In this document: one piece after another, positions 1 to 50,559 of the stretch
How the letters are laid out: every line of letters begins with the position of its first letter
Numbering within the stretch: the stretch's first letter is position 1
Assembly (NCBI GenBank): GCA_964594495.1
Contig: CAZQLX010000001.1
Span: forward strand, 1-50,559
Length of the DNA stretch: 50,559 bases
From: Candidatus Woesearchaeota archaeon
GTDB lineage: Archaea > Nanobdellota > Nanobdellia > Pacearchaeales > GW2011-AR1
Direction: 5' to 3'
The notes under the pieces: model-generated
What the model was told of the DNA's origin: nothing
What the model saw: the letters and a program-made list of their open reading frames with translations, nothing else
Database searches by the model: none
Made by a program: the position numbers and the translations under genes

Positions 1-327
1 AAAGAAATCGCTATGGAATTATCTGGAGCATCTTGTATTGTGCTTCCGAGCTTATGGGAAGGACTTCCATTAACATTATTTGAATCTCTGGCCTCTGAGA
101 GAGCAGTCATTGTTTCTAATATACCTGCTTTTAGGAGCGTAATAAACGATGAGGCTCTTTTCTTTGAAAATGAGAACCCTAGAGATTTATCTAGGAAAAT
201 AGCGAGTTTATTAGATAATAAAAAGAAAGCGGTAACTACTGGGAAGAAAGGAAAGAGTTTAGCTAAAAATTATGATTGGAATAATATTGCTAACAAATTA
301 AATAAGATTTATGAAAAGTATGAATAA
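1..327 (+). CDS. Glycosyltransferase family 4 (GT-B fold), C-terminal fragment; the 5' end lies outside the window
   Basis: The reading frame is open to position 1. It carries the C-terminal GT1/GT4 sugar-nucleotide binding region 'PSLWEGLPLTLFESLA'. Confidence 0.75.
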   Translation, partial: KEIAMELSGASCIVLPSLWEGLPLTLFESLASERAVIVSNIPAFRSVINDEALFFENENPRDLSRKIASLLDNKKKAVTTGKKGKSLAKNYDWNNIANKLNKIYEKYE

Positions 328-1054
328 AATAATATATAGTATTGATGTTGAAAAAGATTTACACACTGGAAAGTACAAAGGGATAAGAGAAGGATTAAGA
401 GTATTTGAAAAGATATGTGATAAACATAAAATTAAGCCTACATTATTTATTGTAGGTGAATGCATTAAAGATAATGCAGAATTATTTAAGAAACTAGCAA
501 AAAAGGGGTGGGAAATATCCTCTCATGGATATTCACATGGGCGATTTGATGAAATGTCAAAGGCCGAAAAAGAAGAGGAAATAAAAAAATCATTGAATGA
601 GTTTAGTAAATATCTTAAAATAAAACCTAAAGGTTTTAGAGCACCTCAACATAGCATTGATGATGAAACACTTAATTTATTAGAGAAATATGGATTTAAG
701 TATGATTCATCATTTACACCATTAAATTTGTTTCAATTTTTATTCTTTCCAAAGAGAATAAGATCAAATTTAAGACTGTTCTTTTCTTGGCCATGGAAAT
801 ATTGTGTTAGAGAAAATTTAGAAGAAAGGCCAGTATCTTCTTTATTAATACCTCCAGTATCATTGATCGTTAGAATATTACCTAAATGGGCATTATATCT
901 TTACTTTAAGAGTTTGATGATATTATTTAAAAATCCAATCTTTTATGCCCATTCTTGGGATTTTATAGAGCAAAAAGAAAGTAAAATTGATAATTTATTC
1001 CCACATAATAAATTTATTGATAAACTCGATTTTATAATGGGTTTAGATAAATGA
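311..1054 (+). CDS. Polysaccharide deacetylase (NodB homology domain)
   Basis: It has 'DVEKD' near the N-terminus, 'SSHGYSHG' (an H-x4-H metal site) and 'FRAPQHS', which are typical NodB motifs. Confidence 0.8.
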   Translation: MKSMNKIIYSIDVEKDLHTGKYKGIREGLRVFEKICDKHKIKPTLFIVGECIKDNAELFKKLAKKGWEISSHGYSHGRFDEMSKAEKEEEIKKSLNEFSKYLKIKPKGFRAPQHSIDDETLNLLEKYGFKYDSSFTPLNLFQFLFFPKRIRSNLRLFFSWPWKYCVRENLEERPVSSLLIPPVSLIVRILPKWALYLYFKSLMILFKNPIFYAHSWDFIEQKESKIDNLFPHNKFIDKLDFIMGLDK

Positions 1055-1055
1055 A

Positions 1056-1757
1056 CTACTCAGAATATTGTGTAGGATCATTAAGATTAGACCAATAAAA
1101 AGCTGCCTGACGTAACTTACAAGCTAAACAATATCCACAATGGATAGTCTTTTGTGTAAAGCAACTAAAAGTTTCTTTAAAGTTTACGCCTAATTTTAAT
1201 CCTAATTTAATAATATCCTCTTTGTCGAGATTTATTAGTGGTGCTTTCACTTTTAATGGGACTGATAAGGAAGATTGAGCAACTCGATTCATATTTTTAA
1301 CAAATTCTTTAGTTGTATCTGGATAACTTTCCTTCCCTTCACACTTGAAGCCCACAAAAATATCGTACATCTTATGATTTTTTACATAATATGAATCTGT
1401 GATAGATAAAGCGTAGGAGAGAAATACTAAATTGCGCGCAGGTACATACCATTTTTTACTTTCTTCTCTAGTATCTTTTAAATCTTTAGTGTGTAATTTA
1501 TTCACTTTTCCAGTTTTATTAATAAGAGAGGTTGATATTTTACTAAGGACAGACAAATTCATTTCTTTAAAGTGTGCTTTAAGATTATTAGCACATACTT
1601 TAGAGGCTTTTCTTTCAGCATTAAGTGATTTCTGTCCATAGTTAAAAAACAATATAATTAAATTAGGATATTTAAGGGATTTCTTAACATAATAGGCTGT
1701 TACAACGCTATCTATACCTCCTGAGCAAAGAACTATTGCATTTTTTAGCTTTATCAT
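1056..1757 (-). CDS. queC: 7-cyano-7-deazaguanine synthase QueC (archaeosine/queuosine precursor pathway)
   Basis: It has the PP-loop 'LCSGGIDSVV' and the C-terminal Zn-binding cysteine cluster 'SCF...HCGYCLACKLR'. The length of 233 aa fits QueC. Confidence 0.85.
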   Translation of the reverse strand: MIKLKNAIVLCSGGIDSVVTAYYVKKSLKYPNLIILFFNYGQKSLNAERKASKVCANNLKAHFKEMNLSVLSKISTSLINKTGKVNKLHTKDLKDTREESKKWYVPARNLVFLSYALSITDSYYVKNHKMYDIFVGFKCEGKESYPDTTKEFVKNMNRVAQSSLSVPLKVKAPLINLDKEDIIKLGLKLGVNFKETFSCFTQKTIHCGYCLACKLRQAAFYWSNLNDPTQYSE

Positions 1758-1795
1758 TCAAATTAAAGCTTAATAAGGTTTATAAGTATATTTTT

Positions 1796-2002
1796 ATGTT
1801 GAGAGTAATGAAGATAAAAGCAATTGAGATAAAGAAGGGGGAGATTATTACTGTAGGCGGAGAAGAATTAGAAGTAGAAGAAGTTGAGATTTCTGATATA
1901 GGAAAGCAAGGGACGAAAAAGGTTAGAATCGTTGCTAAGAGAAAAGACGGAGAGAAAATTGTTATAATCAGACCGGAAGATTACCCTATTGAGAAAAAAT
2001 GA
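1796..2002 (+). CDS. Small protein resembling only the N-terminal SH3-like domain of aIF5A; start is ATG 1796 or 1808 (the ORF-track start at 1736 is a TTG)
   Basis: 'KKGEIITVGGEELEVEEVEISDIGKQGTKKVRIVA' parallels the aIF5A pattern 'G.Y..i.G.pc.i.eis.SKpGKHG.AKaRivg' as I remember it. No C-terminal OB domain is present. Confidence 0.35.
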   Translation: MLRVMKIKAIEIKKGEIITVGGEELEVEEVEISDIGKQGTKKVRIVAKRKDGEKIVIIRPEDYPIEKK

Positions 2003-2904
2003 TAGACATAATTATTACTTCTTATAATGAACCGAAATCAACATTAAGAGCTGTGGAATCGATATTAAAACAAAATGTAAAAGATGAATATAGAATAACA
2101 ATTGTCGATCCCTTTGTTGAAGTTAGAAATTTTTTGAAAAAAGAAGTTAAAGATAAAAGAGTACGTTTTATGCTTGATTCTGGAGAAGGAAAAAGCTATA
2201 TTTTAAATTTACTTTTACAAGAATACGCTTCTTCAAACAAAGATGACTTGTTTATATTTACAGATGGGGATGTTTACATATCTGAAAATGCTATAAATGA
2301 GATATTAGATGCGTTTAAAGATAAAGAAATTGGTTGCGTTACAGGAAAGCCTGTTTCTCTTGATAGTAAAGAGACAAAGTATGGATATTGGCAAGGTGTT
2401 GCTTTTGATGGAATAAATAAAGTAAGAGAAATGTTAGCTAAGGAAAAGAAATTTTTTGAATGTTCGGGCTATTTGTTTGCTATAAGGAAAGGAGTAATAT
2501 TTGATTTTCCCTTAGAAACAAGTGAAGATAGTATCATTCCTTACTTGTTTTGGAAGAAAGGATTCAAAATAGGATATGCTAATAAATCTGAAGTATATGT
2601 TAAAAATCCAGATAATTGGCACGATTGGATTACACAAAAAGTAAGAAATGTTAAGGCACATGAGAACTTAAACAAAATTGCTCCTGAAATGCCTCGAACA
2701 AAAACCTTTTGGAATGAAATAAAATATGGTGCATTATTTACTCTTTTGCAACCGAGAAGCTTAAGACAGATCATCTGGACTATTGAATTGTATTTTGCAA
2801 GATTATATCTTTATATTAGAGCATTTAAGGAACTTAGAAAAAAAGATCATTATAAAGATGGATGGAGAGAAAATTCCATTGAATCAACAAAGACTTTGGA
2901 TTAA
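1999..2904 (+). CDS. Glycosyltransferase family 2
   Basis: It has the N-terminal 'IIITSYNEP' GT-A signature, a 'TDGDV' DxD-type motif, and an ATGA overlap with the upstream ORF. Confidence 0.8.
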   Translation: MIDIIITSYNEPKSTLRAVESILKQNVKDEYRITIVDPFVEVRNFLKKEVKDKRVRFMLDSGEGKSYILNLLLQEYASSNKDDLFIFTDGDVYISENAINEILDAFKDKEIGCVTGKPVSLDSKETKYGYWQGVAFDGINKVREMLAKEKKFFECSGYLFAIRKGVIFDFPLETSEDSIIPYLFWKKGFKIGYANKSEVYVKNPDNWHDWITQKVRNVKAHENLNKIAPEMPRTKTFWNEIKYGALFTLLQPRSLRQIIWTIELYFARLYLYIRAFKELRKKDHYKDGWRENSIESTKTLD

Positions 2905-2905
2905 A

Positions 2906-3484
2906 TTACTTAACTATCCACCAATCTAAATCTTCATAAGTTTTCATGTCAGATGAAAAAACTTTAAGTTTATTCTTTTTTGCGAATTCATCAACGGCTT
3001 TTTTGACATCAGGTATAATGTAATCATGCCCACTTAACACGCCTCCGTCCTTGAGAATTGCAAAATAGAGTTCTAGGTCTTTTTTTACATATTCATATTC
3101 ATGATTTCCATCAATATAGGCAAAATCCACTTTTTCTTTTATAAATGGTAATGCTTCAGATGAAACTTTTCTTATAAAAACAACATTCTTATACTTTTTA
3201 AGTAATCTATGAGAGAAACGACGGTAATAGGGAGCATGAGGTATTTTCTGCTCATCAATATACTCAATGTATGGATCAATTAGGTATAGCTTTTCAATAT
3301 TTAGAGTATCGAGAATTGTTTTTGCATTTTCTCCCATAAAAGTTCCTATCTCTACACCTATCAAAGGTTGATTACCAAAAGTATCTTTAATAAAATAAGT
3401 TGATTTTCTTGGACGCAATTTTGTGAATTTATAACCAAATCTATGGAGAAGATGATTAATTCTGTATTTAAAAAATGAATTCAT
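2906..3484 (-). CDS. Class I SAM-dependent methyltransferase (TylF/Methyltransf_24-like sugar O-methyltransferase family)
   Basis: It has 'GVEIGTFMGENA' (SAM motif I), 'AYIDGNHEYEYV' and 'GGVLSGHDY'. Confidence 0.65.
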   Translation of the reverse strand: MNSFFKYRINHLLHRFGYKFTKLRPRKSTYFIKDTFGNQPLIGVEIGTFMGENAKTILDTLNIEKLYLIDPYIEYIDEQKIPHAPYYRRFSHRLLKKYKNVVFIRKVSSEALPFIKEKVDFAYIDGNHEYEYVKKDLELYFAILKDGGVLSGHDYIIPDVKKAVDEFAKKNKLKVFSSDMKTYEDLDWWIVK

Positions 3485-3537
3485 TAATATTTTATTACTT
3501 GAAGTGTTATAAAGATTATTATTCAGTCATATTATCA

Positions 3538-3948
3538 TTAAATTTCTAATACTCTCTTGATTTTCACTTTAAGTTCGTCTAAAGATGATACAATGGGCAT
3601 TGATGCAATTAAAATAGCACTGAGATATTCTAAACCTTCGTCAGCCGTCTCATCTGTCTTAATTCCTAGTGCTGGAATGCCTTTAGCATATGCATACCCT
3701 AATTCCCATGCTGTACCTGCTCCAACATGTAAACCGTCAAGAGCTGCAATGATTAAATTACAATCTTTAAATCCTTTAACTATGTCTCCTTCGAATACTT
3801 TTTTAACATCTTTTATCGATTTTGCGTAGCCAACATCTCGATGGGGGAGAAATGTCTCTAAACCGAGAGATTTACAGAGTTTATCAATAGATTCAAGCAT
3901 TTCTTTCTCGTTTTTTGTCCATATTTTGCCTGCAATGTAAACTTTCAT
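3538..3948 (-). CDS. Nucleoside 2-deoxyribosyltransferase-like protein
   Basis: It has 'MKVYIAGKI' and 'GAGTAWELGYAYAKGIPALG', typical of the Nuc_deoxyrib_tr fold. Confidence 0.65.
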   Translation of the reverse strand: MKVYIAGKIWTKNEKEMLESIDKLCKSLGLETFLPHRDVGYAKSIKDVKKVFEGDIVKGFKDCNLIIAALDGLHVGAGTAWELGYAYAKGIPALGIKTDETADEGLEYLSAILIASMPIVSSLDELKVKIKRVLEI

Positions 3949-4027
3949 GCTATTGATGTGAATGAGGAAGTTTTAAGCTTTTGGGACAATCGGATAGGCT
4001 TAAAAATGATCTTAGTGATATAGAAAT

Positions 4028-5023
4028 ATGAAAATAGTTGTCATCCAATTAGGAGCGAAGGGAACGGTGGTTAGAACGATGTCAATTCTTCCTGCATTGA
4101 AGAAGAAATACCCAAATGCAAAGATTGATTGGATCACTAAAGATAATGTTAAAGATGTTTTTCTAAATAACCCTTTTGTAAACAAAGTATTAAGTTTACC
4201 ATATAAATATGAGGATAAATATGATCTTTTATACAACTTCGATATAGATAAAGAAGCATGTGAAGTTGCTGTTTCAATAGAAGCAAAAGAGAAAAAAGGA
4301 TTTTATTTTGAAGGGGGATATCCGCAAGCGTTTAACTTGGGAGCAGAATATTATCTCAATACAATGTTTGACGATGAATTGAAAAAGAAAAACAAAAAGA
4401 CTTATCAGCAAATGATTTTTGATGTGGCTGAATTGCCTTTTCAAGGAGAATATTGTCCGATATATTTAAGTGATAAAGAAAAAGAATATGGGGATGCTTT
4501 TATTAAGAAAAATGGATTAAGCAATAAAAAATTAATCGGTATACATATAGGATCTTCTCCAACCTGGCCTTCTAAATCGTGGAATTTAGAATATATAAAC
4601 GATTTTATAAGGCTATCAAAAAAAGAAAAATATGATATTATAGTTTTTAGTGGACCTAATGATAAACAAAGAAGGGAAAAATTAGAAAATGAATTGAAAA
4701 AAGAAAAATTAAATATTGTTTTTAATAATCCTATGAATAGTGATAGAGAATTTGTTTCTTTATTAAATGAATGTACTTATATCGTTTCTGGAGACAGTTT
4801 TGCCTTGCATGTGGCTATTGCATTAGGAAAGAAAACCATAGGTTTGTTTTTCTGTACATCTGATTCTGAAATAGAAGATTATGGATTACTTACTAAGATT
4901 GTATCTCCATTGAGAGATAAATTTTTTCCGGAAAGAATGAATGAGTACAGCGAGGAACTCACGAAAAGCATAACAGCAAAGGAAGTTATGCAAGCTGTTG
5001 AGAATAATAAAGAAAACAAATAA
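4028..5023 (+). CDS. Glycosyltransferase family 9 (heptosyltransferase-like)
   Basis: It has the N-terminal 'IVVIQLGAKGTVVRTMSILPALKKKYPNAKIDWIT' and the C-terminal 'GDSFALHVAIALGKKTIGLF', which match the GT9 pattern. Confidence 0.75.
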   Translation: MKIVVIQLGAKGTVVRTMSILPALKKKYPNAKIDWITKDNVKDVFLNNPFVNKVLSLPYKYEDKYDLLYNFDIDKEACEVAVSIEAKEKKGFYFEGGYPQAFNLGAEYYLNTMFDDELKKKNKKTYQQMIFDVAELPFQGEYCPIYLSDKEKEYGDAFIKKNGLSNKKLIGIHIGSSPTWPSKSWNLEYINDFIRLSKKEKYDIIVFSGPNDKQRREKLENELKKEKLNIVFNNPMNSDREFVSLLNECTYIVSGDSFALHVAIALGKKTIGLFFCTSDSEIEDYGLLTKIVSPLRDKFFPERMNEYSEELTKSITAKEVMQAVENNKENK

Positions 5024-5047
5024 AAAGGTCGTTTGGCAGCTATTATA

Positions 5048-6568
5048 ATGGTGGAAGAAGAGAATCGTATAGAAAAAAGATATGACAAAATTATTAATTG
5101 GTTTAAAAATCCCTATAATTTAATTTTGGTAGGCATTCTTCTTCTGGCTTTCATACTAAGATTATATTTCTTTATTCAAACCCAAGGACAGCCATTGTGG
5201 TATGACGAGGCTGAATACATGGCTCATGCGAAAGAAATTGCTTTTAATGTTCCATATACCGAAAATCCACAGAGGCCTCCATTATTTCAGTATTTAGCAG
5301 CATTAATCTTTGTAATTGGTCTTGGAGAGGGAATAATTAAGTTTCTTTGGGTAATGCTTCCTTCTCTTGCACTTGTGTTTGGCGTATATCTTCTTGGGAA
5401 AGAGATGTATAATAAAAATGTTGGATTAGTGGCCGCTTTTCTCACAACCGTTATGTGGAGTTATTTATTCTGGACAGCAAGAGTACAACCAGACTTTTTC
5501 TCTATGTTTTTCTCTGTACTATCCGTATGGTGTATGTGGATATATTGGAAACGGCAAGATGGCGAAGGAAAGATAAGAAAATTTGCCATATGGGCGGGAG
5601 TGTTATCTGCTTTAGCATTTTACTTTAAGGTATCGGCCTTGCTAATTCCTGTGTGTTTTATAATATTTGCACTAATAAAAGATAGAATTCATGCATTTAA
5701 AGTAAAAGATTACTGGTATTCGGCTTTAGCTTTTGTATTGACATTAGTTCCATACTTTATTTGGTCACAGTTATCATTTAGCACTCCTTTGGCATTTAGA
5801 GCAGGTTACTCAAATGCATTTATACAACCAACTCCTTTTGCTTGGAATGTAATTAATTACTTTTACTTAATGACCGAAAATATTATTTTTGTATTATTTA
5901 TTATAGGTCTTATCTTCGGATTAAGATTCATTCTATATTCTGACGTATTGATAAAAGATAAAAAGAAATGTTTTGATCCAAATATATTTAGCATAATATT
6001 ATTAATTGTTGTGGCTGCATTTTATATATTTTATATTAGGGGAGTCGACGATAGATGGGTATTTTTGTGGATGCCGTTTATCTTTTACTTATGTGGGAGT
6101 TTTATTGATTTTGGATATACATATTTGAAAAAATATAAGAAATCTATAGCGATTATAGTTGTAATAATCATTCTTGCGGTGGCCGGAGTCATGCAAGTAA
6201 ACCATGCTAATAAAATAATACAAGATAAAAAAGAAACTTATCTTCCGGTAAAAGAATCTGGAATATGGATAAAAGAAAATTCGAATCCGGGAGATTTAAT
6301 TTTATCCCCATCGTACACACAAAGTGTTTATTATACCGAGAGAAACGTAAGTCTGTATGACTCCGGGGTAAAAACGCTTGAAGAGGCGGATATTTATATA
6401 AACAATAGCAAAGCCAAATATATGCAAGTTTCTGTATTTGAGCCCATGCCTCCGTGGGTAAATGAATGGGTACAAAAGAATCAAAATAGATTGATTGCAA
6501 GGCAAGCTTATTTTGCTGATCCTGAAAGAAAACAAGCGGTTTTAATCGTTTACGAAATAATCTATTGA
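5048..6568 (+). CDS. GT-C fold glycosyltransferase (ArnT/PMT family, GT39/GT83-like), polytopic membrane protein
   Basis: It has about 12 hydrophobic segments, a first-loop 'WYDEAEY' acidic motif, and a soluble C-terminal domain. The ORF-track start at 5033 is a TTG, and the first ATG is at 5048. Confidence 0.7.
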   Translation: MVEEENRIEKRYDKIINWFKNPYNLILVGILLLAFILRLYFFIQTQGQPLWYDEAEYMAHAKEIAFNVPYTENPQRPPLFQYLAALIFVIGLGEGIIKFLWVMLPSLALVFGVYLLGKEMYNKNVGLVAAFLTTVMWSYLFWTARVQPDFFSMFFSVLSVWCMWIYWKRQDGEGKIRKFAIWAGVLSALAFYFKVSALLIPVCFIIFALIKDRIHAFKVKDYWYSALAFVLTLVPYFIWSQLSFSTPLAFRAGYSNAFIQPTPFAWNVINYFYLMTENIIFVLFIIGLIFGLRFILYSDVLIKDKKKCFDPNIFSIILLIVVAAFYIFYIRGVDDRWVFLWMPFIFYLCGSFIDFGYTYLKKYKKSIAIIVVIIILAVAGVMQVNHANKIIQDKKETYLPVKESGIWIKENSNPGDLILSPSYTQSVYYTERNVSLYDSGVKTLEEADIYINNSKAKYMQVSVFEPMPPWVNEWVQKNQNRLIARQAYFADPERKQAVLIVYEIIY

Positions 6569-6616
6569 CTGAATAAATCTTTATATAGATTGATTTTTGA
6601 TAATATAAATTATAAA

Positions 6617-7879
6617 ATGAGTGAAGGGCGAACAATTGAGGCGTGTAGGGTTTGTGATTCAAGTAGTTTAGAAGTTGTTTTAGATTTAGGAAAGCAGCCT
6701 TGGGGCAATCATTTTTTGCCCAAAGAACAAGTTGGTACTGAGCCAAAATACCCCTTAAGATTGGCTTACTGTGGAGATTGCTCTGTAGCCCAACTTGATT
6801 TTACAGTGCCTAAAGAAGTAATGTTTGGTCATCATACTTATATGTCTGGAACAACCAAGACTCTCAGAGATCATTTTAGAACAACTGCGAGGCAAATTCA
6901 TGATGATTTCTTTGAAGGAAAACCAAAAAAAAGTGCTTTGGATATAGGATCAAATGATGGCAGCCAACTTGTATATTATAAAGAATTGGGTTTTGATGTT
7001 GTAGGAGTTGAATGCTGCCCAGAGATTGCTCGTTTTGCAAACACTAACTATATTCCGACGATCTCGGCTTTTTTCAACCAAGATACGGCCAAAGAGATAA
7101 TGAGAGATAGAAGTGGTAATGGAAATAAAAACGGATTTGATATAATTAATGCTTCCGGTGTTTTCTTCCACTTAGAAGAACTTCATTCGGCTACAGAAGG
7201 GATTAGGGAATGTTTGGATAAGAATGGGGTTTTTGTAGCACAGTTTCTTTACATGAAAGATATTATGGCAAATGGGGCTTTTGATCAAATTTATCATGAA
7301 CACTTACTTTATTATAACATAAGAACCGTAGAGAGGTTACTAAATAGGCATGGATTAAGTGGTTTCCATGCTTATCGCTCTCCAATACATGGGGGATCGA
7401 TTATTCTCTTAGCGGGACATGATGGAATAAGAAAACCAACAGATGAGTTAAAATCTATGGTAGCCCAAGAAGAAAAAGAAGGTGCAAATACAAGGGCACA
7501 TTATGAAAAATTTGCTGAATTGACAAGAAAAAGAAAAGAAGAAATTGTTAGGGATTTAGATAAATTTAAAGGTGCTGGAAAGAAGATTTATGGGATGGGT
7601 GCTCCTGTTAAAGGAAATACCCTCTTAAATTATTGTGGAATCGGAACACAATATTTGGAATGTCTTGTAGAAAGAAACAATCGTCGACAAGGTCTTTTCT
7701 CGCCTGGAATGCACATTCCTATTCGTTTAGAAGATGAACTTGGAGAACTAGAACGACCTGATGTTTACTTTGTTTTGGCATGGAATTTCAAAAGAGAGAT
7801 TTTAAAAAGGTATGCCTCTCTTGCGGAACAAGGAGTGGAATTTTACTTTCCAGTTGATCCTGAAAAAACTCAAAAATGA
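6617..7879 (+). CDS. SAM-dependent NDP-hexose C-methyltransferase-like protein
   Basis: It has the N-terminal zinc ribbon 'CRVCDS...CGDCSVAQL', 'ALDIGSNDG' (SAM motif I) and a C-terminal C-methyltransferase-type domain. The ORF-track start at 6590 is a TTG, and the first ATG is at 6617. Confidence 0.7.
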   Translation: MSEGRTIEACRVCDSSSLEVVLDLGKQPWGNHFLPKEQVGTEPKYPLRLAYCGDCSVAQLDFTVPKEVMFGHHTYMSGTTKTLRDHFRTTARQIHDDFFEGKPKKSALDIGSNDGSQLVYYKELGFDVVGVECCPEIARFANTNYIPTISAFFNQDTAKEIMRDRSGNGNKNGFDIINASGVFFHLEELHSATEGIRECLDKNGVFVAQFLYMKDIMANGAFDQIYHEHLLYYNIRTVERLLNRHGLSGFHAYRSPIHGGSIILLAGHDGIRKPTDELKSMVAQEEKEGANTRAHYEKFAELTRKRKEEIVRDLDKFKGAGKKIYGMGAPVKGNTLLNYCGIGTQYLECLVERNNRRQGLFSPGMHIPIRLEDELGELERPDVYFVLAWNFKREILKRYASLAEQGVEFYFPVDPEKTQK

Positions 7880-8796
7880 AAACATTAGTAACTGGAGCAA
7901 GCGGATTTTTAGGAAGACATTTAAGTGCGAGGTTAAAGAAAGAGGGTCATGAAGTAGTTGAATTAAGTTCTAAAAATTGTGACTTAACTGATAAAAGTAA
8001 TCTTCGTAAATTTAATGATATTAAATATGATAGAATATTCCATCTGGCTGCCTGGACGCAGGCAGGAGACTTTTGTTTGCGTCATCCCGCCGAACAATGG
8101 ATAAATAATCAACAAATAAACACAAATGTTTTATCATGGTGGAGAGAAGAACAGCCACAATCTAAAATGATCGCAATGGGAAGCAGTTGTTGTTATGATC
8201 CTGAGTTGGAATTAAATGAAAAAAATTTTATGGTTGGAACTCCCATTGATAGTTTGTATACTTATGCAATGACGAAAAGAATGCTGTATCTAGGTTTACA
8301 AATGATGAACAGACAGTTTGGTATGGACTATTTGTGTTTAGTGCCATCTACATTATATGGAACCGGATATCACACTGGCGGAAAACAAATGCATTTCATT
8401 TTTGATTTAATTAAAAAAATTGTAGATGGAAAAGAGAAAGGCAAAGATGTTGTATTATGGGGTGATGGTTCTCAAGTAAGAGAACTAATTCATGTAGATG
8501 ATTTTATTAACGCTGGTTTGATTCTATCAGAGCGAGTTAACAATGAAGTTGTAAATATAGGTGCTGGAAGAGGACAGAGTATTCGAGAGTTCGCTGAAAT
8601 AATTTGTGACATTGTTGGATATGATTCTAGCAAAATTAAATATGATACTAGTAGATACGTTGGCGCAAAATCAAAGGTACTTGATACAAGAAAGTTACAT
8701 CGATTAATGCCTGAATTTAAACAAAGACCGCTTAAAGAAGGTTTAAGAGAAGTTGTATTAGAATATCAAGAAAGGTTAAATGGAAGCAAAGTGTAA
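7876..8796 (+). CDS. NAD(P)-dependent sugar epimerase/reductase (SDR; GDP-L-fucose synthase-like)
   Basis: It has the 'LVTGASGFLGRHL' Rossmann motif, catalytic 'YAMTK' (YxxxK), and an ATGA overlap with the upstream methyltransferase. Confidence 0.8.
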   Translation: MKTLVTGASGFLGRHLSARLKKEGHEVVELSSKNCDLTDKSNLRKFNDIKYDRIFHLAAWTQAGDFCLRHPAEQWINNQQINTNVLSWWREEQPQSKMIAMGSSCCYDPELELNEKNFMVGTPIDSLYTYAMTKRMLYLGLQMMNRQFGMDYLCLVPSTLYGTGYHTGGKQMHFIFDLIKKIVDGKEKGKDVVLWGDGSQVRELIHVDDFINAGLILSERVNNEVVNIGAGRGQSIREFAEIICDIVGYDSSKIKYDTSRYVGAKSKVLDTRKLHRLMPEFKQRPLKEGLREVVLEYQERLNGSKV

Positions 8797-9981
8797 AATT
8801 GCATCAACATACTTTTTTGCTGTTCCTTCAACAGTATAATTTTTTAATACATCCTCATAAGCTGCATTTTGTATTTTTTTCCAATTCTTTTTATTTTTAA
8901 TAAGATAGTTTATTAATTTTCTGAAGTCTTCACCATCATCGGCTTTGAACAAAAATCCATTTTTTCCTTGCTTAATAATCTCTTTCGCCCCTTCTAAATC
9001 TGGAGCAATAGTTATTTTTTTACAGGCCATTGTATGAAGAATTGCTCCCGGAACAACGCGGGCATTTGCCTCAGATTTGGCTCTCATTCCAACACATATG
9101 TCTGAAGCATTACAATAATCTCCGACTTCTTTAACGGTTTTAAGGTATCCGGTGAAAATAGCTCGCTTTCCAAGTCCAAGATCATTCGCAAGTTTTTTTA
9201 AATTATTAAACTCTATTCCTGTTCCAACCATAATAACGCCGATCTTTGGATTATTTTTATATAGATCTGCGATCCAGGTAATTAACTTGTCTAAACCTTT
9301 TCCGGAATGCATTACTCCGTGATAAGACAAAACAATATCGTCTTTTTTAAAACCGAGTTTTGTCCTTAAGTCTAATTTGTTGCGCGGGTAAAAATCATTT
9401 AAATCTGGAGCGTCATGGACTACTTTAATTCTATTTTTTGGTATCCCCCAATCTTCTAACCTCTTACCTGCTGCTTCTGAACGACTAAAAAATCCATCTA
9501 GTCTTTTTGCTTCAAATTCATCAATTACTTCAGTTATTTTTAAAATTGGCTTTGCCCACTTTTTCTTACCCAATTGATTATGAAAATGCCAGTCACTGTA
9601 AGCAGTAGCAACATTAGTACGACAGAAGATCTTGAAAATATAGGCAATAAATGGCAATATTTCTGAAACAAATATCACACTAGGTTTGAATTTTCTAAAC
9701 TTAAATATGGCAATAGGTAAAAACAGATACATTAAAATAAATTTAAATATAATGTCTCTTGCTGATCCCCTATTTATTATAAGAGGTAATTCTTCAACTT
9801 TAATATTTTTTGGGATAGAACTTATTTTGTTAGGTCCGCGGAAGCTTAAATGATATATACTTGCTTTAGAAGATAAAATATTGAGCATCGATCTAAATTC
9901 TGCAGCCAAATAATATTGTTCCGCCAAACTATATCGAGAGAATATGGCTATTCTAGGTTTATTTTTTTCTTCTAATTCCAT
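8776..9981 (-). CDS. Glycosyltransferase family 4
   Basis: It has a GT-B C-terminal domain with 'VGMRAKSEANARVVPGAILHTMACKK' and 'GKNGFLF'. The length of 401 aa fits. Confidence 0.7.
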   Translation of the reverse strand: MELEEKNKPRIAIFSRYSLAEQYYLAAEFRSMLNILSSKASIYHLSFRGPNKISSIPKNIKVEELPLIINRGSARDIIFKFILMYLFLPIAIFKFRKFKPSVIFVSEILPFIAYIFKIFCRTNVATAYSDWHFHNQLGKKKWAKPILKITEVIDEFEAKRLDGFFSRSEAAGKRLEDWGIPKNRIKVVHDAPDLNDFYPRNKLDLRTKLGFKKDDIVLSYHGVMHSGKGLDKLITWIADLYKNNPKIGVIMVGTGIEFNNLKKLANDLGLGKRAIFTGYLKTVKEVGDYCNASDICVGMRAKSEANARVVPGAILHTMACKKITIAPDLEGAKEIIKQGKNGFLFKADDGEDFRKLINYLIKNKKNWKKIQNAAYEDVLKNYTVEGTAKKYVDAILHFASI

Positions 9982-10855
9982 TTTTAATTAATCCTACTAT
10001 GAATCCTGCGCCGTAACTAATATGAATCGTAGTAAATATGAAAGGTAGCAGTAAGATCAAAGCGCCTTTTTTGTTTTTTAAAGATTCATATGCTGAGAAG
10101 AATATATTAAGCGCAATATAAAGAAACAGAGGCAATAAGGCAAAAAAGCTAAACTGGAGAATAAAAGAAAGCGAGATTATATATAAGATAAATAAACTAG
10201 GAATCAAAAAGTAAGGTCTTTTGATCGTTTCTTTTAGGCTTTCTTTCTTTGGTCTAACAACCCCATAATTAAAGACCTGCTTTGCAAGATTAAAAATAGA
10301 CTTTCGTCTTCTATTAAAAACAACTATCTCTGGGGAATAGGCAACTTTAAGTCCTACTTTCTTAGTATCTGCAATAAATTTAGGATCTTCTCCAGGATAT
10401 ATCGTTTCATCAAAGATAACTTTCCTAAAAACCTCTTTTTTACATATTAAATTTGCAGATGTGACTTTAGTCTCATCGGCATCTAAATCTAAATTCCGAG
10501 ATGTATATCGTGTGCTTATATTTGCACTTCCAAATATGGAACCTAATGCTATACCACTGGCATAAGCAAAAACCCCTTCATTAATATCTGTATGTTGTGG
10601 GCCCCCAACGATATCGATGTTTGGATGATTAAGAAAGAAGTTTTTTACACTTTTACCCCAATTATCACTTAAAATTGTGTGGGCATTTATAAAAGCAATA
10701 AATTTTGTTTTCGCTTTTTTTATACCTTCATTTCTATTTTTTGAAGGGTTATTTCCTCGAACGATAATAAAATTTAGGTCTTGTTGCTTTATACTCTCTT
10801 CTCCCTCTATTAAACTATTTTCAGATGCCGGAATTATTATTGTTATGCTTTTCAT
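9959..10855 (-). CDS. Glycosyltransferase family 2 with C-terminal membrane segments
   Basis: It has a GT-A N-terminus 'ITIIIPA' and 'YPGEDPKF', followed by 2-3 C-terminal TM helices. Confidence 0.65.
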   Translation of the reverse strand: MKSITIIIPASENSLIEGEESIKQQDLNFIIVRGNNPSKNRNEGIKKAKTKFIAFINAHTILSDNWGKSVKNFFLNHPNIDIVGGPQHTDINEGVFAYASGIALGSIFGSANISTRYTSRNLDLDADETKVTSANLICKKEVFRKVIFDETIYPGEDPKFIADTKKVGLKVAYSPEIVVFNRRRKSIFNLAKQVFNYGVVRPKKESLKETIKRPYFLIPSLFILYIISLSFILQFSFFALLPLFLYIALNIFFSAYESLKNKKGALILLLPFIFTTIHISYGAGFIVGLIKNGIRRKK

Positions 10856-11619
10856 TTTTTCTTAGATGTAAAAAAATCGTATATTTTAACAAGATCTCTA
10901 AAATGAGAATTTATAATTCTTAATCTTAATACTGCCAGAAACATTAAAGGGCCGGCCTTCATAAAATTAACATTTGAGTATTCTTTATCTGCCCACACAG
11001 TAGGAAACTCATCTATTTTAAAGCCATGTAAACGTAAATTATAAAGAAGATCGACATCAAAAGCCCATTGAGTGATATGCAAATAAGGCAAAACCTTTTC
11101 TATAGAATTACGTGTAAAAACCTTTGCCCCACACTGAGTATCTTTATAGTTAAAGAAAAACATACTTCTAATCAAAAGATTAAAAATGCGCGAAACAAGA
11201 ATTCTTTGAAGCGATGGTCTTGGATTTACAATTGCTCCCTTTACATAACGAGAGGCAATAATTCCATCATACTTAATGTTTTTAATTAGATTGTAAAAAT
11301 CTTCGGGTTTTGTAGCGAGGTCTGCATCGACAAATCCAATCAGATCATTTTTTCTTTTTAATGCTTCTTTAAAACCTTCAATAATTGCGAGTCCCTTTCC
11401 ACCTTTCTTAAAATTTAGATAGGAAATCTTTCTATCTTTTTTTATAAATTGTTTTACAATTTCCTCAGTTCTGTCTTGAGTGGCGTTTATCACGACAATT
11501 ATTTCATAATCGATTTTCTTTTTTTTGTTAAGCTCGATAAAATAAGAGGAATAAGATTCTAACATCTTACTTATTCTCTTCTCTTCGTTGTGGGCCGGAA
11601 CTATTATGTTGACTTTCAT
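10852..11619 (-). CDS. Glycosyltransferase family 2, dolichyl-phosphate sugar synthase-like (DPM1/AglD-type)
   Basis: It has 'IIVPAHNEEKRI', 'VDADLATKP' (DxD) and 'DTQCGAKVF'. Confidence 0.75.
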   Translation of the reverse strand: MKVNIIVPAHNEEKRISKMLESYSSYFIELNKKKKIDYEIIVVINATQDRTEEIVKQFIKKDRKISYLNFKKGGKGLAIIEGFKEALKRKNDLIGFVDADLATKPEDFYNLIKNIKYDGIIASRYVKGAIVNPRPSLQRILVSRIFNLLIRSMFFFNYKDTQCGAKVFTRNSIEKVLPYLHITQWAFDVDLLYNLRLHGFKIDEFPTVWADKEYSNVNFMKAGPLMFLAVLRLRIINSHFRDLVKIYDFFTSKKK

Positions 11620-12826
11620 TTCTAAGGAGTAAAATAGACCCTATTAAAAACATTACTGATGACCCTAAAAACGCTAAGGAGAATGATAAGATACTATGCG
11701 AGAAATAGCTTAACAAAACTACTTCGAGAATTACGAACAAAAAGATATAAGGATAATACTTATGTTTTCCTACCGATAATTTATAAAGTATAATTAAATT
11801 AGTGAAGGCGATTATACTTGAGGCGACACCGATGATAAATAATATACTTCCATTAACTTCTCCAAGTGTTTTTCCTGCAAAGAGGACTATTATAAATTCT
11901 GGAAAGAAGTAAAACACTAGTAGCGCTACGATAATACAAACAGTTAGTATGAAGAATGCACTTGTAAATATGGGTTTGTGCTCTTTTTTATTTATATGGC
12001 TTTCTGAAGAAAGTGGGAACATAGCTTTGCTGATTGGACTTGTTCCAAAAAAGATGATTTTGCCAAGAAGAGAGATTATTGCATAGGCTCCCGCCACACT
12101 ATCTTCAAAAAATACTTTGGCCAATATTACGTCGAGGTTATAGAATAACAGAAGAGCAAAGACTGTAAAGAATATTGGTTTTGTATAGCCATATATTCCC
12201 GTCGTTTCTGCACCTTCTTCTTTTGAACTTAAAATTTTTTTAAGAGGGATGAAAGATAAGAAAAAAGCAATAAAAAGTGCAAGTATTGATCCTGCTAAAG
12301 CGCCGTAAACTCTCCATCCGATAAAAACTAAAAGCACTCCAAGGACCAATTTTAATACACTTTCGATTATTACGTTTAAACCTAAAGATGAAAACATCTT
12401 TTTTCCAAGTAAAGCGCCACGAGGAACTGGAGCTAAAAATGAAGTAAATATTACAAGTCCATTAAGTGAAATAAGCCAATATGGTATTCTAAGTAGATCA
12501 GAAAGAAAGATTGCCAAAATAAGATAAAGAACAAAAATTATAACTGAAACGTGCAAACTTTTTCTTAAAGATCTTTTAATAATATTTTTAATCTTACCAT
12601 CGTCTTTAGCTCGCGAACTATAATTTGTTATTACGGTTTGTATAGATTCTGAAAATATGCCTATTATATAGAATATTGAAGTTAGTGCTGCTAAAATCCC
12701 ATAATCCTCTAAAGAAAGAAGGCGCGCCATGCTGAACTGAAAAACAAAATTAAATAAATTAAAAATACCAAAAGCTATCAATAGAATTAGACTGCCGCTT
12801 ATTACCTCTTTATGAAGTTTAATCAT
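11567..12826 (-). CDS. Oligosaccharide/polysaccharide flippase (MOP/Wzx-like)
   Basis: It is 419 aa with about 12 TM helices and sits between an AglH-like gene and GT2 genes. Its 3' end overlaps the next gene by 53 nt. Confidence 0.65.
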   Translation of the reverse strand: MIKLHKEVISGSLILLIAFGIFNLFNFVFQFSMARLLSLEDYGILAALTSIFYIIGIFSESIQTVITNYSSRAKDDGKIKNIIKRSLRKSLHVSVIIFVLYLILAIFLSDLLRIPYWLISLNGLVIFTSFLAPVPRGALLGKKMFSSLGLNVIIESVLKLVLGVLLVFIGWRVYGALAGSILALFIAFFLSFIPLKKILSSKEEGAETTGIYGYTKPIFFTVFALLLFYNLDVILAKVFFEDSVAGAYAIISLLGKIIFFGTSPISKAMFPLSSESHINKKEHKPIFTSAFFILTVCIIVALLVFYFFPEFIIVLFAGKTLGEVNGSILFIIGVASSIIAFTNLIILYKLSVGKHKYYPYIFLFVILEVVLLSYFSHSILSFSLAFLGSSVMFLIGSILLLRNESQHNSSGPQRREENK

Positions 12827-12827
12827 T

Positions 12828-13841
12828 TTATATAAATATTCCTTTTCTAAATATTATAAATCCTAAAATAACGATGATTAATTGGAAGGCCCAGAGCATA
12901 TAGACAAGTTTCTTTTCTGTAGCTTTTATATTTAATTTTTTCATTAAAAATATCGCTACATGTTCTAATCCATATATTTTATCATATAATGGATCTAGAG
13001 ATCCATCTTTGTTCGGTTTCCCAAAAGATGCTTTCTTGAGTTTGCCTCTTGATTTAAGTATAGTCTCAAGAATGAAAGGTATAAAGAAAAATAAAGCAAT
13101 TTTTTCAAAGTTCCCAAGAATTGCAATTATTGCGACCATACTACCAATGGCATATGTAAGAACGTCTCCTCCTAAGACTTTTGCTGGATAAAAATTAAAA
13201 AAGAGGAATGCGATTAAGGCTACAATCATACATAATGCAATAACAGAAAGCCAGGAATTTCCTGTAAAGAACGCTACAAGTGCCATTCCTGCAAGCAAAA
13301 TAATGCCTTGACCAGCTTCTAATCCATTATGGCCTGCAAGAAAATTATATGTTGCAGTTGCACCAATAATTCCTAAAGGGATGAAGATTAACGGATAAAT
13401 TAATCCCACGTCTACCACCCCATTAAAGGGTAGGGAAATTGAAGATTTTCCGGCATTAATAGCCATTAAGGGAATTGCTGCGAAAAGCATTAGGATGAGT
13501 CGCGATCTTCTGGAAAGGCCTCCTTTCCTCCATCCTAAAAGATCATCAATTAATCCGACCCCTGATGCGATGACAATAACTAACACTGCCGTTATAATTT
13601 CTATGAGAAAATCTGAAGTTCTTAAATAAAATACCCTATACGCTACAAAAACAAAGATCCCTAAGATAAACCCTAACATAACTACCAGTCCGCCGGATCC
13701 AGAGACTTTTGGAGCGAGGTATTTATTCATGTCATCCCAAACTAATCCGATACCTCTGGCTTTGTTAATCCAACGCGGAAGAAGAAATAGAGTGATTAAA
13801 AAGCTACACAATAAAGGAATAACAAGTAAGTAGTCTACCAT
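12828..13841 (-). CDS. UDP-GlcNAc:dolichyl-phosphate GlcNAc-1-phosphate transferase (MraY/WecA/AglH family)
   Basis: It is a polytopic membrane protein with 'GLIDDLLGW' and 'NFLAGHNGLEAG' motifs of the polyprenyl-phosphate HexNAc-1-P transferase family. Confidence 0.8.
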   Translation of the reverse strand: MVDYLLVIPLLCSFLITLFLLPRWINKARGIGLVWDDMNKYLAPKVSGSGGLVVMLGFILGIFVFVAYRVFYLRTSDFLIEIITAVLVIVIASGVGLIDDLLGWRKGGLSRRSRLILMLFAAIPLMAINAGKSSISLPFNGVVDVGLIYPLIFIPLGIIGATATYNFLAGHNGLEAGQGIILLAGMALVAFFTGNSWLSVIALCMIVALIAFLFFNFYPAKVLGGDVLTYAIGSMVAIIAILGNFEKIALFFFIPFILETILKSRGKLKKASFGKPNKDGSLDPLYDKIYGLEHVAIFLMKKLNIKATEKKLVYMLWAFQLIIVILGFIIFRKGIFI

Positions 13842-13849
13842 TTTACCTC

Positions 13850-16666
13850 TTAGTCATTTAAGGGCCCTGATGTTTTTAGATATTTAGGATCGAACTTAGT
13901 GGTTGAAGGGTAATTAATCTCCCAAATTCTGATTGGGCCCCTAATATCCCCGCCATAATATACGAAGTCACTGTCTAAGTTTATATTGTTTGATTTTATT
14001 TGAGAAACAACATAATCATACTCTGTATGAACTAATTTAAATGAAGGGTCATTGGCTTTGTATAAATAAAGACGAGCTAATTGAGATTTAACTGTTTTAT
14101 TACTAAGATAAATAACTGCGCCATCTTGTTCAACTTGTATGCCTCCATCTACTTGATTTAGTCTTGGGAGCATGAATACCCCACTTTCTATACCGGATCC
14201 ATAATCAATGAAAGTGTCTTGGAAGGCGTATCTCAATGGAAGTCTGTACTCTCCCTTATTAGGATAAACAAAAATCCCAATTGGTTGACTTAGGATTTTA
14301 CCATCGGTAGAAACTTCGATTATGGCTCCTCCAACAAAAGATTTTTGAGCAGGTAAGAAAACCTTTGTTCCATTCGAATTGTAAGTTATATCTCCATCGA
14401 CAGGAATTCCTCCACCTGAATAAAGATAAAGTGTTGAATTTTTACCTTCTACCGTTTGTTGATTGTCTTTCTGGAATGTACTCAACCAACTATATCTATC
14501 AAGTGCATCATTAGATCCGATACTGGAAAATGCTGGGTACTTTCCAATATCTGACGAATCTATTAAGAAATGAGTTGTGTTATGTGCATACAAAAATTCG
14601 AGTGCTTTCTCGTTGCTGGATCCGGTAAGAGCATAACGACCCATGTAATAATTCCAATATGGAATTGAGTTCCCTCCGTCAAGAACAGTTGCACGTTCTC
14701 CTATCGATTGTACCCAATATCCATAATCCCACCAATGACCAAATACTGCGGTTGTAGCTGTATTTGTTCTTACCCAGGACATTGCTTTTTGCCATTGTTG
14801 GGTATAAACTGAAGGCACGTACCCTCTCGCAGTATCATTTGATTGTTTTGCAAAAGTATATCCTGCAAAAATGATTCCGATAATAACAAGCAGAGTTACT
14901 ATCCAGATAAAAACTTTAAAACCGTCTTTCCCATCTTTACTTTCATATTTTTTCTCTTTATCACTAAGAAATTCATACGATCTGGAAGAGAGGTGTACTA
15001 CTAGATAGGATGCGAGAATAGAAGCGGGGGGAACCATCATCATAATAAGTCTAACTGCACCACGAGCTGATATAACTGCAAAGAAGAAAAATGCTAGAGC
15101 CAAAATTATATTGAAATTAAGGTTTGAAAACTTCGAAGAGTCTCCGGCTTTGTGATGCCTGAAATAAATATATGCTATGGACACAATTAGTAATATCACT
15201 CCGACAACATAGACTAAAATACTTAAAGTGTTTGTTCCATTCAAGGATCCATTTGGAGAATTTCTACTAAATATTATTGCAAGCAAAAACAAAGTGTATC
15301 CTAATCCAAGAATCCATTTCTCTTTCTTACTGAAGTGTTTGAATAAGCTTACGTATAAAACCACCGAACCTATAAAGAACAACCAGAAGAAAATAGGAAT
15401 AGAGCCTAGGAAAGGTCCAAAGCTTCCTGCCCACTCACTAAAGAAAGGTTGTCTATTTTCTGCAACTGTGACTCCCAGTCTATCACTTGTTGGTGTGGTG
15501 AGAACTTTTGAGATATCTTTAAAGTTCCCAAATACGATATCATTACCTGCGACCATTGCAATAATACCGACGATAATCCCTAAAGCTATAACAACTAAAA
15601 GAGTTAAAACTGGTTTAGGAATTTTTGATAAAGATTGAGATTCAAAGTATTTCTTAAGATTGGTGTTGAAGATTAAAAGATGAATCAAGATTAAAATAAA
15701 AATGAAAATTGGGATGACTGTAGTTGTTGATCCGATAAGATTAGAAAAACTATACCTACTTGAAAAAATAGACATTATAATAAATGCGGAAATCATCCAG
15801 GTAGTGTAGGTGTAGAACTTGTCTTTTTGCACAATTCCGAAGAGAAATGCAACAAAAGTTGCGAGTGCGATAGTTAGGAAAATATAAACATATCCTCCCC
15901 ATACTAATGCCATCGCTGCAGTTGACAAACCGGCTAAAACCGAAAGAATTAACTGATTTCTCATTGATTTAGCTTTCCACGCCGATAGGAATAAATAGAA
16001 TGCCAAAAACAAGAAGACGAGACCAGAGACTTCTTTTTCTGGAATTCCTGCAATTGTTCTAGGAAGGAGAGTAGGAATTGTGACCAAGAAAAACGACGCG
16101 ATTAGAGCAATTATATTTGCTTTTGTTTTTCCCGAATCGATGAATATTTTTCTTACAAAGAAGAAGAAAATGATAGTTGCGAGTGCGAACATAAAAACTG
16201 GAAAGATAACTGCGGAATAATCAACAGAAGAAGATAGACCAATCCCGGCAAATATTTTATGGAACCAAGCGATTAAATAAGGATGTAAAATAACTTCTTC
16301 TTTTGTATTAAATCCGAAAGGCACATATCTAAATGTATCAACAGTCATTAAACTACCGTGCGTTACAATATGTTTAGCCCAACGCAGGAATAAGAACGGA
16401 TCTAAATCCGGACCTAATGTCCAGCTTCCTGTGGTAATATCTTTTAATCCGGGAATATTCGAAGATCTTATCTTAACTGCTAAAAAAACGATTAAAGCTA
16501 GAATAATATAGGTAACCCAAGAAAACCAATTGCTGTCTTTTCTCTTAAAGAATTGTAAAAATTTTTCTTTTCTTTGAGCAATTAGATCTTCTGTCGTATG
16601 CAGAGCAGGAGAATGAACGTGCGTATGCACTTCTTTTACGCTCTCTTTGTCGTGTTCTTCAACCAT
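13850..16666 (-). CDS. aglB: Archaeal oligosaccharyltransferase AglB (STT3 family)
   Basis: It has the catalytic 'HWWDYGYW' (WWDYG) motif, a large N-terminal multi-TM domain and a soluble C-terminal domain. It is 938 aa. Confidence 0.9.
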   Translation of the reverse strand: MVEEHDKESVKEVHTHVHSPALHTTEDLIAQRKEKFLQFFKRKDSNWFSWVTYIILALIVFLAVKIRSSNIPGLKDITTGSWTLGPDLDPFLFLRWAKHIVTHGSLMTVDTFRYVPFGFNTKEEVILHPYLIAWFHKIFAGIGLSSSVDYSAVIFPVFMFALATIIFFFFVRKIFIDSGKTKANIIALIASFFLVTIPTLLPRTIAGIPEKEVSGLVFLFLAFYLFLSAWKAKSMRNQLILSVLAGLSTAAMALVWGGYVYIFLTIALATFVAFLFGIVQKDKFYTYTTWMISAFIIMSIFSSRYSFSNLIGSTTTVIPIFIFILILIHLLIFNTNLKKYFESQSLSKIPKPVLTLLVVIALGIIVGIIAMVAGNDIVFGNFKDISKVLTTPTSDRLGVTVAENRQPFFSEWAGSFGPFLGSIPIFFWLFFIGSVVLYVSLFKHFSKKEKWILGLGYTLFLLAIIFSRNSPNGSLNGTNTLSILVYVVGVILLIVSIAYIYFRHHKAGDSSKFSNLNFNIILALAFFFFAVISARGAVRLIMMMVPPASILASYLVVHLSSRSYEFLSDKEKKYESKDGKDGFKVFIWIVTLLVIIGIIFAGYTFAKQSNDTARGYVPSVYTQQWQKAMSWVRTNTATTAVFGHWWDYGYWVQSIGERATVLDGGNSIPYWNYYMGRYALTGSSNEKALEFLYAHNTTHFLIDSSDIGKYPAFSSIGSNDALDRYSWLSTFQKDNQQTVEGKNSTLYLYSGGGIPVDGDITYNSNGTKVFLPAQKSFVGGAIIEVSTDGKILSQPIGIFVYPNKGEYRLPLRYAFQDTFIDYGSGIESGVFMLPRLNQVDGGIQVEQDGAVIYLSNKTVKSQLARLYLYKANDPSFKLVHTEYDYVVSQIKSNNINLDSDFVYYGGDIRGPIRIWEINYPSTTKFDPKYLKTSGPLND

Positions 16667-16687
16667 TATAAACCCTATAAATGAGTA

Positions 16688-16695
16688 TATTTAAA
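16688..16695 (-). promoter_or_regulatory. Candidate archaeal TATA box (TTTAAATA) for aglB, implying a leaderless or near-leaderless mRNA
   Basis: TTTAAATA on the minus strand ends 22 nt upstream of the aglB ATG. The same octamer occurs at the same spacing in front of the DGR target gene. Confidence 0.4.
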
Positions 16696-16796
16696 GTTTT
16701 CATAATTAATCTTAATATCCTCATTTGTCTTTTCTTTTGAGAATATAGGTAATATTGACTTCTTGATCTTTATTATCCATGAAACAATCTATTGTT

Positions 16797-17651
16797 TTAG
16801 AATAAAAGTGGTGTAACAAAAACTTCCAGCAAGGCTGCAATAACCAGAACAATAACCGCCACTATAATAAGGTTTAGTGAATCTTGTAAAACTTCCCAGA
16901 ATTTCTCTTTCCCTATCTCTTTACGAATAACTGAAATTGAAACTAAGCCTCCAGCAAGAGCAGCAATGAAATACGCTGCTATTTCAGGAATTCCATGTAT
17001 TGCGTATCTAGCTAAACCTAGAGGCAAAGCAAGAATGTCCGACTTTGTGAATATGGTAATTGCTGCAGCTATAACAGAAGCGTTCCATGCCAAGACGAAA
17101 ATTACTCCTGCTCCAAAAACTAAAGAAAAAATGATAGTAAAAATAAGAACCTGAACGTTATTTGTCAATATTGCAAGTGCGTGGCCTGCTGTCGTTGCAT
17201 ACCCCGTTGATGAGGGGGATTCAGGGGCTGTGTATTGATTAACACATTCTTCAAACCCTGAAGGACGATTAATTAAACAATATGTCTCTAATTGAGCTTG
17301 AGAATTAGCTGGAGATAAAACCATATACCAAAAAGAAAGGGCAATGACAAATCCCAAGAAAAGCCAAAGAAATGCATAAATTGCTTTTTTATGTTCTTTT
17401 AAAAGCGAAAACATGCCTCGTGAAGGATTTATTTTATCTTCTTCAAATCTGATCGTATAATACATAAATGGCATTGAAAACATTACGGTGAACGTGACGA
17501 CGATTAAAGCAGAATATTTGGATAAAACCGGATCTTTTCCGAACATCCAATTAACAAGAAGAATGGCTAAGCTGGCATAAACTAAACCGATAAACAACAT
17601 TTCCCAAGGCCTTCGTTCGGCCTTTCTAGGATTTATCAACATTTCTAACAT
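16797..17651 (-). CDS. SpoIIM-like (DUF95) integral membrane protein
   Basis: It has multi-TM topology with 'IHGIPEIAAYFIA', typical of the stage II sporulation protein M family. The ORF-track start at 17663 is a TTG, and the first ATG is at 17651. Confidence 0.6.
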   Translation of the reverse strand: MLEMLINPRKAERRPWEMLFIGLVYASLAILLVNWMFGKDPVLSKYSALIVVTFTVMFSMPFMYYTIRFEEDKINPSRGMFSLLKEHKKAIYAFLWLFLGFVIALSFWYMVLSPANSQAQLETYCLINRPSGFEECVNQYTAPESPSSTGYATTAGHALAILTNNVQVLIFTIIFSLVFGAGVIFVLAWNASVIAAAITIFTKSDILALPLGLARYAIHGIPEIAAYFIAALAGGLVSISVIRKEIGKEKFWEVLQDSLNLIIVAVIVLVIAALLEVFVTPLLF

Positions 17652-17725
17652 CTTTAAAAACAATAAAAAACAATCAATGATACTTTTGTTAACTTAAATA
17701 GTTTTTCTATTTTAGATAGAATAGA

Positions 17726-17917
17726 TTAATCGCTATATTGTCTATTAAGTTGATTACGCGGATGACAATGCTTGTCTTGTCTTCCATAAGGACGAGAAGC
17801 AGCTAATAATTCTTGGATTGTAAGTCTAAATTGTGGTTCGGGAGTTTTCGTTGGGAATCTATCTGAGTGATATTTACCACGTAGTCTTGCATACTCTCTT
17901 GGAATCCCCATCTCCAT
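17726..17917 (-). CDS. Hypothetical small basic protein (63 aa); coding status uncertain
   Basis: It is supported only by an ORF in an otherwise non-coding 330-bp gap, and I recognised no motif. Confidence 0.3.
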   Translation of the reverse strand: MEMGIPREYARLRGKYHSDRFPTKTPEPQFRLTIQELLAASRPYGRQDKHCHPRNQLNRQYSD

Positions 17918-17997
17918 AATTAATAGTTTTGCTTTTTATAAGTTTCCATAATAGCATTTAAATAATTCATAAAATATAGGTTTGAAGGAGAAAGAGA

Positions 17998-18756
17998 ATG
18001 AAAGTTAATTTAAACAAAATAATGAAAGATGGAAAGGCTGTATTCCTTGCTTACGATCAAGGTCTGGAACATGGGCCAATAGAATTTAATGATAAAAATG
18101 TTGATCCAAACTATATCATAAGCATTGCCGAGCATGCTGGTTTTAATGGAATAATAATGCAAAAGGGAATTGCGGAGAAGTATAAGATGAGAATAAAGAG
18201 AAGTAGAATTCCTTTGATATTAAAACTAAATGGAAAAACAAGTTTGTACAAAGGGGAACCAATGTCGGAGCAACTATGCACGGTAAAAGAAGCCTTGGCC
18301 TTGGGAGCAAAAGCCGTTGGATATACAATTTATATTGGAAGCAAATTTGAGTCGAAAATGTTAGCCGAGTTTGAAGAAATAGAAAGAGAAGCACATGCTC
18401 ATGGAATTCCGGTAATTGCGTGGATATACCCAAGAGGAGAAAGTATCAAGGGAAGAAAAGAAGGAGATTTAATGATTTATGCTGCTCGTGTTGGTTTGGA
18501 ATTGGGGGCAGATATTGTTAAACTGAAATATAACGGAAATCATAAAGATTTAAAATGGGCAGTAAAGGCTGCTGGAAAAACTAAAATAGTTGTTTCTGGA
18601 GGAGTAAAAATAGGTGAGCATGCTTTTATGAAAGAGGCTAAAGCGATTATGAAAGCAGGGGCTGCTGGTCTCGCGGTTGGGAGAAACATCTGGCAGTCAA
18701 GTAGGCCGAATATGATTGCTAAAGAGTTGAAAGAAATTGTGTTTGGGAAGAATTAA
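17998..18756 (+). CDS. fba: Class I fructose-bisphosphate aldolase (archaeal DhnA/FbaB family)
   Basis: It has 'LAYDQGLEHGP', a Schiff-base lysine region 'DIVKLKY' and 'GRNIWQ'. An SD-like 'GGAG' precedes the ATG. Confidence 0.8.
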   Translation: MKVNLNKIMKDGKAVFLAYDQGLEHGPIEFNDKNVDPNYIISIAEHAGFNGIIMQKGIAEKYKMRIKRSRIPLILKLNGKTSLYKGEPMSEQLCTVKEALALGAKAVGYTIYIGSKFESKMLAEFEEIEREAHAHGIPVIAWIYPRGESIKGRKEGDLMIYAARVGLELGADIVKLKYNGNHKDLKWAVKAAGKTKIVVSGGVKIGEHAFMKEAKAIMKAGAAGLAVGRNIWQSSRPNMIAKELKEIVFGKN

Positions 18757-18780
18757 AAACACTAAAAAACATTGAAATTA

Positions 18781-19011
18781 ATGGCATGGGGTGATACTTC
18801 TACGTTTATTAGGACGAATTTTATTATATCTATAATTTTGTTTGTTATAGGTATTTGGGGAGGAATTTTGCTAGTTACAGATAAAAGTGGTCATCTAAGC
18901 TCTTCTCCAGGATCAATGGTCTTCATACTGTTTTTTATAATTGGAATTATTATGCTTATATTAACTGTGATTGAAATAACTAAAAGAAGAGATGATAGTA
19001 ATAAATTTTAA
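18781..19011 (+). CDS. Small membrane protein (2 TM), hypothetical
   Basis: It has two hydrophobic helices and overlaps the tpiA start by 20 nt. The ORF-track start at 18772 is a TTG, and the first ATG is at 18781. Confidence 0.4.
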   Translation: MAWGDTSTFIRTNFIISIILFVIGIWGGILLVTDKSGHLSSSPGSMVFILFFIIGIIMLILTVIEITKRRDDSNKF

Positions 19012-19624
19012 AAATTATAAAACGGGAAAAGAGGTTTTAGATTTAGTAAGAACAATTGACATATATTGTAATAAAGCGCTTGTTTGTGTTCCTTTTACTG
19101 AGATGAAAGAAATTGCTAAAGAGACGACACTGCCTGTATATGCACAACATGTTGATTATCATGAAAAAGGCAAGGGCACGGGATACGTTATCCCTGAATC
19201 TTTGATAAACGCTGGAGCGGTTGGAAGTTTATTGAATCATAGCGAACATAGATTAAGTTTTCAAGCATTGAAAAGAACAATTGCTCGCTGTCATGAAAAA
19301 GGGTTTAAGTTGATTGTTTGTGTAAGAAGTGTAACAGAAGCTAAAAAAATTGCTAAACTTTATCCATATGCAATTGCATTCGAAGATCCAAAACTTATTG
19401 CAACTGGAAAATCGATTACACACCATGATAAGATTGCTATAAAAAATTTTGTTGAGGCACTAAAAGATACAGAAATAATCCCGTTATGCGGGGCAGGAAT
19501 AACAGATTCTAAAGATGTCGCTGAAGCTCTTATCTTAGGATGTAAAGGTGTTTTAATTTCCTCTGCTGTTGCTAATTCGCAGAACCCGGAAAAGTTTTTG
19601 AAAGAAGTGAGTGGGCTGTTTTAA
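18992..19624 (+). CDS. tpiA: Triosephosphate isomerase, short archaeal type
   Basis: It has 'VINFKNY', 'LLNHSEHR', 'AFEDPKLIATG' and 'GAGI'. The 210-aa length is typical of archaeal TIM. Confidence 0.85.
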   Translation: MIVINFKNYKTGKEVLDLVRTIDIYCNKALVCVPFTEMKEIAKETTLPVYAQHVDYHEKGKGTGYVIPESLINAGAVGSLLNHSEHRLSFQALKRTIARCHEKGFKLIVCVRSVTEAKKIAKLYPYAIAFEDPKLIATGKSITHHDKIAIKNFVEALKDTEIIPLCGAGITDSKDVAEALILGCKGVLISSAVANSQNPEKFLKEVSGLF

Positions 19625-19692
19625 AATTTTACTATTTAATTGGTGTGAAAATTAATAAGAATAATTAAAAAGAGCTCATTTATTAGATTTGT

Positions 19693-20208
19693 ATGTCTTC
19701 GCCAATAATAAGATCCCCATCTGAGCAAGCCTCTATAATTTTAGAGCAATATCCAAGAATAAATCAAGTTTATACTGTTTTCCGAGGTATTGATGAATTA
19801 TATTATGCATTTCATCAAGAAGAACATCATACAAGATTCAAAAAACCTCTTTTATTAAGATTAGAAAATGAAGGAGGAGAGGAATCGATTGGTGTTTACC
19901 AATTTATAGGGGGAGTAAATCCTACAACGTACAGAAGAATGATGGAAGTAGAGTGGTCACAATCGCCCTTTGAGAGAACTAATAATGTAGTTGTCAGAGT
20001 TAATGATGGCAAATCTTTTGAAAACGTTAGATCTCTAACGAGCAATACGCCTTTAGTTGGCGATCAATTAATTGCCATTCCTTTAGAAAGCAAACGGGCT
20101 GCAAAAGAAACGGGACAAATAGTTACTTTATCAGGTGTTGTAGTTGCATCCCAGAGAGTTGAAGACTTTAAGAAATATGCTCGTCAGTATGATGCTACAG
20201 AAGTTTAA
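19693..20208 (+). CDS. Hypothetical protein
   Basis: It is a 171-aa ORF with no overlap and no recognisable motif. Confidence 0.5.
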   Translation: MSSPIIRSPSEQASIILEQYPRINQVYTVFRGIDELYYAFHQEEHHTRFKKPLLLRLENEGGEESIGVYQFIGGVNPTTYRRMMEVEWSQSPFERTNNVVVRVNDGKSFENVRSLTSNTPLVGDQLIAIPLESKRAAKETGQIVTLSGVVVASQRVEDFKKYARQYDATEV

Positions 20209-20267
20209 GCAATTCTTTTAATTCTAAATATCAAAACCCTTATAACTCTTAATCTATTTCTTTAAAT

Positions 20268-21419
20268 ATGAAAAAGAGATTTAATATTGCAAGTATAGCT
20301 CATAAGAGATTATGGAGTTTACTTGAATTTGTAGGAAATAAGGAAACTGATATTGATGGTTATTTGTTAAAGAAAATTCATGCTCCAAAGCTTGATCCTA
20401 TAAAAAAGAAAAAATTGAGCTATCCAGAGAGTTTATTCCCTATGCAAAATGCTCCGCTTGAATGGTGGTATTTTACTGGGCATCTTAGGGGAAAGAGAGA
20501 AGAAAAGTACGGGTTTGAATTTTGCATTTTTAAATTACATCCTGAAATAATAAGATTAGGGTTTTTACCATTATATTTACTCAAAAAAGCTCCATTTCTA
20601 ATTTCACATATAGCTATAACTGATAAAAGCAAAAATATTTTTACTACAAAGCAAGATAGTGGACTTGTGCATAATAATAAAATAAATTATGATAGATTAG
20701 AATTGGGTATAAATAGGTCTTTTTTGAAATTAGATAAAGATTTTAAGATTAAAAATGAACTTATGGACTTGAAGTTAAAACCAGTAAAAAAATGGATAAA
20801 ACATTTTGATGAAGGTTTTCAACTTACGCATAAACATCCAGAGACGAGATCATATTATACAAGTTTTACTCGATTAAACGTCAATGGTAAAATAAAAATA
20901 AATAATAAAAGTCAAAATGTTTCTGGAGAGGCTTGGTTTGATCATCAAAAATGCAACATGATCAAAAAGAGTACTCTCATTGGATGGGATTGGTTTAGTT
21001 TAATGTTTAATGATGGAACAGAGTTAATGTTTTATGAAGTTAAAGACAAAAAAGGTTTTGATCATGCGAGATTGGGTGGAACCTATATTGATAAAGACTC
21101 TAAAAAAGTAGATATTAAACCTAAAGAAATTAGTATAAAGGTACTTGATCATTGGAGAAGTTCTAAAACTGGAATTGTTTATCCCTCTGAGTGGAATATA
21201 CAAATTAAAAAATTAAATCTTAACTTGGGGGTTGTTCCTTATGTAAAAAATCAAGAAATTGACTCTCTTTTCAACACTGGGACTACATATTGGGAGGGAG
21301 CAGCAAAAGTAACGGGAATAAAAAAGAATAAAAAAGTTGAGGGCGAAGGATATGTTGAACTTGTTGGATATGATCATAGATTAGTACAGAAGATACTAAG
21401 AGAAACCGTTGTTGAATAA
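20268..21419 (+). CDS. CrtC/AttH-like lipocalin-domain hydratase family protein
   Basis: It has 'LEWWYFTGHL', 'FEFCIF' and 'EAWFDHQ', characteristic of the hydroxyneurosporene synthase/AttH family. Confidence 0.65.
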   Translation: MKKRFNIASIAHKRLWSLLEFVGNKETDIDGYLLKKIHAPKLDPIKKKKLSYPESLFPMQNAPLEWWYFTGHLRGKREEKYGFEFCIFKLHPEIIRLGFLPLYLLKKAPFLISHIAITDKSKNIFTTKQDSGLVHNNKINYDRLELGINRSFLKLDKDFKIKNELMDLKLKPVKKWIKHFDEGFQLTHKHPETRSYYTSFTRLNVNGKIKINNKSQNVSGEAWFDHQKCNMIKKSTLIGWDWFSLMFNDGTELMFYEVKDKKGFDHARLGGTYIDKDSKKVDIKPKEISIKVLDHWRSSKTGIVYPSEWNIQIKKLNLNLGVVPYVKNQEIDSLFNTGTTYWEGAAKVTGIKKNKKVEGEGYVELVGYDHRLVQKILRETVVE

Positions 21420-21453
21420 TAAGGCTTATAATACCTAAATTATTTATGTATAT

Positions 21454-21921
21454 ATGAAAAAGAGTGTACATATAACGAGAGTGTATTTAGGAGCAGATCA
21501 TGCTGGATTTAAATTTAAAGAGAAAATAAAAGATCTCCTTAAGAAAAAAGGATTAGAAGTCCAGGATTTATCTCCAAAACTTATTGAAGGAGACGATTAT
21601 CCTACACACGCTTTTGCTGTGGCTGAAAGAGTAGCGAAACATCGAGGAAGCAGAGGAATTCTTGTTTGTGGAACTGGAACGGGGATGATAATTGCTGCCA
21701 ATAAAGTAAAAGGAATAAGGGCAGCTGAAGCCTATGATGAGTATTCTGCAAAGATGGCGAGGAATGATAATGATACTAACATTCTTGGATTAAGAGCAAG
21801 AAAATTTCCATTTAATAAATTAAAGAAAGTCATTGAGGTATGGCTTAACACACCTTTTAGTCGGGAAAAGAGACACGACAGAAGAATAAGAAAAATAATT
21901 ATTTACGAACATAGAAAATGA
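21454..21921 (+). CDS. rpiB: Ribose-5-phosphate isomerase B (RpiB/LacAB family)
   Basis: It has 'LGADHAGFKFKEKI' and 'GILVCGTGTGM'. Confidence 0.85.
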   Translation: MKKSVHITRVYLGADHAGFKFKEKIKDLLKKKGLEVQDLSPKLIEGDDYPTHAFAVAERVAKHRGSRGILVCGTGTGMIIAANKVKGIRAAEAYDEYSAKMARNDNDTNILGLRARKFPFNKLKKVIEVWLNTPFSREKRHDRRIRKIIIYEHRK

Positions 21922-22556
21922 AAATAATTCCAACGGTTTTTGCTAAAAATAAAAAAGAATTTAATAAAAGATTTAGAAAGGTATTGAGTGTTTCTAAGGA
22001 AATACAAATAGATTTCATGGATGGAAAGTTTGTAAAAGCAAAATCGATAAGAATTAAAGAAATTCCTAACTTAAACAAATATGTAAATATATTTGAGGCA
22101 CATTTAATGTGCTCCAATCCAGAAAAATACATAATGGAATTAAAGAAAAAAGGATTTGAGAAGATATTATTTCATTATGAGGCGTATAAAGATTCTGAAA
22201 AAGTAAAGTTTTTAGCACACTACATGAGGGTTCATCACATCATCCCTGGTGTGGTTTTCAATCAAACAACAGATTTTGAAAAGATAAAAGAAATATCTCA
22301 TTTTGTGCATTTAATTGTGTTTATGGGGCATACTCCTGGAGTTGAACATAAGCCCTTAAGTAGTGAAGTCGTACAAAAAATAAGAAAGTTGCATAATTGG
22401 AATAAAAACATTCAAATTCAAGTTGATGGTGGAGTTAATGAAAAGACAATTAAAAAACTAAAAGATATTGGAGTTGATATTGTGAATGTTGGTAGTTTTA
22501 TTGCGGATTCTAACGATCCTAAGAAAGAATACGGAAAATTAAAAAAATTAGTTTAA
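21918..22556 (+). CDS. rpe: Ribulose-phosphate 3-epimerase family protein (divergent)
   Basis: It has 'IDFMDGKFV', 'EAHLM', 'FHYEA', 'VFMGHTPGV' and 'VDGGVN', plus an ATGA overlap with rpiB. Confidence 0.7.
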   Translation: MKIIPTVFAKNKKEFNKRFRKVLSVSKEIQIDFMDGKFVKAKSIRIKEIPNLNKYVNIFEAHLMCSNPEKYIMELKKKGFEKILFHYEAYKDSEKVKFLAHYMRVHHIIPGVVFNQTTDFEKIKEISHFVHLIVFMGHTPGVEHKPLSSEVVQKIRKLHNWNKNIQIQVDGGVNEKTIKKLKDIGVDIVNVGSFIADSNDPKKEYGKLKKLV

Positions 22557-22595
22557 AAGATAAAAGTTTAAATAATAACCTCTCTATGGAAGGGT

Positions 22596-23084
22596 ATGGA
22601 AAAAGGGGCATATGAATCTGCAAGAGCTGAGTTAAATAAAGGGGATAGTTTTATTCGAGAGGCTATGAAAGCTAAAACAGAACGTGACCAAATGGTTTAT
22701 TTGGGAGACGCAAACTCACATTATCATTTAGCCGCGGTAAACGCTAAAAGGTTGCCTCCAGAAGTAAAGGATAGTATACATAAAAGGGCTGCTGAAGGAT
22801 TTACCAGAGCTTATGATCAATTATCTCGTAAGGGGGCGTCAGATCAAACTTTAGAATACGCTAAATATCATAAAGAACATTATGAAAGAAGAGCAGCTGA
22901 AAGCGGTATAGAACATAGAGCTGAAGTGGCTGCTGCAATTATCGCCCTAGTTTTAGGGATTGCGTTTATATCAACTAGTATGACGGGGGCGGTTGTTGGA
23001 GCAACTGAAAACATAACGTTCGGAGCTATTACATTTATTATTGTCATTATTGCTGCTGTTTTGTTAATGAGAAGAAAACGTTAA
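22596..23084 (+). CDS. Hypothetical protein with helical N-domain and two C-terminal TM helices
   Basis: The call rests on the ORF and hydrophobic C-terminal segments ending in 'MRRKR'. Confidence 0.5.
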   Translation: MEKGAYESARAELNKGDSFIREAMKAKTERDQMVYLGDANSHYHLAAVNAKRLPPEVKDSIHKRAAEGFTRAYDQLSRKGASDQTLEYAKYHKEHYERRAAESGIEHRAEVAAAIIALVLGIAFISTSMTGAVVGATENITFGAITFIIVIIAAVLLMRRKR

Positions 23085-24280
23085 TTTTTATTTAAAGCTT
23101 CAATTCCGGGAAGCTTTTCTCCTGCAATATATGCTAATAAAGCTCCACCAGAGAAAGAGACGTGAGAGAAACTATTGAGAACTTTATATTTATTGGCAGT
23201 TGCCGTTAAATGTCCTCCCCCTAGAATGCTGAATATTTTATTTTGCTTGGTTAGTTTAGATATTTCTTTTAGTATTTCTATAGTTGCGTAACTGAAATCT
23301 TTGATTTCAGAGTATCCGAGAGGTCCTTTCATGAAGATAGTATCGCAGTCAGAAAGATGAATCTTAAAGATATCGACAGTTTCATGACCGATGTCCCATA
23401 TTTTATCTTTTACAGGAAAAGTTTCAAGAGGGATCTCTTTTCTCTTTGCTTTATTAACATTTGATGAACCAATTGCAAAGTCAACTGGGAGAATTATTTG
23501 ATCTTTATATTTATTATAGAGCGATTTTAGTTTTGGTAGAAGTGATAAGTAACCTTGATTTTTCGCCCAAGTGTTTTCATAACCTAAATTATGGCCTTGA
23601 GAAATGAGAAAAAGATTGGCTAAGACTCCGGATGCAAGAATTTTATTGTTTTTATTTTTTAAAACTTTAAATAACGGTAAATAATCTTCAACTTTTGATC
23701 CTCCAAGAATAAAAACCGTTGAGGACTTGTTAAGATTTAATTTATTTAGTGCTGTGAGTTCTTTTTCCATTGCTCTTCCAATACAACTTGGAAGATGTTT
23801 TGGAGGAATAACAATACTGCCTTGGTTTCTATGGGAGGTAGCGAATGCATCATTTACATAAAAATCAAACAGTTTGCAAAATGAATGATATCGATTATTT
23901 TTACTCTTTACATTAATTTCGTCTTTATACTCTCTAACATTTCTCAATAATATTACATTGCCTGATTTAAGTAAAGTAATTGCATCATGAGCTATGTCTC
24001 CAAAAAAACAATCTATGTATCTTACCTTTTTACCTAGATGTTTAGATAATAATTTTGCGTGCTGTTGTAAAGGAAAGAAATCTTTACCGCCTTTACGACC
24101 TTGATGAGTAATAATAACAATTTTTGCTTTCTTTTTTAGTAATTCTTTTATTGTTATAATTGCATTTTCAAAACGGGGATTGTCTAAAACTTTGTTTTTT
24201 ACAATTGGGGAATCTAAATCGCATCTAAGTAAAACTCTCTTATTATTAAAATTGAAATGCGACATGTTTTTTATGACCAT
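23081..24280 (-). CDS. pgk: Phosphoglycerate kinase (archaeal type)
   Basis: It has 'VLLRCDLDSP', 'IITHQGRKG', 'NDAFATSHR' and 'GGGHL'. Confidence 0.85.
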   Translation of the reverse strand: MVIKNMSHFNFNNKRVLLRCDLDSPIVKNKVLDNPRFENAIITIKELLKKKAKIVIITHQGRKGGKDFFPLQQHAKLLSKHLGKKVRYIDCFFGDIAHDAITLLKSGNVILLRNVREYKDEINVKSKNNRYHSFCKLFDFYVNDAFATSHRNQGSIVIPPKHLPSCIGRAMEKELTALNKLNLNKSSTVFILGGSKVEDYLPLFKVLKNKNNKILASGVLANLFLISQGHNLGYENTWAKNQGYLSLLPKLKSLYNKYKDQIILPVDFAIGSSNVNKAKRKEIPLETFPVKDKIWDIGHETVDIFKIHLSDCDTIFMKGPLGYSEIKDFSYATIEILKEISKLTKQNKIFSILGGGHLTATANKYKVLNSFSHVSFSGGALLAYIAGEKLPGIEALNKN

Positions 24281-24281
24281 G

Positions 24282-25280
24282 TTATTTCTTTGCTTTTGAA
24301 AGAATTAATTTAGCTACATCAAAAAGACGATTAGAATAACCCCATTCATTATCATACCATCCGGCAATTGAAATTAAATCGCCATTAACTGATGTAAGCT
24401 GAGAATCTATTATACATGAATTGGGATTGTGAATTATATCTGAAGAGACAAGAGGCTCTTCACTGTATTGTAAAATTCCTGTCATTTCATTTGCTTTTTT
24501 CTTTAAAATTGTGTTTACTTCTTTTTGTGAGGTTTTTTTCTCAACTTGCGCAATAACTGAAGAAATAGATCCATCAATAACGGGGACACGTAGAGCGTAA
24601 CCGTCTAGTTTACCTTTTAATTCAGGAATTGCTTCTACAACGGATTGCGATGCGCCAGAATAAAAAGGAATAATATTTATGGCTGCAGCTCTCCCTCTTC
24701 TAAGATCGTGCTTATCATGCTTGTCAACTAGACCTTGAACTGATGTGTAGGCGTGAGTTGTAACAAAATATGCAGATTTTATTTTAAATAGATCATTAAG
24801 AATCTTAACCATTGGAGCTACACAATTGGTTGTGCAGCTTCCCATGGAGATAATTGAATGAAAATCTTTCAAAGATTTTTCGTTAACACCTAAAACAATC
24901 GTAATATCATGATCTTTTGCTGGAGCAGAAATAAGAACTTTCTTTGCTCCTGCATGTATATGCTTTTTAGCTCCGTCTCTCGATGTAAAAAATCCGGAAC
25001 ATTCAACAACGAGATCTATTTTCTCTGCTTTCCAAGGTAATTTTTCAGGGTCTGTTTCAGTGTAAACACGAATTTTTTTATTACCGAAAATAAGATTTTT
25101 CAAATCACGCGAAATTTCTATATTTGGACTTTGATGGACAGAATCATATTTTAAAGAGTAAACTACTGCATCGATTCCTGCTGGTTCGTTAATTACTAAA
25201 TTCCATTCAACATTTTTCTCCATACAGGCTAGAAAAAATTGTTTAGCTGTTCTTCCGAAACCATTTATTGCGACTTTCAT
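24282..25280 (-). CDS. gap: Glyceraldehyde-3-phosphate dehydrogenase, class I (bacterial/eukaryal type)
   Basis: It has 'INGFGR', the active site 'GSCTTNCVAP' and 'WYDNEWGYSNR'. Confidence 0.9.
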   Translation of the reverse strand: MKVAINGFGRTAKQFFLACMEKNVEWNLVINEPAGIDAVVYSLKYDSVHQSPNIEISRDLKNLIFGNKKIRVYTETDPEKLPWKAEKIDLVVECSGFFTSRDGAKKHIHAGAKKVLISAPAKDHDITIVLGVNEKSLKDFHSIISMGSCTTNCVAPMVKILNDLFKIKSAYFVTTHAYTSVQGLVDKHDKHDLRRGRAAAINIIPFYSGASQSVVEAIPELKGKLDGYALRVPVIDGSISSVIAQVEKKTSQKEVNTILKKKANEMTGILQYSEEPLVSSDIIHNPNSCIIDSQLTSVNGDLISIAGWYDNEWGYSNRLFDVAKLILSKAKK

Positions 25281-25373
25281 TTCCCCTCTGTATGTGCGAA
25301 AGTAATTATCGCGAATATTTAAAGATAGTGTCGAGATAATTACAAAATTAGTTAAAAGTTCGTTTAAATAAGT

Positions 25374-26285
25374 TTAGAGGTGCCTCGGTAGATTATTTTT
25401 AGCTCCTATATGAGTTAAAACTGAAGAAGCTTCTTTACAGCCATAATCAAGGGCATTCTCTATTCCTTTACCAGACATTATCCCATAAACGAATCCTGAG
25501 GCAAATGCATCTCCTGCCCCCGTATTATCTTTTGGAATTATTTTTTTTACGGATTTCTTGTAAATAGTGCCGTTGTGGTAAGCATAAATTGGTCTGTAAG
25601 AATCTGTAATTACTATAACTCCTTTACTTACCTTAGAGATTTTTAAGACGATTTCTTCAATTTCTTTTTTACCTGTAAGAAATGAGGCCTCTTCTTTATT
25701 TAAGATTAGGATGTCTGCATTTTTAATGCAATCTTTTAGTTTGTTTAGACCTTGCCTGGCCAAATATTCACTTAAATTGAAGGCTACTTTTATTCCGTGT
25801 TGTTTAGCAAAATTAAATAAATTAGGCAGAGAATCAAGACTTTTTCCTAGAAGCGTGGAAACATATAACCATTTTGTATGTAAAAGGCTTAGATGAAGAT
25901 TACTGCTTATTAGTTCATTGTTGACACCTTTGTAGGATAGAATGACTCGATCGTATGGGCCGGGAAGAACGATTGAGTATCCAGTTTTACCATTTTTTAT
26001 CTTTCCTAAAAAATCTACCCCTTCTTTATATAATTCTTGTAAAATTAGCTCGCCATTTGCATCTGAACCGACAATTCCTAGAAATCCGGTTTTTAATCCT
26101 AATCTGGAAAAAGCAACCGCGGTGTTTGTTCCTCCGCCTCCCGTCGTAAAAACAAGGTCATCAACAAGCATTTTTGATCCTAGATGATAAAGAATATCTT
26201 GATGATCTTTATGATTTTTAACTTCCTCTTTTACATTTACAAATACATCGACGGTTGCGCTTCCCAGTGTTATTATATCATACAT
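25374..26285 (-). CDS. PfkB-family carbohydrate/nucleoside kinase
   Basis: It has 'GGGGTNTA' and the C-terminal 'DNTGAGDAFASGF' PfkB signature. Confidence 0.85.
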   Translation of the reverse strand: MYDIITLGSATVDVFVNVKEEVKNHKDHQDILYHLGSKMLVDDLVFTTGGGGTNTAVAFSRLGLKTGFLGIVGSDANGELILQELYKEGVDFLGKIKNGKTGYSIVLPGPYDRVILSYKGVNNELISSNLHLSLLHTKWLYVSTLLGKSLDSLPNLFNFAKQHGIKVAFNLSEYLARQGLNKLKDCIKNADILILNKEEASFLTGKKEIEEIVLKISKVSKGVIVITDSYRPIYAYHNGTIYKKSVKKIIPKDNTGAGDAFASGFVYGIMSGKGIENALDYGCKEASSVLTHIGAKNNLPRHL

Positions 26286-26879
26286 TTTAATCTCTTTTAT
26301 TTGAATTAATATTAAACTGAATAAATAAACCTTGCTAGTCTGCTCTCGGTGTGTAATTTGAGGAAAAATTTTTCAATTTTAGTTGACTTATCTTTTCCTT
26401 TTTAACTGTATTAATTTTCTTTACTACTTCTTTTCTTAATTTGAAAGTATTTTCCCATTTTGCATAAGCTTGCTAACCTTCATAACTTTCCATCATTTCT
26501 CTATAAGATACCTCTCCTTTGTCAAAATTAACAATTTGCTTAAACATTTTTTTAACATTTCTTTTTCTTAATAATTTGTATTTATAGAAATTTCTAAAAC
26601 CAAGAAAATCTATTCCTTGAGATAAAGGAATAACTTTTGATTTATCTTTGTGCAACTCGATGCACAGATTTTTCTTAAGAAAATTATTTATTTCATATTG
26701 CCAAATAATTAATTGCTCTTTTGACTTATGTAAAATCACGAAATCATCCACATATCTAATATAATATTTTGCTTTGAGACCATGTTTAACAAAATAATCC
26801 AGCTCATTAAGATAAATATTAGCAAAAAACTGTGAAGTTAAATTACCAAGAGGCATGCCTTTGTGGCATGCGGAAGTTA

Positions 26880-26895
26880 CTCTCTCTCTCTCTCT
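26880..26895 (-). repeat. (AG)8 dinucleotide tract (CT8 on the plus strand) at the second RT frameshift
   Basis: Read directly from the sequence. The frame change between RT pieces 2 and 3 maps to this tract. Confidence 0.9.
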
Positions 26896-27328
26896 TCATT
26901 TTGAAGTTCGTATTAATGGTATTCTTTAATATTTTTTCTATTAAAAAGATCACATCTCTATCGATTATTGTTTTTTTAATTATGCTTGATAAGATATTGT
27001 GGTTAATTTCCTCAAAATAGTGCTTAATATCTGCTTTGAGACAATAACCCGTAATATAATTGCAATCTCTAAATGTATTTTTAGCAACTAGACCATTATT
27101 TGAAACTTTCCTCTTAAAATAATCGAATCTTTGTAAAGCAAATAAACCCCCCTTCCCTTTTCTGTTAGCGCATGAATCATATATAAATTTTCTATCGAAA
27201 AGAGATTCTATGATATTACAAAGAGCATGATGAACAATGCGATCTCTAAAATCAGACTTAGATATCTTACGTGTTTTTGGGTCTCTTAGAATAAAATTCT
27301 TAAGAAATTTTGGATTATAGGTTTTATA

Positions 27329-27368
27329 TTTAAGTTCATAATGTAAAGTTTAAGTTCATAATGTAAAG
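27329..27368 (-). repeat. Perfect 20-bp tandem duplication (2 x TTTAAGTTCATAATGTAAAG, plus strand) inside the RT
   Basis: Positions 27329-27348 are identical to 27349-27368. Each copy encodes 'LHYELK', in two different frames. Confidence 0.95.
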
Positions 27369-27532
27369 CCATTAAATTATAAAAGATATTATTTTCAAAT
27401 TCAATAACATAACTCTTTTTGGTCTTTCCTTTTCTTGCTTTTTTCCAAGCTAATATTAAATTCTCAAAAGAAATGACTTTTTTGTATAAGTTGTTATATG
27501 CAATCATTATAAAAGTCCTAGCCAGTGCTGAG

Positions 27533-27622
27533 CCATTCGACCATTACTGTTGGAATCGTCTAACCTGTTGTTCCAATTGGCGTTCCAGTTGCCGTTCCTG
27601 TTACGGTACAGCCTGAGAAAGC
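27533..27622 (-). repeat. DGR template repeat (TR), non-coding, about 90 nt (boundaries +/- a few nt)
   Basis: It aligns with 27944-28039. It is rich in AAC/AAT codons (9 Asn codons in the VR frame) and ends 25 nt upstream of the RT ATG. Confidence 0.85.
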
Positions 27623-27800
27623 TTATTTAGCCAATTAATCAAGATATCACTGTTGTTTCATATTTCAGTTCGGTTTCTCAAAAACCTCATAATTTACTTA
27701 ATGTTACAACTGTATTTTATAACTCTTAAGAGAGCCGTAATTAAATGACATGTGGCCCAGCCATTAAATGGCTAGGAAAAATAACAAGAGACAATCATTT

Positions 27801-28610
27801 TTAAATTAATGCTTTAAGACTTTTTTGAAATTCTGCTAATCTTGCTTTTTGTGTTTGCCTCAAGACTTCAATTCTAGTATCATCGATATCTCTAACCATT
27901 TGTTCTAAATTTTCTGCGGTGGCTTCGCCACATACAAAATCACCCACCCGACCAACACTGCCGGAATCGCCCAACCTGCCGTGCCAATCGGCGTACCAGC
28001 CACAGCCCCCGCCCCCGCCACGGCACAGCCTGAGAAAGCCCGATTTTGCTCTAAAGGGAAAATTAGCTTCCAGAAATTTTTGAGCTTTTTCTCCAGAAAG
28101 AATTTCCGGGTTATTTTTAGAAGCTATAAGATTTATACCATAAGAATTTTCTCCTTTTTTCAAATCGAACGCCTTAAAAGAAGGAAAAACAATAGGAAAC
28201 TCTCGACCTTTCATTTGTACCCTTATAGATTTAGCAAACTCTTCGTTTGGCGAATCTACACTATAAAGGACAGCTCCTATGTCCCTATAAACTCCATTAG
28301 TCAATTTTTCAAATTTATCTAAAACTTTAAATTCTTTAACACCGGGCAACCACAATTGATTATTACTTTTTCTAGCCCATTCTTGATTTATTAGAATGCC
28401 AAGAAAGATATAACTCCCTTCATTCTCGCCTGTTTGTGGATTATACTTAAAGTATCCTTTAAATCCAATAGATTCTGGAAATTCTTGCGCGATTCTTGTT
28501 TGAACTGACTCGGCAATTCCTTTATTTTCTTCTGCAGTTGTAGTTCTTGCATATCTAAACTTCTTACTTTTAGAATTATACCATAATGGAACTAATTGAG
28601 CTTCTATCAT
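27801..28610 (-). CDS. DGR target (variable) protein, 269 aa, with VR at about residues 191-223
   Basis: The intact ORF contains the VR, which encodes 'GFLRLCRGGGGGCGWYADWHGRLGDSGSVGRVG'. The TR-encoded version 'FLRLYRNRNGNWNANWNNRLDDSNSNGRM' resembles the 'R(V/L)xRGGSWNNN' VR of C-type-lectin-fold DGR targets. Confidence 0.8.
   Translation of the reverse strand: MIEAQLVPLWYNSKSKKFRYARTTTAEENKGIAESVQTRIAQEFPESIGFKGYFKYNPQTGENEGSYIFLGILINQEWARKSNNQLWLPGVKEFKVLDKFEKLTNGVYRDIGAVLYSVDSPNEEFAKSIRVQMKGREFPIVFPSFKAFDLKKGENSYGINLIASKNNPEILSGEKAQKFLEANFPFRAKSGFLRLCRGGGGGCGWYADWHGRLGDSGSVGRVGDFVCGEATAENLEQMVRDIDDTRIEVLRQTQKARLAEFQKSLKALI
27944..28039 (-). repeat. DGR variable repeat (VR), about 96 nt, inside CDS 27801..28610
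   Basis: By hand alignment it differs from the TR at 21 of 28 TR adenines, at 1 of 62 other positions, and by a 6-nt insertion. It is a local GC-rich spike in an AT-rich genome. Confidence 0.85.
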
Positions 28611-28631
28611 GATTTTTCTTTATTTATTAAG

Positions 28632-28639
28632 TATTTAAA
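28632..28639 (-). promoter_or_regulatory. Candidate TATA box (TTTAAATA) for the DGR target gene
   Basis: The octamer ends 22 nt upstream of the ATG at 28610, the same sequence and spacing as upstream of aglB. Confidence 0.4.
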
Positions 28640-28676
28640 TTTTTCTCTTATGTTATTACTATGTAAAAGTAACTTA

Positions 28677-29681
28677 TTATTTTACAACATTTATTGGTTT
28701 ATTTTTAATAAATGATTGAATATTATCAATTGTTGTAGACAAAATTCTCTCTAGAGCTTCTTTACTATAGAAAGCTATATGCGGAGTAAATATAACTCGA
28801 TCATTATGAAGTAAGGAATGCGTTTGAATTACTTTTTTTAATTTTTTTCCTCTTAAATGAGGGGGATGATGAAGATGCGCTTTTTCCTCTTTTAACAACT
28901 CTTCTCCTTCGATAACATCTAATCCTGCGCCCGCAACGTGCCCGGATTTAATTGCATTTAGTAGTGCTTTCGTATCTACTATTTCGCCTCTTGATGTATT
29001 TAAAATAATTACCCCTTTTCTCATTAATTTAATCGTCTTCTTATTGATCAAATGATAAGTTGAATCGCTTAAGGGTACATGAAGAGTAATTATATCTGAT
29101 TCGCTTAGCAGTTTATTTAATGGGACATATGCAAATCTCAGTTTCTTAGTAAGAATTTTATTAGGAAACTTATCATAAGCAATTGTTTTCATTTGGAATC
29201 CGTTTGCAATTCTAATAACAGAAGAACCGATTTTACCGGTTCCGATTACTCCAATTGTTTTCTCTTTTAGATCGAATCCTTCTAATTTATCAATTGAAAA
29301 GTCATCACGAACAATGCGGACAAATGCTTTGTGTACATTTCTCGATAAATCTAGAAGAAGGGCAAAAGTATGCTCAGCTACAGTATTTTCACCATAATTA
29401 GGAACATTGCATACCTTTATTCCTCTTTTTTTGCATTCTTTTATATCGATGTGATCAAATCCCGTTGAACGAGTGACTATTAATTTTAGATTTGGAAGAT
29501 CTTTAAGTATTTTTTTGTCTATTCTAGAATATATGAAAACGGATATAATTTCTGCATCTTTTGCCAAAACAACAGATCTTTTATTGAGCGGCCATTCAAA
29601 AAATTCTACTTCATGGGCCATAAATCTTCCGATTAAATTATCTTGTTCTCTATTTTCAATCTCGAAAAATGCTATTTTCAT
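28677..29681 (-). CDS. D-isomer-specific 2-hydroxyacid dehydrogenase (D-lactate/glycerate/phosphoglycerate dehydrogenase family)
   Basis: It has the 'GVIGTGKIGSSV' NAD motif, 'NTSRGEIVD', and catalytic His in 'TPHIAF'. Confidence 0.85.
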   Translation of the reverse strand: MKIAFFEIENREQDNLIGRFMAHEVEFFEWPLNKRSVVLAKDAEIISVFIYSRIDKKILKDLPNLKLIVTRSTGFDHIDIKECKKRGIKVCNVPNYGENTVAEHTFALLLDLSRNVHKAFVRIVRDDFSIDKLEGFDLKEKTIGVIGTGKIGSSVIRIANGFQMKTIAYDKFPNKILTKKLRFAYVPLNKLLSESDIITLHVPLSDSTYHLINKKTIKLMRKGVIILNTSRGEIVDTKALLNAIKSGHVAGAGLDVIEGEELLKEEKAHLHHPPHLRGKKLKKVIQTHSLLHNDRVIFTPHIAFYSKEALERILSTTIDNIQSFIKNKPINVVK

Positions 29682-29776
29682 TTGGCCTCTTTATTGTTGA
29701 AGAAAGCAAATGCAGATATAAAAAGGTATCTTTATAAAGATCTTTGATTTCGGGATAAAAACGGAGATGATAAAAA

Positions 29777-30646
29777 ATGAGCGTGTTGATTGCTGCTTTT
29801 CCTGCTGTAAATGAAATTGGAAAAAGAGTTGCGAGAGAACTGAAAGCGGAATATACTGAAATTAAGAGCAGAAATTTTCCTGATAACGAATTTCATTTGA
29901 AATTACAAAAAAATCCGAAAAATAATACAGTTGTGATAATTAATTCTATAACTAAAGATCCAGATGAGAAACTAATTGAAACGATCCTTGCCGGGGGAGT
30001 TGCTAAGGATTACAGAGCTAAAAAAGTAATATTGGTTGCAACTTATTTACCATATTTAAGACAGGACAGACACTTTTTAAGATATGATAGTTTTTCTGCC
30101 AAGCATATATTAAAGTTGTTGAATCAATTTGACAAAATTCTTGTTGTGGATCCACATTTACATAGAATCCATAAAATGAATCAATTGTCTAGAAAAGCGG
30201 ATAATATAACCGTGAACAGTGTTGTAGCCCAATATATAAAGAAAAGGTTCAAAAATGATTTTACAATTGTTGGTCCTGATGCGGAAAGCTTTCAATGGAG
30301 TAAGAATATAGCGGAAATTCTGGGAAAGAAAGTTGTTATTTTAAAAAAGACTAGGCTTGGGGATAGAAAGATTAAACAGAAGGAGAGAGAATTTGGGAGC
30401 AAAAACATCATAATTATTGATGATATTATTTCAACTGGAAGAACGATCTTAGGGGTCGTAGAGATGGCTAAAAAACAGGGCGCAAAAAAAATTGTGTGTA
30501 TTGGAATTCATGGAGTTCTTTGCGATGGGGCAGATAAATTGATTACAAAACACGCAGAACTAATTACTACAAACTCCATTCCAGGAAAATACGGGAAAAT
30601 TGATATTAGCGAAGCGATTATAGAGAAACTGAGGAGATATAGATAA
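29777..30646 (+). CDS. prs: Ribose-phosphate pyrophosphokinase (PRPP synthase)
   Basis: It has 'YLPYLRQDR', 'VVDPHLH' and the PRPP-binding loop 'IIIIDDIISTGRT'. Confidence 0.85.
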   Translation: MSVLIAAFPAVNEIGKRVARELKAEYTEIKSRNFPDNEFHLKLQKNPKNNTVVIINSITKDPDEKLIETILAGGVAKDYRAKKVILVATYLPYLRQDRHFLRYDSFSAKHILKLLNQFDKILVVDPHLHRIHKMNQLSRKADNITVNSVVAQYIKKRFKNDFTIVGPDAESFQWSKNIAEILGKKVVILKKTRLGDRKIKQKEREFGSKNIIIIDDIISTGRTILGVVEMAKKQGAKKIVCIGIHGVLCDGADKLITKHAELITTNSIPGKYGKIDISEAIIEKLRRYR

Positions 30647-31213
30647 TTAGGTATTAATTTCTTTAAGCAATTGCTCCAATTGAGAAATTTCTGAAGTTTG
30701 TAGTATAATTATTTCTTTAGCAAATAATTCTACTTCTTTTTTTGTCTTTATTAAAAGAACTTGCTGAGACATTATTAAGGCCGTTTGATGATGAACAATC
30801 ATCCCTTCTAAAAAGGCTTTATCCGCCTCTTTTCCGGAGAGAGGAATAAGCTGTGGTATTATTGCAGAATAGGTTGAAGAATAGTTTACATTAGGATACC
30901 ATTGTTGTCTCCACTCTTCTAAAATCGAAATATCTTCAGTTTGTTTGTTAATAATACTATGGGATAAAATCATCACTTTTTCATTTCTCGTTTTATTCAC
31001 CATAATTTTAGCTCTATCTACAACTTCTTTATGATAAGAGATCATATCAGAAATAAATTGTTCTTCACTGGTTATTGTTATATGGCTGTTGGGTGTATCA
31101 GATATTATTTTTCCCGTAGCATTTTTTGAATCATTAAACATGAATATAATTAATAGAACAATTACAATAATTATTCCTACAAGTCCTAAGATTTTACTCT
31201 TGTCAATTTCCAT
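30647..31213 (-). CDS. DUF305-family protein with N-terminal membrane anchor
   Basis: It has an N-terminal TM helix and two 'M(I/S)xxH(H/K)' helix repeats ('MISYHKEVV', 'MIVHHQTAL') typical of DUF305. Confidence 0.55.
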   Translation of the reverse strand: MEIDKSKILGLVGIIIVIVLLIIFMFNDSKNATGKIISDTPNSHITITSEEQFISDMISYHKEVVDRAKIMVNKTRNEKVMILSHSIINKQTEDISILEEWRQQWYPNVNYSSTYSAIIPQLIPLSGKEADKAFLEGMIVHHQTALIMSQQVLLIKTKKEVELFAKEIIILQTSEISQLEQLLKEINT

Positions 31214-31398
31214 AAATTTAGATAATTTTAGAAGTTAAAAGCTTTTAGTTTAGTAAATATTAACCTAATTTGATAAGGAATAAATTATCTGAATACAAAC
31301 AAACATTATGTAAGCTTACATGCTGATGTAATAATTGAGTTTTTTAATACCTTGTAGATAATCAAAATACATATATATCGTGAGCATGATATTGAGTG

Positions 31399-33276
31399 TT
31401 ACGTTATTATTTCTTTTGCTATTGAAGCAATATGTTTAGATGAAATCCCATATTTATCTAGAAGTTCTTCCATATTTCCACTATGGGGAATTTCCTTAAT
31501 ACATAAATGAGAAAACTTTATGTTTGTGTTGATTAGTGCTGAGGAGAGCATTTCACCAATTCCTCCCTCCGCATAGTGATCTTCTGCTATGACTGCACGA
31601 GAACCATGAGATTTAATGAAATGAATGAGCTTTTGTGTATTAAAAGGTTTGATACAGTATAAATCTATAACTGAAACTGATATTTTTTGTTTTTTTAATT
31701 CATCATACGCTTTGAGAGATTCATGAGTTGTTATTCCTGCTCCAATTAAAACAACCTTATCTTCATTACTACTCTTTAAAATTTTAAAGTTTCCAAGAGT
31801 GAAAGATTCTTGAGGAGAGTAGATAACGGAGGTTTTTGGACGAGTTGTTCTGATATATTTTATATCTGGTAGTTGAGATGAAAGAAAAACAAGTTTTTCT
31901 GTTGAGACCGCATCAGAAGGATAGAAAATAATCGAATTGGGAAGTGAGCGAAACATTCCTATATCTTCTAAACCCATTTGTGAAGCTCCATCTTCACCTA
32001 TTGAAACACCAGAATGAGAACCACAAACAGTAAAATTGGCATTAGATATTGCTGCCATTCTTAGCTGATCGTGAGATCGCGTGAGAAAAGAAGCAAAAGA
32101 TGAAGAGAATGTATTGAAGCCTTTTATTGACAAACCGATTGCCATTCCAATCATATTTTGTTCTGCAATAAAACACTCTATAAATTGCTTAAATGTTTTC
32201 TTTTTAACTAATTCTGCAAATGTGGAGTTTGAAACCTCTGCATCAAGGGCAAGAACTGACTTATTTGTTTTTGCCAGCTTTGCTAGGGCTTTTCCATATG
32301 CCTCACGTGTTGCAATATTGTCTCCTAAAAAATAATTAGTTGGTGCAGGTATGTTTAGATTAAGAGGTAAAAGATCATACTTTTTTGATTTGATATTTAA
32401 AGGAGACTTAATTCTTATTTGAGGTATTTGTGGGGAAGGGAGTTCTTTAAGTGCTTTTTTAAGTTCATCGGGAGACAGGGATTTTCCGTGCCATCCTTGT
32501 TTGTCTTTGAGAAAAGAAACTGGAAATCCTTTAAACGTTTTAGCTAGAATTGCTGTTGGTTTGTTTGATTTTCTTGCTTTTTGTAAAGCAGAAAGAATTT
32601 GAGAAATATTGTGACCATCAATTGTAATAACATCCCACCCAAACGATGAAAGGCGAGAAGAATAAAGAGAAATGTTGTGTCCTAACATAGTTTCTCCTCT
32701 TTGTCCTAAACGATTTATGTCTATAATTGCAATTAAGCTGTTTAATTTGTAATAAGAAGCAATCTGAAAAGCTTCCCAAACAGATCCTTCCGCAATTTCT
32801 GAATCTCCAAGAAGAACATAGGTTCTGTATTTTTTATTTTGAAGTTTAGAAGCTAAAGCTATGCCTGTTGCTATAGATAGGCCTTGCCCAAGCGATCCAG
32901 AAGCTACTTTAATCCAACCTTTAAGTGACTCATGTGGCACAGGATGTCCTTCTAAGGGTGAAGAAATTTTACGATAATCAAGAATATTTTGGTTTATGCA
33001 TCCTGCACGAAAGAGAGCTGCATACAAGATTGAGGCGGCATGACCTTTGCTCAGAATAAATTCATCATTATTAGGATTGTTTGCGTCTTTTATATCGAAA
33101 ACCATCTCATGAAAGAATAAAGATGAGATAATTTCTGCGCAGGAAAGAGCAGATGTAGGATGTCCACTTTTCGCTTGAGAAGTCATGCGGAGTACATCAC
33201 TACGTAATATATTTGCTATATCTTGAATCTCTTTTTTAGTTGACATAGGTTTTAACTTAGTGTGCTTTTTTTTCAC
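31399..33276 (-). CDS. tkt: Transketolase, full-length (unsplit)
   Basis: It has 'GHPTSALS', 'SKGHA', the ThDP motif 'GDSEIAEGSVWEA', and 'GEDGASQMGLEDI' in the Pyr domain. It is 625 aa. Confidence 0.9.
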   Translation of the reverse strand: MKKKHTKLKPMSTKKEIQDIANILRSDVLRMTSQAKSGHPTSALSCAEIISSLFFHEMVFDIKDANNPNNDEFILSKGHAASILYAALFRAGCINQNILDYRKISSPLEGHPVPHESLKGWIKVASGSLGQGLSIATGIALASKLQNKKYRTYVLLGDSEIAEGSVWEAFQIASYYKLNSLIAIIDINRLGQRGETMLGHNISLYSSRLSSFGWDVITIDGHNISQILSALQKARKSNKPTAILAKTFKGFPVSFLKDKQGWHGKSLSPDELKKALKELPSPQIPQIRIKSPLNIKSKKYDLLPLNLNIPAPTNYFLGDNIATREAYGKALAKLAKTNKSVLALDAEVSNSTFAELVKKKTFKQFIECFIAEQNMIGMAIGLSIKGFNTFSSSFASFLTRSHDQLRMAAISNANFTVCGSHSGVSIGEDGASQMGLEDIGMFRSLPNSIIFYPSDAVSTEKLVFLSSQLPDIKYIRTTRPKTSVIYSPQESFTLGNFKILKSSNEDKVVLIGAGITTHESLKAYDELKKQKISVSVIDLYCIKPFNTQKLIHFIKSHGSRAVIAEDHYAEGGIGEMLSSALINTNIKFSHLCIKEIPHSGNMEELLDKYGISSKHIASIAKEIIT

Positions 33277-33652
33277 TTTCTTCTAACTGGGAAATAATTC
33301 TTTGTAATGCTTGATTATAGAGATCTATTTGAGTAACCAGATTAGCTTTTGCCTCGATTAACTTATTAATTTGAATTTCAAGTATAGAAATTGTTTCTGC
33401 GAGAGATTTTTTAACTAAGACATCAGAACCTACATTGACGTATAAATCATTATTTTCAATATTAGTTTTGACAAAAACACCTTTTCCAAGAGATGAAAGA
33501 CTTTCGCTTTTTTTTGTTTTTCCGAAAAACTTTAAATTTTCTTGAAAAACTTGCAACTCGGAAATTTGTTTATCAATAAGCTCTAAGTTTTCTTCTAATT
33601 CTTGAGATTGTCTTTCAAGCATTGATGCTTGAATTAAGAGATTTTGGTCCAT
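33257..33652 (-). CDS. pfdA: Prefoldin alpha subunit-like protein
   Basis: It has coiled-coil N- and C-termini flanking a central beta-hairpin region 'LGKGVFVKTNIENNDLYVNVGSDVLVKKS'. It is 131 aa. Confidence 0.6.
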   Translation of the reverse strand: MDQNLLIQASMLERQSQELEENLELIDKQISELQVFQENLKFFGKTKKSESLSSLGKGVFVKTNIENNDLYVNVGSDVLVKKSLAETISILEIQINKLIEAKANLVTQIDLYNQALQRIISQLEESEKKAH

Positions 33653-33681
33653 AATGTGAAATAGAGAAGAGACTTTTAAAT

Positions 33682-34215
33682 TTATGCTTTTATTTCATAA
33701 ACTGATAGCGTTTCAAAGAAAAAACTTTGTGATAAAACAATCGAATAAGAAAGATTCTGTTTCTTTAAGAGAGTGAAAATTTTATCTTTTGGTGTGAGTG
33801 AAGAAAAAAGAATGAGAACCACTCCTCTTTTTGTAAGATGTTTTTTTACTTGTTTTAAAAATCTTAGAATTATTTCATCTCCTCTTTTACCTCCTGTTGT
33901 GGCTCTTTGAGAGACCTTATCTTCATTATTGTTTTGAGGAAGATAAGGTGGATTAAACAAGATTACATCGAACTTTTGTTTTATCTGTGAAAATAAGTCT
34001 GATTTTACGACAGGAATTCCCTTGCTTTTTATATGTTTAACTGAATAATTCGATATGTCTGATGCAAGAACTGAACAAGCACCATAATCCAATGATTTTT
34101 CTGCTAAATATCCGGATCCTGATCCAACTTCAAGAACAGATTTAGATTTAACATAGCTTTTTAATGCTTTTTCTAACAAAAATGTATCTTCTCTAGGTTC
34201 GTAGATATTCTTCAT
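33682..34215 (-). CDS. HemK/Mtq2-like protein (glutamine-N5) methyltransferase
   Basis: It has 'VLEVGSGSGYL' (SAM motif I) and the catalytic 'FNPPYLP' motif. Confidence 0.7.
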   Translation of the reverse strand: MKNIYEPREDTFLLEKALKSYVKSKSVLEVGSGSGYLAEKSLDYGACSVLASDISNYSVKHIKSKGIPVVKSDLFSQIKQKFDVILFNPPYLPQNNNEDKVSQRATTGGKRGDEIILRFLKQVKKHLTKRGVVLILFSSLTPKDKIFTLLKKQNLSYSIVLSQSFFFETLSVYEIKA

Positions 34216-34924
34216 GATTAATAAATTTTGTAAGAATTAAAGAGAGATAAGGTGTAACAATAAGATACTCAATTAAAGAAAAGACTATTGGTAGATTTGA
34301 AGAATAAAATTGCAGAACAAAATATATAGCAAAGAAAATTATAGAGATAATAAAAACTTTGAGATAGTTTTTTCTTACAATCTTGAAGCTATTTTTTATA
34401 CTTTCAATAATAGAAAGATTATATTTGACAAGATAAAAAGAAGAAAATGTAAAGAAAATTATTACTCCCGCAAGACCTATAAAGAGAAATATGAAAAACA
34501 AAGAAGTTGCGGCATTTATTGAAAGTTGAGTAGATTTACCAATGAAGAAAGCTAAAACCGTAGAGATCTGGAATGTAGCTGCACTCAATATTGCTAGAAG
34601 AAGCATGATTGGAACGTTTTTAATCCAAAATTTTTCTCCGTAGTAAAATAAATTTGATATCTTTATTTTTCCAATCAATGCCTCTTTACTTAAGCCTATA
34701 AGGGAGGTAAATAAGAAAGACATTACAATAAAGCAAAGCAAAATAAAGAAGATAAGCCAAATTACTAAGGTAAAAGTATTTGTTAAATGGGGTTGAATTA
34801 AAAATGAGATCTTAGAAAAAATTAAAACAAAAAGAAAAAGCCCGATCATAGGTAAAATTATTAATGGATTTCTATAAAAAGCTTTAAATGCTGAAGTAAA
34901 AATTTCTTTTAATTTCTGAGTCAT
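34193..34924 (-). CDS. Polytopic membrane protein, hypothetical
   Basis: It has about 6 TM helices and no recognised motif. Confidence 0.5.
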   Translation of the reverse strand: MTQKLKEIFTSAFKAFYRNPLIILPMIGLFLFVLIFSKISFLIQPHLTNTFTLVIWLIFFILLCFIVMSFLFTSLIGLSKEALIGKIKISNLFYYGEKFWIKNVPIMLLLAILSAATFQISTVLAFFIGKSTQLSINAATSLFFIFLFIGLAGVIIFFTFSSFYLVKYNLSIIESIKNSFKIVRKNYLKVFIISIIFFAIYFVLQFYSSNLPIVFSLIEYLIVTPYLSLILTKFINHEEYLRT

Positions 34925-34932
34925 GAGTTAGT

Positions 34933-35370
34933 TTAACCAAAGAGGTTCCCGATCTTATCCTTCATCATAATTACTACCACAATACCAATGAGAATTACTA
35001 ACAATGCTGCACTTAAGGCGACTATTAGTCTTTTCTTTCTTTTTTTTGCTTCGAGAGTATTTTTATCTTGCACACTATGCATTAAATTATAAGGATTGTG
35101 CATATCTGGAGAAGAAGGAGAAGGCTGTATTGGGCTTCCAATCGCTGATTGTGGGGGCGGGATTGGGGCAGAAATTTTAGGAAGTAACGATAAAGCCGGA
35201 GATTTAACGGCAGGATTAGCAATGTTCATTGCGCTATTAGATAAAAAGTTAGCAGCCTCTGAAACCTCACTAGAATTATAACCTGCGTTAATAAAACTCT
35301 GAACAGCTTGCTCTAAAGACGTGCCTCTTGCCATCGCATTTTTTAAACCCGCAACAATTTCTTCTCTCAT
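34933..35370 (-). CDS. Hypothetical protein with proline-rich linker and C-terminal TM helix
   Basis: The call rests on the ORF, the 'PIPPPQSAIGSPIQPSPSSP' linker and the 'LIVALSAALLVILIGIVVVIMM' anchor. Confidence 0.5.
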   Translation of the reverse strand: MREEIVAGLKNAMARGTSLEQAVQSFINAGYNSSEVSEAANFLSNSAMNIANPAVKSPALSLLPKISAPIPPPQSAIGSPIQPSPSSPDMHNPYNLMHSVQDKNTLEAKKRKKRLIVALSAALLVILIGIVVVIMMKDKIGNLFG

Positions 35371-36701
35371 TTTAACTTAAGCACACTCCCATTATGTAAC
35401 AAATGAACGTTTTTATTAGTTTTGTATCCCATTTCTTCAGCTAATTGCATTCCGGCAGTTAATTTCTTTAAATCTCCATGAGATGGAATTATATTTTCAG
35501 GATTTGTAAGCTTAATTAAATCTCTCAAATCCTCTTTTCCGCCATGGCCTGAAATATGCAGATTATCAAATATTCTAACATCGTGTTTTTTTAACCTTTT
35601 TTGTAATTGTTCTCGCGTTAATTCATTTATAGGGGTTGGAATTGTTTTTGAAGAAAAAAGAATATGATCTTCTTTTGAAAGCTTTAAAGGGAGTTGATTT
35701 CTAGAAAGTCTGTCTAACACTGATCCGGGTTCTCCTTGGTGTCCTGTGCAAACAACAAGATATTGCTGTTTATTTAAATTAATGCGTCTTAACATTTTCT
35801 CTTTTTGCTTTCTATAAGTTACCATGCTTATCTGATTTATAAATGGCGCCATTCCGACATTTTTAGCAGCATTTACATATTTAGAAAGACTTCTTCCAAC
35901 AAATACTACTTCTCTGTTTAATTTTCTTCCTAATTCAGTTATTGTTTTTAGTCTGGCGATATGAGATGAAAAAGTAGTTATAATCATTCCTGAATTTCGA
36001 TTATCTGTTGTAAAAAATACATCTTCAAGAAGACCTTTAGCAATTTTCTCTGATGGGGTTTTTCTATCATCATGGGCATATAAGCAGTCCACAATCAGAG
36101 CTTTTACTCCGATTTTTGATAATTCTTTTAATCTTCTGTAATTAGGGAGGTCCCCGAAAACGGGAGAATTGTCTAGCTTGTAGTCGTTTGCATAAAGAAC
36201 TATACCTTCATCTGTATGTACGGCAATGATTGCTGTATGAATTGTTGAATGAGTCATGTTAAGAAACTCAACTTTATAATTTCGTTTTCCTTTCACCGTA
36301 TACGATCCATTCATATTTACTGAAACAATTTTATTTGAAATACGTTGATTTGAGTCTTTAAGCATTATTTTAAGAAATTCTGAAGAAAAAGGAGTACTTA
36401 CTACATCGGCATTATAACGATATGCGTTATAAGGGATGGCGCCTATATGATCCAAATGTGCGTGAGAAACTAAAAGTGCACGTACTTTATGACGCAAATT
36501 TTTTCTTTCCAAGTATATATCATCAGGTAAAGCGCCAAGGGAACGCATGCCTTTTTCAGTAGGGATTTTTTCCCTTTCTTCTACTCCCACAATTGCTGGG
36601 AGAAAAAGACCAGAATCAAAAAGAATCACATCGTCTTTTATTTCGAGGGCAGTCATATTTTTACCAACCTCGTTATAACCTCCTATTGCATGTATATTCA
36701 T
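35367..36701 (-). CDS. rnj: Archaeal RNase J (beta-CASP metallo-beta-lactamase)
   Basis: It has 'LVSHAHLDHIG' (HxHxDH) and beta-CASP motifs, with 'HISGHG' near the C-terminus. It is 444 aa. Confidence 0.8.
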   Translation of the reverse strand: MNIHAIGGYNEVGKNMTALEIKDDVILFDSGLFLPAIVGVEEREKIPTEKGMRSLGALPDDIYLERKNLRHKVRALLVSHAHLDHIGAIPYNAYRYNADVVSTPFSSEFLKIMLKDSNQRISNKIVSVNMNGSYTVKGKRNYKVEFLNMTHSTIHTAIIAVHTDEGIVLYANDYKLDNSPVFGDLPNYRRLKELSKIGVKALIVDCLYAHDDRKTPSEKIAKGLLEDVFFTTDNRNSGMIITTFSSHIARLKTITELGRKLNREVVFVGRSLSKYVNAAKNVGMAPFINQISMVTYRKQKEKMLRRINLNKQQYLVVCTGHQGEPGSVLDRLSRNQLPLKLSKEDHILFSSKTIPTPINELTREQLQKRLKKHDVRIFDNLHISGHGGKEDLRDLIKLTNPENIIPSHGDLKKLTAGMQLAEEMGYKTNKNVHLLHNGSVLKLK

Positions 36702-36782
36702 TGCTTAACTAATTTATGACAGTTTAAATAAGTTTTTGATATAAGAAGTTGTTTTCACAAACTATTTATATTGAAAAATCAA

Positions 36783-37661
36783 ATGTATGTAATGTATAAG
36801 CACCATAAAGAGATTAACCATAGAAAGCATCAAAACATTCTATACACTTTAGTAATTATTGTTATTGTTCTGCAGATAGGTTTTATCGTAGTTGTTAGTT
36901 TTCAAGTGACTGGTTTTAATTATAAGTTAGATAAGACTGAAAAGAATTTATCGCAATATTATCAGTCATTGTTGGAAGATTATAAAAAACAGAACCAAGC
37001 AGAAATAAACGATCTTGCACTTGCCTTAGCTGCACAGGAAGCTAAACAGGACTCAGTAGAGGATGCTATAAGTAAACTTAAAGTTTCTCAGGCTGATTTT
37101 TCTGGAATAATTGAAAATTCATTAAAAAGTGTTGTCGGAGTTGTTACTGAAAGTTCTTTGGGGACTGGATTTGTTGTAAATAACGAGGGGTATATTGTAA
37201 CTAACGAACACGTTATCTCTGATGCAAAGAGAATAAGGGCGCTGACTTACGATAAAAGGGCTTTTAATGCTACTTTAATCGTGAAAGACAGCACAAGAGA
37301 TATTGCTCTCTTAAAAATAGAAGAGGACTTCCCTCAATTACAACTTGCTGATTCTAATGAGTTACAAATAGGAGAAAAGGTAATTGCTATTGGAAATCCT
37401 TTGGGACTTTCGTTTAGCGTAAGTGAGGGAATCATATCAGCTTTAGACAGAAGAGGACCTAGTAATTTGAGAGAGTATATTCAAACAGATGTATCTCTTA
37501 ATCCAGGTAATTCAGGCGGTCCTTTAATTAATACTGAAGGAGAAGTTGTAGGGATGAATAATTTTAAAATTAGTGATACAGAAGGGCTAGGATTCGCTTT
37601 AGAAAGTAATTCAATTAGAGAAACAATTAATAAACTAACAAATCAAACTATTATAGCATGA
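36783..37661 (+). CDS. Trypsin-like serine protease (S1C/HtrA-like, no PDZ), membrane anchored
   Basis: It has an N-terminal TM helix, 'GTGFVV', 'TNEHV', 'DIALLK' and 'GNSGGPL'. The ORF-track start at 36771 is a TTG, and the first ATG is at 36783. Confidence 0.8.
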   Translation: MYVMYKHHKEINHRKHQNILYTLVIIVIVLQIGFIVVVSFQVTGFNYKLDKTEKNLSQYYQSLLEDYKKQNQAEINDLALALAAQEAKQDSVEDAISKLKVSQADFSGIIENSLKSVVGVVTESSLGTGFVVNNEGYIVTNEHVISDAKRIRALTYDKRAFNATLIVKDSTRDIALLKIEEDFPQLQLADSNELQIGEKVIAIGNPLGLSFSVSEGIISALDRRGPSNLREYIQTDVSLNPGNSGGPLINTEGEVVGMNNFKISDTEGLGFALESNSIRETINKLTNQTIIA

Positions 37662-37924
37662 AACTTAAAGTAATGCCTAGTGAAAAAATAAATAGAAGGT
37701 ATCTTCTTATTGATGCTGATAAGGAAATTGTAGAAAAGGCAATTCTTGATTATATAGGTATTTTAGGATATGCCAAAGCTTCTCCTGTTTTTGTAAAACA
37801 CGATAAAATGACCATTTTATCAATAAATAGAGAAGAAATTAATAATGTTAGAGCTGCTTTGGAAATTTCTGAAAATAAAATTAAAGTGTTAAGAGTTTCT
37901 GGGACGCTGAAGGGATTGGAATAG
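37658..37924 (+). CDS. RNase P protein component 2 (Pop5/Rnp2), short form
   Basis: It has 'RRYLLID' and a C-terminal 'RVSGTLKG', resembling archaeal Pop5, plus an ATGA overlap with the upstream gene. Confidence 0.55.
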   Translation: MKLKVMPSEKINRRYLLIDADKEIVEKAILDYIGILGYAKASPVFVKHDKMTILSINREEINNVRAALEISENKIKVLRVSGTLKGLE

Positions 37925-37966
37925 ACTTAACGAAACCTTTAATTATGCTTTTCGTTTAGTCATTGA

Positions 37967-38467
37967 ATGGAAAAAAGAGGAGATTTGAGTTTGTCATTTG
38001 GGATGATATTTTCTATAATAATTATCGTAGCTGTTATTGCAATTGCTGCTTTTATAATTGTTAAGTTTTTAGCCACAAAGAACTGTATTGATTCTGGTAT
38101 TTTTTACAATGAATTACAAGAAAGAGTGGACAGAGCTTGGGGATCTACAATTGCAGAAGATCCTGAAAGTTTTAAAGTGCCTTCTGGTGTGAAGTCGATT
38201 TGTATAAGAGGAAATTCTAGTTCGGCAAACAGCGAATATGAAGAGGAGTATGAAGAATTGAAAGATTATTTAAGGACGAAGAGAAGCGCGACTCTATTCG
38301 TCTATCCACCTAATAATGCATGTGAGGGGAAAGTGCCTTATTATAAGTTAGAACACATAAAACTACCTACTCAATTCTTCTGTATTGAAGCAAAAAATGG
38401 AGAATTAGATTTAATCCTTCAAAAAGAAAGTAATGAGCCTCTGGTTAGAATTGTTGCAGGTACATAG
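37967..38467 (+). CDS. Type IV pilin-like protein with class III signal peptide (1 of 4)
   Basis: It has the N-terminus 'MEKRG|DLSLSFGMIFSIIIIVAVIAIAAFIIV' and a Cys-containing extracellular domain. Confidence 0.55.
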   Translation: MEKRGDLSLSFGMIFSIIIIVAVIAIAAFIIVKFLATKNCIDSGIFYNELQERVDRAWGSTIAEDPESFKVPSGVKSICIRGNSSSANSEYEEEYEELKDYLRTKRSATLFVYPPNNACEGKVPYYKLEHIKLPTQFFCIEAKNGELDLILQKESNEPLVRIVAGT

Positions 38468-38469
38468 AG

Positions 38470-39447
38470 ATGATAAATAAAAAAGGGTTCGAATTTGGAT
38501 TCGGATGGCTGTTTGCTATAATTGTCGGGGCAGTTATAATATTTTTAGCTATTTATACTGTGGTTAAATTAATTCCTCAAGAGCAAGATATACAAAGTTC
38601 ACAATCTGTAAAAGAACTTGAAAATCTATTAAGTCCTATTGAAAATGTAATTGAAAAGGGAAAAATAAGTTTTGCTAAGGAAACAAGATTAACGAACACT
38701 TGTGAAACTGCAGGTAATTTTGGGTCTCAAAGAATAAGTTTATCTTCGCGTACAAGTATAGGGAAAGCATGGACATCTGAAGGGATTAGTAGTAGAAGTT
38801 ACAATAAGTATATTTTCTCTTCAGAAAAAGTAGAGGGCAAGGAAATGCATCTGTTTACTAAACCGTTCAGCTTTCCATTCCGAATTGGAAATTTAATATT
38901 CTTATGGGGTGATAAAGAAAAATATTGTTTTGTAAACGCACCGAGGGAGATGGAAGAAGAAATTAGTGATTTAGGATTAAAAAATATAAATGTTACTTCA
39001 AGAATAGCGGATTGCGAAGAGGGAAGTAAGAGCGTTTGTTTTGCAAGTACGAGGTGTGATATTGATGTTGACTTAATGGCTGGAAAAGTAAGTAAAAAAG
39101 GAGAAAAGGCAGTTTATTATGAAGACTCTATTGTTTTTAGTTCGACATCGAATGTAGGAAGAAAAGATTATTCTTTGTTATATGGCGCTATATTTGCCGA
39201 TCCTGAAATATATGAATGTCAAGTAAAGAGATTGGGAAAAAGGGCGTCTGAGCTGGCATTAATTTATTTTGCTAAGAGTGGGAATATTGCTGCAAACGAG
39301 GGGTGTAGTGCAAATATTCAGGGAGAGCTAAGTAATTTTGCTGAAACAATGAGAGCAATTAATTCTTCTGCAAGTTTGAAAGGAATTAGGGTAAATGCTG
39401 AAGAATTAGGGAGGAAAAACAATGATCTTATCTGTAAAATATTCTAA
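38470..39447 (+). CDS. Type IV pilin-like protein with class III signal peptide (2 of 4)
   Basis: It has the N-terminus 'MINKKG|FEFGFGWLFAIIVGAVIIFLAIY' and 9 Cys in the mature part. Confidence 0.55.
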   Translation: MINKKGFEFGFGWLFAIIVGAVIIFLAIYTVVKLIPQEQDIQSSQSVKELENLLSPIENVIEKGKISFAKETRLTNTCETAGNFGSQRISLSSRTSIGKAWTSEGISSRSYNKYIFSSEKVEGKEMHLFTKPFSFPFRIGNLIFLWGDKEKYCFVNAPREMEEEISDLGLKNINVTSRIADCEEGSKSVCFASTRCDIDVDLMAGKVSKKGEKAVYYEDSIVFSSTSNVGRKDYSLLYGAIFADPEIYECQVKRLGKRASELALIYFAKSGNIAANEGCSANIQGELSNFAETMRAINSSASLKGIRVNAEELGRKNNDLICKIF

Positions 39448-39922
39448 AGGGCAGTTGAAGATACAAGAAATGGCTTTTGTTTTAGTTGCTATAATGATAT
39501 TTTTTGCTATGATAGCATTAATTTATTTTTCAGTAAGACTAAATTCGTTAGAAGGAGATGTTCAAAACCTTGAGGATGATTACGCGAAAGAGATTGTGAA
39601 GAAGATTACTTTAAGTCCCGAGTTCAGTTGGGAAAGCGGAAGTTGTGATAGCTGTTTAGATTTCGATAAGGCGTTTTTATTAAAAGATAGAAAATCTTAT
39701 CAAAACTTTTGGGAATTGGATTACTTGGCTGTTGAGAGAGTACATCCTGTCTCTAACAGAGGAGAATGTAATAATGATAATTATCCAGATTGTGGTATCG
39801 TAACAATTAGAAATGTTACTAAGGGCGCTCCGGCTGACACTTTCGTATCTATATGCAGAATAGAAGATGGAAAGACGAAATGTGAACTGGGAAGGATATA
39901 TGCTTCCGGGAGAAATATCTAA
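39422..39922 (+). CDS. Type IV pilin-like protein with class III signal peptide (3 of 4)
   Basis: It has the N-terminus 'MILSVKYSKG|QLKIQEMAFVLVAIMIFFAMIALIYF'. It overlaps the previous gene by 26 nt. Confidence 0.5.
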   Translation: MILSVKYSKGQLKIQEMAFVLVAIMIFFAMIALIYFSVRLNSLEGDVQNLEDDYAKEIVKKITLSPEFSWESGSCDSCLDFDKAFLLKDRKSYQNFWELDYLAVERVHPVSNRGECNNDNYPDCGIVTIRNVTKGAPADTFVSICRIEDGKTKCELGRIYASGRNI

Positions 39923-40431
39923 TGAAAACAAACAAAAAAGGACAGGAAGAGATTGTAGGGTTCGTGTTAATTGTAGTGCTTGTCAGTGTGGTTATTCTTA
40001 TCTTCTTAGGGATTATGTTGCGAAACCCGGGAAACAACGAAAGGGAGAGTATAGATGTATATAACTTCATTACGGCATCTTTGAGTTATACCACTAATTG
40101 CTCGAATAATGGAGAATATTACGATGTTGGGCGTTTAGTAAGGAAATGCTATCAGGAAGAAGGATTTATATGCCAAAACGGGGAAAGAGGATGCGAGGTA
40201 GTTAATAGCACTTGGAAAGAGATCCTGGATACGGGATGGCAAGTAAGCCCAGAAGGAAAATATAAGGCATATGTCTTAAACGTCACTCAGTCTAATAACT
40301 TTACTTCAAGGCAGAATAAAGAGTTTATATTTCTAAGCAAGGGAAATTGCTCCGAGAATATAATTGGATCGGAAGAACCAATTCCTTTGGATCAAGGAAA
40401 TATGATTGTTTCCCTTAAGATATGTAGCTAA
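39922..40431 (+). CDS. Type IV pilin-like protein with class III signal peptide (4 of 4)
   Basis: It has the N-terminus 'MKTNKKG|QEEIVGFVLIVVLVSVVILIFLGIM' and a TAATG overlap with the previous gene. Confidence 0.55.
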   Translation: MKTNKKGQEEIVGFVLIVVLVSVVILIFLGIMLRNPGNNERESIDVYNFITASLSYTTNCSNNGEYYDVGRLVRKCYQEEGFICQNGERGCEVVNSTWKEILDTGWQVSPEGKYKAYVLNVTQSNNFTSRQNKEFIFLSKGNCSENIIGSEEPIPLDQGNMIVSLKICS

Positions 40432-40787
40432 ACTTTTAAATGGATATGTATAGAGTCTACTACGATTACTGGTTTTAGGCGTTCTCTTTTTCCTGTTTTT
40501 TCTGCAATCATGTCTATGAAACCGAATCTTTCTAAAAGTTTGATGTCATCATTGACAGATTTAAAATCTCTCCCCGAGATTTTAGCTAATTCATAAATAG
40601 ATGAAGGGTTCTTACTTTTAATTAAATGAAGTAATCTTGCTTTTTCATTATTTAGTAATTTTCTTAGAGCAGACAGGCCTTCAAAATCATATTCTTTTCC
40701 TTCGCCTGTAAATTTTTTAAAAAAAGTACTAAAAGAACCCTCTTCCTCGACGATAGTTATTTCCCTTGTTTTTGTTTTTTGTGCCAT
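40428..40787 (-). CDS. Winged-helix DNA-binding protein (predicted transcriptional regulator)
   Basis: 'ARLLHLIKSKNPSSIYELAKISGRDFKSVNDDIKLLERFGFI' is a typical wHTH. Confidence 0.65.
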   Translation of the reverse strand: MAQKTKTREITIVEEEGSFSTFFKKFTGEGKEYDFEGLSALRKLLNNEKARLLHLIKSKNPSSIYELAKISGRDFKSVNDDIKLLERFGFIDMIAEKTGKRERLKPVIVVDSIHIHLKV

Positions 40788-41164
40788 TTTTATAATATAT
40801 GTCTTTCTTTATTAGATATGTATAATATATACTTAGTATTTATATGTTTCGTTTTCCTATATATGATTATTATACCATATATCATAATTTTTAGTATAAA
40901 TTTAATTAAAAATTAAGAAAAATAAAGTGTCATAAAAGATAGTAACATCACAAGATTTATAAAGGGTAGGGTGACAATTTTGGATACCTCTTCGTAACAA
41001 TAAGATAATTAGGCAAAGCTTTTTAAAGGATCAAAGATTTAACTTGTTTAACCCTTAAAGCTTTAATGTGGTATATTTATTATATCACATCATGGACAGT
41101 TGCTGATTAACAAGCAATTTCTTTTTGAGAGGCCCTGCGGGGTCGTCCCGGGAATAGAGCTGAA

Positions 41165-41170
41165 AGGAGG
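41165..41170 (+). promoter_or_regulatory. Shine-Dalgarno sequence AGGAGG of the S-layer gene
   Basis: AGGAGG lies 9 nt upstream of the ATG at 41180. Confidence 0.65.
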
Positions 41171-41179
41171 TTTAAAAAG

Positions 41180-43609
41180 ATGAAATTAAATTTTAGAAAA
41201 ATTGCCTCGGTTCTTGCAAGCACAGTTATGATTAGTTCGACAGCAGCATTGGCTGTAGCAGCAAACTATCCAGCTCCTTTCGTACAGAATGGAATGGCTG
41301 ACGTTGCTGTTGTTTGGGGTACAACTGCCGCAAACACAGACCTTGTAGCTGTAACTGATATTACTGCTAGCTTAGAAGCAGAACTAGGGAAGCAAGCTCC
41401 AACAACACCTACTACAAACACCACAATAACTGGTGCGAGAGATGTTGTTAAACTTGAGAAATCGAGTGATAAATTTAATCTAGGAGATACAATGAGTGGA
41501 GTATTTGGAGCAACAGTAGATGATGAGGATCTAGAAGTTTTGTTGGCTGATGGTACATATCTCAATGATGAAAACACAGAGTATGAATATGAGCAAAAAC
41601 TTACTCTTCTAGCACGATCATTAACTTACTTTGCAGATTCTGACTATAAGGACAAAGAGCCTACGGTTGGATTCCAAGTAAGCTCGGGTGTGCCTGTATT
41701 AAACTATACACTAGACTTTACCACGGATGCAGAATCTGATATAACTAGCGGAGATCTTGTTGATTTTGAAACAACTAATCTAAACATATTAGGCAAGAAT
41801 TACTATATTCTTGATTTCAAGAACGACAGTACTAGCGCGAATACATATTCTGGAAAAGTTACCTTACTAGATGCTGCAACATCAGCAATAGTAACTGAAG
41901 GTGAAACTCAAACTGTAACAGTTAATGGAAAGTCATATGAGGTTGCAATAAACTTCGTGACTTCTAGTAACGTAAAGCTTGAGGTTAACGGACAAGTTAC
42001 AAATTCTTTAGCAAATGGAGAAACTTTCAAATTGACTGATGGTACATACATCGGTATCAAAGAAATTCTTCATAACGCAAAAGATACTGGTATAAGTAAG
42101 ACTGAATTCAGCATAGGGTCTGGAAAATTAGAGATCACTTCTGATGGAAGTGAGATCGAATTAAACGATGACGCTGTGGATGGAATGAAAGGTTGGTTTG
42201 TTAAAGGTACTAAATCGGGTACTAAGGAAAGACTTGATAAATTCGTTCTACAGTGGGATACTGACGAGGAGGAATTTATTGCTCCTTCAGCAGATCTTGT
42301 TCAGCCTGGATTCCAAGCTATTAAGTTTTCCATGACAGAATTTGTAGTTCCTTCACCGGAAACTATAAATGTTGATCATGATGGAGACGATAGTATTGAA
42401 TTGAAAATACCAATAAAAGATGGTAGTGCTAAATTCAATCTATTAAAAGCTAACTCAACTGGTGGTATCGACTTAATTGGAAAGGATACTGATCAGAGAC
42501 TTGCTACAACAAACGAGAGCGTACTTTACTATTATCAAACAGTATCTAGCAACAACTATCATAGATGGTTTGTAGCTTCTTACAATACATCAGATAATTC
42601 AGAATCTTATTTGTTATCTGCCTCTGTAACAGAAAGTGAGGGTAAAAACAGAACAACAATTAAGAACGAAGTAACTGGTGAAAATGTTTGTACGGATAAA
42701 GTAGCTGATGATGTGTGTGACATAGGTGATGTATCATTTACCATTACACAAGTCAACAGAACGAGTAGTGATAAAAACGTTAAGATAACAGCAGCAGCAG
42801 CATCGAACACAAAGTTCGATAGAATATATTCTAAAGAAGGACTATTGGTCTTCTTACCTGTAGCTGTTAACGGCACTACGAGTTCGACCGCTCCAGGTCA
42901 TATCAACTTAAACATCTCTAGTACTAGCGCAGGTTATAACCGTGATAGTTACTATGTGTTTATGGAAGAAGAAGACAAGGATGACGACGTTGCAGAAGGT
43001 GTAAGATTTAACGTTACTGTCAATAACGACGCTGACGGAGATCTACATATATCTGCAGTAGACACAGGTCAAACTAACAAGGACATTCCAGGTAGTGATG
43101 ATGACACTACAAGCAGAGTTGTATCAGCACTAGCTACTAAGGTAGACAGAATAGTCGCTGCCGATAGAGGACAAGCTTTGATAACATACTCTGGTAAAGA
43201 GGCTTACGCTCAAGTATACTTAACTGATACAGGAGCTACGGCTTCAAGTGGAGGAACTTCACAACTAGGATCTGTTTCCGTAAAGGACTCAGAAGTTGCA
43301 TCGGTTTCTGGCAAGAACTTAATTGTTGTTGGTGGAAGCTGTGTAAACACTGTGGCTGCTGAATTATTGGGAGTGACTGCTCCAGCATGTGGAGAGGCAT
43401 TTACCGCGGCAACCGGAGTGGGTGACGGTCAATTCTTGATCCAATCCTTCTCAAGCAAGTGGGCAACTGGTAAAATCGCAACTCTTGTTGCAGGTTACAA
43501 CGCTGCAGATACCACAAACGCTGCCAAATACTTGACAACACAAACTGTTGACACAAGTGCTGGACAGAAGATGGTAAAAACTTCAGCAGAAGTAGCAACC
43601 TTAGTTTAA
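41180..43609 (+). CDS. S-layer (surface layer) protein
   Basis: It has the Sec signal peptide 'MKLNFRKIASVLASTVMISSTAALAVAA'. The N-terminal 'NYPAPFV' and C-terminal 'LIVVGGSCVNTVAAELLG' resemble euryarchaeal S-layer proteins as I remember them. It has T/S/D/N-rich composition, many N-x-S/T sequons, a strong SD and a T-rich terminator. Confidence 0.7.
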   Translation: MKLNFRKIASVLASTVMISSTAALAVAANYPAPFVQNGMADVAVVWGTTAANTDLVAVTDITASLEAELGKQAPTTPTTNTTITGARDVVKLEKSSDKFNLGDTMSGVFGATVDDEDLEVLLADGTYLNDENTEYEYEQKLTLLARSLTYFADSDYKDKEPTVGFQVSSGVPVLNYTLDFTTDAESDITSGDLVDFETTNLNILGKNYYILDFKNDSTSANTYSGKVTLLDAATSAIVTEGETQTVTVNGKSYEVAINFVTSSNVKLEVNGQVTNSLANGETFKLTDGTYIGIKEILHNAKDTGISKTEFSIGSGKLEITSDGSEIELNDDAVDGMKGWFVKGTKSGTKERLDKFVLQWDTDEEEFIAPSADLVQPGFQAIKFSMTEFVVPSPETINVDHDGDDSIELKIPIKDGSAKFNLLKANSTGGIDLIGKDTDQRLATTNESVLYYYQTVSSNNYHRWFVASYNTSDNSESYLLSASVTESEGKNRTTIKNEVTGENVCTDKVADDVCDIGDVSFTITQVNRTSSDKNVKITAAAASNTKFDRIYSKEGLLVFLPVAVNGTTSSTAPGHINLNISSTSAGYNRDSYYVFMEEEDKDDDVAEGVRFNVTVNNDADGDLHISAVDTGQTNKDIPGSDDDTTSRVVSALATKVDRIVAADRGQALITYSGKEAYAQVYLTDTGATASSGGTSQLGSVSVKDSEVASVSGKNLIVVGGSCVNTVAAELLGVTAPACGEAFTAATGVGDGQFLIQSFSSKWATGKIATLVAGYNAADTTNAAKYLTTQTVDTSAGQKMVKTSAEVATLV

Positions 43610-43616
43610 GAACAAA

Positions 43617-43649
43617 TTTTTTATTTTTTTCTTTTTCTTTCTTTTTTTA
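43617..43649 (+). terminator. Oligo-T archaeal terminator region downstream of the S-layer gene
   Basis: 'TTTTTTATTTTTTTCTTTTTCTTTCTTTTTTTA' starts 8 nt after the stop codon. Confidence 0.55.
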
Positions 43650-43806
43650 TTACCTGGCGAGAGCTAGATGAGATTTGACTAGTTTAATGATTAGGGTAAA
43701 TAGTCTAAGATATTATTATATTGCAAAGAATGAAATAATAAATACCTTGTTATAATAGATCTATTATAGTTGGTATAGATAACTAAATATTCGTCTACAA
43801 TCTCAC

Positions 43807-43847
43807 TAGAAAATCAACTCACACAGCGCCGTTAAGTTGATTTTCTA
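43807..43847. promoter_or_regulatory. 13-bp perfect inverted repeat (TAGAAAATCAACT N15 AGTTGATTTTCTA)
   Basis: Read directly from the sequence. It abuts the first ATG (43849) of the downstream ORF. Confidence 0.5.
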
Positions 43848-43848
43848 A

Positions 43849-44445
43849 ATGTTTTTAAAGCATGAATATTTCACATTTAGGATGAATCCTTTGATAAAGC
43901 CTTTGGTATCTGAAGCAGAAAAAGAAAGGAAGAAAAACAAGAGAAACTACATACTTATAGGGTTTATACTCTTACTTTTAGTTGCAAGTAGTGCAAGCTT
44001 TGCCTTCATATCTAACCCTACACCACAGACAAATACGGGATCAAGCAGCCCCGTAACTAGTGTTGGTGGAAAATATGCACTACAATATGGAGCAGAAACT
44101 ATTTATTTTACTAATTCTCCTGAACAAACAAATAATATCTCTACAGAAATCTTATTTACATTAAATAATTATTATTCACAACCCTTGTACATAGCAACAG
44201 AAAGTGATCTAATTTATTATGAAATCTCTTCGACTTTAGGAAGATATCCTGAAAGGGTTCAACATGCATGTTATGGTCCATGTAATTTAAGTTACGCTGA
44301 GAAAAATTGCACCGAGAATCTCATTGTGATAAATCCTAACATTGAAAATAAAGTTACACAACAAGATAAATGCGTCTTTATTGAAGGGGATATGAGGGCA
44401 GTTGATGCATTTCTATACAAGATTTTCGGGGTAAAAAAACAATAA
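43849..44445 (+). CDS. Membrane-anchored extracellular protein, hypothetical (start 43849 or 43882)
   Basis: It has an N-terminal TM anchor 'YILIGFILLLLVASSASFAF', Cys pairs and sequons. Confidence 0.55.
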   Translation: MFLKHEYFTFRMNPLIKPLVSEAEKERKKNKRNYILIGFILLLLVASSASFAFISNPTPQTNTGSSSPVTSVGGKYALQYGAETIYFTNSPEQTNNISTEILFTLNNYYSQPLYIATESDLIYYEISSTLGRYPERVQHACYGPCNLSYAEKNCTENLIVINPNIENKVTQQDKCVFIEGDMRAVDAFLYKIFGVKKQ

Positions 44446-44475
44446 ATTTTTAAAATAAATAAAACTAAATAAAAA

Positions 44476-45309
44476 ATGGCAAGAACAAAAAAAGAAAAAA
44501 AAGTTGAAAAAACATCAAAAACTGATGAAACGCCTAAAGAAAGTGTTAAAGAAACAAAAGTAGAGGGAAAAAGTACTGATGAAATAGAAGAAAAATTAAA
44601 AGCAGAAACAAATGTATCTCAAAAACAAAAAGATAGCACTCTAATATGGATATTTGCAGTCATGGTACTCATCATAATCGGTGTTTTAGTAGGATACTTT
44701 GTTGGTAAGGGGGGGCAAAGTTTTACTTACGAAGGATTGAAATTTACAAAAGAAAAATTCGGAGAAATTCCTGTATTTCACTATTATTATTTTTATGAAA
44801 GTGAAAAAGGGAACTTAGTACAGTATAATTTATACTTAAGAAAGGACCCTAGACAAAATCAAATACCTGTTGAAGGAAATATATATTACCCTAAAGATAA
44901 ATTTGTTTATATTAGCGTAAATGGAACGGGCTTAACTCAATGCGAAGATAGTAGTCTCGCAGTACATACGTTAGCCGCTTTTCTTACAAATAATGAGATC
45001 GTGGTAAAAGGAGCGACTCCTAATTTTAATGAAACAAATGGCACGAATATTCGATTTGCAAACTGCCAAACCCACCCTAATAATGTTGTTATTTTGATTC
45101 AAGCTGGAAATACGACGAGAATTTACAAAGAAGCGAACACAAACGGATGTCATGTAATTGAGGTATCAGACTGCCAAATTCTTGACGCTATTGAAAAATT
45201 TGAGGTTCAATCGGTTTTAGATGCTAAAGGTAATGAATCTGAAGTGTCGGACACCCAAAATAAGCCTCAAAGCTTTTACGCTTTGAATCTTACAAATACA
45301 ACTAATTAA
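44476..45309 (+). CDS. Membrane-anchored extracellular protein with lysine/glutamate-rich cytoplasmic N-tail, hypothetical
   Basis: It has a TM anchor 'LIWIFAVMVLIIIGVLVGYFV' and multiple N-x-S/T sequons. Its C-terminal region resembles that of 43849..44445. Confidence 0.55.
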   Translation: MARTKKEKKVEKTSKTDETPKESVKETKVEGKSTDEIEEKLKAETNVSQKQKDSTLIWIFAVMVLIIIGVLVGYFVGKGGQSFTYEGLKFTKEKFGEIPVFHYYYFYESEKGNLVQYNLYLRKDPRQNQIPVEGNIYYPKDKFVYISVNGTGLTQCEDSSLAVHTLAAFLTNNEIVVKGATPNFNETNGTNIRFANCQTHPNNVVILIQAGNTTRIYKEANTNGCHVIEVSDCQILDAIEKFEVQSVLDAKGNESEVSDTQNKPQSFYALNLTNTTN

Positions 45310-45460
45310 GTACACCAAATCCTAATTATCACCTCTTAATAAGTTAATGGCTACATTTACTTAGAAATAACATATATTTAGGGTATATTTTGTAGACTCT
45401 AATTCACGCAGTAATTAGGAGGCCTTATTTAAGACGTAGTGTAGTTAAGCTGATAATAAT

Positions 45461-46099
45461 CTAATGTTTAATTCTATTATTCTTCTTCAGCTTTCTTTTT
45501 ATTAAAATATACAAAATAATGATTACCAAACACGCTACAACGAGCCATAAGGAAATAATGCCGAGATGATCTCTAATTATATCAATATTTGCACCGAAAA
45601 GAATGCCGAGATAAAGCAGAATTGCGACCCATATTGCTGCTCCTAGCGCTGTATAGATTGTGAATTTTGCAAGATTCATTCTAGCAAATCCTGCGGGAAG
45701 GGAAATTAATTGTCTTATAACAGGTAACAAACGTCCAACGAAGGTTGTTAATTCTCCATGTTTCTCAAAAAATCTCTCGCTCTTCAATATACTTTCTTCT
45801 GAAATAAAGAATATTTTACCATATCTTTTAACTAGTTTGTTTACTGCTCCTCGACCTAAAAACAAAGCAATGTAATAATTAAAGTATGCTCCTACAAGAC
45901 TACCTGCGACCCCTGCAATAAATGCAATAATGAAGTTCATTTCCCCTCGTGAAACGAGAACCCCTGCAGGAATCATTACTACCTCGCTTGGAAACGGAAT
46001 AAAAGAACTTTCTATGGTCATTAAAATGAAAATTCCAAAATATCCAAAACTTCCAACGGCGTTTACAACAGCATTAACTGTTTGATCAAACCAAGACAT
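45461..46099 (-). CDS. DedA family membrane protein
   Basis: It has '[17 protein letters not shown]', 'GR.LPVIR' and matching topology. Confidence 0.8.
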
Positions 46100-46228
46100 C
46101 TATTAATGAGTTAAAGATCGTTTAAATAAGTTATTTATTAGATAAATAACTTATTTAGTGTATTTTACTAATCTTTATTGTTTTACTTATTAATTCAGTA
46201 TTATTTTAAATTATAATTGATCTTGACT

Positions 46229-46756
46229 TTACTTTTTATACCTTATTTCTTTAATTATTGATTTTACATCGGTATAAACTGGAATTGTTTTTATCTTAAA
46301 CATCCAAACATTCACAAACCAGAGGATTATCACGAGTAAAGTACTTCCAATATACCAAGTTATTTCATGAGCGATGGAGAAATAAGAGGCCCCGTTACTA
46401 ATTAAAGATCCAAAAATGACTATGCGGATTATATTAAGAATGAGGAAAGCTAAAATGAGGAAAACTAGGCTTTTAACTCTCTTTTTTGGCTTTATAGGTG
46501 TTGTTAAATTGAGAATAACTAAGAAATAATATGCTGCTCCGGCAACACATGCTGCTAGAATTTGAGCTTTAATGCCTCCTATGAGCAGAACATTTCCATC
46601 GATTAGTGTGGCTCCTACGAATTTACCTAAAAGCCATGCTGAAGGATAGACAGTTAACGGAGTAAAAATAAAATAGAAGATAAATAGGTTTGGAATTCCC
46701 AATAGAATAAGAATTAAATATCGTGATAATAAACCTAATGCCTCTTTTTTGTTCAT
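46229..46756 (-). CDS. Mini archaeosortase/exosortase-family protein (pacearchaeosortase-like)
   Basis: It is 175 aa with about 5 TM helices. Candidate catalytic residues are Cys70 ('ILAACVAG'), Arg111 ('NIIRIVIF') and His130 ('SIAHE'). As I recall it, the Cys-to-Arg spacing of 41 equals that reported for Haloferax ArtA (C173/R214). Confidence 0.55.
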   Translation of the reverse strand: MNKKEALGLLSRYLILILLGIPNLFIFYFIFTPLTVYPSAWLLGKFVGATLIDGNVLLIGGIKAQILAACVAGAAYYFLVILNLTTPIKPKKRVKSLVFLILAFLILNIIRIVIFGSLISNGASYFSIAHEITWYIGSTLLVIILWFVNVWMFKIKTIPVYTDVKSIIKEIRYKK

Positions 46757-46905
46757 TCAAAGGAATAATAAAGAGGGTTTAATAAACTAATTATTTACTT
46801 TTACCTTAATGCATAGACGATAGACACATATCATCTGAGTGTACACTGGCTAAGCAAAAATTAAGATATTAAGATTAATTACTTTATTAGATAGTTATTC
46901 AAAGG

Positions 46906-47313
46906 TTAAGTTAAGTCATAAGGAGTGTCTCGGGCATTAAGGCGGACTACACTACCAGTTGTTAAATTGGCGATGTCCTTTATTTCCAAGACAGCCACGC
47001 CCATCTCCCTGTATTCAACACGTCCTATAACCATTACTTTGTCACCTCGAGCAATAGCTATGTAAGTAGAGTCTAATTCAATTTTTGCAGAATATCTCTT
47101 AACTCTGGGTAGAGGATTTCTCTCTAGGGGATCTATTCTTACTTCAGTAATTGTCTCTCCTTCGGATGTATCACGTTCTCTAAGAGCATCAATTACTCCA
47201 ACAATAGTACTCTTCTTATTTCCATGCTCATCAATGAACTTTTTTAATGATTTTTCCATGACTTGATATTGAGCTAAGAGGGGCAATAACGTTTTAATCT
47301 CGTCTAGAAACAC
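46906..47313 (-). CDS. Hypothetical protein (the ORF-track start is a GTG overlapping the upstream gene; alternative ATG at 47259)
   Basis: The call rests only on the ORF, which lies between the acidic surface protein and the archaeosortase-like gene. Confidence 0.45.
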   Translation of the reverse strand: MFLDEIKTLLPLLAQYQVMEKSLKKFIDEHGNKKSTIVGVIDALRERDTSEGETITEVRIDPLERNPLPRVKRYSAKIELDSTYIAIARGDKVMVIGRVEYREMGVAVLEIKDIANLTTGSVVRLNARDTPYDLT

Positions 47314-48964
47314 TTACAGCTACAATTATGATTATAATAATAAGCACAACGTTTATTCCAGCAATTATCCAGATTAATGTGTTGTCTCCAAGATCTACTC
47401 CTTTTCCAGAGCCGTTATCGTCGAATGTAACTGCAACTTCTCTAGTTTCTACTCTATCTCCAGATTGGACTCTTATTACAAATGAGTTTTCTCCTTCAGC
47501 ATCTTCATCAACATTGAATGTTAATGTTACTTCTCTGTTTGCTCCAGGAGCTATTGTTACTAATCTGCTTGAAATTGAGTCTAAGTCTGCCCAGGATTCA
47601 TATCCTGAAGCGTCAATAACAAAGTCTGCATTTGTACTCATAAGATTTGTGATTGTTGTTCTTACAACCATCTCTTCTCCAGGCTGTGCATCAGAATCTA
47701 ATGAAGCTGAGATTGAGGCAATTCTTCCTGATGTTGAACCATTATTTGCAGGAGGTTGAACTGAGCATCCTAAAACAGTTAAAGCAAAAGATTCTGCCTC
47801 ATCTGATTCTTCTCTGTATGTTCCTGATCTGTAATCATATTCTGCTGATAGATCCATTGAGTATGTTCTATCTCTAGCATTTTGAGGTATTGTAAATGTG
47901 AATGAAACCGGTCTATCATCTCCTTGATCAAGTCCTTGTCTCAATTCTGAAGACAAATGGATGTTTAACTCATCTATATCAAGATTTGCCTTAACTTGAT
48001 CTTGATCCTCATCTCCAACATTGAATACGTCTGCAGTAAGAGTAACTGAATCTCCACATGTCGCCTCTGAAGGTGAAGTCTCAATATTATCAAATGCTAT
48101 GAATTTTCCTTCGTCATCTTCAGCAGTTATATCAATTGTTTGGAAAAAATTATTATCTAAATCAGATGATGTATCTGTGCAGACATCTGATTCTCCTTCA
48201 TCATCACTGTATGCTTTTACAACCAATTTGTAATCTCCCTCATCGACATCGGCAGGTACTCTGAATTCGAATGTAACCGTGTCATCATCTCCGTCATTTA
48301 AGTCTCCCATGTCGATTTCTTCTTCATCAGTATTGAAGAAGTCTAGATCGCTGATTATATTGTCTCCAGATGAGTCAAAAAGACCGAGTTCAACAAATAC
48401 ATCGTTTAAGTCGTCATTGCCAGTGTTTTCAACGTTGACATCAACTGTTATTCTATCTGTTGGCTTCCATTCCTCATCTTCATCTCCATCACTGCTTATA
48501 TCTACTTCTTCAATAGATAATTCTAAGTCTGATGTTCCAATTTCTCCATCAGTGCAGAAGCTCTTGAAAAATGTAATTGTTTTATTAATGCTAGAAATTT
48601 GAGTGCCACTTGAAACGTTTGTACCTGTGGCTCTAAGAGTAGCTGTATAACTTCCGAACTCTAAATCATCACTAATGCTTGTTGCTCTTATTGTAGCAGT
48701 AGCAGAAGAATCAACTCCGAGATTATTAATTTGAGTTGGACTTATTGATAATGTAACTTGATCAGATCCTGAAACAATATTGGAAACAGTTAGCGCAATA
48801 TTTTGAGCTACCGTGTCATCATTTGTTATTGTAACAGTTGTTTGATTATTTGCAATAGTTAAATCATTTGGAGTAGAAACAGATAATGTGCTAGCGACTC
48901 CTAAAGATAAAACTAAAAGCGCAACAAGACTGAAAATTATTGAAAGATTTTTTGTGATCTTCAT
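47294..48964 (-). CDS. Highly acidic secreted surface protein with CARDB-like repeats and a C-terminal sorting-signal-like tail
   Basis: It has the signal peptide 'MKITKNLSIIFSLVALLVLSLGVAS', repeated beta-sandwich-like segments ('VDVNVENTGNDDLNDVFVELGLF', 'LTADVFNVGDEDQDQVKANL'), and the tail 'GDNTLIWIIAGINVVLIIIIIIVAVSVSRRD'. Confidence 0.65.
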   Translation of the reverse strand: MKITKNLSIIFSLVALLVLSLGVASTLSVSTPNDLTIANNQTTVTITNDDTVAQNIALTVSNIVSGSDQVTLSISPTQINNLGVDSSATATIRATSISDDLEFGSYTATLRATGTNVSSGTQISSINKTITFFKSFCTDGEIGTSDLELSIEEVDISSDGDEDEEWKPTDRITVDVNVENTGNDDLNDVFVELGLFDSSGDNIISDLDFFNTDEEEIDMGDLNDGDDDTVTFEFRVPADVDEGDYKLVVKAYSDDEGESDVCTDTSSDLDNNFFQTIDITAEDDEGKFIAFDNIETSPSEATCGDSVTLTADVFNVGDEDQDQVKANLDIDELNIHLSSELRQGLDQGDDRPVSFTFTIPQNARDRTYSMDLSAEYDYRSGTYREESDEAESFALTVLGCSVQPPANNGSTSGRIASISASLDSDAQPGEEMVVRTTITNLMSTNADFVIDASGYESWADLDSISSRLVTIAPGANREVTLTFNVDEDAEGENSFVIRVQSGDRVETREVAVTFDDNGSGKGVDLGDNTLIWIIAGINVVLIIIIIIVAVSVSRRD

Positions 48965-49118
48965 TTTTTGTTGTAACTTTGTAATTACACTACTTTATAA
49001 ACTTTTCGTTTCGGTCAAAAACATTGGAATTAATCAAAACTTGCCTATTTATACAAGCAGGAGAACATTTAAATAAATACCGTAACTAGAAACTATATAA
49101 TGAAAGGAGAGATGAGTA

Positions 49119-49496
49119 ATGATACGTGCTAGAGAAAATGTCGTCGGGGCATGGGCTTTCCTAATAGGTACAATTTTAGCAATTATTGTTGGAATCATTG
49201 CTGCAGTTACAGAAAATCCAACTGTCAGTCCTATAATATTAGGAATACTAGCAATTCTGGGTTTAATTGTGGGATACTTCGTTTCTGAGAAAGATGTTAA
49301 AACATTTTTGATTGCCTCTGTATCGGTTGTGCTCGTTTCCTATGCAGGAATTCAAGGCCTTGTAATAAACTCAGCTATTCTCGGTGCTAGTGTAGATAAG
49401 TTTATTACGTCTGTACTTGGAGCATTGTTGTTCTTCTTTATTCCAGCAGCAATAGTTGTTGCTTTGAAGACGGTGTTTTCTTTGGCGAAGAGTTAA
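49119..49496 (+). CDS. Small integral membrane protein (4 TM), hypothetical
   Basis: It has four hydrophobic helices, and an SD-like 'AGGAG' lies about 10 nt upstream. Confidence 0.55.
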   Translation: MIRARENVVGAWAFLIGTILAIIVGIIAAVTENPTVSPIILGILAILGLIVGYFVSEKDVKTFLIASVSVVLVSYAGIQGLVINSAILGASVDKFITSVLGALLFFFIPAAIVVALKTVFSLAKS

Positions 49497-49577
49497 CTCT
49501 TCGCTTTTAGTTATATTATAATAAGCAGAAATGTTTAATTTAGAAAAATCTAAAAATAGTCTCTCTTGAAAGATTTA

Positions 49578-50027
49578 ATGAACCTAGATAGTTGCAAGTT
49601 TGAGATTATTGAACGCGGGTTTCCAGAGGTTAGACCAATAATCGTTGAAGTTTCATATAAGAAATTAAAAGAAGCTTATTTTGAAAGTGATCGGTCTTCC
49701 AGACAAAAATATGAATTAGATGTGGATGTATCATTGAGACATGCACCAAGAAAAGTAATTATGGGTGGAATGAGTCATGAAATTGCGCATATTGTTAGAG
49801 ACTTACGTTTTAATTCATTATTTCTTACTTTAGAGCGAGCCTTGTGTAATATTAAATGGTATGAAACTTGGGACGAAAGACAAACAGACATTTTAGTGGT
49901 TAAAAGAGGACTTGGAAAAGAGTTATTAGCTTTTCTTCAGTATGCTGATAAGAGAAGAGAGAATTACACTATTCAAGATGGTTTAACAGTAAGAGAATTA
50001 AAACAAATGCTTAAAAAAGATAAGTGA
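49578..50027 (+). CDS. Small HExxH-motif protein (putative minimal metallopeptidase), hypothetical
   Basis: It carries a 'MSHEIAHIV' zincin-like motif. The ORF-track start at 49566 is a TTG, and the first ATG is at 49578. Confidence 0.4.
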   Translation: MNLDSCKFEIIERGFPEVRPIIVEVSYKKLKEAYFESDRSSRQKYELDVDVSLRHAPRKVIMGGMSHEIAHIVRDLRFNSLFLTLERALCNIKWYETWDERQTDILVVKRGLGKELLAFLQYADKRRENYTIQDGLTVRELKQMLKKDK

Positions 50028-50057
50028 AAAATATTGAAAATTAAACTTGATAACTAA

Positions 50058-50441
50058 TTAGAAATCACTAATAAAATCGCTCTTCTCTTTCTTTGAAGCT
50101 GCAGGAGCTTTGTGAATTTCGGCGAACTTAGGTGTTGCAATTATTGTTGTGTCTCCAAAGCCAGCAATTGATCCTTCAAGAGCTTCTACTGTCTTTTTTA
50201 TCTTTGAAATTGCTCTCTTAAGCTCAATAACATCTTTTGTTTTCAAAATTTTAATATCAATAACTGCAATTGTATATCCTTCTCTAAGGGAATTTAGTAT
50301 TTCGTTAATATCATCAAATTGTCTTAAAACGAAAGGTTTTACAACGATTTTATTTTCTTTTGCTTCGGCAGAATTCAAATCTATCTCGACATATTCTTCA
50401 TTGTCCTCTTTATTGAACATCTTTTTTAAATTAAACGCCAT
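50058..50441 (-). CDS. sepF: Cell division protein SepF (DUF552)
   Basis: It has an N-terminal amphipathic 'MAFNLKKMF' and a core 'IVVKPFVLRQFDDINEILNSLREGYTIAVIDIKIL', the typical SepF pattern. Confidence 0.65.
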   Translation of the reverse strand: MAFNLKKMFNKEDNEEYVEIDLNSAEAKENKIVVKPFVLRQFDDINEILNSLREGYTIAVIDIKILKTKDVIELKRAISKIKKTVEALEGSIAGFGDTTIIATPKFAEIHKAPAASKKEKSDFISDF

Positions 50442-50494
50442 GTCAATCTGTACTTGATTTGAGTATATAAATATTGCTATGATTTAAATTACAT

Positions 50495-50559
50495 TTATGA
50501 CTTTTCTTTTTGCTTTTGAGTAACCGCTCGATTTATTTCTTCTTTCAGCTTTTCAGCCT
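50495..50559 (-). CDS. 3' end of an unidentified gene (charged helical C-terminus); the rest lies outside the window
   Basis: The frame is open to the window edge and ends '...AEKLKEEINRAVTQKQKEKS*'. Confidence 0.3.
   Translation of the reverse strand, partial: AEKLKEEINRAVTQKQKEKS

Follow-up and report, generated by a model that had tools for sequence, protein, structure and literature searches.

The window, by which is meant the whole 50.5-kb stretch of DNA that was analysed, is AT-rich (32.8% G+C), and the close relatives of its contig are Nanoarchaeota, Woesearchaeota and Pacearchaeota MAGs. Its minus strand carries a compact diversity-generating retroelement (DGR) composed of a target gene, a template repeat (TR) and a reverse transcriptase (RT) gene, and the window's ORF list holds no ORF between the three. 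The element and the landmarks within its RT gene are as follows.

27801..28610, minus strand: DGR target gene, 269 aa, no Pfam family, carrying the variable repeat (VR)
27940..28041, minus strand: VR, close to the 3' end of the target gene
27529..27624, minus strand: TR, delimited by the TR/VR alignment, between the target gene and the RT gene
26335..27507, minus strand: DGR RT gene, in three frame segments with a premature stop; terminal stop TAG at 26335-26337
27329..27368, minus strand: perfect 20-bp tandem duplication (CTTTACATTATGAACTTAAA, two copies), the first frameshift (+20)
26880..26895, minus (coding) strand, (CT)8 on the plus strand: (AG)8 tract in the RT3-RT4 loop, out-of-frame state
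26853..26871, minus strand: inverted repeat GCATGCC-ACAAA-GGCATGC, 8 nt 3' of the tract, overlapping the G-M-P codons
26473..26475, minus strand: premature in-frame TAG, the third lesion, at the Trp of the G-W-x-A-Y-A-K-W motif

This element joins an RT of the DGR clade to an adenine-specific TR/VR pair and a VR in the 3' part of the adjacent target ORF; with three lesions in the RT gene, an intact and expressible enzyme is missing. Among the 31 adenines of the TR, 23 are changed in the VR (20 A>G, 2 A>T and 1 A>C), mismatches at other bases are confined to the extreme 3' edge, and the VR has a 6-nt insertion (GGGGCT) relative to the TR. Since the differences are adenine-specific, the element was active in the past. 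With A>G accounting for 20 of the 23 changed adenines, the VR is thus very G-rich within a 33% G+C genome. An imperfect 28-bp tandem repeat (28612-28667, two copies, 83% matches) lies directly upstream of the start of the target gene.

A repaired RT was derived by removing one copy of the 20-bp duplication and adding one AG unit to the tract. The resulting protein matches Pfam RVT_1 (E = 3e-18), has reverse-transcriptase chain 8ub7_A as its best solved relative (E = 7e-53), and carries the motifs of the DGR clade, namely KGMPLGNLTSQ (motif 4, [LIV]GxxxSQ) and YVDD (YxDD). DGRs of DPANN/Nanoarchaeota and CPR organisms were reportedly the subject of Paul et al. 2017 in Nat Microbiol, and the present element is like them in its LGNLTSQ RT, its adenine-specific TR/VR pair, the placement of the VR at the 3' end of the target and the compact target-TR-RT layout. 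Exact-protein look-ups with the 127-aa fragment, the neighbouring kinase and P0121 found no other assembly, and the cluster look-up returned one NCBI contig.

Frame breaks in the window RT

The (AG)8 tract is the sole dinucleotide run of at least five units in the window, and no such run arose in 100 dinucleotide-preserving shuffles. It splits RT motifs 1-3 from motifs 4-7. The frame of motifs 1-3 reads ...NTNFKMKRERESNFRMPQRHASW*, passing through the tract to a stop at 26843. In the neighbouring frame, which encodes KGMPLGNLTSQ...YVDD, the reading frame opens where the tract begins (*RERERVTSACHKGMPLGNLTSQ...). The original prediction, which had placed the repeat at 26880-26895 between these two frames, is borne out by the sequence. 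So is its claim that one AG unit more or two fewer would join the halves: nine or six units are both in frame, and one added unit yields the fused ...KMKRERERVTSACHKGMPLGN.... The repaired protein is 60-70% identical to intact Nanoarchaeota RTs over about 95% of its length, and its alignment with homologues is gap-free at the sites of both the duplication and the tract.

It had also been proposed that the two frameshifts compensate each other exactly. The arithmetic holds, since 3 divides both start coordinates (27507 and 26856) and +20 - 2 = +18, but it carries no functional meaning, because the roughly 145 codons between the lesions, which encode motifs 1-3, stand in a frame other than that of both ends. 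Translation from the start at 27507 ends after 73 aa. Moreover, two independent indels that are not multiples of 3 have a sum divisible by 3 half the time. Exact compensation was rejected as a biologically meaningful feature on both counts.

Two further lesions accompany the tract. The 20-bp duplication is the top-scoring tandem repeat of the window and an insertion relative to 21 of 21 aligned homologues. The premature TAG, which the original prediction had not contained, is a nonsense change from TGG to TAG at a position where all 21 aligned homologues have Trp, and the motif lost through it (W-x-[AG]-[YH]-A-x-W-A) is kept as far as the Bordetella phage enzyme and the solved RT structure 8ub7_A. 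Past this codon a further 45 codons can be read before the terminal TAG is reached, and the C-terminal ORF is 129 aa long in the window against a median of 158 aa in relatives. A reading of TAG as a sense codon was rejected; TAG terminates 4 of the 44 long ORFs of the contig and the RT itself.

To judge from its sequence, the window RT as assembled is a pseudogene, because it combines the 20-bp duplication, the out-of-frame (AG)8 and the premature TAG, and tract slippage alone could not revive it. Other inactivating mutations had been named beforehand as the sign of a plain pseudogene, and the duplication and the nonsense codon are such mutations. In this copy the tract may simply be one step of decay. 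An RT encoded elsewhere in the genome could in principle serve the window TR and VR in trans.

The repeat site in DPANN/Nanoarchaeota RTs

Comparison of orthologous RTs for the tract, a check that the original prediction had named, places (AG)n or poly-G repeats at the same site in many lineages of DPANN/Nanoarchaeota, in one loop immediately 5' of KGMPLGNLTSQ. In 80 species-representative loci, AG/CT runs of at least 10 nt occur six times within 5.85 kb of loop windows and 0 times in the other 443 kb, and G/C runs of at least 6 are about 20-fold denser in the loop than elsewhere in these loci. At the protein level, several of the intact homologues in the alignment have ERER(V) in this variable loop. 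Among the closest 120 full-length proteins, the loop contains (ER)2 or longer in 12 and GGG in 16, and 86 of the 114 full-length matches carrying the motif are tract-free. GAG is the minor Glu codon of the contig (25%), so the tract is a DNA-level repeat and not a selected peptide. The loop is predicted to be disordered (AlphaFold2 pLDDT <50, residues 196-217) and is nearly missing from 8ub7_A; in-frame changes of its length should therefore be tolerable, and tract lengths from 10 to 27 nt are seen among in-frame alleles. Viral contigs scanned for AG and G7 patterns gave 0 matches, and the tract-bearing RTs found are therefore cellular.

In other lineages, poly-G (G9-G11) replaces (AG)n at this loop and is also out of frame (L204, L205, L206-L209, L210-L216, L025 and L029); in L215 it is interrupted, as G6TG3. 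The repeat is adjoined by CGAAC or CGCG in an AT-rich context (L081-L200, and GTDB loci such as L083, L087, L004, L025, L204 and L210). For example, GCGAAC stands 12 nt upstream in 'class A' loci, the window included, and other loci have a G-run with CGAAC or (GA)n with CGCG[AG]. The codon phase of CGAAC varies by lineage, being R-T in L210 and A-N in L204, which hints at a constraint at the nucleotide level. The C-terminal half of L209 is 100% identical to that of L206-L208 and its N-terminal half is clearly diverged; in L216, the sequence upstream of the G-run is unrelated to L210-L214. Such breaks mean that the sequences recombined, or that an assembly was misjoined, precisely at the repeat. 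Many such archaeal genomes have two or three DGR RT genes, on one contig (L030/L036 and L111/L136) or in the same MAG (L004/L011, L040/L068 and L017/L026/L062).

For a census blind to reading frame, metagenome contigs were scanned for (AG)5 followed 10-40 nt later by codons for G-x-P-L-G-N-x-T in any frame, which gave at least 120 stretches; the N- and C-terminal RT halves were then placed separately by tblastn and their frames compared. All 80 intact control loci were scored in frame, which validates the comparison. Among the matches listed, both halves could be placed in 106 tract-bearing RTs, with a frame offset of 0 in 18, 1 in 40 and 2 in 48, so that 88 (83%) are out of frame at the tract. 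In 86 of these 88 the N-half frame stops past the start of the tract, and in all 88 the C-half frame is open back to it. The RTs that lie whole on their contig number 73 among the matches listed, 60 of them out of frame, and a further stop or truncation is present in only 4 or 5; about 93% of the whole-length out-of-frame RTs listed thus have no other lesion, unlike the window copy with its several independent ones. The in-frame share of 17% among the matches listed is below the 33% expected under neutral cycling (p = 3e-4). This deficit needs either selection for the OFF state or an ascertainment effect, in which selected in-frame alleles may lose their pure tracts and drop under the 10-nt search threshold. 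A search of representative proteins for the ON:OFF ratio of the family returned representatives that are a mix of partial proteins.

The N-half went undetected in 14 of the 120 stretches listed (L081, L088, L111, L118, L124, L132, L157, L200 and others), the sequence starting 36-204 nt upstream of the C-half. Such missing N-halves would fit assemblies that break at a length-heterogeneous repeat; in some of these loci, for example L111, it is only the retrieved stretch that ends there and not the contig.

Unit counts in related genomes, which the original prediction had also called for, vary between otherwise identical alleles. Among the matches listed, six pairs from different samples share 600-nt flanks that are 99.8-100% identical, and tract length differs in three of them: L100 (18 nt, OFF) and L189 (20 nt, ON), with identical flanks; L102 (40 nt) and L192 (34 nt), also with identical flanks; and L138 (17 nt) and L198 (11 nt), with flanks 99.8% identical. 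Two of these three AG pairs differ by three units, which leaves the phase unchanged. In a poly-G element, L206 has G11 and L207/L208 have G10 with 450 nt downstream identical, G11 coming from one sample and G10 from three others. Independent assemblies of one element agree on tract length (L202/L203, L057/L188, L108/L183 and L148/L163), and the polymorphism is therefore not noise. Tract length changes faster than the flanks gain point substitutions.

Furthermore, the out-of-frame genes bear marks of constraint. Among the matches listed, 64 out-of-frame loci have 4 or more codons between the tract and KGMP, and not one of the 461 C-half-frame codons in these segments is a stop, compared with 90 stops in 871 codons in the other two frames; the post-tract loop has therefore been kept as coding sequence continuous with the C-half. 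Two OFF alleles whose tracts are each 19 nt long, L091 and L167, are separated by 15 synonymous changes and only 5 non-synonymous ones (pN/pS 0.078). Synonymous sites are saturated between tract-bearing RTs with conserved flanks (pS > 0.5), so the tract and a constrained gene have long coexisted. The open loop, the pN/pS ratio and this long coexistence argue that the out-of-frame relatives are not dead.

Protein databases give independent evidence. When the C-terminal half of the RT was searched against 5.8 billion proteins and the best 120 matches were examined, all were short (127-273 aa) and 113 were C-terminal fragments. The GMPLGN Met is the first residue of 80 of these; the other 33 begin within the loop, and RERER or GGG is present in many of them. 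The window's own fragment (P0121) is among the 120. Several fragments lie on long contigs, with listed longest-contig values of up to 422 kb. The DNA of four fragments was out of frame in every case, with (AG)5(CG)3, a 13-nt AG tract, G11 and G10.

Explanations for the out-of-frame tracts

What, then, maintains a frame-breaking repeat within a conserved enzyme? Across the family, the repeat recurs at one site, is polymorphic in length, lies mostly in out-of-frame alleles that are otherwise clean, and is flanked by two halves under constraint. An in-ORF tract beyond chance length at a fixed site, repeat-number polymorphism in relatives (L100/L189, L102/L192, L138/L198 and L206/L207), and ON and OFF states of an otherwise intact and maintained gene are the marks of simple-sequence-repeat (SSR) phase variation; the last is found in relatives and not in the window copy. 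We therefore favour, with moderate confidence, the reading of (AG)8 as one allele of a hypermutable SSR at a fixed site of the RT3-RT4 loop, probably a phase-variable switch of the RT. Replication slippage would add or remove repeat units, and the RT would cycle among one in-frame (ON) and two out-of-frame (OFF) phases. In the OFF phases no cDNA would be made and the VR of the target gene would be frozen, and a return to ON would restart adenine-directed diversification; the outcome would be a population-level on/off gate on targeted hypermutation. We infer that switching is reversible within lineages and that it confers a benefit, such as freezing a useful VR variant, limiting the cost of the RT or bet-hedging. 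The window tract would be OFF, one unit short, in a copy locked off by the duplication and the TGG>TAG change, its VR being a record of past activity. The earlier speculation that slippage here turns diversification on and off thus gains support at the level of the family, from recurrence, length variation, the prevalence of out-of-frame alleles and constraint on both halves, and fails for the window copy with its two further lesions.

A non-adaptive hotspot, in which a tolerant loop lets slippage-prone repeats grow until they kill the gene and OFF alleles are recently dead, seems unlikely for the family. Under it the window RT would be a later stage of decay, and for this copy, with its three lesions, hotspot and decay together fit best. 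The secondary lesions in 4 or 5 of the listed relatives agree with it, as does the in-frame share of less than one third, which is expected if long pure tracts build up mainly in dead genes, and so does the tract-free state of most intact relatives (the 86 of 114 above). However, recently dead genes sit poorly with the absence of any other lesion from about 93% of the listed whole-length out-of-frame RTs, with a post-tract loop free of stops over the 461 C-half codons listed, and with a pN/pS of 0.078 between OFF alleles sharing one tract length. The ON/OFF pair with identical flanks and the presence of the tract, with conserved flanks, in RTs saturated at synonymous sites also speak against it. 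Constraint on out-of-frame alleles and a loop open in the C-half frame would equally fit a bypass at expression, in which RNA-polymerase stuttering or +2/-2 ribosomal slippage yields some full-length RT and the tract tunes its level. A shift of two bases along a dinucleotide repeat lets both tRNAs pair again without mismatch, and a stable hairpin lies a few nt 3' of the tract in the window (26853-26871, RNA fold -12.3 kcal/mol, z = -6.0) and at about 8-10 other loci, like known frameshift signals. Hairpins comparable to that of the window, with differing sequences, are seen in L182, L128, L135, L002, L144 and L156. We nevertheless hold such a bypass to be improbable: all three phases occur and change between identical alleles, with no conserved direction of recoding, and no X XXY YYZ slippery heptamer is present. 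The hairpin is not family-wide (mean z -0.32 with the tract and -0.13 without), and RNAalifold found no consensus structure or covariation in 27 class-B loops. A conserved hairpin 3' of the tract was rejected as a frameshift stimulator, the tract-bearing loci being overall no different from tract-free controls. To our knowledge, transcriptional slippage is documented for long homopolymers and not for AG repeats, which also counts against bypass. The tract does resemble programmed ribosomal frameshift sites in being a repetitive 'slippery' stretch with, in the window, a hairpin 8 nt downstream; it differs from them in showing neither a fixed, conserved frame relation nor a canonical heptamer nor a conserved downstream RNA structure.

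The contig itself might be at fault, with a real tract of (AG)9 and a duplication that is merely overlap left untrimmed where contigs were joined; the RT would then be less damaged. The perfect duplication is unique in the window, 20 bp is also an overlap length of de Bruijn assemblers in common use (k at k = 20, k-1 at k = 21), and heterogeneity of repeat length can mislead a consensus. Such an artefact leaves the TAG, a base substitution, unexplained, and it is very improbable given that tract lengths are identical between independent assemblies of the same element and that high-coverage contigs are also out of frame (L135, coverage 28; L115, coverage 18). Scarcely credible, finally, is an enzyme in two pieces, with the halves made separately, the second from the Met of GMPLGN, and the tract a neutral spacer. 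This Met is ATG in 85 of 106 tract loci among the matches listed, it is where gene callers start 80 of the best 120 fragments, and split genes are common in Nanoarchaeota. But it is equally conserved in tract-free relatives with a single ORF, and AAAGGAATG abuts the ATG, leaving no ribosome-binding-site spacing. A neutral spacer also disagrees with a tract-to-Met segment that has 0 stops in 461 codons among the matches listed when stops make up about 10% of codons in the other frames, and with the coexistence of in-frame and out-of-frame alleles of one element.

Relation to known systems and implications

Phase variation at SSRs is familiar from the poly-G tracts of Campylobacter jejuni, from the tetranucleotide repeats of the Haemophilus influenzae lic genes and of Type III mod genes (phasevarions), and from the (AG)n/(CT)n tracts of Helicobacter pylori glycosyltransferases. 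The tract of the DGR RTs is like these bacterial contingency loci, reviewed in PMC11868660 and PMC3315296, in that it is pure, lies within an ORF and is far beyond chance length, that unit number is polymorphic between otherwise identical alleles, and that an otherwise intact RT occurs in ON and OFF states, with OFF common in natural samples. It is unlike them in its hosts, which are DPANN archaea, in the gated gene, a mutagenic RT in place of a surface-structure or methylase gene, and in the use of one site that holds a dinucleotide or a homopolymer repeat depending on lineage.

Another parallel is offered by mutator switches, such as the 6-bp tandem repeat in Salmonella mutL and the prophage-like excision that controls mutL in Streptococcus pyogenes. 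Like them, the RT tract is proposed to place a reversible genetic switch above a mutation-generating function, so that mutability varies within a population. Unlike the mutL switches, which act on the genome-wide rate through mismatch repair, DGR mutagenesis is confined to one VR of about 100 bp.

Surveys of DGRs are available (PMC5758913 and PMC8144416), in which repeat tracts or frameshifts of the RT and genetic on/off control of activity go unmentioned, and DGRs are scored as 'active' or 'inactive' from VR diversity with no genetic explanation (PMC8144416). DGRs and SSR phase variation are both well established on their own; a literature search, which did not take in Paul et al. 2017 Nat Microbiol, turned up no paper that ties the two together or describes frameshift-prone repeat tracts in DGR RTs. 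There is about an even chance that DPANN archaea gate their DGRs by a contingency locus internal to the RT, stochastically ON in a minority of cells and OFF in most, as a second-order switch of evolvability; this would possibly be the earliest widespread SSR phase variation described for these archaea.

In the window, the DGR should accordingly count as inactive, with a VR that is a record frozen in place. If the switch is real, the length of the RT tract would be a readable genotype of DGR state in any metagenome, and bursts of target-protein diversification would be predicted after in-frame slippage. It would also explain why many DPANN RTs are annotated as fragments, and RT calls split at the loop would not necessarily be junk. 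The biology of contingency loci would thereby extend to ultra-small episymbiotic archaea.

Follow-up and report, generated by a model that had tools for sequence, protein, structure and literature searches.

Does the perfect 20-nt tandem duplication in the reverse transcriptase (RT) gene of this archaeal DGR explain why no intact enzyme is encoded, or did it arise in a gene that was already silent? We addressed this question in the window, by which we mean the whole stretch of 50,559 nt analysed here, an entire contig, and in related RT loci. The explanation that we favour, with a probability of roughly 0.6 for the whole of it, is that a variable dinucleotide tract would act as a switch on the RT, and that the duplication and a nonsense codon are private lesions that followed.

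A DGR cassette with a broken RT gene

Judged by its homologues, the gene is a DGR-type RT on the minus strand of a DPANN-type archaeon. The host is placed there because of its closest RT and target homologues; the closest RT sequences come from Nanoarchaeota, Woesearchaeota and Pacearchaeota MAGs. The repaired RT protein matches Pfam RVT_1, covers 93-98% of intact DPANN RTs with an identity of up to 70%, and carries the clade marks tested for a DGR RT, motif 4 GxPxGNLTSQ and YVDD. Its best PDB match is chain 8ub7_A ('Reverse transcriptase', 328 aa; E = 1.4e-41), and group II intron RTs match it more weakly (E 1e-15). The match to 8ub7_A bears out the initial annotation, which had named the gene a DGR RT. 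We take 8ub7_A to be the Bordetella phage DGR RT; compared with it, the window RT has a loop before motif 4 that is ~35 residues longer and holds a simple-sequence tract.

The cassette runs on the minus strand from 28610 to 26335 in the order target gene with VR, TR and RT (Table 1). The VR lies in an intact target ORF adjoining the TR and the RT, as in DGRs, and 21 of the 22 substitutions between TR and VR fall at TR adenines, the specificity by which these elements are recognised. Changes affect 21/28 TR adenines, 18 of them being A>G, and there is one non-adenine mismatch. The strong A>G bias (18/21) makes the VR rich in Gly (RGGGGGCGW). One insertion, which adjoins AAC/GGC repeats, lengthens the VR by 6 nt relative to the TR. 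In-frame indels beside AAC repeats are documented in DGRs and have been ascribed to template slippage (PMC5758913). Since such indels are known, we dropped the idea that the 6-nt indel is a sign of decay and did not count it as such. The earlier statement that TR, VR and target are all intact thus holds for the target gene and for TR and VR as a pair; strict co-linearity of the two repeats does not hold, given the 6-nt insertion and the one non-adenine mismatch.

No Pfam family was found for the target protein. Its AlphaFold model is confident (mean pLDDT 87.6) and gave no significant match to a C-type-lectin or other PDB fold; weak matches were to proteins with FGE-sulfatase-like domains (TM ~0.3). 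Directly upstream of the target start codon lies an imperfect 28-nt tandem repeat (28612-28667, 2 copies, 83% matches). A second RT or a second VR was not found within the window, and no Avd-like ORF was found between the target gene and the RT. The locus therefore resembles known DGRs (BPP-1 with its bRT, TR and VR; those of DPANN/CPR from groundwater) in the adenine-specific TR/VR pair and in the position of the VR in the 3' part of the target ORF, upstream of TR and RT. It differs from them in lacking an Avd-like ORF and in an RT ORF that is broken three times.

Table 1 Features of the DGR cassette in the window
Feature	Coordinates	Strand	Description
Target gene	27801..28610	-	Intact, 269 aa, VR near the C-terminal part
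VR	27944..28039	-	96 nt, inside the target ORF
TR	27533..27622	-	90 nt; ends ~25 nt upstream of the RT start codon
RT fragment A	27286..27507	-	ATG at 27507, residues 1-53, 20 out-of-frame codons, TAA; 73-aa ORF
Duplication copy 1 (5' on the coding strand)	27349..27368	-	LHYELK in the frame of the RT start codon
Duplication copy 2	27329..27348	-	LHYELK in the frame of RT motifs 1-3
RT fragment B	26843..27349	-	Residues ~47-202, motifs 1-3, KADIKHYF, duplication-shifted frame
(AG)8 tract, (CT)8 on the + strand	26880..26895	-	Variable loop just before motif 4 (KGMPLGNLTSQ)
RT fragment C	26335..26895	-	Residues ~199-384, motifs 4-7 with YVDD, thumb
TAG replacing the Trp of GWQAYAKW	26473..26475	-	In-frame; from the alignment of homologues

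The three interruptions are the 20-nt duplication, the (AG)8 tract and a TGG>TAG change. When the repaired protein was searched against the window, tblastn returned three matches, spread over two frames: residues 1-53 in frame -1 (27507-27349), residues 47-202 in frame -3 (27349-26882), and residues 199-384 in the first frame again (26895-26338). Residues 47-53 are matched twice because the first two segments overlap. Fragment B passes through (AG)8 to a stop at 26843-26845, and fragment C, in the ATG frame with the TAG inside, ends at the natural stop at 26335-26337. The tract lies ~450 nt downstream of the duplication and shifts motifs 4-7 out of the frame of motifs 1-3. The frame is recovered by one more AG unit or by two fewer, either of which gives KRERERV, and several homologues have RERERV or ERERV at the tract position. 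It is the sole such tract in the window, where 0.02 would be expected by chance.

The TAG replaces a Trp that is invariant in the aligned homologues (17/17) and is aligned with a Trp of 8ub7_A. It stands 45 codons from the end of the RT, and the conserved sequence goes on downstream of it in the same frame. Reassignment of TAG was rejected; since 5/53 ORFs of the contig end in TAG, it is a real stop there. Dropping the duplication alone would leave the RT broken because the (AG)8 shift and the TAG remain, and the intact, translatable RT gene expected of a DGR was not found at the locus. The repaired RT departs from the homologues at 3 of 115 columns that are otherwise invariant, the stop itself counted, which is within the range of intact homologues, and the other 53 large ORFs of the contig are intact and densely packed. 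Both observations suggest that the lesions are recent and restricted to the RT.

The 20-nt duplication and its possible origins

Both adjacent 20-mers read TTTAAGTTCATAATGTAAAG (100% identity). Tandem Repeats Finder gave them a period of 20, 2.0 copies, 100% matches and a score of 80, the highest of its 40 rows in the window, and found no further perfect tandem duplication in the 50.6 kb contig. With up to 3 mismatches allowed, the 20-mer occurs in the window at these two copies alone (chance expectation 0.03), and 0/100 shuffles of the window reached two matches. No microhomology was found at the borders of the duplicated unit. On the coding (minus) strand, copy 1 is translated as (A)LHYELK when read from the ATG at 27507, and copy 2 reads (T)LHYELK in the frame that leads into YKTYNPKFLKNFILRDPKTRK (motifs 1-3). 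The site corresponds to RT codons 47-53 (ALHYELK). A single ALHYELKY is present in 17/17 aligned homologues, the duplication is absent from all relatives aligned, and the alignment to homologues is recovered after one copy is deleted; on this comparison, the single copy is the ancestral state. The additional 20 nt make translation from the ATG end after 73 codons, the ATG frame having 20 sense codons past copy 1 and then a TAA.

The initial annotation had described two identical adjacent 20-mers that both encode LHYELK, first in the ATG frame and then in that of motifs 1-3, and had concluded that they frameshift the RT and are either recent or an assembly artefact. The tandem-repeat score, the three-frame translation and the single ALHYELKY of the homologues agree with this description. 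The alternative of recency or artefact is a fair one, and recency is supported by the repaired protein, which has no excess of odd residues at invariant columns. The stop of the N-terminal fragment, which had been placed 22 codons on, is actually the 21st codon. Inactivation of the RT by the duplication was confirmed as regards the frameshift; as the sole or sufficient cause the duplication falls short, since (AG)8 and TAG also break the gene.

Neither the neighbouring PfkB kinase nor the target protein had an exact match in the contig index, and no sister strain was found in public collections. There is no second allele for comparison because the contig proteins tested are all in singleton clusters (5/5). 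The duplication may therefore be viewed as an artefact of assembly or curation, in which pieces overlapping by 20 nt were joined untrimmed and the real genome has a single copy. The exactly two and exactly identical copies, the absence of divergence and of microhomology, and the failure to find a contradicting independent assembly of the organism all fit such an error, as does the length itself, since 20 is k-1 for k = 21, the smallest k-mer of common metagenome assemblers. However, this is the only such duplication in 50.6 kb, and an artefact would fall at random, whereas the duplication sits in the RT, which makes up 2.4% of the contig and already carries the TAG and the out-of-frame tract. 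A real frameshift can persist in this gene because it is non-functional for other reasons. TR and VR, moreover, share no exact stretch of ≥21 nt that could break the de Bruijn graph here, and a comparable 13-nt tandem duplication is found in a relative, L113, ~10 nt from the homologous site. We consider an artefact unlikely, though it retains some weight, and lean towards the duplication being a real lesion.

L113 is a Hainich H51 contig of coverage 2. Its imperfect 13-nt tandem duplication, AACCAAACTTATG / AACCAAACTTGTG, at nt ~1120-1150 of the oriented sequence, frameshifts the RT at ELKNQTYEP and is flanked by a 7-nt direct repeat, GAACCAA. A hot spot of N-terminal duplications, proposed from the window and L113, was discarded as a two-case coincidence, the other secondary lesions being scattered.

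Tandem duplications that are short and perfect are unstable, and their loss can be precise; the pneumococcal type 3 capsule gene cap3A undergoes phase variation by tandem duplication. The duplication in the window could be a reversible switch of the same kind, in which case single-copy revertants would coexist in the population. It resembles that of cap3A in being a perfect, short, direct duplication in an ORF, in shifting the frame and in being open to precise loss; the RT in question already carries a hypermutable tract, and L113 has its 13-nt duplication near the same position. L113, however, is the sole case among ~200 related loci and comes from a coverage-2 contig. Unlike in cap3A, loss of the duplication would not restore the window RT, since the TAG would remain and the enzyme would still be broken. 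A reversible duplication is hence very unlikely to explain this locus.

The (AG)n tract in related RT genes

Metagenome contigs were scanned, blind to frame, for (AG)5 followed after a 12-42 nt gap by ATGCCNYTNGGNAAYYTNAC (MPLGNL motif). The scan gave at least 120 loci, 107 of which are evaluable, with motif 3 (KADIKHYF) on the contig, and the frame of each locus was taken as that of MPLGN relative to motif 3. Among the matches listed, 15 of the 107 are in frame, 44 are shifted by +1 and 48 by +2, so that 92/107 (~86%) of the tract-bearing genes are out of frame. Dereplication at 95% identity leaves 96 clusters among the matches listed, with 14 in frame, 38 at +1 and 44 at +2, and these counts depart from one third in frame (binomial p = 2.7e-5). 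The out-of-frame state is present at coverage 10-28 too. Among the matches listed, 69/72 complete out-of-frame cases have an upstream frame that stays open over ≥408 nt ahead of motif 3, and in 73/80 out-of-frame loci the downstream frame is open over ~450-500 nt. Secondary lesions in the out-of-frame loci number 3/72 in the N part and 7/80 in the C part; at ~10% of out-of-frame loci against 0/15 in-frame loci, also among the matches listed, they are too few for significance.

The tract varies in length and hardly at all in place. Relatives have 5-19 units in the same loop in well over 100 RT genes, and in 1.09 Mb of fetched DNA all (AG)≥6 tracts (123/123) lie in the loop before motif 4, which tolerates insertions. 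Tract-bearing loci come, among others, from the public Hainich H41/H43/H51 and Ga02095xx samples. Unit number differs within 8 of 12 near-identical clusters, and pairs of contigs from different samples with 0-3 mismatches per 1.0-1.2 kb have 9/10, 9/8, 19/16 and 6/8 units. As in contingency loci, (AG)8 is a perfect repeat inside an ORF whose unit number sets the frame; the other mark of such loci, tract polymorphism with in-frame and out-of-frame alleles in one lineage, was observed in the relatives and not in the window. Loci L100 and L168 carry 9 and 10 units, L100 being out of frame and L168 in frame. They agree in TR and RT, and their VRs show ~14 differences, located at TR adenines. This lineage has diversified its target very recently.

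Split RT genes also appear in protein and genome collections. C-terminal RT fragments form 2103 protein clusters, most of the 26 inspected begin exactly at MPLGN, and fragments of this kind occur on contigs of up to 422 kb. The search that found them returned short proteins only and probably favours targets of similar length, so we take the 2103 clusters as showing that split genes are common and not as a ratio. At six split loci picked by the length of their contigs, (AG)n or G9 stands at the junction in 5/6; the sixth, without a tract, is probably a long-read assembly with homopolymer errors, as its contig name suggests. Among 80 intact RT loci from GTDB genomes, ~20 have (AG)4-13 or G6-11 within 150 nt before GMPLGN. 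The scan of GTDB genome contigs ranks by full-length score and covers intact RTs only, the contig of the window not being among its results, and it is thus unusable for the ratio of in-frame to out-of-frame loci. In the viral collection, the RT family is nearly absent (0 and 2 matches).

Poly-G can take the place of (AG)n. In L001, found via its target protein, the RT is split into ORFs of 234 aa and 169 aa at G8 in the same loop, and the split is also present in L003, a separate Logan assembly. Poly-G runs of 8-11 in the loop before motif 4 occur in L001/L003, L206, L015, L024, L029 and L033, of which L001/L003 and L206 are out of frame. In L018 and L057, G9 runs fall within the C-terminal half of the RT. 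A corresponding frame-blind pattern that we propose for poly-G is G≥8, a gap of 10-40 nt and then ATGCCNYTNGGNAA.

Several individual loci differ in other ways. One extra AG unit in L126 relative to L136/L147 would restore the frame with the adjacent codons, and a 2-nt deletion (AAATATTG>AAATTG) ~30 nt upstream of the tract breaks it again. The RT of L201, compared with L091/L151, is interrupted in CANRKGKG by an insertion of ~100 nt with ANR at both ends, which could be a small mobile element. L107 and L126 lie on the same 24.6-kb contig, Ga0209542_10005738, which therefore has two tract-bearing DGR RT genes. A conserved CGAAC before the tract was considered as a nucleotide element and rejected; its codon phase is constant (31/36), so we regard it as coding conservation.

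Judged against these relatives, the (AG)8 state of the window RT is normal for the family, and the duplication and the TAG are private to the contig.

Recoding, split enzymes and decay as rival readings

An RT that extends over several frames may still be made. Benler et al. 2021 described a Quimbyvirus DGR RT that lies over overlapping ORFs in three frames and is apparently active (PMC8008677), and the window RT might be produced in the same manner, by programmed recoding at two sites. The two systems share a DGR RT spread over several frames and a VR with adenine-specific variation, the first and last RT fragments of the window are in the same frame, and (AG)n would presumably permit perfect tRNA re-pairing after a 2-nt slip. 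In contrast to the two conserved programmed frameshifts of the gut phage, the window has a private duplication, conserved in no relative, a nonsense codon, and a variable repeat that shifts the frame either way. The direction of the tract shift is not conserved (44 versus 48 among the matches listed); since +1 and +2 are about equally common, a single programmed ribosomal frameshift is disfavoured. The TAG at the invariant Trp, a real stop on this contig, would still end the protein. Recoding at two sites is thus scarcely credible for the window RT. RNA-level slippage may also occur at the tract.

Another account is that the out-of-frame tract genes are not switches and are either recurrent dead ends, in which the tract expands in pseudogenes, or functional two-piece RTs translated from the Met of GMPLGN. 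In 81/92 out-of-frame loci among the matches listed, the downstream frame has no ATG ahead of the MPLGN Met, the upstream frame usually ends within ~30 nt of this Met, and gene callers place the start of the second ORF there, all of which would suit a split enzyme. A designed, fixed split, however, needs no perfect hypermutable repeat, and it would sit poorly with in-frame alleles in the same lineage and with poly-G in the same loop of other members. For dead ends speak the extra lesions, found in ~10% of out-of-frame loci and in 0/15 in-frame loci among the matches listed. Against pseudogenes, ~90% of the out-of-frame loci among the matches listed, in ~100 distinct lineages, have both halves open, tract length varies faster than any other site, and the VR has diversified in the L100/L168 lineage. 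Taken together, dead ends or two-piece enzymes appear somewhat improbable as a general account, though they keep some weight.

We infer the switch function from consensus sequences, and much of the evidence would also be compatible with a functional split RT or with RNA-level slippage. The odds seem to us about even that the tract, whether (AG)n or poly-G, serves in DPANN DGR RTs as a hypermutable stochastic switch on a targeted mutator, with populations mostly off. Slippage in what would be a surface loop ahead of motif 4 would then alternate the enzyme between full length and an out-of-frame form, off or split. The reading of the window RT as such a switch overtaken by two irreversible lesions is tied to it, and we hold the two jointly to be equally balanced.

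Discussion

In the mechanism that we propose, slipped-strand mispairing at (AG)n would turn the RT on and off and leave it, in most cells, off or split. Both the duplication and the TAG would be genuine and recent loss-of-function mutations, gained in this lineage while the RT was silent, and tract slippage alone could no longer restore the enzyme encoded in the window. We read the duplication in this way, as a recent loss of function in an already silent gene, because the (AG)8 state is the usual one and ~10% of the out-of-frame relatives have secondary lesions. Since the gene would already have been silent when the duplication was added, the DGR copy in the window is probably frozen at the VR that it now has, barring trans action by an RT that is encoded elsewhere.

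The word frozen may be too strong. In both L163 and L176 (6 and 8 units, both out of frame), TAG stands in place of another conserved Trp (QLVI*KEE). Between these two loci the VRs differ at TR adenines, and the remaining 2.5 kb differs at ~3 sites. These differences between the VRs blur the reading of a frozen copy; an RT acting in trans or old polymorphism could explain them.

The tract has its closest counterparts in the contingency loci of Neisseria, Haemophilus and Campylobacter. It resembles them in being a perfect in-ORF repeat whose unit number sets the frame, in its polymorphism between otherwise identical sequences and in the presence of both frame states in one lineage. It differs in that the host is an archaeon, that the tract sits in the RT of a targeted mutator and not in a surface or restriction-modification gene, and that it is known here from assembled sequences. 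Archaea were still listed as unexplored for phase variation in a 2025 review (PMC11868660). We found no literature on a DGR RT controlled by a repeat tract, phase variation or slippage, although an earlier description may exist. Roux et al. 2021 do not mention split or frameshifted RTs, and the only published frameshifted DGR RT that we found is that of Quimbyvirus (PMC8008677).

The duplication itself is an ordinary inactivating lesion or an artefact, and the tract is the interesting part. Taken alone, the duplication means the loss of one DGR enzyme in one uncultured archaeon, through ordinary decay or an assembly error. The AG tract, on the other hand, seems to be a hypermutable feature of DPANN DGR RTs that is widespread and had so far gone unremarked. 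Surveys class many DGRs as inactive, and the tract would bear on what restrains DGR activity. Where an intact RT ORF is a requirement, pipelines will overlook or wrongly class a large share of such DGRs, and annotators will label the out-of-frame tract RTs as pseudogenes. If thousands of DPANN RTs are kept out of frame by a repeat whose length varies faster than any other site, and yet their VRs diversify, hypermutation in these archaea would itself be under the control of a further, stochastic layer of mutation.

Follow-up and report, generated by a model that had tools for sequence, protein, structure and literature searches.

A 50.5-kb stretch of DNA from an uncultured archaeon of the Candidatus Woesearchaeota (in the following, the window) contains two similar repeats next to a reverse transcriptase (RT) gene. 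A sequence-only reading had taken this arrangement, in which a target gene with a variable repeat (VR), a template repeat (TR) and the RT lie on one strand and the repeats differ at adenines, for the signature of retrohoming by a diversity-generating retroelement (DGR). The locus raises the question of whether it is a working diversifier or the remnant of one.

Adenine-specific differences between template and variable repeat

The repeat pair and the gene that harbours one of the copies comprise the following features:

27533..27622, minus strand: template repeat (TR), 90 nt, from alignment and sequence read-out
27944..28039, minus strand: variable repeat (VR), 96 nt, inside the target coding sequence 27801..28610
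28004..28009, minus strand: VR-specific insertion relative to the TR, 6 nt, from the global TR/VR alignment
27801..28610, minus strand: target gene, intact ORF, 269 aa

In a computed global alignment of the minus strand (TR 27622->27533 versus VR 28039->27944), 21 of the 28 TR adenines are substituted in the VR (A>G, n = 18; A>T, n = 2; A>C, n = 1), whereas only one of the 62 non-adenine positions differs (C>T). Mismatches are therefore enriched at adenines (Fisher exact p = 1.4e-13), and the hand count of the sequence-only reading, including its single 6-nt indel, is reproduced exactly. Its further statements on the layout hold as well: the VR lies within an intact ORF, and the TR is non-coding, is rich in AAC and AAT codons when read in the VR frame (counted here as eight and two, respectively), and ends 25 nt upstream of the RT start codon (ATG, 27507). 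The G+C content of the VR is 70% versus 33% for the genome. When the window was scanned with the TR adenines as wildcards, no further TR or VR was found, i.e. there is one copy of each. The 6-nt insertion falls within GGCGGGGGCGGGGGC (28019->28005), where its exact placement is ambiguous; if it is taken as an exact GGGGGC tandem duplicate, the alignment contains two non-adenine substitutions rather than one.

The same asymmetry is present in every relative. Pooled, the related TR/VR pairs show 176 adenine substitutions versus 8 non-adenine substitutions, with 0-1 non-adenine mismatches per relative, a strongly A>G spectrum (80%) and no TR/VR indel in any of the pairs compared. That the two copies are ordinary paralogous or gene-conversion repeats that arose without retrohoming is hardly conceivable, since this would account for nothing beyond the existence of the repeat, but not for the adenine bias here and in the relatives or for the position of one non-coding copy between an RT-associated RNA and an RT gene.

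Two of the 21 adenine mismatches (TR ..CGAATGG versus VR ..CGGGTGG) require a different explanation, as they fall into the following elements:

27944..27953, minus strand: IMH, GGTCGGGTGG, at the 3' end of the VR
27542->27533, minus strand: IMH*, GGTCGAATGG, the last 10 nt of the TR
27919..27931, minus strand: hairpin GTGGC-GAA-GCCAC, 5-bp stem with GRA triloop, from folding prediction

The difference between GGTCGGGTGG and GGTCGAATGG is fixed over 13 TR/VR pairs and recurs in every relative; Paul et al. 2015 (PMC4372165) give TGGGGT for IMH and TGGAAT for IMH*. Judging from this conservation, the two mismatches are not products of stochastic mutagenesis. Of the 21 substitutions counted in the sequence-only reading, 19 are left as stochastic. 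The VR directly shows past mutagenesis, with 19 stochastic adenine substitutions in addition to the two fixed IMH differences.

The predicted hairpin sits 12 nt past the VR, within the invariant VCGEAT codons of the target. Among 24 distinct relatives its nucleotides are almost invariant, synonymous sites included, and its codons GGC and GCC are rare in the genome (11% and 13%, respectively). The thermodynamic signal is weak on its own (z = -1.4), and the case for the hairpin is its conservation across relatives.

A small family of unannotated target proteins

The VR is internal to the target gene; past it, the protein ends in a helix of ~48 aa. In an AF2 model of the protein (pLDDT 87.6) the helix spans residues 232-268. 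The protein has no Pfam or NCBIfam match and is a member of a small, unannotated family (16 clusters; protein length ~265 aa). A profile search against PDB sequences, AvpA included, gave 0 matches at E<=10. Likewise, Foldseek searches with the AF2 model gave no match below E = 0.1 in PDB or BFVD (best E-values 0.12 and 0.16, respectively), and FGE-sulfatase-like proteins appeared only at a TM of ~0.3. From the predicted model, a CLec- or AvpA-like fold is neither shown nor excluded.

RT-16 RNA as leader of the template repeat

Target, leader RNA, TR and RT are located on one strand without an ORF in between, and no Avd-like ORF was detected between target and RT or just past the RT, either here or in relatives. 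An Avd gene is a frequent, though not universal, accessory of DGRs. The space upstream of the TR is occupied by a structured RNA:

27622..27776, minus strand: Rfam RF03019 RT-16 RNA, structured leader, 155 nt, 93.1 bits, ending where the TR begins
27516..27535, minus strand: post-TR segments UGGCUCAGC and CUGGCUAGGA, with complementarity to both arms of the first RT-16 hairpin (27776->27756)

The match is full length (model positions 1-158 of 158), and its score of 93.1 bits exceeds the gathering threshold of 50. The 3' end of RT-16 falls on the 5' end of the TR, in this locus as in 16 related ones. No function was assigned to RT-16 by Weinberg et al. 2017 (PMC5737381), who linked only RT-10 to a DGR and speculated that some of the RT motifs belong to DGRs. 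The full-length match upstream of an RT gene agrees with the Rfam motif, and what is new here is the junction with the TR. The orphan motif RT-16 can thereby be assigned to archaeal DGRs that lack Avd, as the 5' leader of their template RNA.

The minimum free energy fold pairs the post-TR segments UGGCUCAGC and CUGGCUAGGA with the arms of the first RT-16 hairpin, the putative partners being CCUAGCCA/UGGCUAGG and GCUGGGCCA/UGGCUCAGC. This long-range pairing co-varies in L047, L051 and L024, in a comparison from which the rows of L036, L011 and L018 were left out. Since whole-RNA thermodynamics is weak by itself (z = -2.1), the case rests on covariation together with conservation. A putative long-range duplex would thus bracket leader and TR. 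According to Handa et al. (bioRxiv), the template RNA of the Bordetella phage BPP-1 DGR needs flanking structured RNA and a distal duplex between upstream and downstream segments. The RT-16 leader and the co-varying pairing would be analogous to this RNA, for which such a duplex has been shown structurally.

The reverse transcriptase gene carries three lesions

The DGR-type RT motif LGNLTSQ noted in the sequence-only reading is present and conforms to motif 4 of the DGR clade, (I/L)GxxxSQ; YVDD, which conforms to the catalytic YxDD, is found in addition. An intact RT, as a working DGR would have, is not encoded, and this was missing from that reading:

26335..27507, minus strand: RT pseudogene of the DGR/Nanoarchaeota clade, from three-frame translation and the LGNLTSQ and YVDD motifs
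27329..27368, minus strand: lesion 1, frameshift by an exact tandem duplication of 20 nt (2 x CTTTACATTATGAACTTAAA)
26880..26895, minus strand: lesion 2, (AG)8 tract, in which +1 AG unit restores the frame
26473..26475, minus strand: lesion 3, in-frame TAG (TGG->TAG) at a Trp that is conserved in relatives (..F/YQGW(N/Q)AYAKW..)

A tblastn search breaks the RT over frames -1, -3 and -1. With the three corrections, the translation matches RVT_1 (3e-18) and is colinear with the intact protein P0017 (70% identity over 365 aa). The RT family comprises more than 7,900 DPANN relatives, the closest of which are Nanoarchaeota and Pacearchaeota RTs. The relatives that point to the host organism are Woesearchaeota and Nanoarchaeota MAGs. 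The (AG)8 tract, the sole dinucleotide run of at least five units in the window, is situated in an RT loop; the PLGN codons (P of GMPLGNLTSQ) follow 26 nt downstream. The TAG of lesion 3 cuts off the last 45 aa. Reassignment of TAG was considered and rejected, because TAG is a normal stop in this DNA and ends 5 of 48 long ORFs.

The only ORF-free gap of more than 400 nt in the 50.5 kb is 26857-27800, and the neighbouring genes (~50) are all intact. The damage is thus confined to the RT and is not a matter of general sequence error.

Live and decayed cassettes among the relatives

The cassette recurs with relatives of the target, where the repeats have no non-adenine mismatches and the VRs differ between samples. 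A comparison of two loci with intact RT (L009 and L013) reveals live diversification of the VR. The VR also differs within a population that has both intact and split RT alleles (L051/L052). In the L002 lineage, which has a frameshifted RT, the VR is identical in at least three assemblies. Remnants of RT genes were found in further members of the target family (L023/L038, L017 and L008), and TR and RT-16 are kept without RT in L011 and L036/L044. RT loss and decay thus recur in this family, which constitutes a record of repeated RT loss with retention of the diversified gene.

A formerly active cassette

It is very likely that the locus represents a chromosomal DGR cassette, of Nanoarchaeota/DPANN type, that was formerly active and is now disabled in cis by the three RT lesions, with the target intact and the VR frozen. 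The class is already known from DPANN archaea, as the sequence-only reading had pointed out; the present cassette is one more, in a decayed state. The order of target, TR and RT on one strand is supported as a DGR signature, the more so as IMH, IMH* and hairpin are present too. The signature stands as evidence of past retrohoming, but does not extend to a working diversifier: the TR/VR pair is most likely a fossil, and the hypervariable target gene is probably frozen now. It follows that DGR calls in metagenomes that are based on a TR/VR pair and an RT motif can conceal dead cassettes.

From established knowledge of DGRs, the active cassette would have produced a transcript in which the TR was flanked by the RT-16 leader and a short 3' segment, and the adjacent RT would have reverse-transcribed it with misincorporation opposite the template adenines. 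The cDNA would then have taken the place of the VR in the target gene upstream, with IMH (GGGT), IMH* (GAAT) and the GAA-triloop hairpin providing direction and target recognition. As to the order of decay, the RT may first have been switched off by slippage at the simple-sequence tract, a change that would be reversible, judging from the alleles of relatives. The irreversible lesions would have accumulated after this step. Meanwhile, the frozen VR would have gained the 6-nt slippage insertion and one or two non-adenine substitutions. Insertion and non-adenine mismatch fit a frozen VR, as fresh retrohoming would have erased them, and these changes are absent from relatives. Still, the indel is not proof of inactivity, since Wu et al. 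2018 reported 3n indels for some lineages, besides frequent non-adenine substitutions in CPR/DPANN DGRs. As the non-adenine positions of TR and VR are still nearly identical, either the inactivation is recent or occasional homing continues.

The functional RT of a second DGR elsewhere in the genome could act in trans on the RT-16/TR RNA, so that the cassette would still be diversifying. DGRs are known to serve several targets, and RT-16, TR, IMH*, IMH and hairpin are all intact here; the two repeats match at 61 of 62 non-adenine positions, and TR and RT-16 outlast the RT in some relatives. However, no second RT was found within the 50.5-kb window, and fresh homing would have overwritten the insertion and the non-adenine mismatch of the VR, the former being of a kind that no relative with an intact RT shows. 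Moreover, each DGR RT is considered specific to the RNA scaffold of its own element (Handa et al., bioRxiv). We consider action in trans unlikely.

It is very unlikely that the RT is functional in cis, be it that the lesions are assembly or sequencing errors, or that they are bypassed by recoding, with slippage at (AG)8 during transcription or translation and read-through of TAG. The RT is otherwise well conserved, RTs split at the same site are very common in relatives, and tracts that are prone to slippage are classically known for sequencing errors as well as for programmed slippage. Yet three independent defects of three kinds would have to coincide in 1.2 kb, next to ~50 intact genes. An exact 20-nt tandem duplication is untypical of read or assembly error and has no slippery site that could correct it, TAG terminates long ORFs elsewhere in the window, and the direction of the shift needed at the tract varies by lineage, which argues against one programmed ribosomal mechanism.

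A simple sequence repeat as possible switch of the RT

The disabled cassette shares the position of its (AG)8 tract with relatives, which have an (AG)n or Gn tract at one RT loop. All 11 distinct long simple sequence repeats (SSRs) in 328 kb are located at this loop, and the tract is built from codons that are disfavoured by the genome. In four lineages, tract length alone toggles the RT between intact and split. L046 and L047 show 0 mismatches over 1,568 nt, the RT being in frame in the former, which has (AG)9, and out of frame in the latter, which has (AG)8. Tracts of G9 versus G10 (L048/L049/L050), G12 versus G10 (L051/L052) and G12 versus G11 (L053/L054) occur in DNA that is otherwise identical. 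The frameshift needed at the SSR is +1/-2 in the window and L047, -1/+2 in L002 and L005, and +1 in L049. With shifts of different sign needed in different lineages, programmed ribosomal frameshifting was rejected as a general explanation.

Of the 8 lineages with an RT in the target-anchored sample, which is small but the sole unbiased one, 3 have it split at the SSR. A word-indexed search with the C-terminal half of the RT yielded only short ORFs, known full-length relatives being absent, and is hence length-biased. The search of RT representatives mixes fragments that come without contig information and gives no unbiased split fraction.

We tentatively propose that Nanoarchaeota-type DGR RTs carry a selected hypermutable (AG)n/Gn tract in the loop right before motif 4, in which slippage by a single unit may flip the RT, and with it targeted hypermutation, stochastically between ON and OFF. 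The tract would thereby act as a phase-variation switch of a mutator; the window would then represent an OFF allele, (AG)8, that later became a pseudogene. In a search of the literature outside subscription journals, no paper was found that describes SSRs or phase variation for the RT of a DGR. A site-specific SSR by which the RT frame is toggled in at least four lineages would be a concrete and testable mechanism for hosts to restrain or time DGR hypermutation.

The tract resembles the SSR contingency loci of Neisseria, Haemophilus and Campylobacter in that it is an intragenic homopolymer or dinucleotide run in genome-disfavoured codons, in which single-unit changes toggle the frame. ON and OFF alleles in otherwise identical DNA are also shared, though in the relatives only. 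The bacterial loci switch surface or restriction-modification genes, whereas here the DGR mutator enzyme is affected, the host is an uncultured archaeon, and the likeness derives from tract-length alleles, not from switching rates. In the window, unlike at the bacterial loci, the tract is joined by two irreversible lesions.

Relation to known DGRs

With the Nanoarchaeota-type DGRs described by Paul et al. 2015 the cassette has in common an internal VR with a tail, a GRA-triloop hairpin in the target ORF and the pair IMH GGGT/IMH* GAAT. More specifically, in the Nanoarchaeota (DUSEL4) DGRs and their variable protein AvpA (Paul et al. 2015, PMC4372165; Handa et al. 2016, PMC5006420) the VR is likewise internal, and a helical tail of ~46 aa comes after it. 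Also shared are the hairpin with its GRA-trinucleotide loop within the target gene, IMH ..GGGT with IMH* ..GAAT, an RT of the Nanoarchaeota RT family, and a small target protein (~260 aa) that is unclassifiable from sequence. Size, VR position and tail resemble those of AvpA, but the profile search detected no sequence similarity between the two proteins. In contrast to the DUSEL4 DGRs, the cassette has no Avd-like ORF and its RT is a pseudogene.

The BPP-1 DGR (Mtd/TR/Avd/bRT) is similar with respect to the information flow from TR to VR, the adenine-specific substitutions, the AAC-rich TR, and the IMH/IMH* and hairpin 3' of the VR. It is a phage element, whereas the present one is chromosomal and archaeal, and it has Avd between target and TR, where the 155-nt RT-16 RNA is found here. 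Further differences are the triloop of the hairpin and its location within coding sequence, the VR that is not at the C-terminus, and the substitution spectrum, which is strongly A>G here (18/21; family, 80%).

TR/VR pair and cassette layout

The template repeat (TR) and variable repeat (VR) on the minus strand form a genuine signature of a diversity-generating retroelement (DGR). In the computed alignment, the VR departs from the TR at 21 of the 28 TR adenines (18 A>G, 2 A>T, 1 A>C) and at 1 of the 62 non-adenine TR positions (C>T), and it carries one 6-nt insertion. These figures reproduce exactly the hand count of the sequence-only reading, and tabulating the mismatches per TR base, as it had proposed, reveals the expected enrichment at adenines (Fisher exact p = 1.4e-13). 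When we scanned the whole window with TR adenines as wildcards, one TR and one VR were found, and no others. The G+C content of the VR is 70% versus 33% for the genome. The cassette comprises the following features:

27801..28610, minus strand: target CDS, an intact ORF of 269 aa that contains the VR (28039→27944)
27931→27919, minus strand: GTGGC-GAA-GCCAC hairpin, 12 nt after the VR, within the target codons VCGEAT
27776→27622, minus strand: RT-16 RNA motif (Rfam RF03019), 155 nt, 93.1 bits (gathering score 50), full model length
27622→27533, minus strand: TR, starting at the 3' end of RT-16
26335..27507, minus strand: reverse transcriptase (RT) pseudogene

The minus-strand order is thus target CDS, 24-nt spacer, RT-16, TR, 25-nt spacer and RT start (27507). 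Neither the ORF list nor a reading of the sequence between target CDS and RT start disclosed an ORF resembling the DGR accessory protein Avd.

The 3' ends of the repeats, IMH in the VR (GGTCGGGTGG) and IMH* in the TR (GGTCGAATGG), differ by GGGT/GAAT, a difference shared without exception by the 13 TR/VR pairs that could be extracted from relatives. Two of the 21 adenine mismatches therefore represent a fixed asymmetry. GGGT/GAAT corresponds to the IMH/IMH* pair of the Nanoarchaeota DGRs (Paul et al. 2015, PMC4372165). These elements also have a hairpin with a GRA trinucleotide loop within the target gene (Paul et al. 2015, PMC4372165), which the GAA-loop hairpin inside the target gene of the window fits. 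Among 24 distinct relatives the hairpin nucleotides are nearly invariant, synonymous positions included, and the VCGEAT codons are invariant; the hairpin codons GGC and GCC are rare in the genome (11% and 13%). Taken together, the adenine-specific mismatches, the VR in an intact target ORF, the IMH/IMH* pair and the similar relatives bear out the initial interpretation as a DGR. The cassette is a decayed member of the already described Nanoarchaeota DGR class.

Three lesions in the RT gene

The RT gene is a pseudogene with three lesions. In the ORF list its region holds only fragments of 73 and 127 aa, and three-frame translation and tblastn showed that the coding sequence is spread across frames -1, -3 and -1. 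The lesions are:

27368→27329, minus strand: exact 20-nt tandem duplication (repeat family D5)
26895→26880, minus strand: frameshift at an (AG)8 tract, where one added AG unit restores the frame
26475→26473, minus strand: TAG replacing the conserved Trp of ..QGW(N/Q)AYAKW.., from comparison with relatives

By removing one duplication copy, adding one AG unit and restoring the Trp we reconstructed an RT of 384 aa, which matches RVT_1 and carries LGNLTSQ and YVDD. Since this corrected protein is colinear with P0017, an intact relative (70% identity across 365 aa), the duplication, the (AG)8 tract and the TAG are the only RT lesions, and the decay is recent. Several observations speak for genuine lesions. 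In the window TAG serves as a normal stop codon, and the neighbouring genes (PGK, GAPDH, sugar kinase, 2-hydroxyacid dehydrogenase, PRPP synthase and transketolase) are intact, as is an archaeal STT3 gene some 10 kb away within the window. Only one stretch of more than 400 nt in the window is free of ORFs (26857-27800), and tblastn over the 50.5 kb found no second RT. The 20-nt duplication is of the slippage type and could in principle collapse back, whereas the TAG mutation could not.

Diversification and RT loss among relatives

In those loci of relatives from metagenomes and GTDB genomes (numbered within L001-L054) that have a TR, nearly every TR/VR core mismatch falls at a TR adenine: 176 substitutions at 292 A positions versus 8 non-A differences. 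The family spectrum (A>G 141, A>T 30, A>C 5; window, L001, L002, L005, L008, L009, L013, L018, L024, L035 and L036) is skewed like that of the window (18 of 21 to G). The G-rich VR of the window is thus a family trait. The skew, which yields Gly/Asp-rich VRs, may be due to an RT misincorporation bias or to selection. L009 and L013 represent one lineage with an intact RT in two samples, and their VRs differ in both tandem copies. In the L002 lineage, which has a frameshifted RT, the VR is identical across at least three assemblies. The state of the RT in the loci is as follows:

RT intact: L001, L009/L013, L018, L035, L039
RT split at the same loop: window, L002 (= L004 = L007), L005 (= L040)
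RT remnants: L023/L038, L017, L008
RT absent, RT-16 and TR kept: L011, L036/L044
RT absent: many further loci; RT-16 and TR undetected in L019, the sole such locus checked

A decay series with the target intact and the RT lost or reduced to a remnant can be arranged from L011/L045, L036/L044, L023/L038, L017, L008, L019, L025-L032, L041 and L042.

We read the window as holding a DGR that wrote its VR in the past and was later disabled, after which the VR probably gained one or two point changes and, within the G-rich run it contains, a slippage insertion. No relative that has a TR shows a TR/VR indel, so that the window is the sole member with one. Because non-A changes and 3n indels have been reported for some CPR/DPANN DGRs (Wu et al. 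2018), the indel is supportive of inactivity, short of proof. As the Nanoarchaeota class has already been described, the cassette alone is of modest interest; most worth following are a site-specific simple-sequence repeat (SSR) in the RT and the position of RT-16.

A site-specific simple-sequence tract in the RT

One frameshift site is common to the window, L002 and L005, at which they carry (AG)8 (26880-26895, minus strand), G8 (7691-7698) and (AG)6 (7652-7663), respectively. Intact RTs adjoining this target family are without a tract at that loop; in the wider RT family, it reads RERE.. or GGG.. in 28 of 117 intact top matches. When the C-terminal 140 aa of the RT served as query, the search, length-biased in that known full-length relatives were left out of its matches, returned 120 short ORFs that represent C-terminal halves, many of them on contigs of 50-308 kb. 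Where the N-terminus is informative, 36 of 64 half ORFs start with RERE or GGG runs, and prefixes such as MRTLE or MRTSG result from reading the conserved upstream 'NANF(E/G)' out of frame. Five half ORFs share 99-100% identity with full-length proteins; the loop is SSR-coded in all four full-length partners (4/4). The matched loci, with the RT frame intact (ON) or split (OFF) depending on tract length, are:

L046 (745-762) intact, (AG)9; L047 (2010-2025) split, (AG)8; 1,568 nt aligned, no other difference
L048 (1005-1013) intact, G9; L049 (1050-1059) and L050 split, G10; 1,763-1,817 nt aligned, at most 1 mismatch
L051 (3238-3249) intact, G12; L052 (1439-1448) split, G10; 4,428 nt aligned, 20 VR-clustered substitutions and 2 others
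L053 (2771-2782) intact, G12; L054 (2474-2484) split, G11; 3,897 nt aligned, 1 mismatch

Short-read data are prone to errors at poly-G lengths of 10-12; (AG)8/(AG)9 is the cleanest case. L051 and L052 are from replicate Hainich samples (H51 R1 and R2), and their VR (L051 2147-2248) belongs to a different target type. To judge from the common loop sequence NF-M-(K/Q)-RERERV, the (AG)8 of the window is orthologous to the L046/L047 tract, and its length equals the OFF length of L047.

We scanned the window and the 54 loci (327,673 nt) for dinucleotide runs of at least 6 units or G/C runs of at least 8. Eleven distinct long tracts emerged, every one of them situated 18-28 nt ahead of the PLGN codons (P of GMPLGNLTSQ). 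The tract codons GAG and GGG are disfavoured by the genome. The sign of the required frame correction differs among lineages, which speaks against a single programmed ribosomal frameshift at the SSR and in favour of stochastic changes in tract length. The tract may be a selected phase-variation switch, a reading we hold slightly less likely than not; otherwise it would be a mere mutational hot-spot. No description of an SSR tract or switch in a DGR RT was found in the literature searched, with subscription journals outside its coverage. The sole other G/C homopolymer of at least 7 nt in the window is a G7 run at 44709-44715.

RT-16 and the template RNA

RT-16 is among 19 motifs reported near RT genes and has no function assigned; of these motifs, RT-10 alone was linked to a DGR (Weinberg et al. 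2017, PMC5737381). In 16 loci we find RT-16 preceding the TR, its 3' end coinciding with the TR 5' end. They include other target families and RT-less loci, and RT-16 persists in L011, L036 and L023. Representative positions are:

L001 6829-7034; L002 6826-6994; L008 1774-1941; L009 4272-4468
L047 1155-1323; L051 2352-2531; L053 1914-2083

Directly 3' of the TR lie two conserved segments, UGGCUCAGC and UGGCUAGG, whose sequences complement the two arms of the first RT-16 hairpin (in the window, 27756-27776 with 27516-27535, minus strand), and the MFE fold of leader, TR and flank yields these long-range helices. Lineages with altered 5' arms have matching changes in the 3' segments, namely L047 (GCUAAGGCCA/UGGCCUUAGC and GUCUUAG/CUAAGAC), L051 (AACUUGGGC/GCCCAAGUU) and L024, where two changes are compensatory. 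In L047, and likewise in L051, the native duplex ranks 1 of 16 by energy; in L001, L035 and L011 the pairing contains a single mismatch. In the Bordetella phage DGR RNA, a distal upstream-downstream duplex is needed for cDNA synthesis (Handa et al. bioRxiv), and the putative RT-16/post-TR pairing resembles it. By analogy, the two duplexes would be functionally equivalent. The RT-16 arms and post-TR segments may thus form the distal-duplex counterpart, or may act as a conformational switch between hairpin and long-range pairing.

The target family

The target protein has no Pfam or NCBIfam match. Its family is small (16 clusters, proteins of ~265 aa), is hosted by Woesearchaeota and Nanoarchaeota MAGs in the metagenome and GTDB loci, and has the scaffold GNSGVxRLxRxxxGxWxAxWxxLGxSxxxGRVDWVCGEAT. 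The AF2 model is confident (pLDDT 87.6, pTM 0.83) and has a helix at residues 232-268; it matched no structure in PDB or BFVD significantly, apart from weak FGE-sulfatase-like rows (TM ~0.3), and the family profile had no sequence match in PDB. In AvpA, the variable protein of Nanoarchaeota DGRs, the VR is internal and a helical tail of ~46-48 aa comes after it; the target layout is alike, although a homology search was without a match. On the basis of the model, the target may have a CLec-like fold that has diverged very far, or may constitute a new scaffold on which a DGR variable region is carried. Some loci harbour two tandem paralogous targets, each with a VR matching the single TR (L001 5210-6804, L009/L013 ~2600-4241, L010, L012 and L015).

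Follow-up and report, generated by a model that had tools for sequence, protein, structure and literature searches.

Genes and features at the locus

Analysis of a 50,559-nucleotide stretch of DNA (the window) from a Candidatus Woesearchaeota archaeon revealed a putative diversity-generating retroelement (DGR) cassette on the minus strand. The cassette comprises a gene with an internal variable region (VR), an RNA motif, a template repeat (TR) and a disrupted DGR reverse transcriptase (RT) gene. The positions of these features are listed in Table 1. Judged from its sequence, the first gene is assigned, with a probability of about 80%, as the variable (target) protein gene of a nanoarchaeal-type DGR in a DPANN archaeon.

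Table 1. Features assigned to the cassette in the window, followed by tandem target genes at related loci
Feature	Position	Strand	Description and basis
Variable (target) protein gene	27801..28610	-	269 aa; stop codon 27801-27803; ORF call and homologues
VR	27944..28039	-	Residues about 192-223; alignment to TR
IMH-like G-rich 3' end of the VR	27939..27953	-	GGTCGGGTGGGTGAT; encodes GRVGD; GRV invariant in the family
DGR recipient-site hairpin	27919..27931	-	GTGGC-GAA-GCCAC; possible lower stem extends to 27910-27939
C-terminal amphipathic helix coding region	27804..27917	-	Residues 232-269; AlphaFold2 and periodicity
TATA-like box	27797..27806	-	ATTTAAAAAT; shared with the final codon and the TAA; about 21-30 nt ahead of the RT-16 start
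RT-16 RNA motif (Rfam RF03019)	27622..27776	-	Directly 5' of the TR; cmscan
TR	27533..27622	-	Alignment to VR
IMH*-like counterpart at the TR end	27528-27542	-	GGTCGAATGGCTCAG; position matching the IMH-like end of the VR
DGR reverse transcriptase gene, disrupted	26335..27507	-	Three-frame translation, Pfam, tblastn
Tandem paralogue loci	L001 5201-6804; L005 3109-4738; L008 2576-4217; L086 and L090 2128-3738

Because an in-frame stop codon is positioned three codons upstream of the target ATG, an N-terminal extension or a hidden leader was ruled out. The two closest homologues start at the same site as the target ORF. The highest Kyte-Doolittle mean over 19 residues was 0.29 in the target protein and 1.61 across 80 family members, the latter in an internal segment. 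These low values indicate that the protein has neither a signal peptide nor a transmembrane (TM) segment, and no Sec, Tat or pilin-type leader or TM segment was found in the target protein or in any of the 80 family members. Domain searches with the target protein were negative for Pfam, NCBIfam, PHROGs, PADLOC and the PDB sequences. Pfam also gave no match for any of the 80 family members at E <= 1. The sequence-only reading of this stretch had described a target protein without a signal peptide or TM segment and with no recognisable domain in its N-terminal 190 residues, and all three points were confirmed. It had also considered that a wrongly placed start might conceal an upstream signal peptide, which the stop codon and the matching starts of the homologues speak against.

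Variable region and recipient-site marks within the reading frame

Alignment of the VR with the TR revealed changes at 21 of the 28 TR adenines and at 1 of the 62 non-adenine positions. The two repeats also differ by one 6-nt indel, a two-codon insertion in the VR relative to the TR. The target ORF thus carries the pattern that marks DGR targets, namely, a VR that differs from a nearby TR almost exclusively at TR adenines. The TR contains nine AAY codons and 18 variable codons, none of which can be converted into a stop codon by adenine change, and its coding capacity corresponds to about 5e14 protein variants. The strand encoded by the TR follows an alternating W-N-A-N-W pattern, and in the VR the AAY-derived positions are interleaved with the invariant residues W205, A207 and W209. 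This alternation fits a strand with one variable face.

The adenine substitutions in the target VR comprise 18 changes to G, two to T and one to C, and the allele is glycine-rich. Related TR/VR pairs with few non-A changes (drawn from the window, L001, L005, L011, L015, L083, L085, L086 and L109) had, in sum, adenine replaced 150 times by G, 33 times by T and 5 times by C, and G-rich VR alleles were common among relatives with intact cassettes. Because the A-to-G bias is common to related cassettes, it belongs to the RT clade or to selection on the proteins and not to this particular copy.

The VR is followed by 46 residues (D224-I269). The earlier description of an internal VR with about 46 further residues was thereby confirmed. 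The G-rich 3' end of the VR and its counterpart at the TR end resemble the IMH and IMH* of DUSEL4 DGRs, in which an IMH with TGGGGT is paired to an IMH* with TGGAAT (PMC4372165). The corresponding sequences are CGGGTGGGTG in the VR and CGAATGGCTC in the TR; they follow the same G-versus-A logic and do not match the published hexamers exactly.

Just past the VR and within the target ORF, a hairpin with a GRA-type trinucleotide loop was found, as is characteristic of the nanoarchaeal-type (DUSEL4) elements. Paul et al. (2015; PMC4372165) reported GRA trinucleotide-loop hairpins within every nanoarchaeal target gene. In the target, the hairpin encodes the family-invariant peptide CGEAT (residues 227-231), with the GAA loop as the Glu codon. 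Covariation was analysed in 36 distinct family sequences, which were anchored by protein alignment and not picked for having a hairpin. Compensatory double changes were detected in five of the six stem pairs, and 89.8% of the stem cells were paired. The observed values were reached by none of 500 shuffles, and the values collapsed in slid controls. In the homologues, changes in the CGEAT peptide track the compensatory base changes in the stem: TGTTGC/GCAACA gives CCEAT, TGTCGC/GCGACA gives CREAT, AGTGGC/GCCACT gives SGEAT, TGCGGC/GCCGCA gives CGEAA and CGTGCC/GGCACG gives RAEGT. CGEAT is thus an invariant peptide motif that is dictated by a DNA hairpin.

Downstream of the target gene, cmscan revealed the RT-16 RNA motif as a full-length model match with 93.1 bits (gathering score, 50; E = 7e-15). 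The target TAA lies within ATTTAAAAAT, 24 nt before RT-16, and RT-16 in turn abuts the TR. Of 20 related loci that were scanned, 13 have RT-16 after the target gene, and three of these 13 possess a TR and no RT. A box of the TTATAAAAA/TTTAAAAA type recurs about 21-30 nt ahead of the RT-16 start in each of the 14 loci compared (window, L001, L005, L007, L008, L011, L012, L015, L044, L084, L086, L095, L101 and L109). The distance from the end of the target stop to RT-16 is 22-34 nt in 13 of them, with the TAA inside or just before the box. The RT-16/TR RNA is probably transcribed from this box, which would be an archaeal promoter that overlaps the end of the target ORF.

For this DGR lineage, it is proposed that the marks of the recipient site are positioned within the ORF rather than in non-coding DNA. 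The G-rich IMH would code for the strand GRVGDFV and the GAA-loop DNA hairpin would then code for CGEAT. It is because these marks fall within the ORF that the protein is taken to extend beyond the VR. The frame would continue for about 115 nt beyond the hairpin, coding for an amphipathic helix and ending in the TATA-like box that precedes the RT-16/TR RNA. The tail may thus be understood as the part of the ORF that bridges the marks of the recipient site and the promoter that follows. The overlap of the IMH, the hairpin and the putative downstream promoter with the ORF offers a concrete reason for the layout with an internal VR and a tail.

AlphaFold2 predicted the tail as one helix of 37 residues (H232-268; pLDDT 80-88). 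The hydrophobic periodicity of the tail in the family profile peaks at 3.6-3.7 residues, away from the 3.5 of a heptad, and an a/d pattern is weakly developed. The tail had been described from the sequence as an amphipathic or coiled-coil helix; the amphipathic helix was supported, and the coiled coil was rejected on the basis of the periodicity and the weak heptad pattern. Most hairpin-bearing family members have a tail of 36-49 aa. In some remote relatives the tail is missing or consists of a few residues, and their ORFs stop just past the hairpin, which indicates that the tail is dispensable for the scaffold.

Family, fold and role of the target protein

A search of a collection of 5.8 billion proteins revealed 16 close homologues of the target, and an exhaustive search gave a family of about 94 clusters at 50% identity. 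The homologues are nearly all 250-290 aa long and have a layout like that of the target. All named genomes encoding the family are Woesearchaeota or Nanoarchaeota MAGs. No family relative was found in IMG/VR, and a viral origin was rejected on this ground. The source genome, a 0.77-Mb assembly that is 79% complete, carries a single copy of the family.

The distribution of the family was compared with that of DGR RTs in 401 genomes of the phylum. The family is present in 15 genomes, 13 of which carry a DGR RT, compared with 115 of the 401 genomes overall (odds ratio, 18; p = 3e-6). This phylogenetic profile, which had been proposed together with a check of linkage to RTs, supports the association. 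At the level of single loci, an RT, a TR or both were positioned directly downstream in about 14 of the 22 loci with enough flanking sequence. Where 1.2 kb or more of sequence was available downstream of a core-family gene, an RT follows directly in about half of the loci. Three further loci have retained RT-16 and a TR in the absence of an RT, and in about a third both RT and TR are missing. The last group indicates that the protein is not confined to DGRs. Among other proteins of 250-300 aa that are encoded next to DGRs in the phylum, many were recognised as remote homologues (hmmsearch, 20-105 bits; hhalign, 99.9%), and the family is therefore part of a wider DPANN target-protein superfamily.

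The sequence-only reading had regarded the target as an atypical DGR target. This view was not upheld, because the layout of AvpA (PDB entry 5IOO) is alike and DPANN targets have been reported without TM segments or known domains. In AvpA, the VR is internal and followed by exactly 46 residues that are predicted to be helical, and internal VRs are common among Nanoarchaeota DGR variable proteins (Handa et al. 2016; PMC5006420). Roux et al. (2021; PMC8144416) report that TM segments and other known domains are typically missing from archaeal (clade 5) and CPR targets, and leave open whether these targets are genuinely non-membrane proteins. The target presents the combination known from the nanoarchaeal-type (DUSEL4) group: it is an orphan, its VR is internal, the chain extends beyond the VR at the C terminus, and an export signal is lacking. 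In DPANN genomes, such a VR position, a helical tail and the lack of a leader should thus not be scored as novel.

Comparison with AvpA and other DUSEL4 targets revealed a DPANN host, the lack of a leader, a size of about 256-270 aa (AvpA, about 256 aa), invariant aromatic residues in the middle of the VR, an IMH-encoded last strand and a GRA-loop hairpin within the ORF as common features. With AvpA in particular, the target shares an internal VR of small size (about 32 aa, compared with 27 aa in AvpA) and the exact number of 46 post-VR residues, predicted to be helical. In contrast, a PDB search with the family profile did not retrieve 5IOO at E <= 10, and an hhalign comparison between the family and 39 AvpA-like proteins gave a probability of 0.5%, rising to 8.5% for the wider superfamily. 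The remote relatives alone gave 4.3% against AvpA and were aligned only at the IMH-encoded GRV/GRF strand. The AvpA motifs GxxVVVYAH, HPxxxPFxG and RFxGV were absent from the target in a regular-expression scan (loci L002 and L003 covering the gene), and all three were found in L036 only.

The protein at L036 (2800-3654, minus strand) is a true AvpA homologue (E = 4e-73 to 5ioo_A). Its gene and a DGR RT gene are on opposite strands, separated by about 300 nt. It served as the positive control for the PDB search and as the starting point of the 39-sequence AvpA-like alignment. The AvpA-like family comprises at least 150 proteins at E <= 1e-5 and is much larger than the family of the target. Two target-like ORFs with 'RLVGV'-type endings (L025 and L038) were considered as AvpA-like and rejected, as PDB searches with them gave nothing.

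The variable proteins of the FGE subclass, such as Mtd from Bordetella phage and TvpA from Treponema, share with the target an AAY-encoded VR that supplies the final strands and loops to a globular domain, a TR that is unable to yield stop codons and invariant residues that alternate with variable ones. They also share a W-LP-x-x-E motif ahead of a helix. Unlike the target, the proteins of this subclass (Mtd, TvpA, and the FGE-sulfatase and DUF1566 types) have the VR at the extreme C terminus, their IMH and hairpin reach or sit in non-coding DNA, and they are exported, lipid-anchored or parts of virions; the target family is also without a Pfam match. A further group, compared by description, consists of the unclassified VR classes UVR1-6 and the ungrouped VRs of CPR/DPANN DGRs (Wu et al. 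2018; PMC5758913). Like the target, these are DPANN/CPR targets with a VR that could not be assigned to the lectin or Ig type and with no known motifs. The supplement of Paul et al. (2015; PMC4372165) contained no motif that matched the target family.

On the basis of its sequence, the target is classified as a DGR variable protein of the nanoarchaeal type and of typical build, whose unannotated family is separate from AvpA. The earlier proposal of an undescribed protein family held in that the family is conserved and lacks Pfam, NCBIfam and PDB annotation; it did not hold for the layout, which had already been published for nanoarchaeal DGR targets. DPANN/CPR targets are the least understood part of DGR biology, and the present analysis defines a conserved, unannotated, DPANN-restricted target superfamily apart from AvpA.

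According to the proposed mechanism, residues about 1-231 would form a single globular alpha/beta domain that presumably binds a ligand. The VR (192-223) would supply the last strands and loops of this domain, and the alternation of variable residues with W205, A207 and W209 would create one hypervariable face. Because neither a leader nor a TM segment of any kind searched for occurs in the target or the family, the target is considered not to be classically exported. Intracellular or contact-site binding is given about an even chance of being its role.

A possible, tentatively held alternative is that the protein reaches the cell surface, or is secreted, along a non-classical route and acts as an adhesin for attachment to a host or particle, with the C-terminal helix as an anchor or oligomerisation element. 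Cellular DGR targets are mostly surface proteins (PMC8144416), Handa et al. (2016) propose a role of AvpA-like proteins in symbiosis (PMC5006420), and the amphipathic tail is conserved in length. However, a leader or TM segment was found in 0 of 80 family members, the periodicity of the tail is not that of a heptad, some remote relatives are without a tail, and no secretion or surface genes are conserved beside the cassette.

The full-length protein was modelled with AlphaFold2 from a 16-sequence alignment (pLDDT, 87.6; pTM, 0.83). The model is of mixed alpha/beta type with seven helices. An Ig fold was rejected for this reason and because no Ig Pfam matches were obtained. The predicted elements are a strand at 55-64, a helix at 68-81, the WLP motif at 86-89, a helix at 91-99, a strand at 112-115, inserts, and late strands at 192-197, 205-208 and 225-230. 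The resulting order in the model (beta1, alpha1, WLP, alpha2, beta2, inserts, beta3, beta4, beta5) is compatible with the C-type lectin (CLec) topology of DGR proteins.

Foldseek searches of the PDB and BFVD with the full-length model revealed no neighbour at E <= 0.001, and AvpA (5IOO), Mtd and TvpA were not among the top 50 matches. Weak FGE-like matches were obtained to OvoA (8khq) and to a SUMF-like protein of phage LMM01 (E, 0.3-1.4; TM, about 0.3); another weak match was to ToxD (7spq). When residues 84-232 were modelled alone as a presumed lectin domain, the pLDDT dropped to 64.6, with values below 50 in the VR part, and the Foldseek search with this model was empty. The 84-232 cut had removed the likely beta1 and alpha1 elements (residues 55-81), and this outcome therefore indicates no more than that the N-terminal part belongs to the fold.

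At the profile level, hhalign of the family against 13 DPANN FGE-sulfatase domains of the same phylum gave a probability of 0.1%. The only aligned segment was G-lWLPT-x-E of the family against G-x-LPT-x-x-W. As a control, AvpA, which has a proven CLec fold, was equally undetectable by hhalign against the FGE alignment. For this reason, the negative sequence result does not exclude a lectin fold. The profile and structure comparison that had been proposed for a CLec/FGE fold thus yielded a confident model and no significant match by hhalign or Foldseek, and the resemblance of the VR scaffold to CLec/FGE proteins is kept as a weak lead. The fold is probably a highly divergent C-type-lectin-like scaffold, at odds close to balanced given the model.

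That the protein instead represents a new scaffold for DGR hypervariation, with neither a C-type-lectin nor an Ig fold, is rather unlikely. This would agree with a confident model that lacks neighbours in the PDB and BFVD, with the failure of every known DGR variable protein to appear in the Foldseek top 50 and with the absence of profile similarity to the AvpA-like and FGE-type alignments. It would also agree with Paul et al. (2015), who described the nanoarchaeal targets as orphan proteins whose groups are unlikely to share a structure (PMC4372165). However, AvpA itself was not predictable as a CLec protein before its crystal structure (PMC5006420), so a sequence null says little, and the element order, the WLP-x-x-E motif, the weak FGE-like Foldseek matches and the IMH-encoded last strand all fit the CLec topology. 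A more far-reaching version appears quite unlikely, in which the DPANN-only superfamily would be a third DGR scaffold, neither lectin nor Ig, that serves as an intracellular, leaderless, antibody-like binder coupled by its helix to a partner or membrane. With its confident model, the superfamily is a reasonable candidate for structure determination.

Broken reverse transcriptase and variation among cassettes

The RT gene, which is of the DGR type, is positioned directly downstream of the TR and is broken at three places. A tblastn search with the RT of an intact relative yielded three separate matching pieces with 57-63% identity, and the C-terminal fragment matched RVT_1 in Pfam. The RT is interrupted by an exact tandem duplication of 20 nt, by a further frameshift at an (AG)n run (window 26880-26895) and by an in-frame TAG at a position where the intact relative has Trp (...SFQGWNAYAKW). 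No second RT was found in the source assembly. Because of these three RT lesions and the lost collinearity between VR and TR, the target VR represents a frozen allele. The target ORF keeps every family-invariant residue and the hairpin.

It is very unlikely that the target copy has lost its function as a relic of a dead DGR cassette and is turning into a pseudogene: the three RT lesions, the 6-nt indel and the single non-A change in the VR, the glycine-rich allele and the decayed homologues L009 and L006 with internal stops would fit such a relic, but the 269-codon frame is intact with its invariant residues and hairpin, G-rich VRs are common where cassettes are intact, and intact members without a nearby RT or TR suggest that the protein is useful without ongoing diversification.

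The cassette of the closest relative (L084 4107-5143) also has a split RT, with a frameshift near residue 183, at the same place as the (AG)n frameshift of the window. Across the phylum, DGR-type RTs were found in 115 of the 401 sampled genomes, representing 95 of 281 genera; several genomes have 3-5 RT copies, and many RT matches are split or contain stop codons. Three loci (L011, L012 and L109) contain the target gene, RT-16 and an adenine-biased TR, with no RT gene within 3-4 kb downstream. From their sequence, these appear to be cassettes that lost the RT or depend on one elsewhere.

At L006 (2053-2760), the target contains an internal stop and ends in TR-like sequence (...GRMAQIIWLGL) directly ahead of the RT. 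This arrangement looks as if a recombination between VR and TR had deleted the tail, RT-16 and the spacer. In many cassettes, two tandem paralogous targets of the family precede a single RT-16/TR/RT unit (Table 1), and both VRs match the one TR.

Follow-up and report, generated by a model that had tools for sequence, protein, structure and literature searches.

A pacearchaeosortase and PACE-CTERM gene pair, a probable one-enzyme, one-substrate sorting module in a Pacearchaeota-type DPANN archaeon

ArtA of Haloferax volcanii is the closest studied homologue of the enzyme described here. Its critical residues are Cys173, Arg214 and Arg253 (PMC9263693), and its lipid attachment depends on PssA and PssD (PMC9263693 and the artA literature). 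For the exosortase/archaeosortase family as a whole, Haft has proposed a Cys/Arg/His triad. The nearest described system is a pair of NCBIfam families, NF033505 "pacearchaeosortase" and NF033506 "PACE-CTERM-PROT, putative S-layer protein". Public homologues in GenBank already carry the names pacearchaeosortase and putative S-layer protein. In the literature, no paper was found that uses the names pacearchaeosortase, paceosortase or PACE-CTERM, nor was experimental work on the subfamily found; a metaproteogenomic paper on Pacearchaeota makes no mention of S-layer or sortase.

The locus analysed here lies in a stretch of 50,559 nucleotides, referred to as the window. With a probability of about 0.85, it represents an ordinary pacearchaeosortase/PACE-CTERM system, that is, a one-enzyme, one-substrate sorting module of Pacearchaeota-type DPANN archaea. 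The initial annotation had described three open reading frames on one strand, and all three are present, on the minus strand (Table 1). It had also suggested an undescribed recognition motif and system; this is not so, since NF033505 and NF033506 already curate both members. The outcomes that it had named as refuting, namely no archaeosortase profile match, a tail unconserved in orthologues and a triad that varies among homologues, were not observed. The system catalogued by NCBIfam is thus rediscovered here. Sizes, Cys/Arg/His residues, tail, gene order and lineage are the same as in the curated pair, and nothing essential differs; the locus departs from it in an ORFan between the two genes and in Ser551 of the tail.

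Table 1. Positions of the genes, signals and putative catalytic codons at the sortase locus.
Feature	Size or residues	Position	Strand	Basis or remark
DedA/VTT-family membrane protein	212 aa	45461..46099	(-)	PF09335; directly downstream of the sortase gene
Pacearchaeosortase, mini exosortase/archaeosortase member	175 aa	46229..46756	(-)	NF033505, TIGR04178, triad
His130 (putative catalytic)	codon CAT	46369-46367	(-)	
Arg111 (putative catalytic)	codon CGC	46426-46424	(-)	
Cys70 (putative catalytic)	codon TGT	46549-46547	(-)	
ORFan	135 aa from GTG 47313 (117 aa from ATG 47259)	46906..47313	(-)	no family match
PACE-CTERM protein ("putative S-layer protein")	556 aa	47294..48964	(-)	NF033506, CARDB, AF2
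C-terminal sorting signal, LGDNTLIW-IIAGINVVLIIIIIIVAV-SVSRRD	residues 525-556	47297..47392	(-)	column conservation and tail HMM
Predicted N-terminal Sec-type signal peptide of the 556-aa protein, MKITKNLSIIFSLVALLVLSLGVAS		48890..48964	(-)	read from sequence

Judged by these profiles, the gene pair is almost certainly the known pacearchaeosortase with its PACE-CTERM protein. The 175-aa protein scores 211.1 bits (E 1.1e-62) against NF033505, whose curated NCBIfam cut-off is 80, and the alignment is full-length, residues 8-171 aligning with positions 3-166 of the 167-position model. The TIGR04178 signature is matched over residues 68-152 with 28.5 bits (cut-off 23). Membership in the exosortase/archaeosortase family, as annotated initially, is therefore upheld. 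A Pfam-A search of the protein gave no significant match, which indicates that Pfam models do not reach the pacearchaeosortase subfamily. The enzyme is encoded by a single-copy gene, the NF033505 match being confirmed on the genome, and it shares 61% identity with the nearest public protein. Cys70, Arg111 and His130 are located exactly as had been claimed. Cys70 and His130 are the sole Cys and the sole His of the protein, and all three residues are invariant in the 30 genus-level relatives (30/30) and in the 36 database homologues (36/36).

The AlphaFold2 (AF2) model of the enzyme (pLDDT 84) contains long helices at residues 3-20, 25-47, 68-84, 90-119 and 126-152, besides an amphipathic helix at the C-terminus. 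The earlier estimate of about five transmembrane (TM) helices agrees with these five long helices, whereas hydropathy and the positive-inside rule favour four true membrane passes; the estimate is thus approximately right. As far as helix positions in the model go, Cys70 lies 2 residues, Arg111 8 and His130 4 from the end of its helix (68-84, 90-119 and 126-152, respectively), all three ends being on one side. The connecting loop 85-96 is rich in Lys and Arg, which would place these triad-bearing helix ends on the outer side, so that the triad side of the modelled protein is predicted to face outside. A sequence-profile search of the PDB with the sortase gave zero matches at E up to 10, and a Foldseek search of its model against the PDB gave nothing below E 0.8; as no solved relative was found by sequence or by fold, there is no template against which to check the triad.

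The 556-aa protein scores 515.2 bits against NF033506 (NCBIfam cut-off 110), with residues 28-555 aligned to model positions 114-627 of 627 and thus reaching the C-terminus of the model. The first ~110 model positions have no counterpart in it, as in many orthologues. The genome encodes a single copy, and the protein is strongly acidic, with 19.4% Asp+Glu and a net charge of -79, the fourth most negative value among the 479 genome ORFs of at least 200 aa. Pfam identifies CARDB (42 bits), and also NPCBM_assoc and DUF4352. The AF2 model (pLDDT 88) shows four beta-sandwich (Ig-like/CARDB) domains; residues 518-528 form a disordered linker and residues 529-554 a terminal helix, and the N-terminus forms a helix at 9-17 followed by a low-confidence stretch up to the first beta domain. 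The earlier description of a secreted, Asp/Glu-rich protein with CARDB-like domains is consistent with the signal-like helix, the charge and the CARDB match. Foldseek matches of the model in the PDB are generic Ig/macroglobulin-like multi-domain strings with TM-scores of 0.15-0.23; the top 50 include no solved S-layer protein. Another protein, of 809 aa, is encoded 3.6 kb away at 41180-43609 and matches Pfam S_layer_C (31.9 bits); for this reason the "S-layer" label of the 556-aa substrate may be wrong.

The C-terminal tail consists of the signature motif, a TM helix with the intramembrane Asn538, and a basic end; the tripartite string quoted in the initial annotation is exact. In this region the protein is ~54% identical to its nearest public proteins. 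The consensus among orthologues is [LF]-G-[DG]-N-x-L-[IL]-W-[IV]-I-[GA]-x-[IV]-N-[VI]-x-L…V-A-V-R-x-S-R-R, or in shorter form [LF]-G-[DG]-N-x-L-[IL]-W-x-I-G-x-[IV]-N…R-x-S-R-R. The columns of 43 homologues are conserved at N528 (38/43), W532 (41/43), N538 (41/43), L541 (43/43) and A549 (41/43), and these positions, together with RR 554-555, are all kept in the 556-aa protein. No other 16-residue stretch of the substrate is as well conserved as the tail, which has a mean column identity of 0.74 against 0.34-0.63 elsewhere. Ser551 replaces the Arg or Lys found in 42 of the 43 homologues, and counts against the pacearchaeosortase/PACE-CTERM reading. When the tail HMM was run on 3992 genome ORFs, the 556-aa protein alone was found (E 2.4e-12; next best E 0.21), and it is thus the sole carrier of a tail that is conserved in its orthologues. 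Further substrates were sought with the tail HMM and with a generic scan for C-terminal TM segments with basic ends, and only non-matching tails were recovered; the nearest look-alike is encoded on contig 27, an ORF of 1117 aa with the ending …LGDKGSMIWIIIII…, and is not significant (E 2.9).

Compared with ArtA, the enzyme shares the superfamily, as indicated by the TIGR04178 signature, and the Cys-to-Arg spacing of 41 (Cys173/Arg214 in ArtA, Cys70/Arg111 here), which the initial annotation had given correctly (PMC9263693). The 556-aa protein, like the S-layer glycoprotein and other PGF-CTERM substrates, has a tripartite tail abutting a TM helix, and is a candidate major envelope protein. The two systems differ in several respects. 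The enzyme is 175 aa long here, against an artA gene of 912 bp. The third critical residue reported for ArtA is Arg253, whereas the third invariant residue of the pacearchaeosortase is His130. The motif is G-D-N-x-L-I-W plus the intramembrane Asn rather than P-G-F, which is absent from the 556-aa tail, and there is one substrate per genome instead of many. Finally, the sortase genes of this subfamily have DedA-superfamily and PAP2 neighbours, in contrast to PssA/PssD for ArtA.

The ArtA model is not among the NCBIfam matches of the 175-aa protein; the only archaeosortase-subfamily matches are ArtE (26 against a cut-off of 95) and heimdallarchaeosortase (23 against 130). Very small size, on which the initial annotation had remarked, is real at 175 aa but not unusual in the superfamily, since the profiles of ArtE (TIGR04124), XrtM, XrtH, XrtR, XrtY and XrtX have 150-168 positions, and the range is 150-199 when heimdallarchaeosortase (NF045528) is included. 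Similarity to the catalytic cores of these mini-subfamilies is weak but real (E 7e-6 to 0.17). Membership of the 175-aa protein in any of them was rejected, as its scores are far under their cut-offs.

The 212-aa neighbour of the sortase matches the PF09335 VTT_dom model with 88.5 bits and the UptA-like model NF052604 with 140.8 bits, under that model's cut-off of 250. It is the sole DedA protein of the genome and probably an accessory lipid transporter. Downstream of the sortase in related loci, a DedA protein is found in 13 of 29 and a PF06695 member of the DedA superfamily in 11 of 29 (together 24/29). From this conserved position we infer that the 212-aa protein may be part of the sorting system. 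The relationship between DedA and PF06695 itself rests on Okawa et al.; homology was not detected when 14 DedA and 10 PF06695 neighbours were compared with hhalign (probability 0.4%, Neff ~2.5). A PAP2 gene neighbours the sortase in at least 8 of the 29 loci, and none was detected in the source genome by tblastn with the protein of one relative. PF01066 (PssA-type) and PF02666 (PssD) are absent from the source genome, which is 79% complete, and PF01066 is present in just 13 of 61 relatives; the lipidation route of ArtA, with its PssA/PssD-dependent supply of archaetidylethanolamine, can therefore not simply be transferred to these archaea. In a genome without PssA/PssD-type genes, any acceptor lipid would need to be scavenged, and it is generally accepted that DPANN archaea obtain lipids from their hosts.

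For this system we infer export, the cleavage and where it occurs, attachment to a lipid and a part for the DedA protein, as follows. The acidic protein with its four Ig domains would be exported by Sec, in keeping with its predicted signal peptide, and its C-terminal helix would keep it in the membrane for a time. At the outer end of this helix, the enzyme would recognise the signature G-D-N-x-L-I-W together with the intramembrane Asn. By analogy with Haloferax ArtA, Cys70, with Arg111 and His130 near the outer membrane face, would attack the chain and remove the helix and the basic tail. Transfer from the acyl-enzyme to a membrane lipid would be the most likely resolution and would leave the envelope protein lipid-anchored; resolution by water, which would release the protein, is less likely. 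The DedA-superfamily transporter next to the sortase may present scavenged lipid at the outer leaflet. The substrate tail is probably cleaved by the 175-aa enzyme; lipid anchoring of the product is more tentative, with a chance slightly short of even.

Across related genomes, the sortase is found above cut-off in 58 of 61 and the PACE-CTERM substrate likewise in 58 of 61. Of the 57 genomes having both, 44 have the two genes within 2.2 kb of each other, namely 33 of 35 from the same family and 11 of 22 from other families of the order. Here the substrate gene is upstream of the sortase gene, with a gap of ~0.5 kb. Given the single tail-bearing protein of the source genome and this co-occurrence and adjacency, the pair is, on gene content, a dedicated 1:1 cassette. 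The initial annotation had added the intervening 135-aa ORF to the cassette, and a three-gene unit, in which this protein would be a functional partner such as a chaperone or regulator, barely deserves credence. The ORF does share the strand of the two genes and lie between them; begun at GTG 47313 it overlaps the substrate gene by 20 nt, and begun at ATG 47259, as in its public database entry of 117 aa, it follows that gene by 34 nt. Yet its homologues are missing from all 29 syntenic loci (29/29) and all 60 related genomes (60/60), which rules it out as a member of the cassette, and the sortase and substrate genes are less than 100 nt apart in many relatives. It is practically an ORFan: profile searches (Pfam, NCBIfam) gave no match, and a search of 1.8 billion representative proteins returned only itself and one marginal match (E 4e-5). 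The protein is also soluble, with neither TM segment nor signal peptide, and the GC content of the ORF, 0.384, exceeds the window mean of 0.328. Its C-terminal half has a weak similarity to an OB-fold repeat; the likeness is to P0122, itself with a sub-threshold Pfam match to an OB-fold.

Two other readings accept the gene pair and differ on the fate of the tail. The tail might be a permanent, unprocessed membrane anchor, the small membrane protein having another role and adjacency reflecting a shared envelope function. Tail-anchoring is common in this genome, where several other large proteins end in a TM helix and basic residues without the tail motif, and no experimental data on sortase processing of the tail were found in the literature. 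This reading is nevertheless very improbable: the polar and aromatic residues N528, W532 and N538 are conserved far past the needs of hydrophobic anchoring, the enzyme retains the invariant Cys/Arg/His of a protease family, and, even among genera with only ~45% identity, the pair's co-occurrence and adjacency are near-perfect. More deserving of attention, if still rather unlikely, is a pure endopeptidase (sheddase) that cuts off the helix and releases the acidic protein for non-covalent assembly on the cell or host surface, with no lipid involved. An ArtA-type acceptor would not be made in-house, as the PssA/PssD-type genes are absent and a CDP-alcohol phosphatidyltransferase occurs in so few relatives; one-step transpeptidation is, moreover, unproven even for ArtA (Haft). 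Against this, ArtA gives a lipid-modified product, and the DedA-superfamily and PAP2 neighbours of the sortase point toward lipid involvement. With host lipids within reach of DPANN archaea, missing synthesis does not mean a missing acceptor.

For the preferred sorting module, the identification by itself adds nothing, as standard NCBI annotation would name both genes. A more speculative extension, to which only a small chance is given, is that the sortase, with the neighbouring DedA/PF06695 protein acting as scramblase or flippase and often a PAP2 phosphatase, couples the envelope protein to a host-scavenged lipid. If true, this sortase-DedA route would be distinct from the PssA/PssD-fed ArtA pathway and would operate in lipid-synthesis-deficient DPANN archaea; the 175-aa enzyme would in addition represent, for the exosortase/archaeosortase superfamily as a whole, the catalytic core in its minimal form. 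The very small enzyme, the clean 1:1 ratio of enzyme to substrate and the sharply conserved motif (N528, W532, N538) make the pair a good candidate for a first structure or reconstitution in the superfamily. The DedA-superfamily neighbour and the absence of PssA/PssD raise the question whether a lipid anchors the protein in organisms unable to synthesise their own, and if so which one. The sortase pair occurs almost throughout a large order of archaea that are ultrasmall and probably depend on hosts, and its single substrate is likely to be the main exposed surface protein of these cells, which would make it their interface with the host.

The 175-aa protein is assigned to NCBIfam NF033505, "pacearchaeosortase", scoring 211.1 bits (cut-off 80) over 164 of the 167 model positions. 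It also scores above the cut-off of the superfamily signature TIGR04178 (28.5 against 23 bits), and a Pfam search of it returned no recognised family. A very small archaeosortase carrying Cys70, Arg111 and His130 had been proposed in the initial annotation, and both the reading frame and the three residues are confirmed in the sequence. Cys70 is the only cysteine and His130 the only histidine of the protein. None of the three varies, whether among sortases taken from different genera (30/30) or among database homologues (36/36); Y28, T35, R93, N108, W134, W146, P159 and D163 are further invariant in the 30-genus alignment. A Cys/Arg/His triad is suspected throughout the family (Haft). In ArtA, the archaeosortase of Haloferax volcanii, the critical residues are Cys173, Arg214 and Arg253 (PMC9263693), so the Cys-to-Arg spacing of 41 proposed for ArtA is correct and equals that of Cys70 and Arg111.

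Features of the sortase region and of related loci
Feature	Position	Strand	Remarks
809-aa secreted protein	41180-43609	plus	Pfam S_layer_C, 31.9 bits
DedA/VTT protein	45461-46099	minus	directly downstream of sortase gene
175-aa ORF, pacearchaeosortase	46229-46756	minus	NF033505 and TIGR04178 matches
135-aa ORFan	46906-47313	minus	GTG start; public version 117 aa from ATG 47259
556-aa ORF, PACE-CTERM protein	47294-48964	minus	NF033506, 515.2 bits (cut-off 110)
PAP2-superfamily phosphatase, related loci L004, L009, L012, L016, L023, L027, L029, L031	about 2050-2800 each	opposite to sortase	54-84 bits

The putative substrate belongs to NF033506, "PACE-CTERM-PROT, putative S-layer protein". It possesses a signal-peptide-like segment at the N-terminus and Ig-like domains identified by Pfam as CARDB, NPCBM_assoc and DUF4352. 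Asp and Glu make up 19.4% of its residues, and its net charge of -79, the fourth most negative among the 479 genome ORFs of at least 200 aa, agrees with the acidic secreted protein first described, whose C-terminus had been quoted exactly. Since both proteins match these NCBIfam models and public homologues are already named pacearchaeosortase or putative S-layer protein in GenBank, the pair is already curated and represents a correct rediscovery of a catalogued putative sorting system. A literature search found no paper using the NCBIfam names of the pair. Identity to the nearest public homologues is 61% in the sortase and about 54% in the substrate's tail region.

A tail consensus was derived from 20 syntenic same-family orthologues and 43 database homologues: [LF]-G-[DG]-N-x-L-[IL]-W-[IV]-I-[GA]-x-[IV]-N-[VI]-x-L-I-I-x-I-I-[IV]-V-A-V-R-x-S-R-R. 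The motif is thus kept in orthologues, with N528 in 38, W532 in 41, N538 in 41, L541 in 43 and A549 in 41 of the 43 homologues, and nowhere is the protein better conserved than in its last 16 residues (mean column identity 0.74 versus 0.34-0.63 elsewhere). All key residues are present in the tail of the window, LGDNTLIWIIAGINVVL…VAVSVSRRD. Directly after the TM helix, residue 551 (47309-47311, minus strand) is Ser in the window and Arg or Lys in 42/43 homologues. The window keeps RR at 554-555. The substrate model (pLDDT 88) consists of four beta-sandwich domains, a disordered linker (518-528) and a helix (529-554), which would place G-D-N just outside the helix and W532 and N538 within its outer part. 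Across the order's other families the motif drifts, as in …GFDLATVNIVLV… and …NPVWITIDIALI…, and these tails keep an aromatic residue and, after it, an intramembrane Asn or Asp. Shorter PACE-CTERM paralogues of about 420-450 aa, under the family cut-off, are also found in those families (loci L054-L073); they have a distinct conserved C-terminus, in which the TM helix is followed by a short basic and then an acidic stretch, the last residues being …E-[ES]-Y-Y.

Sortase and substrate genes are each present once in the 771-kb, 79% complete assembly. Since the tail HMM matched only the substrate among 3992 genome ORFs (E 2.4e-12; next best 0.21), the putative enzyme-to-substrate system is one to one. 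This part of the proposed dedicated cassette therefore stands, while the pair, already in NCBIfam, is not undescribed. A 1117-aa ORF (contig C27:2903-6253, plus strand) was rejected as a second substrate, its tail HMM match not being significant (E 2.9); it ends …LGDKGSMIWIIIIIVIIIIAVVIGVIIYHSMRKH, a loose echo of the LGD…IW tail start that lacks both conserved Asn.

Sortase and substrate family are each above cut-off in 58/61 related genomes, and some of the absences coincide with a contig end or a fragmented assembly. When coordinates were compared between the two profile searches, the genes lay within 2.2 kb of each other in 33/35 same-family genomes and in 11/22 genomes of the order's other families. 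The sortase occurs in 66/301 genomes of a phylum-wide sample, including other orders of the class. In two genomes from these orders, the pacearchaeosortase gene is duplicated in tandem, with both copies above cut-off (G201:C8:12228-13245 and G338:C25:1928-2991), and more than one substrate class may exist in those lineages.

The ORFan between the two genes had also been proposed as a cassette member, which is not borne out, as no counterpart was found in 29 syntenic loci or in 60 related genomes. It has no family match in Pfam or NCBIfam, and a search of 1.8 billion representative proteins returned nothing but the ORFan itself and one marginal match, a protein of 365 aa that has a three-fold repeat and a weak, sub-threshold OB-fold signal; residues 62-101 of the ORFan (from ATG 47259) resemble the repeated unit. 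At 0.384, its GC content exceeds the mean of the window (0.328). It is a lineage-specific insert between the substrate and sortase genes.

The "S-layer" name of the substrate is only a guess by NCBIfam. The top 50 results of a fold search with the substrate were generic Ig/macroglobulin-like strings, with no solved S-layer protein among them. The genome thus encodes two distinct candidates for its main envelope protein, the PACE-CTERM protein and the 809-aa S_layer_C protein, which lies 3.6 kb from the substrate gene and has no C-terminal TM helix.

The AlphaFold2 model of the sortase, built on a 36-sequence alignment (pLDDT 84, pTM 0.78), places a small beta element (50-65) between two helices (3-20, 25-47) and three more (68-84, 90-119, 126-152), which are followed by an amphipathic helix (161-173). 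Three consecutive helices carry C70, R111 and H130, at distances of 2, 8 and 4 residues from the helix ends that lie on one and the same side. Because loop 85-96 is rich in Lys and Arg, the side opposite these ends is probably cytoplasmic, and from the helix positions all three residues would lie close to the outer membrane face. No solved relative was found by sequence or fold search. Most likely, the substrate would be exported by Sec, its motif recognised at the outer end of the C-terminal helix, the protein cleaved through Cys70, and the product transferred to a scavenged membrane lipid. Simple release after cleavage, without lipidation, is a less likely rival reading. ArtA-dependent lipidation in Haloferax requires PssA and PssD, which make archaetidylethanolamine (PMC7157517), whereas PF01066 (PssA-type) and PF02666 (PssD) are both absent from the window's genome (79% complete) by profile search; PF01066 occurs in only 13/61 relatives.

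The DedA/VTT protein is the only one of the genome. In 29 related loci (L003-L031), the slot after the sortase gene is occupied by DedA in 13 and by a convergent PF06695 ("Sm_multidrug_ex") gene in 11. Okawa et al. (bioRxiv 10.1101/2020.12.18.423352) place PF06695 among the remote members of the DedA superfamily; hhalign of DedA and PF06695 on shallow alignments detected no homology. A PAP2 phosphatase gene adjoins the sortase gene in at least 8 of the 29 loci, and where the substrate gene is in the same locus, the PAP2 gene sits between substrate and sortase genes; tblastn found no PAP2 in the window's own assembly (79% complete). The recurrence of DedA or PF06695 after the sortase gene suggests a functional link between protein sorting and lipid transport, in which a DedA-type protein may supply the scavenged lipid.
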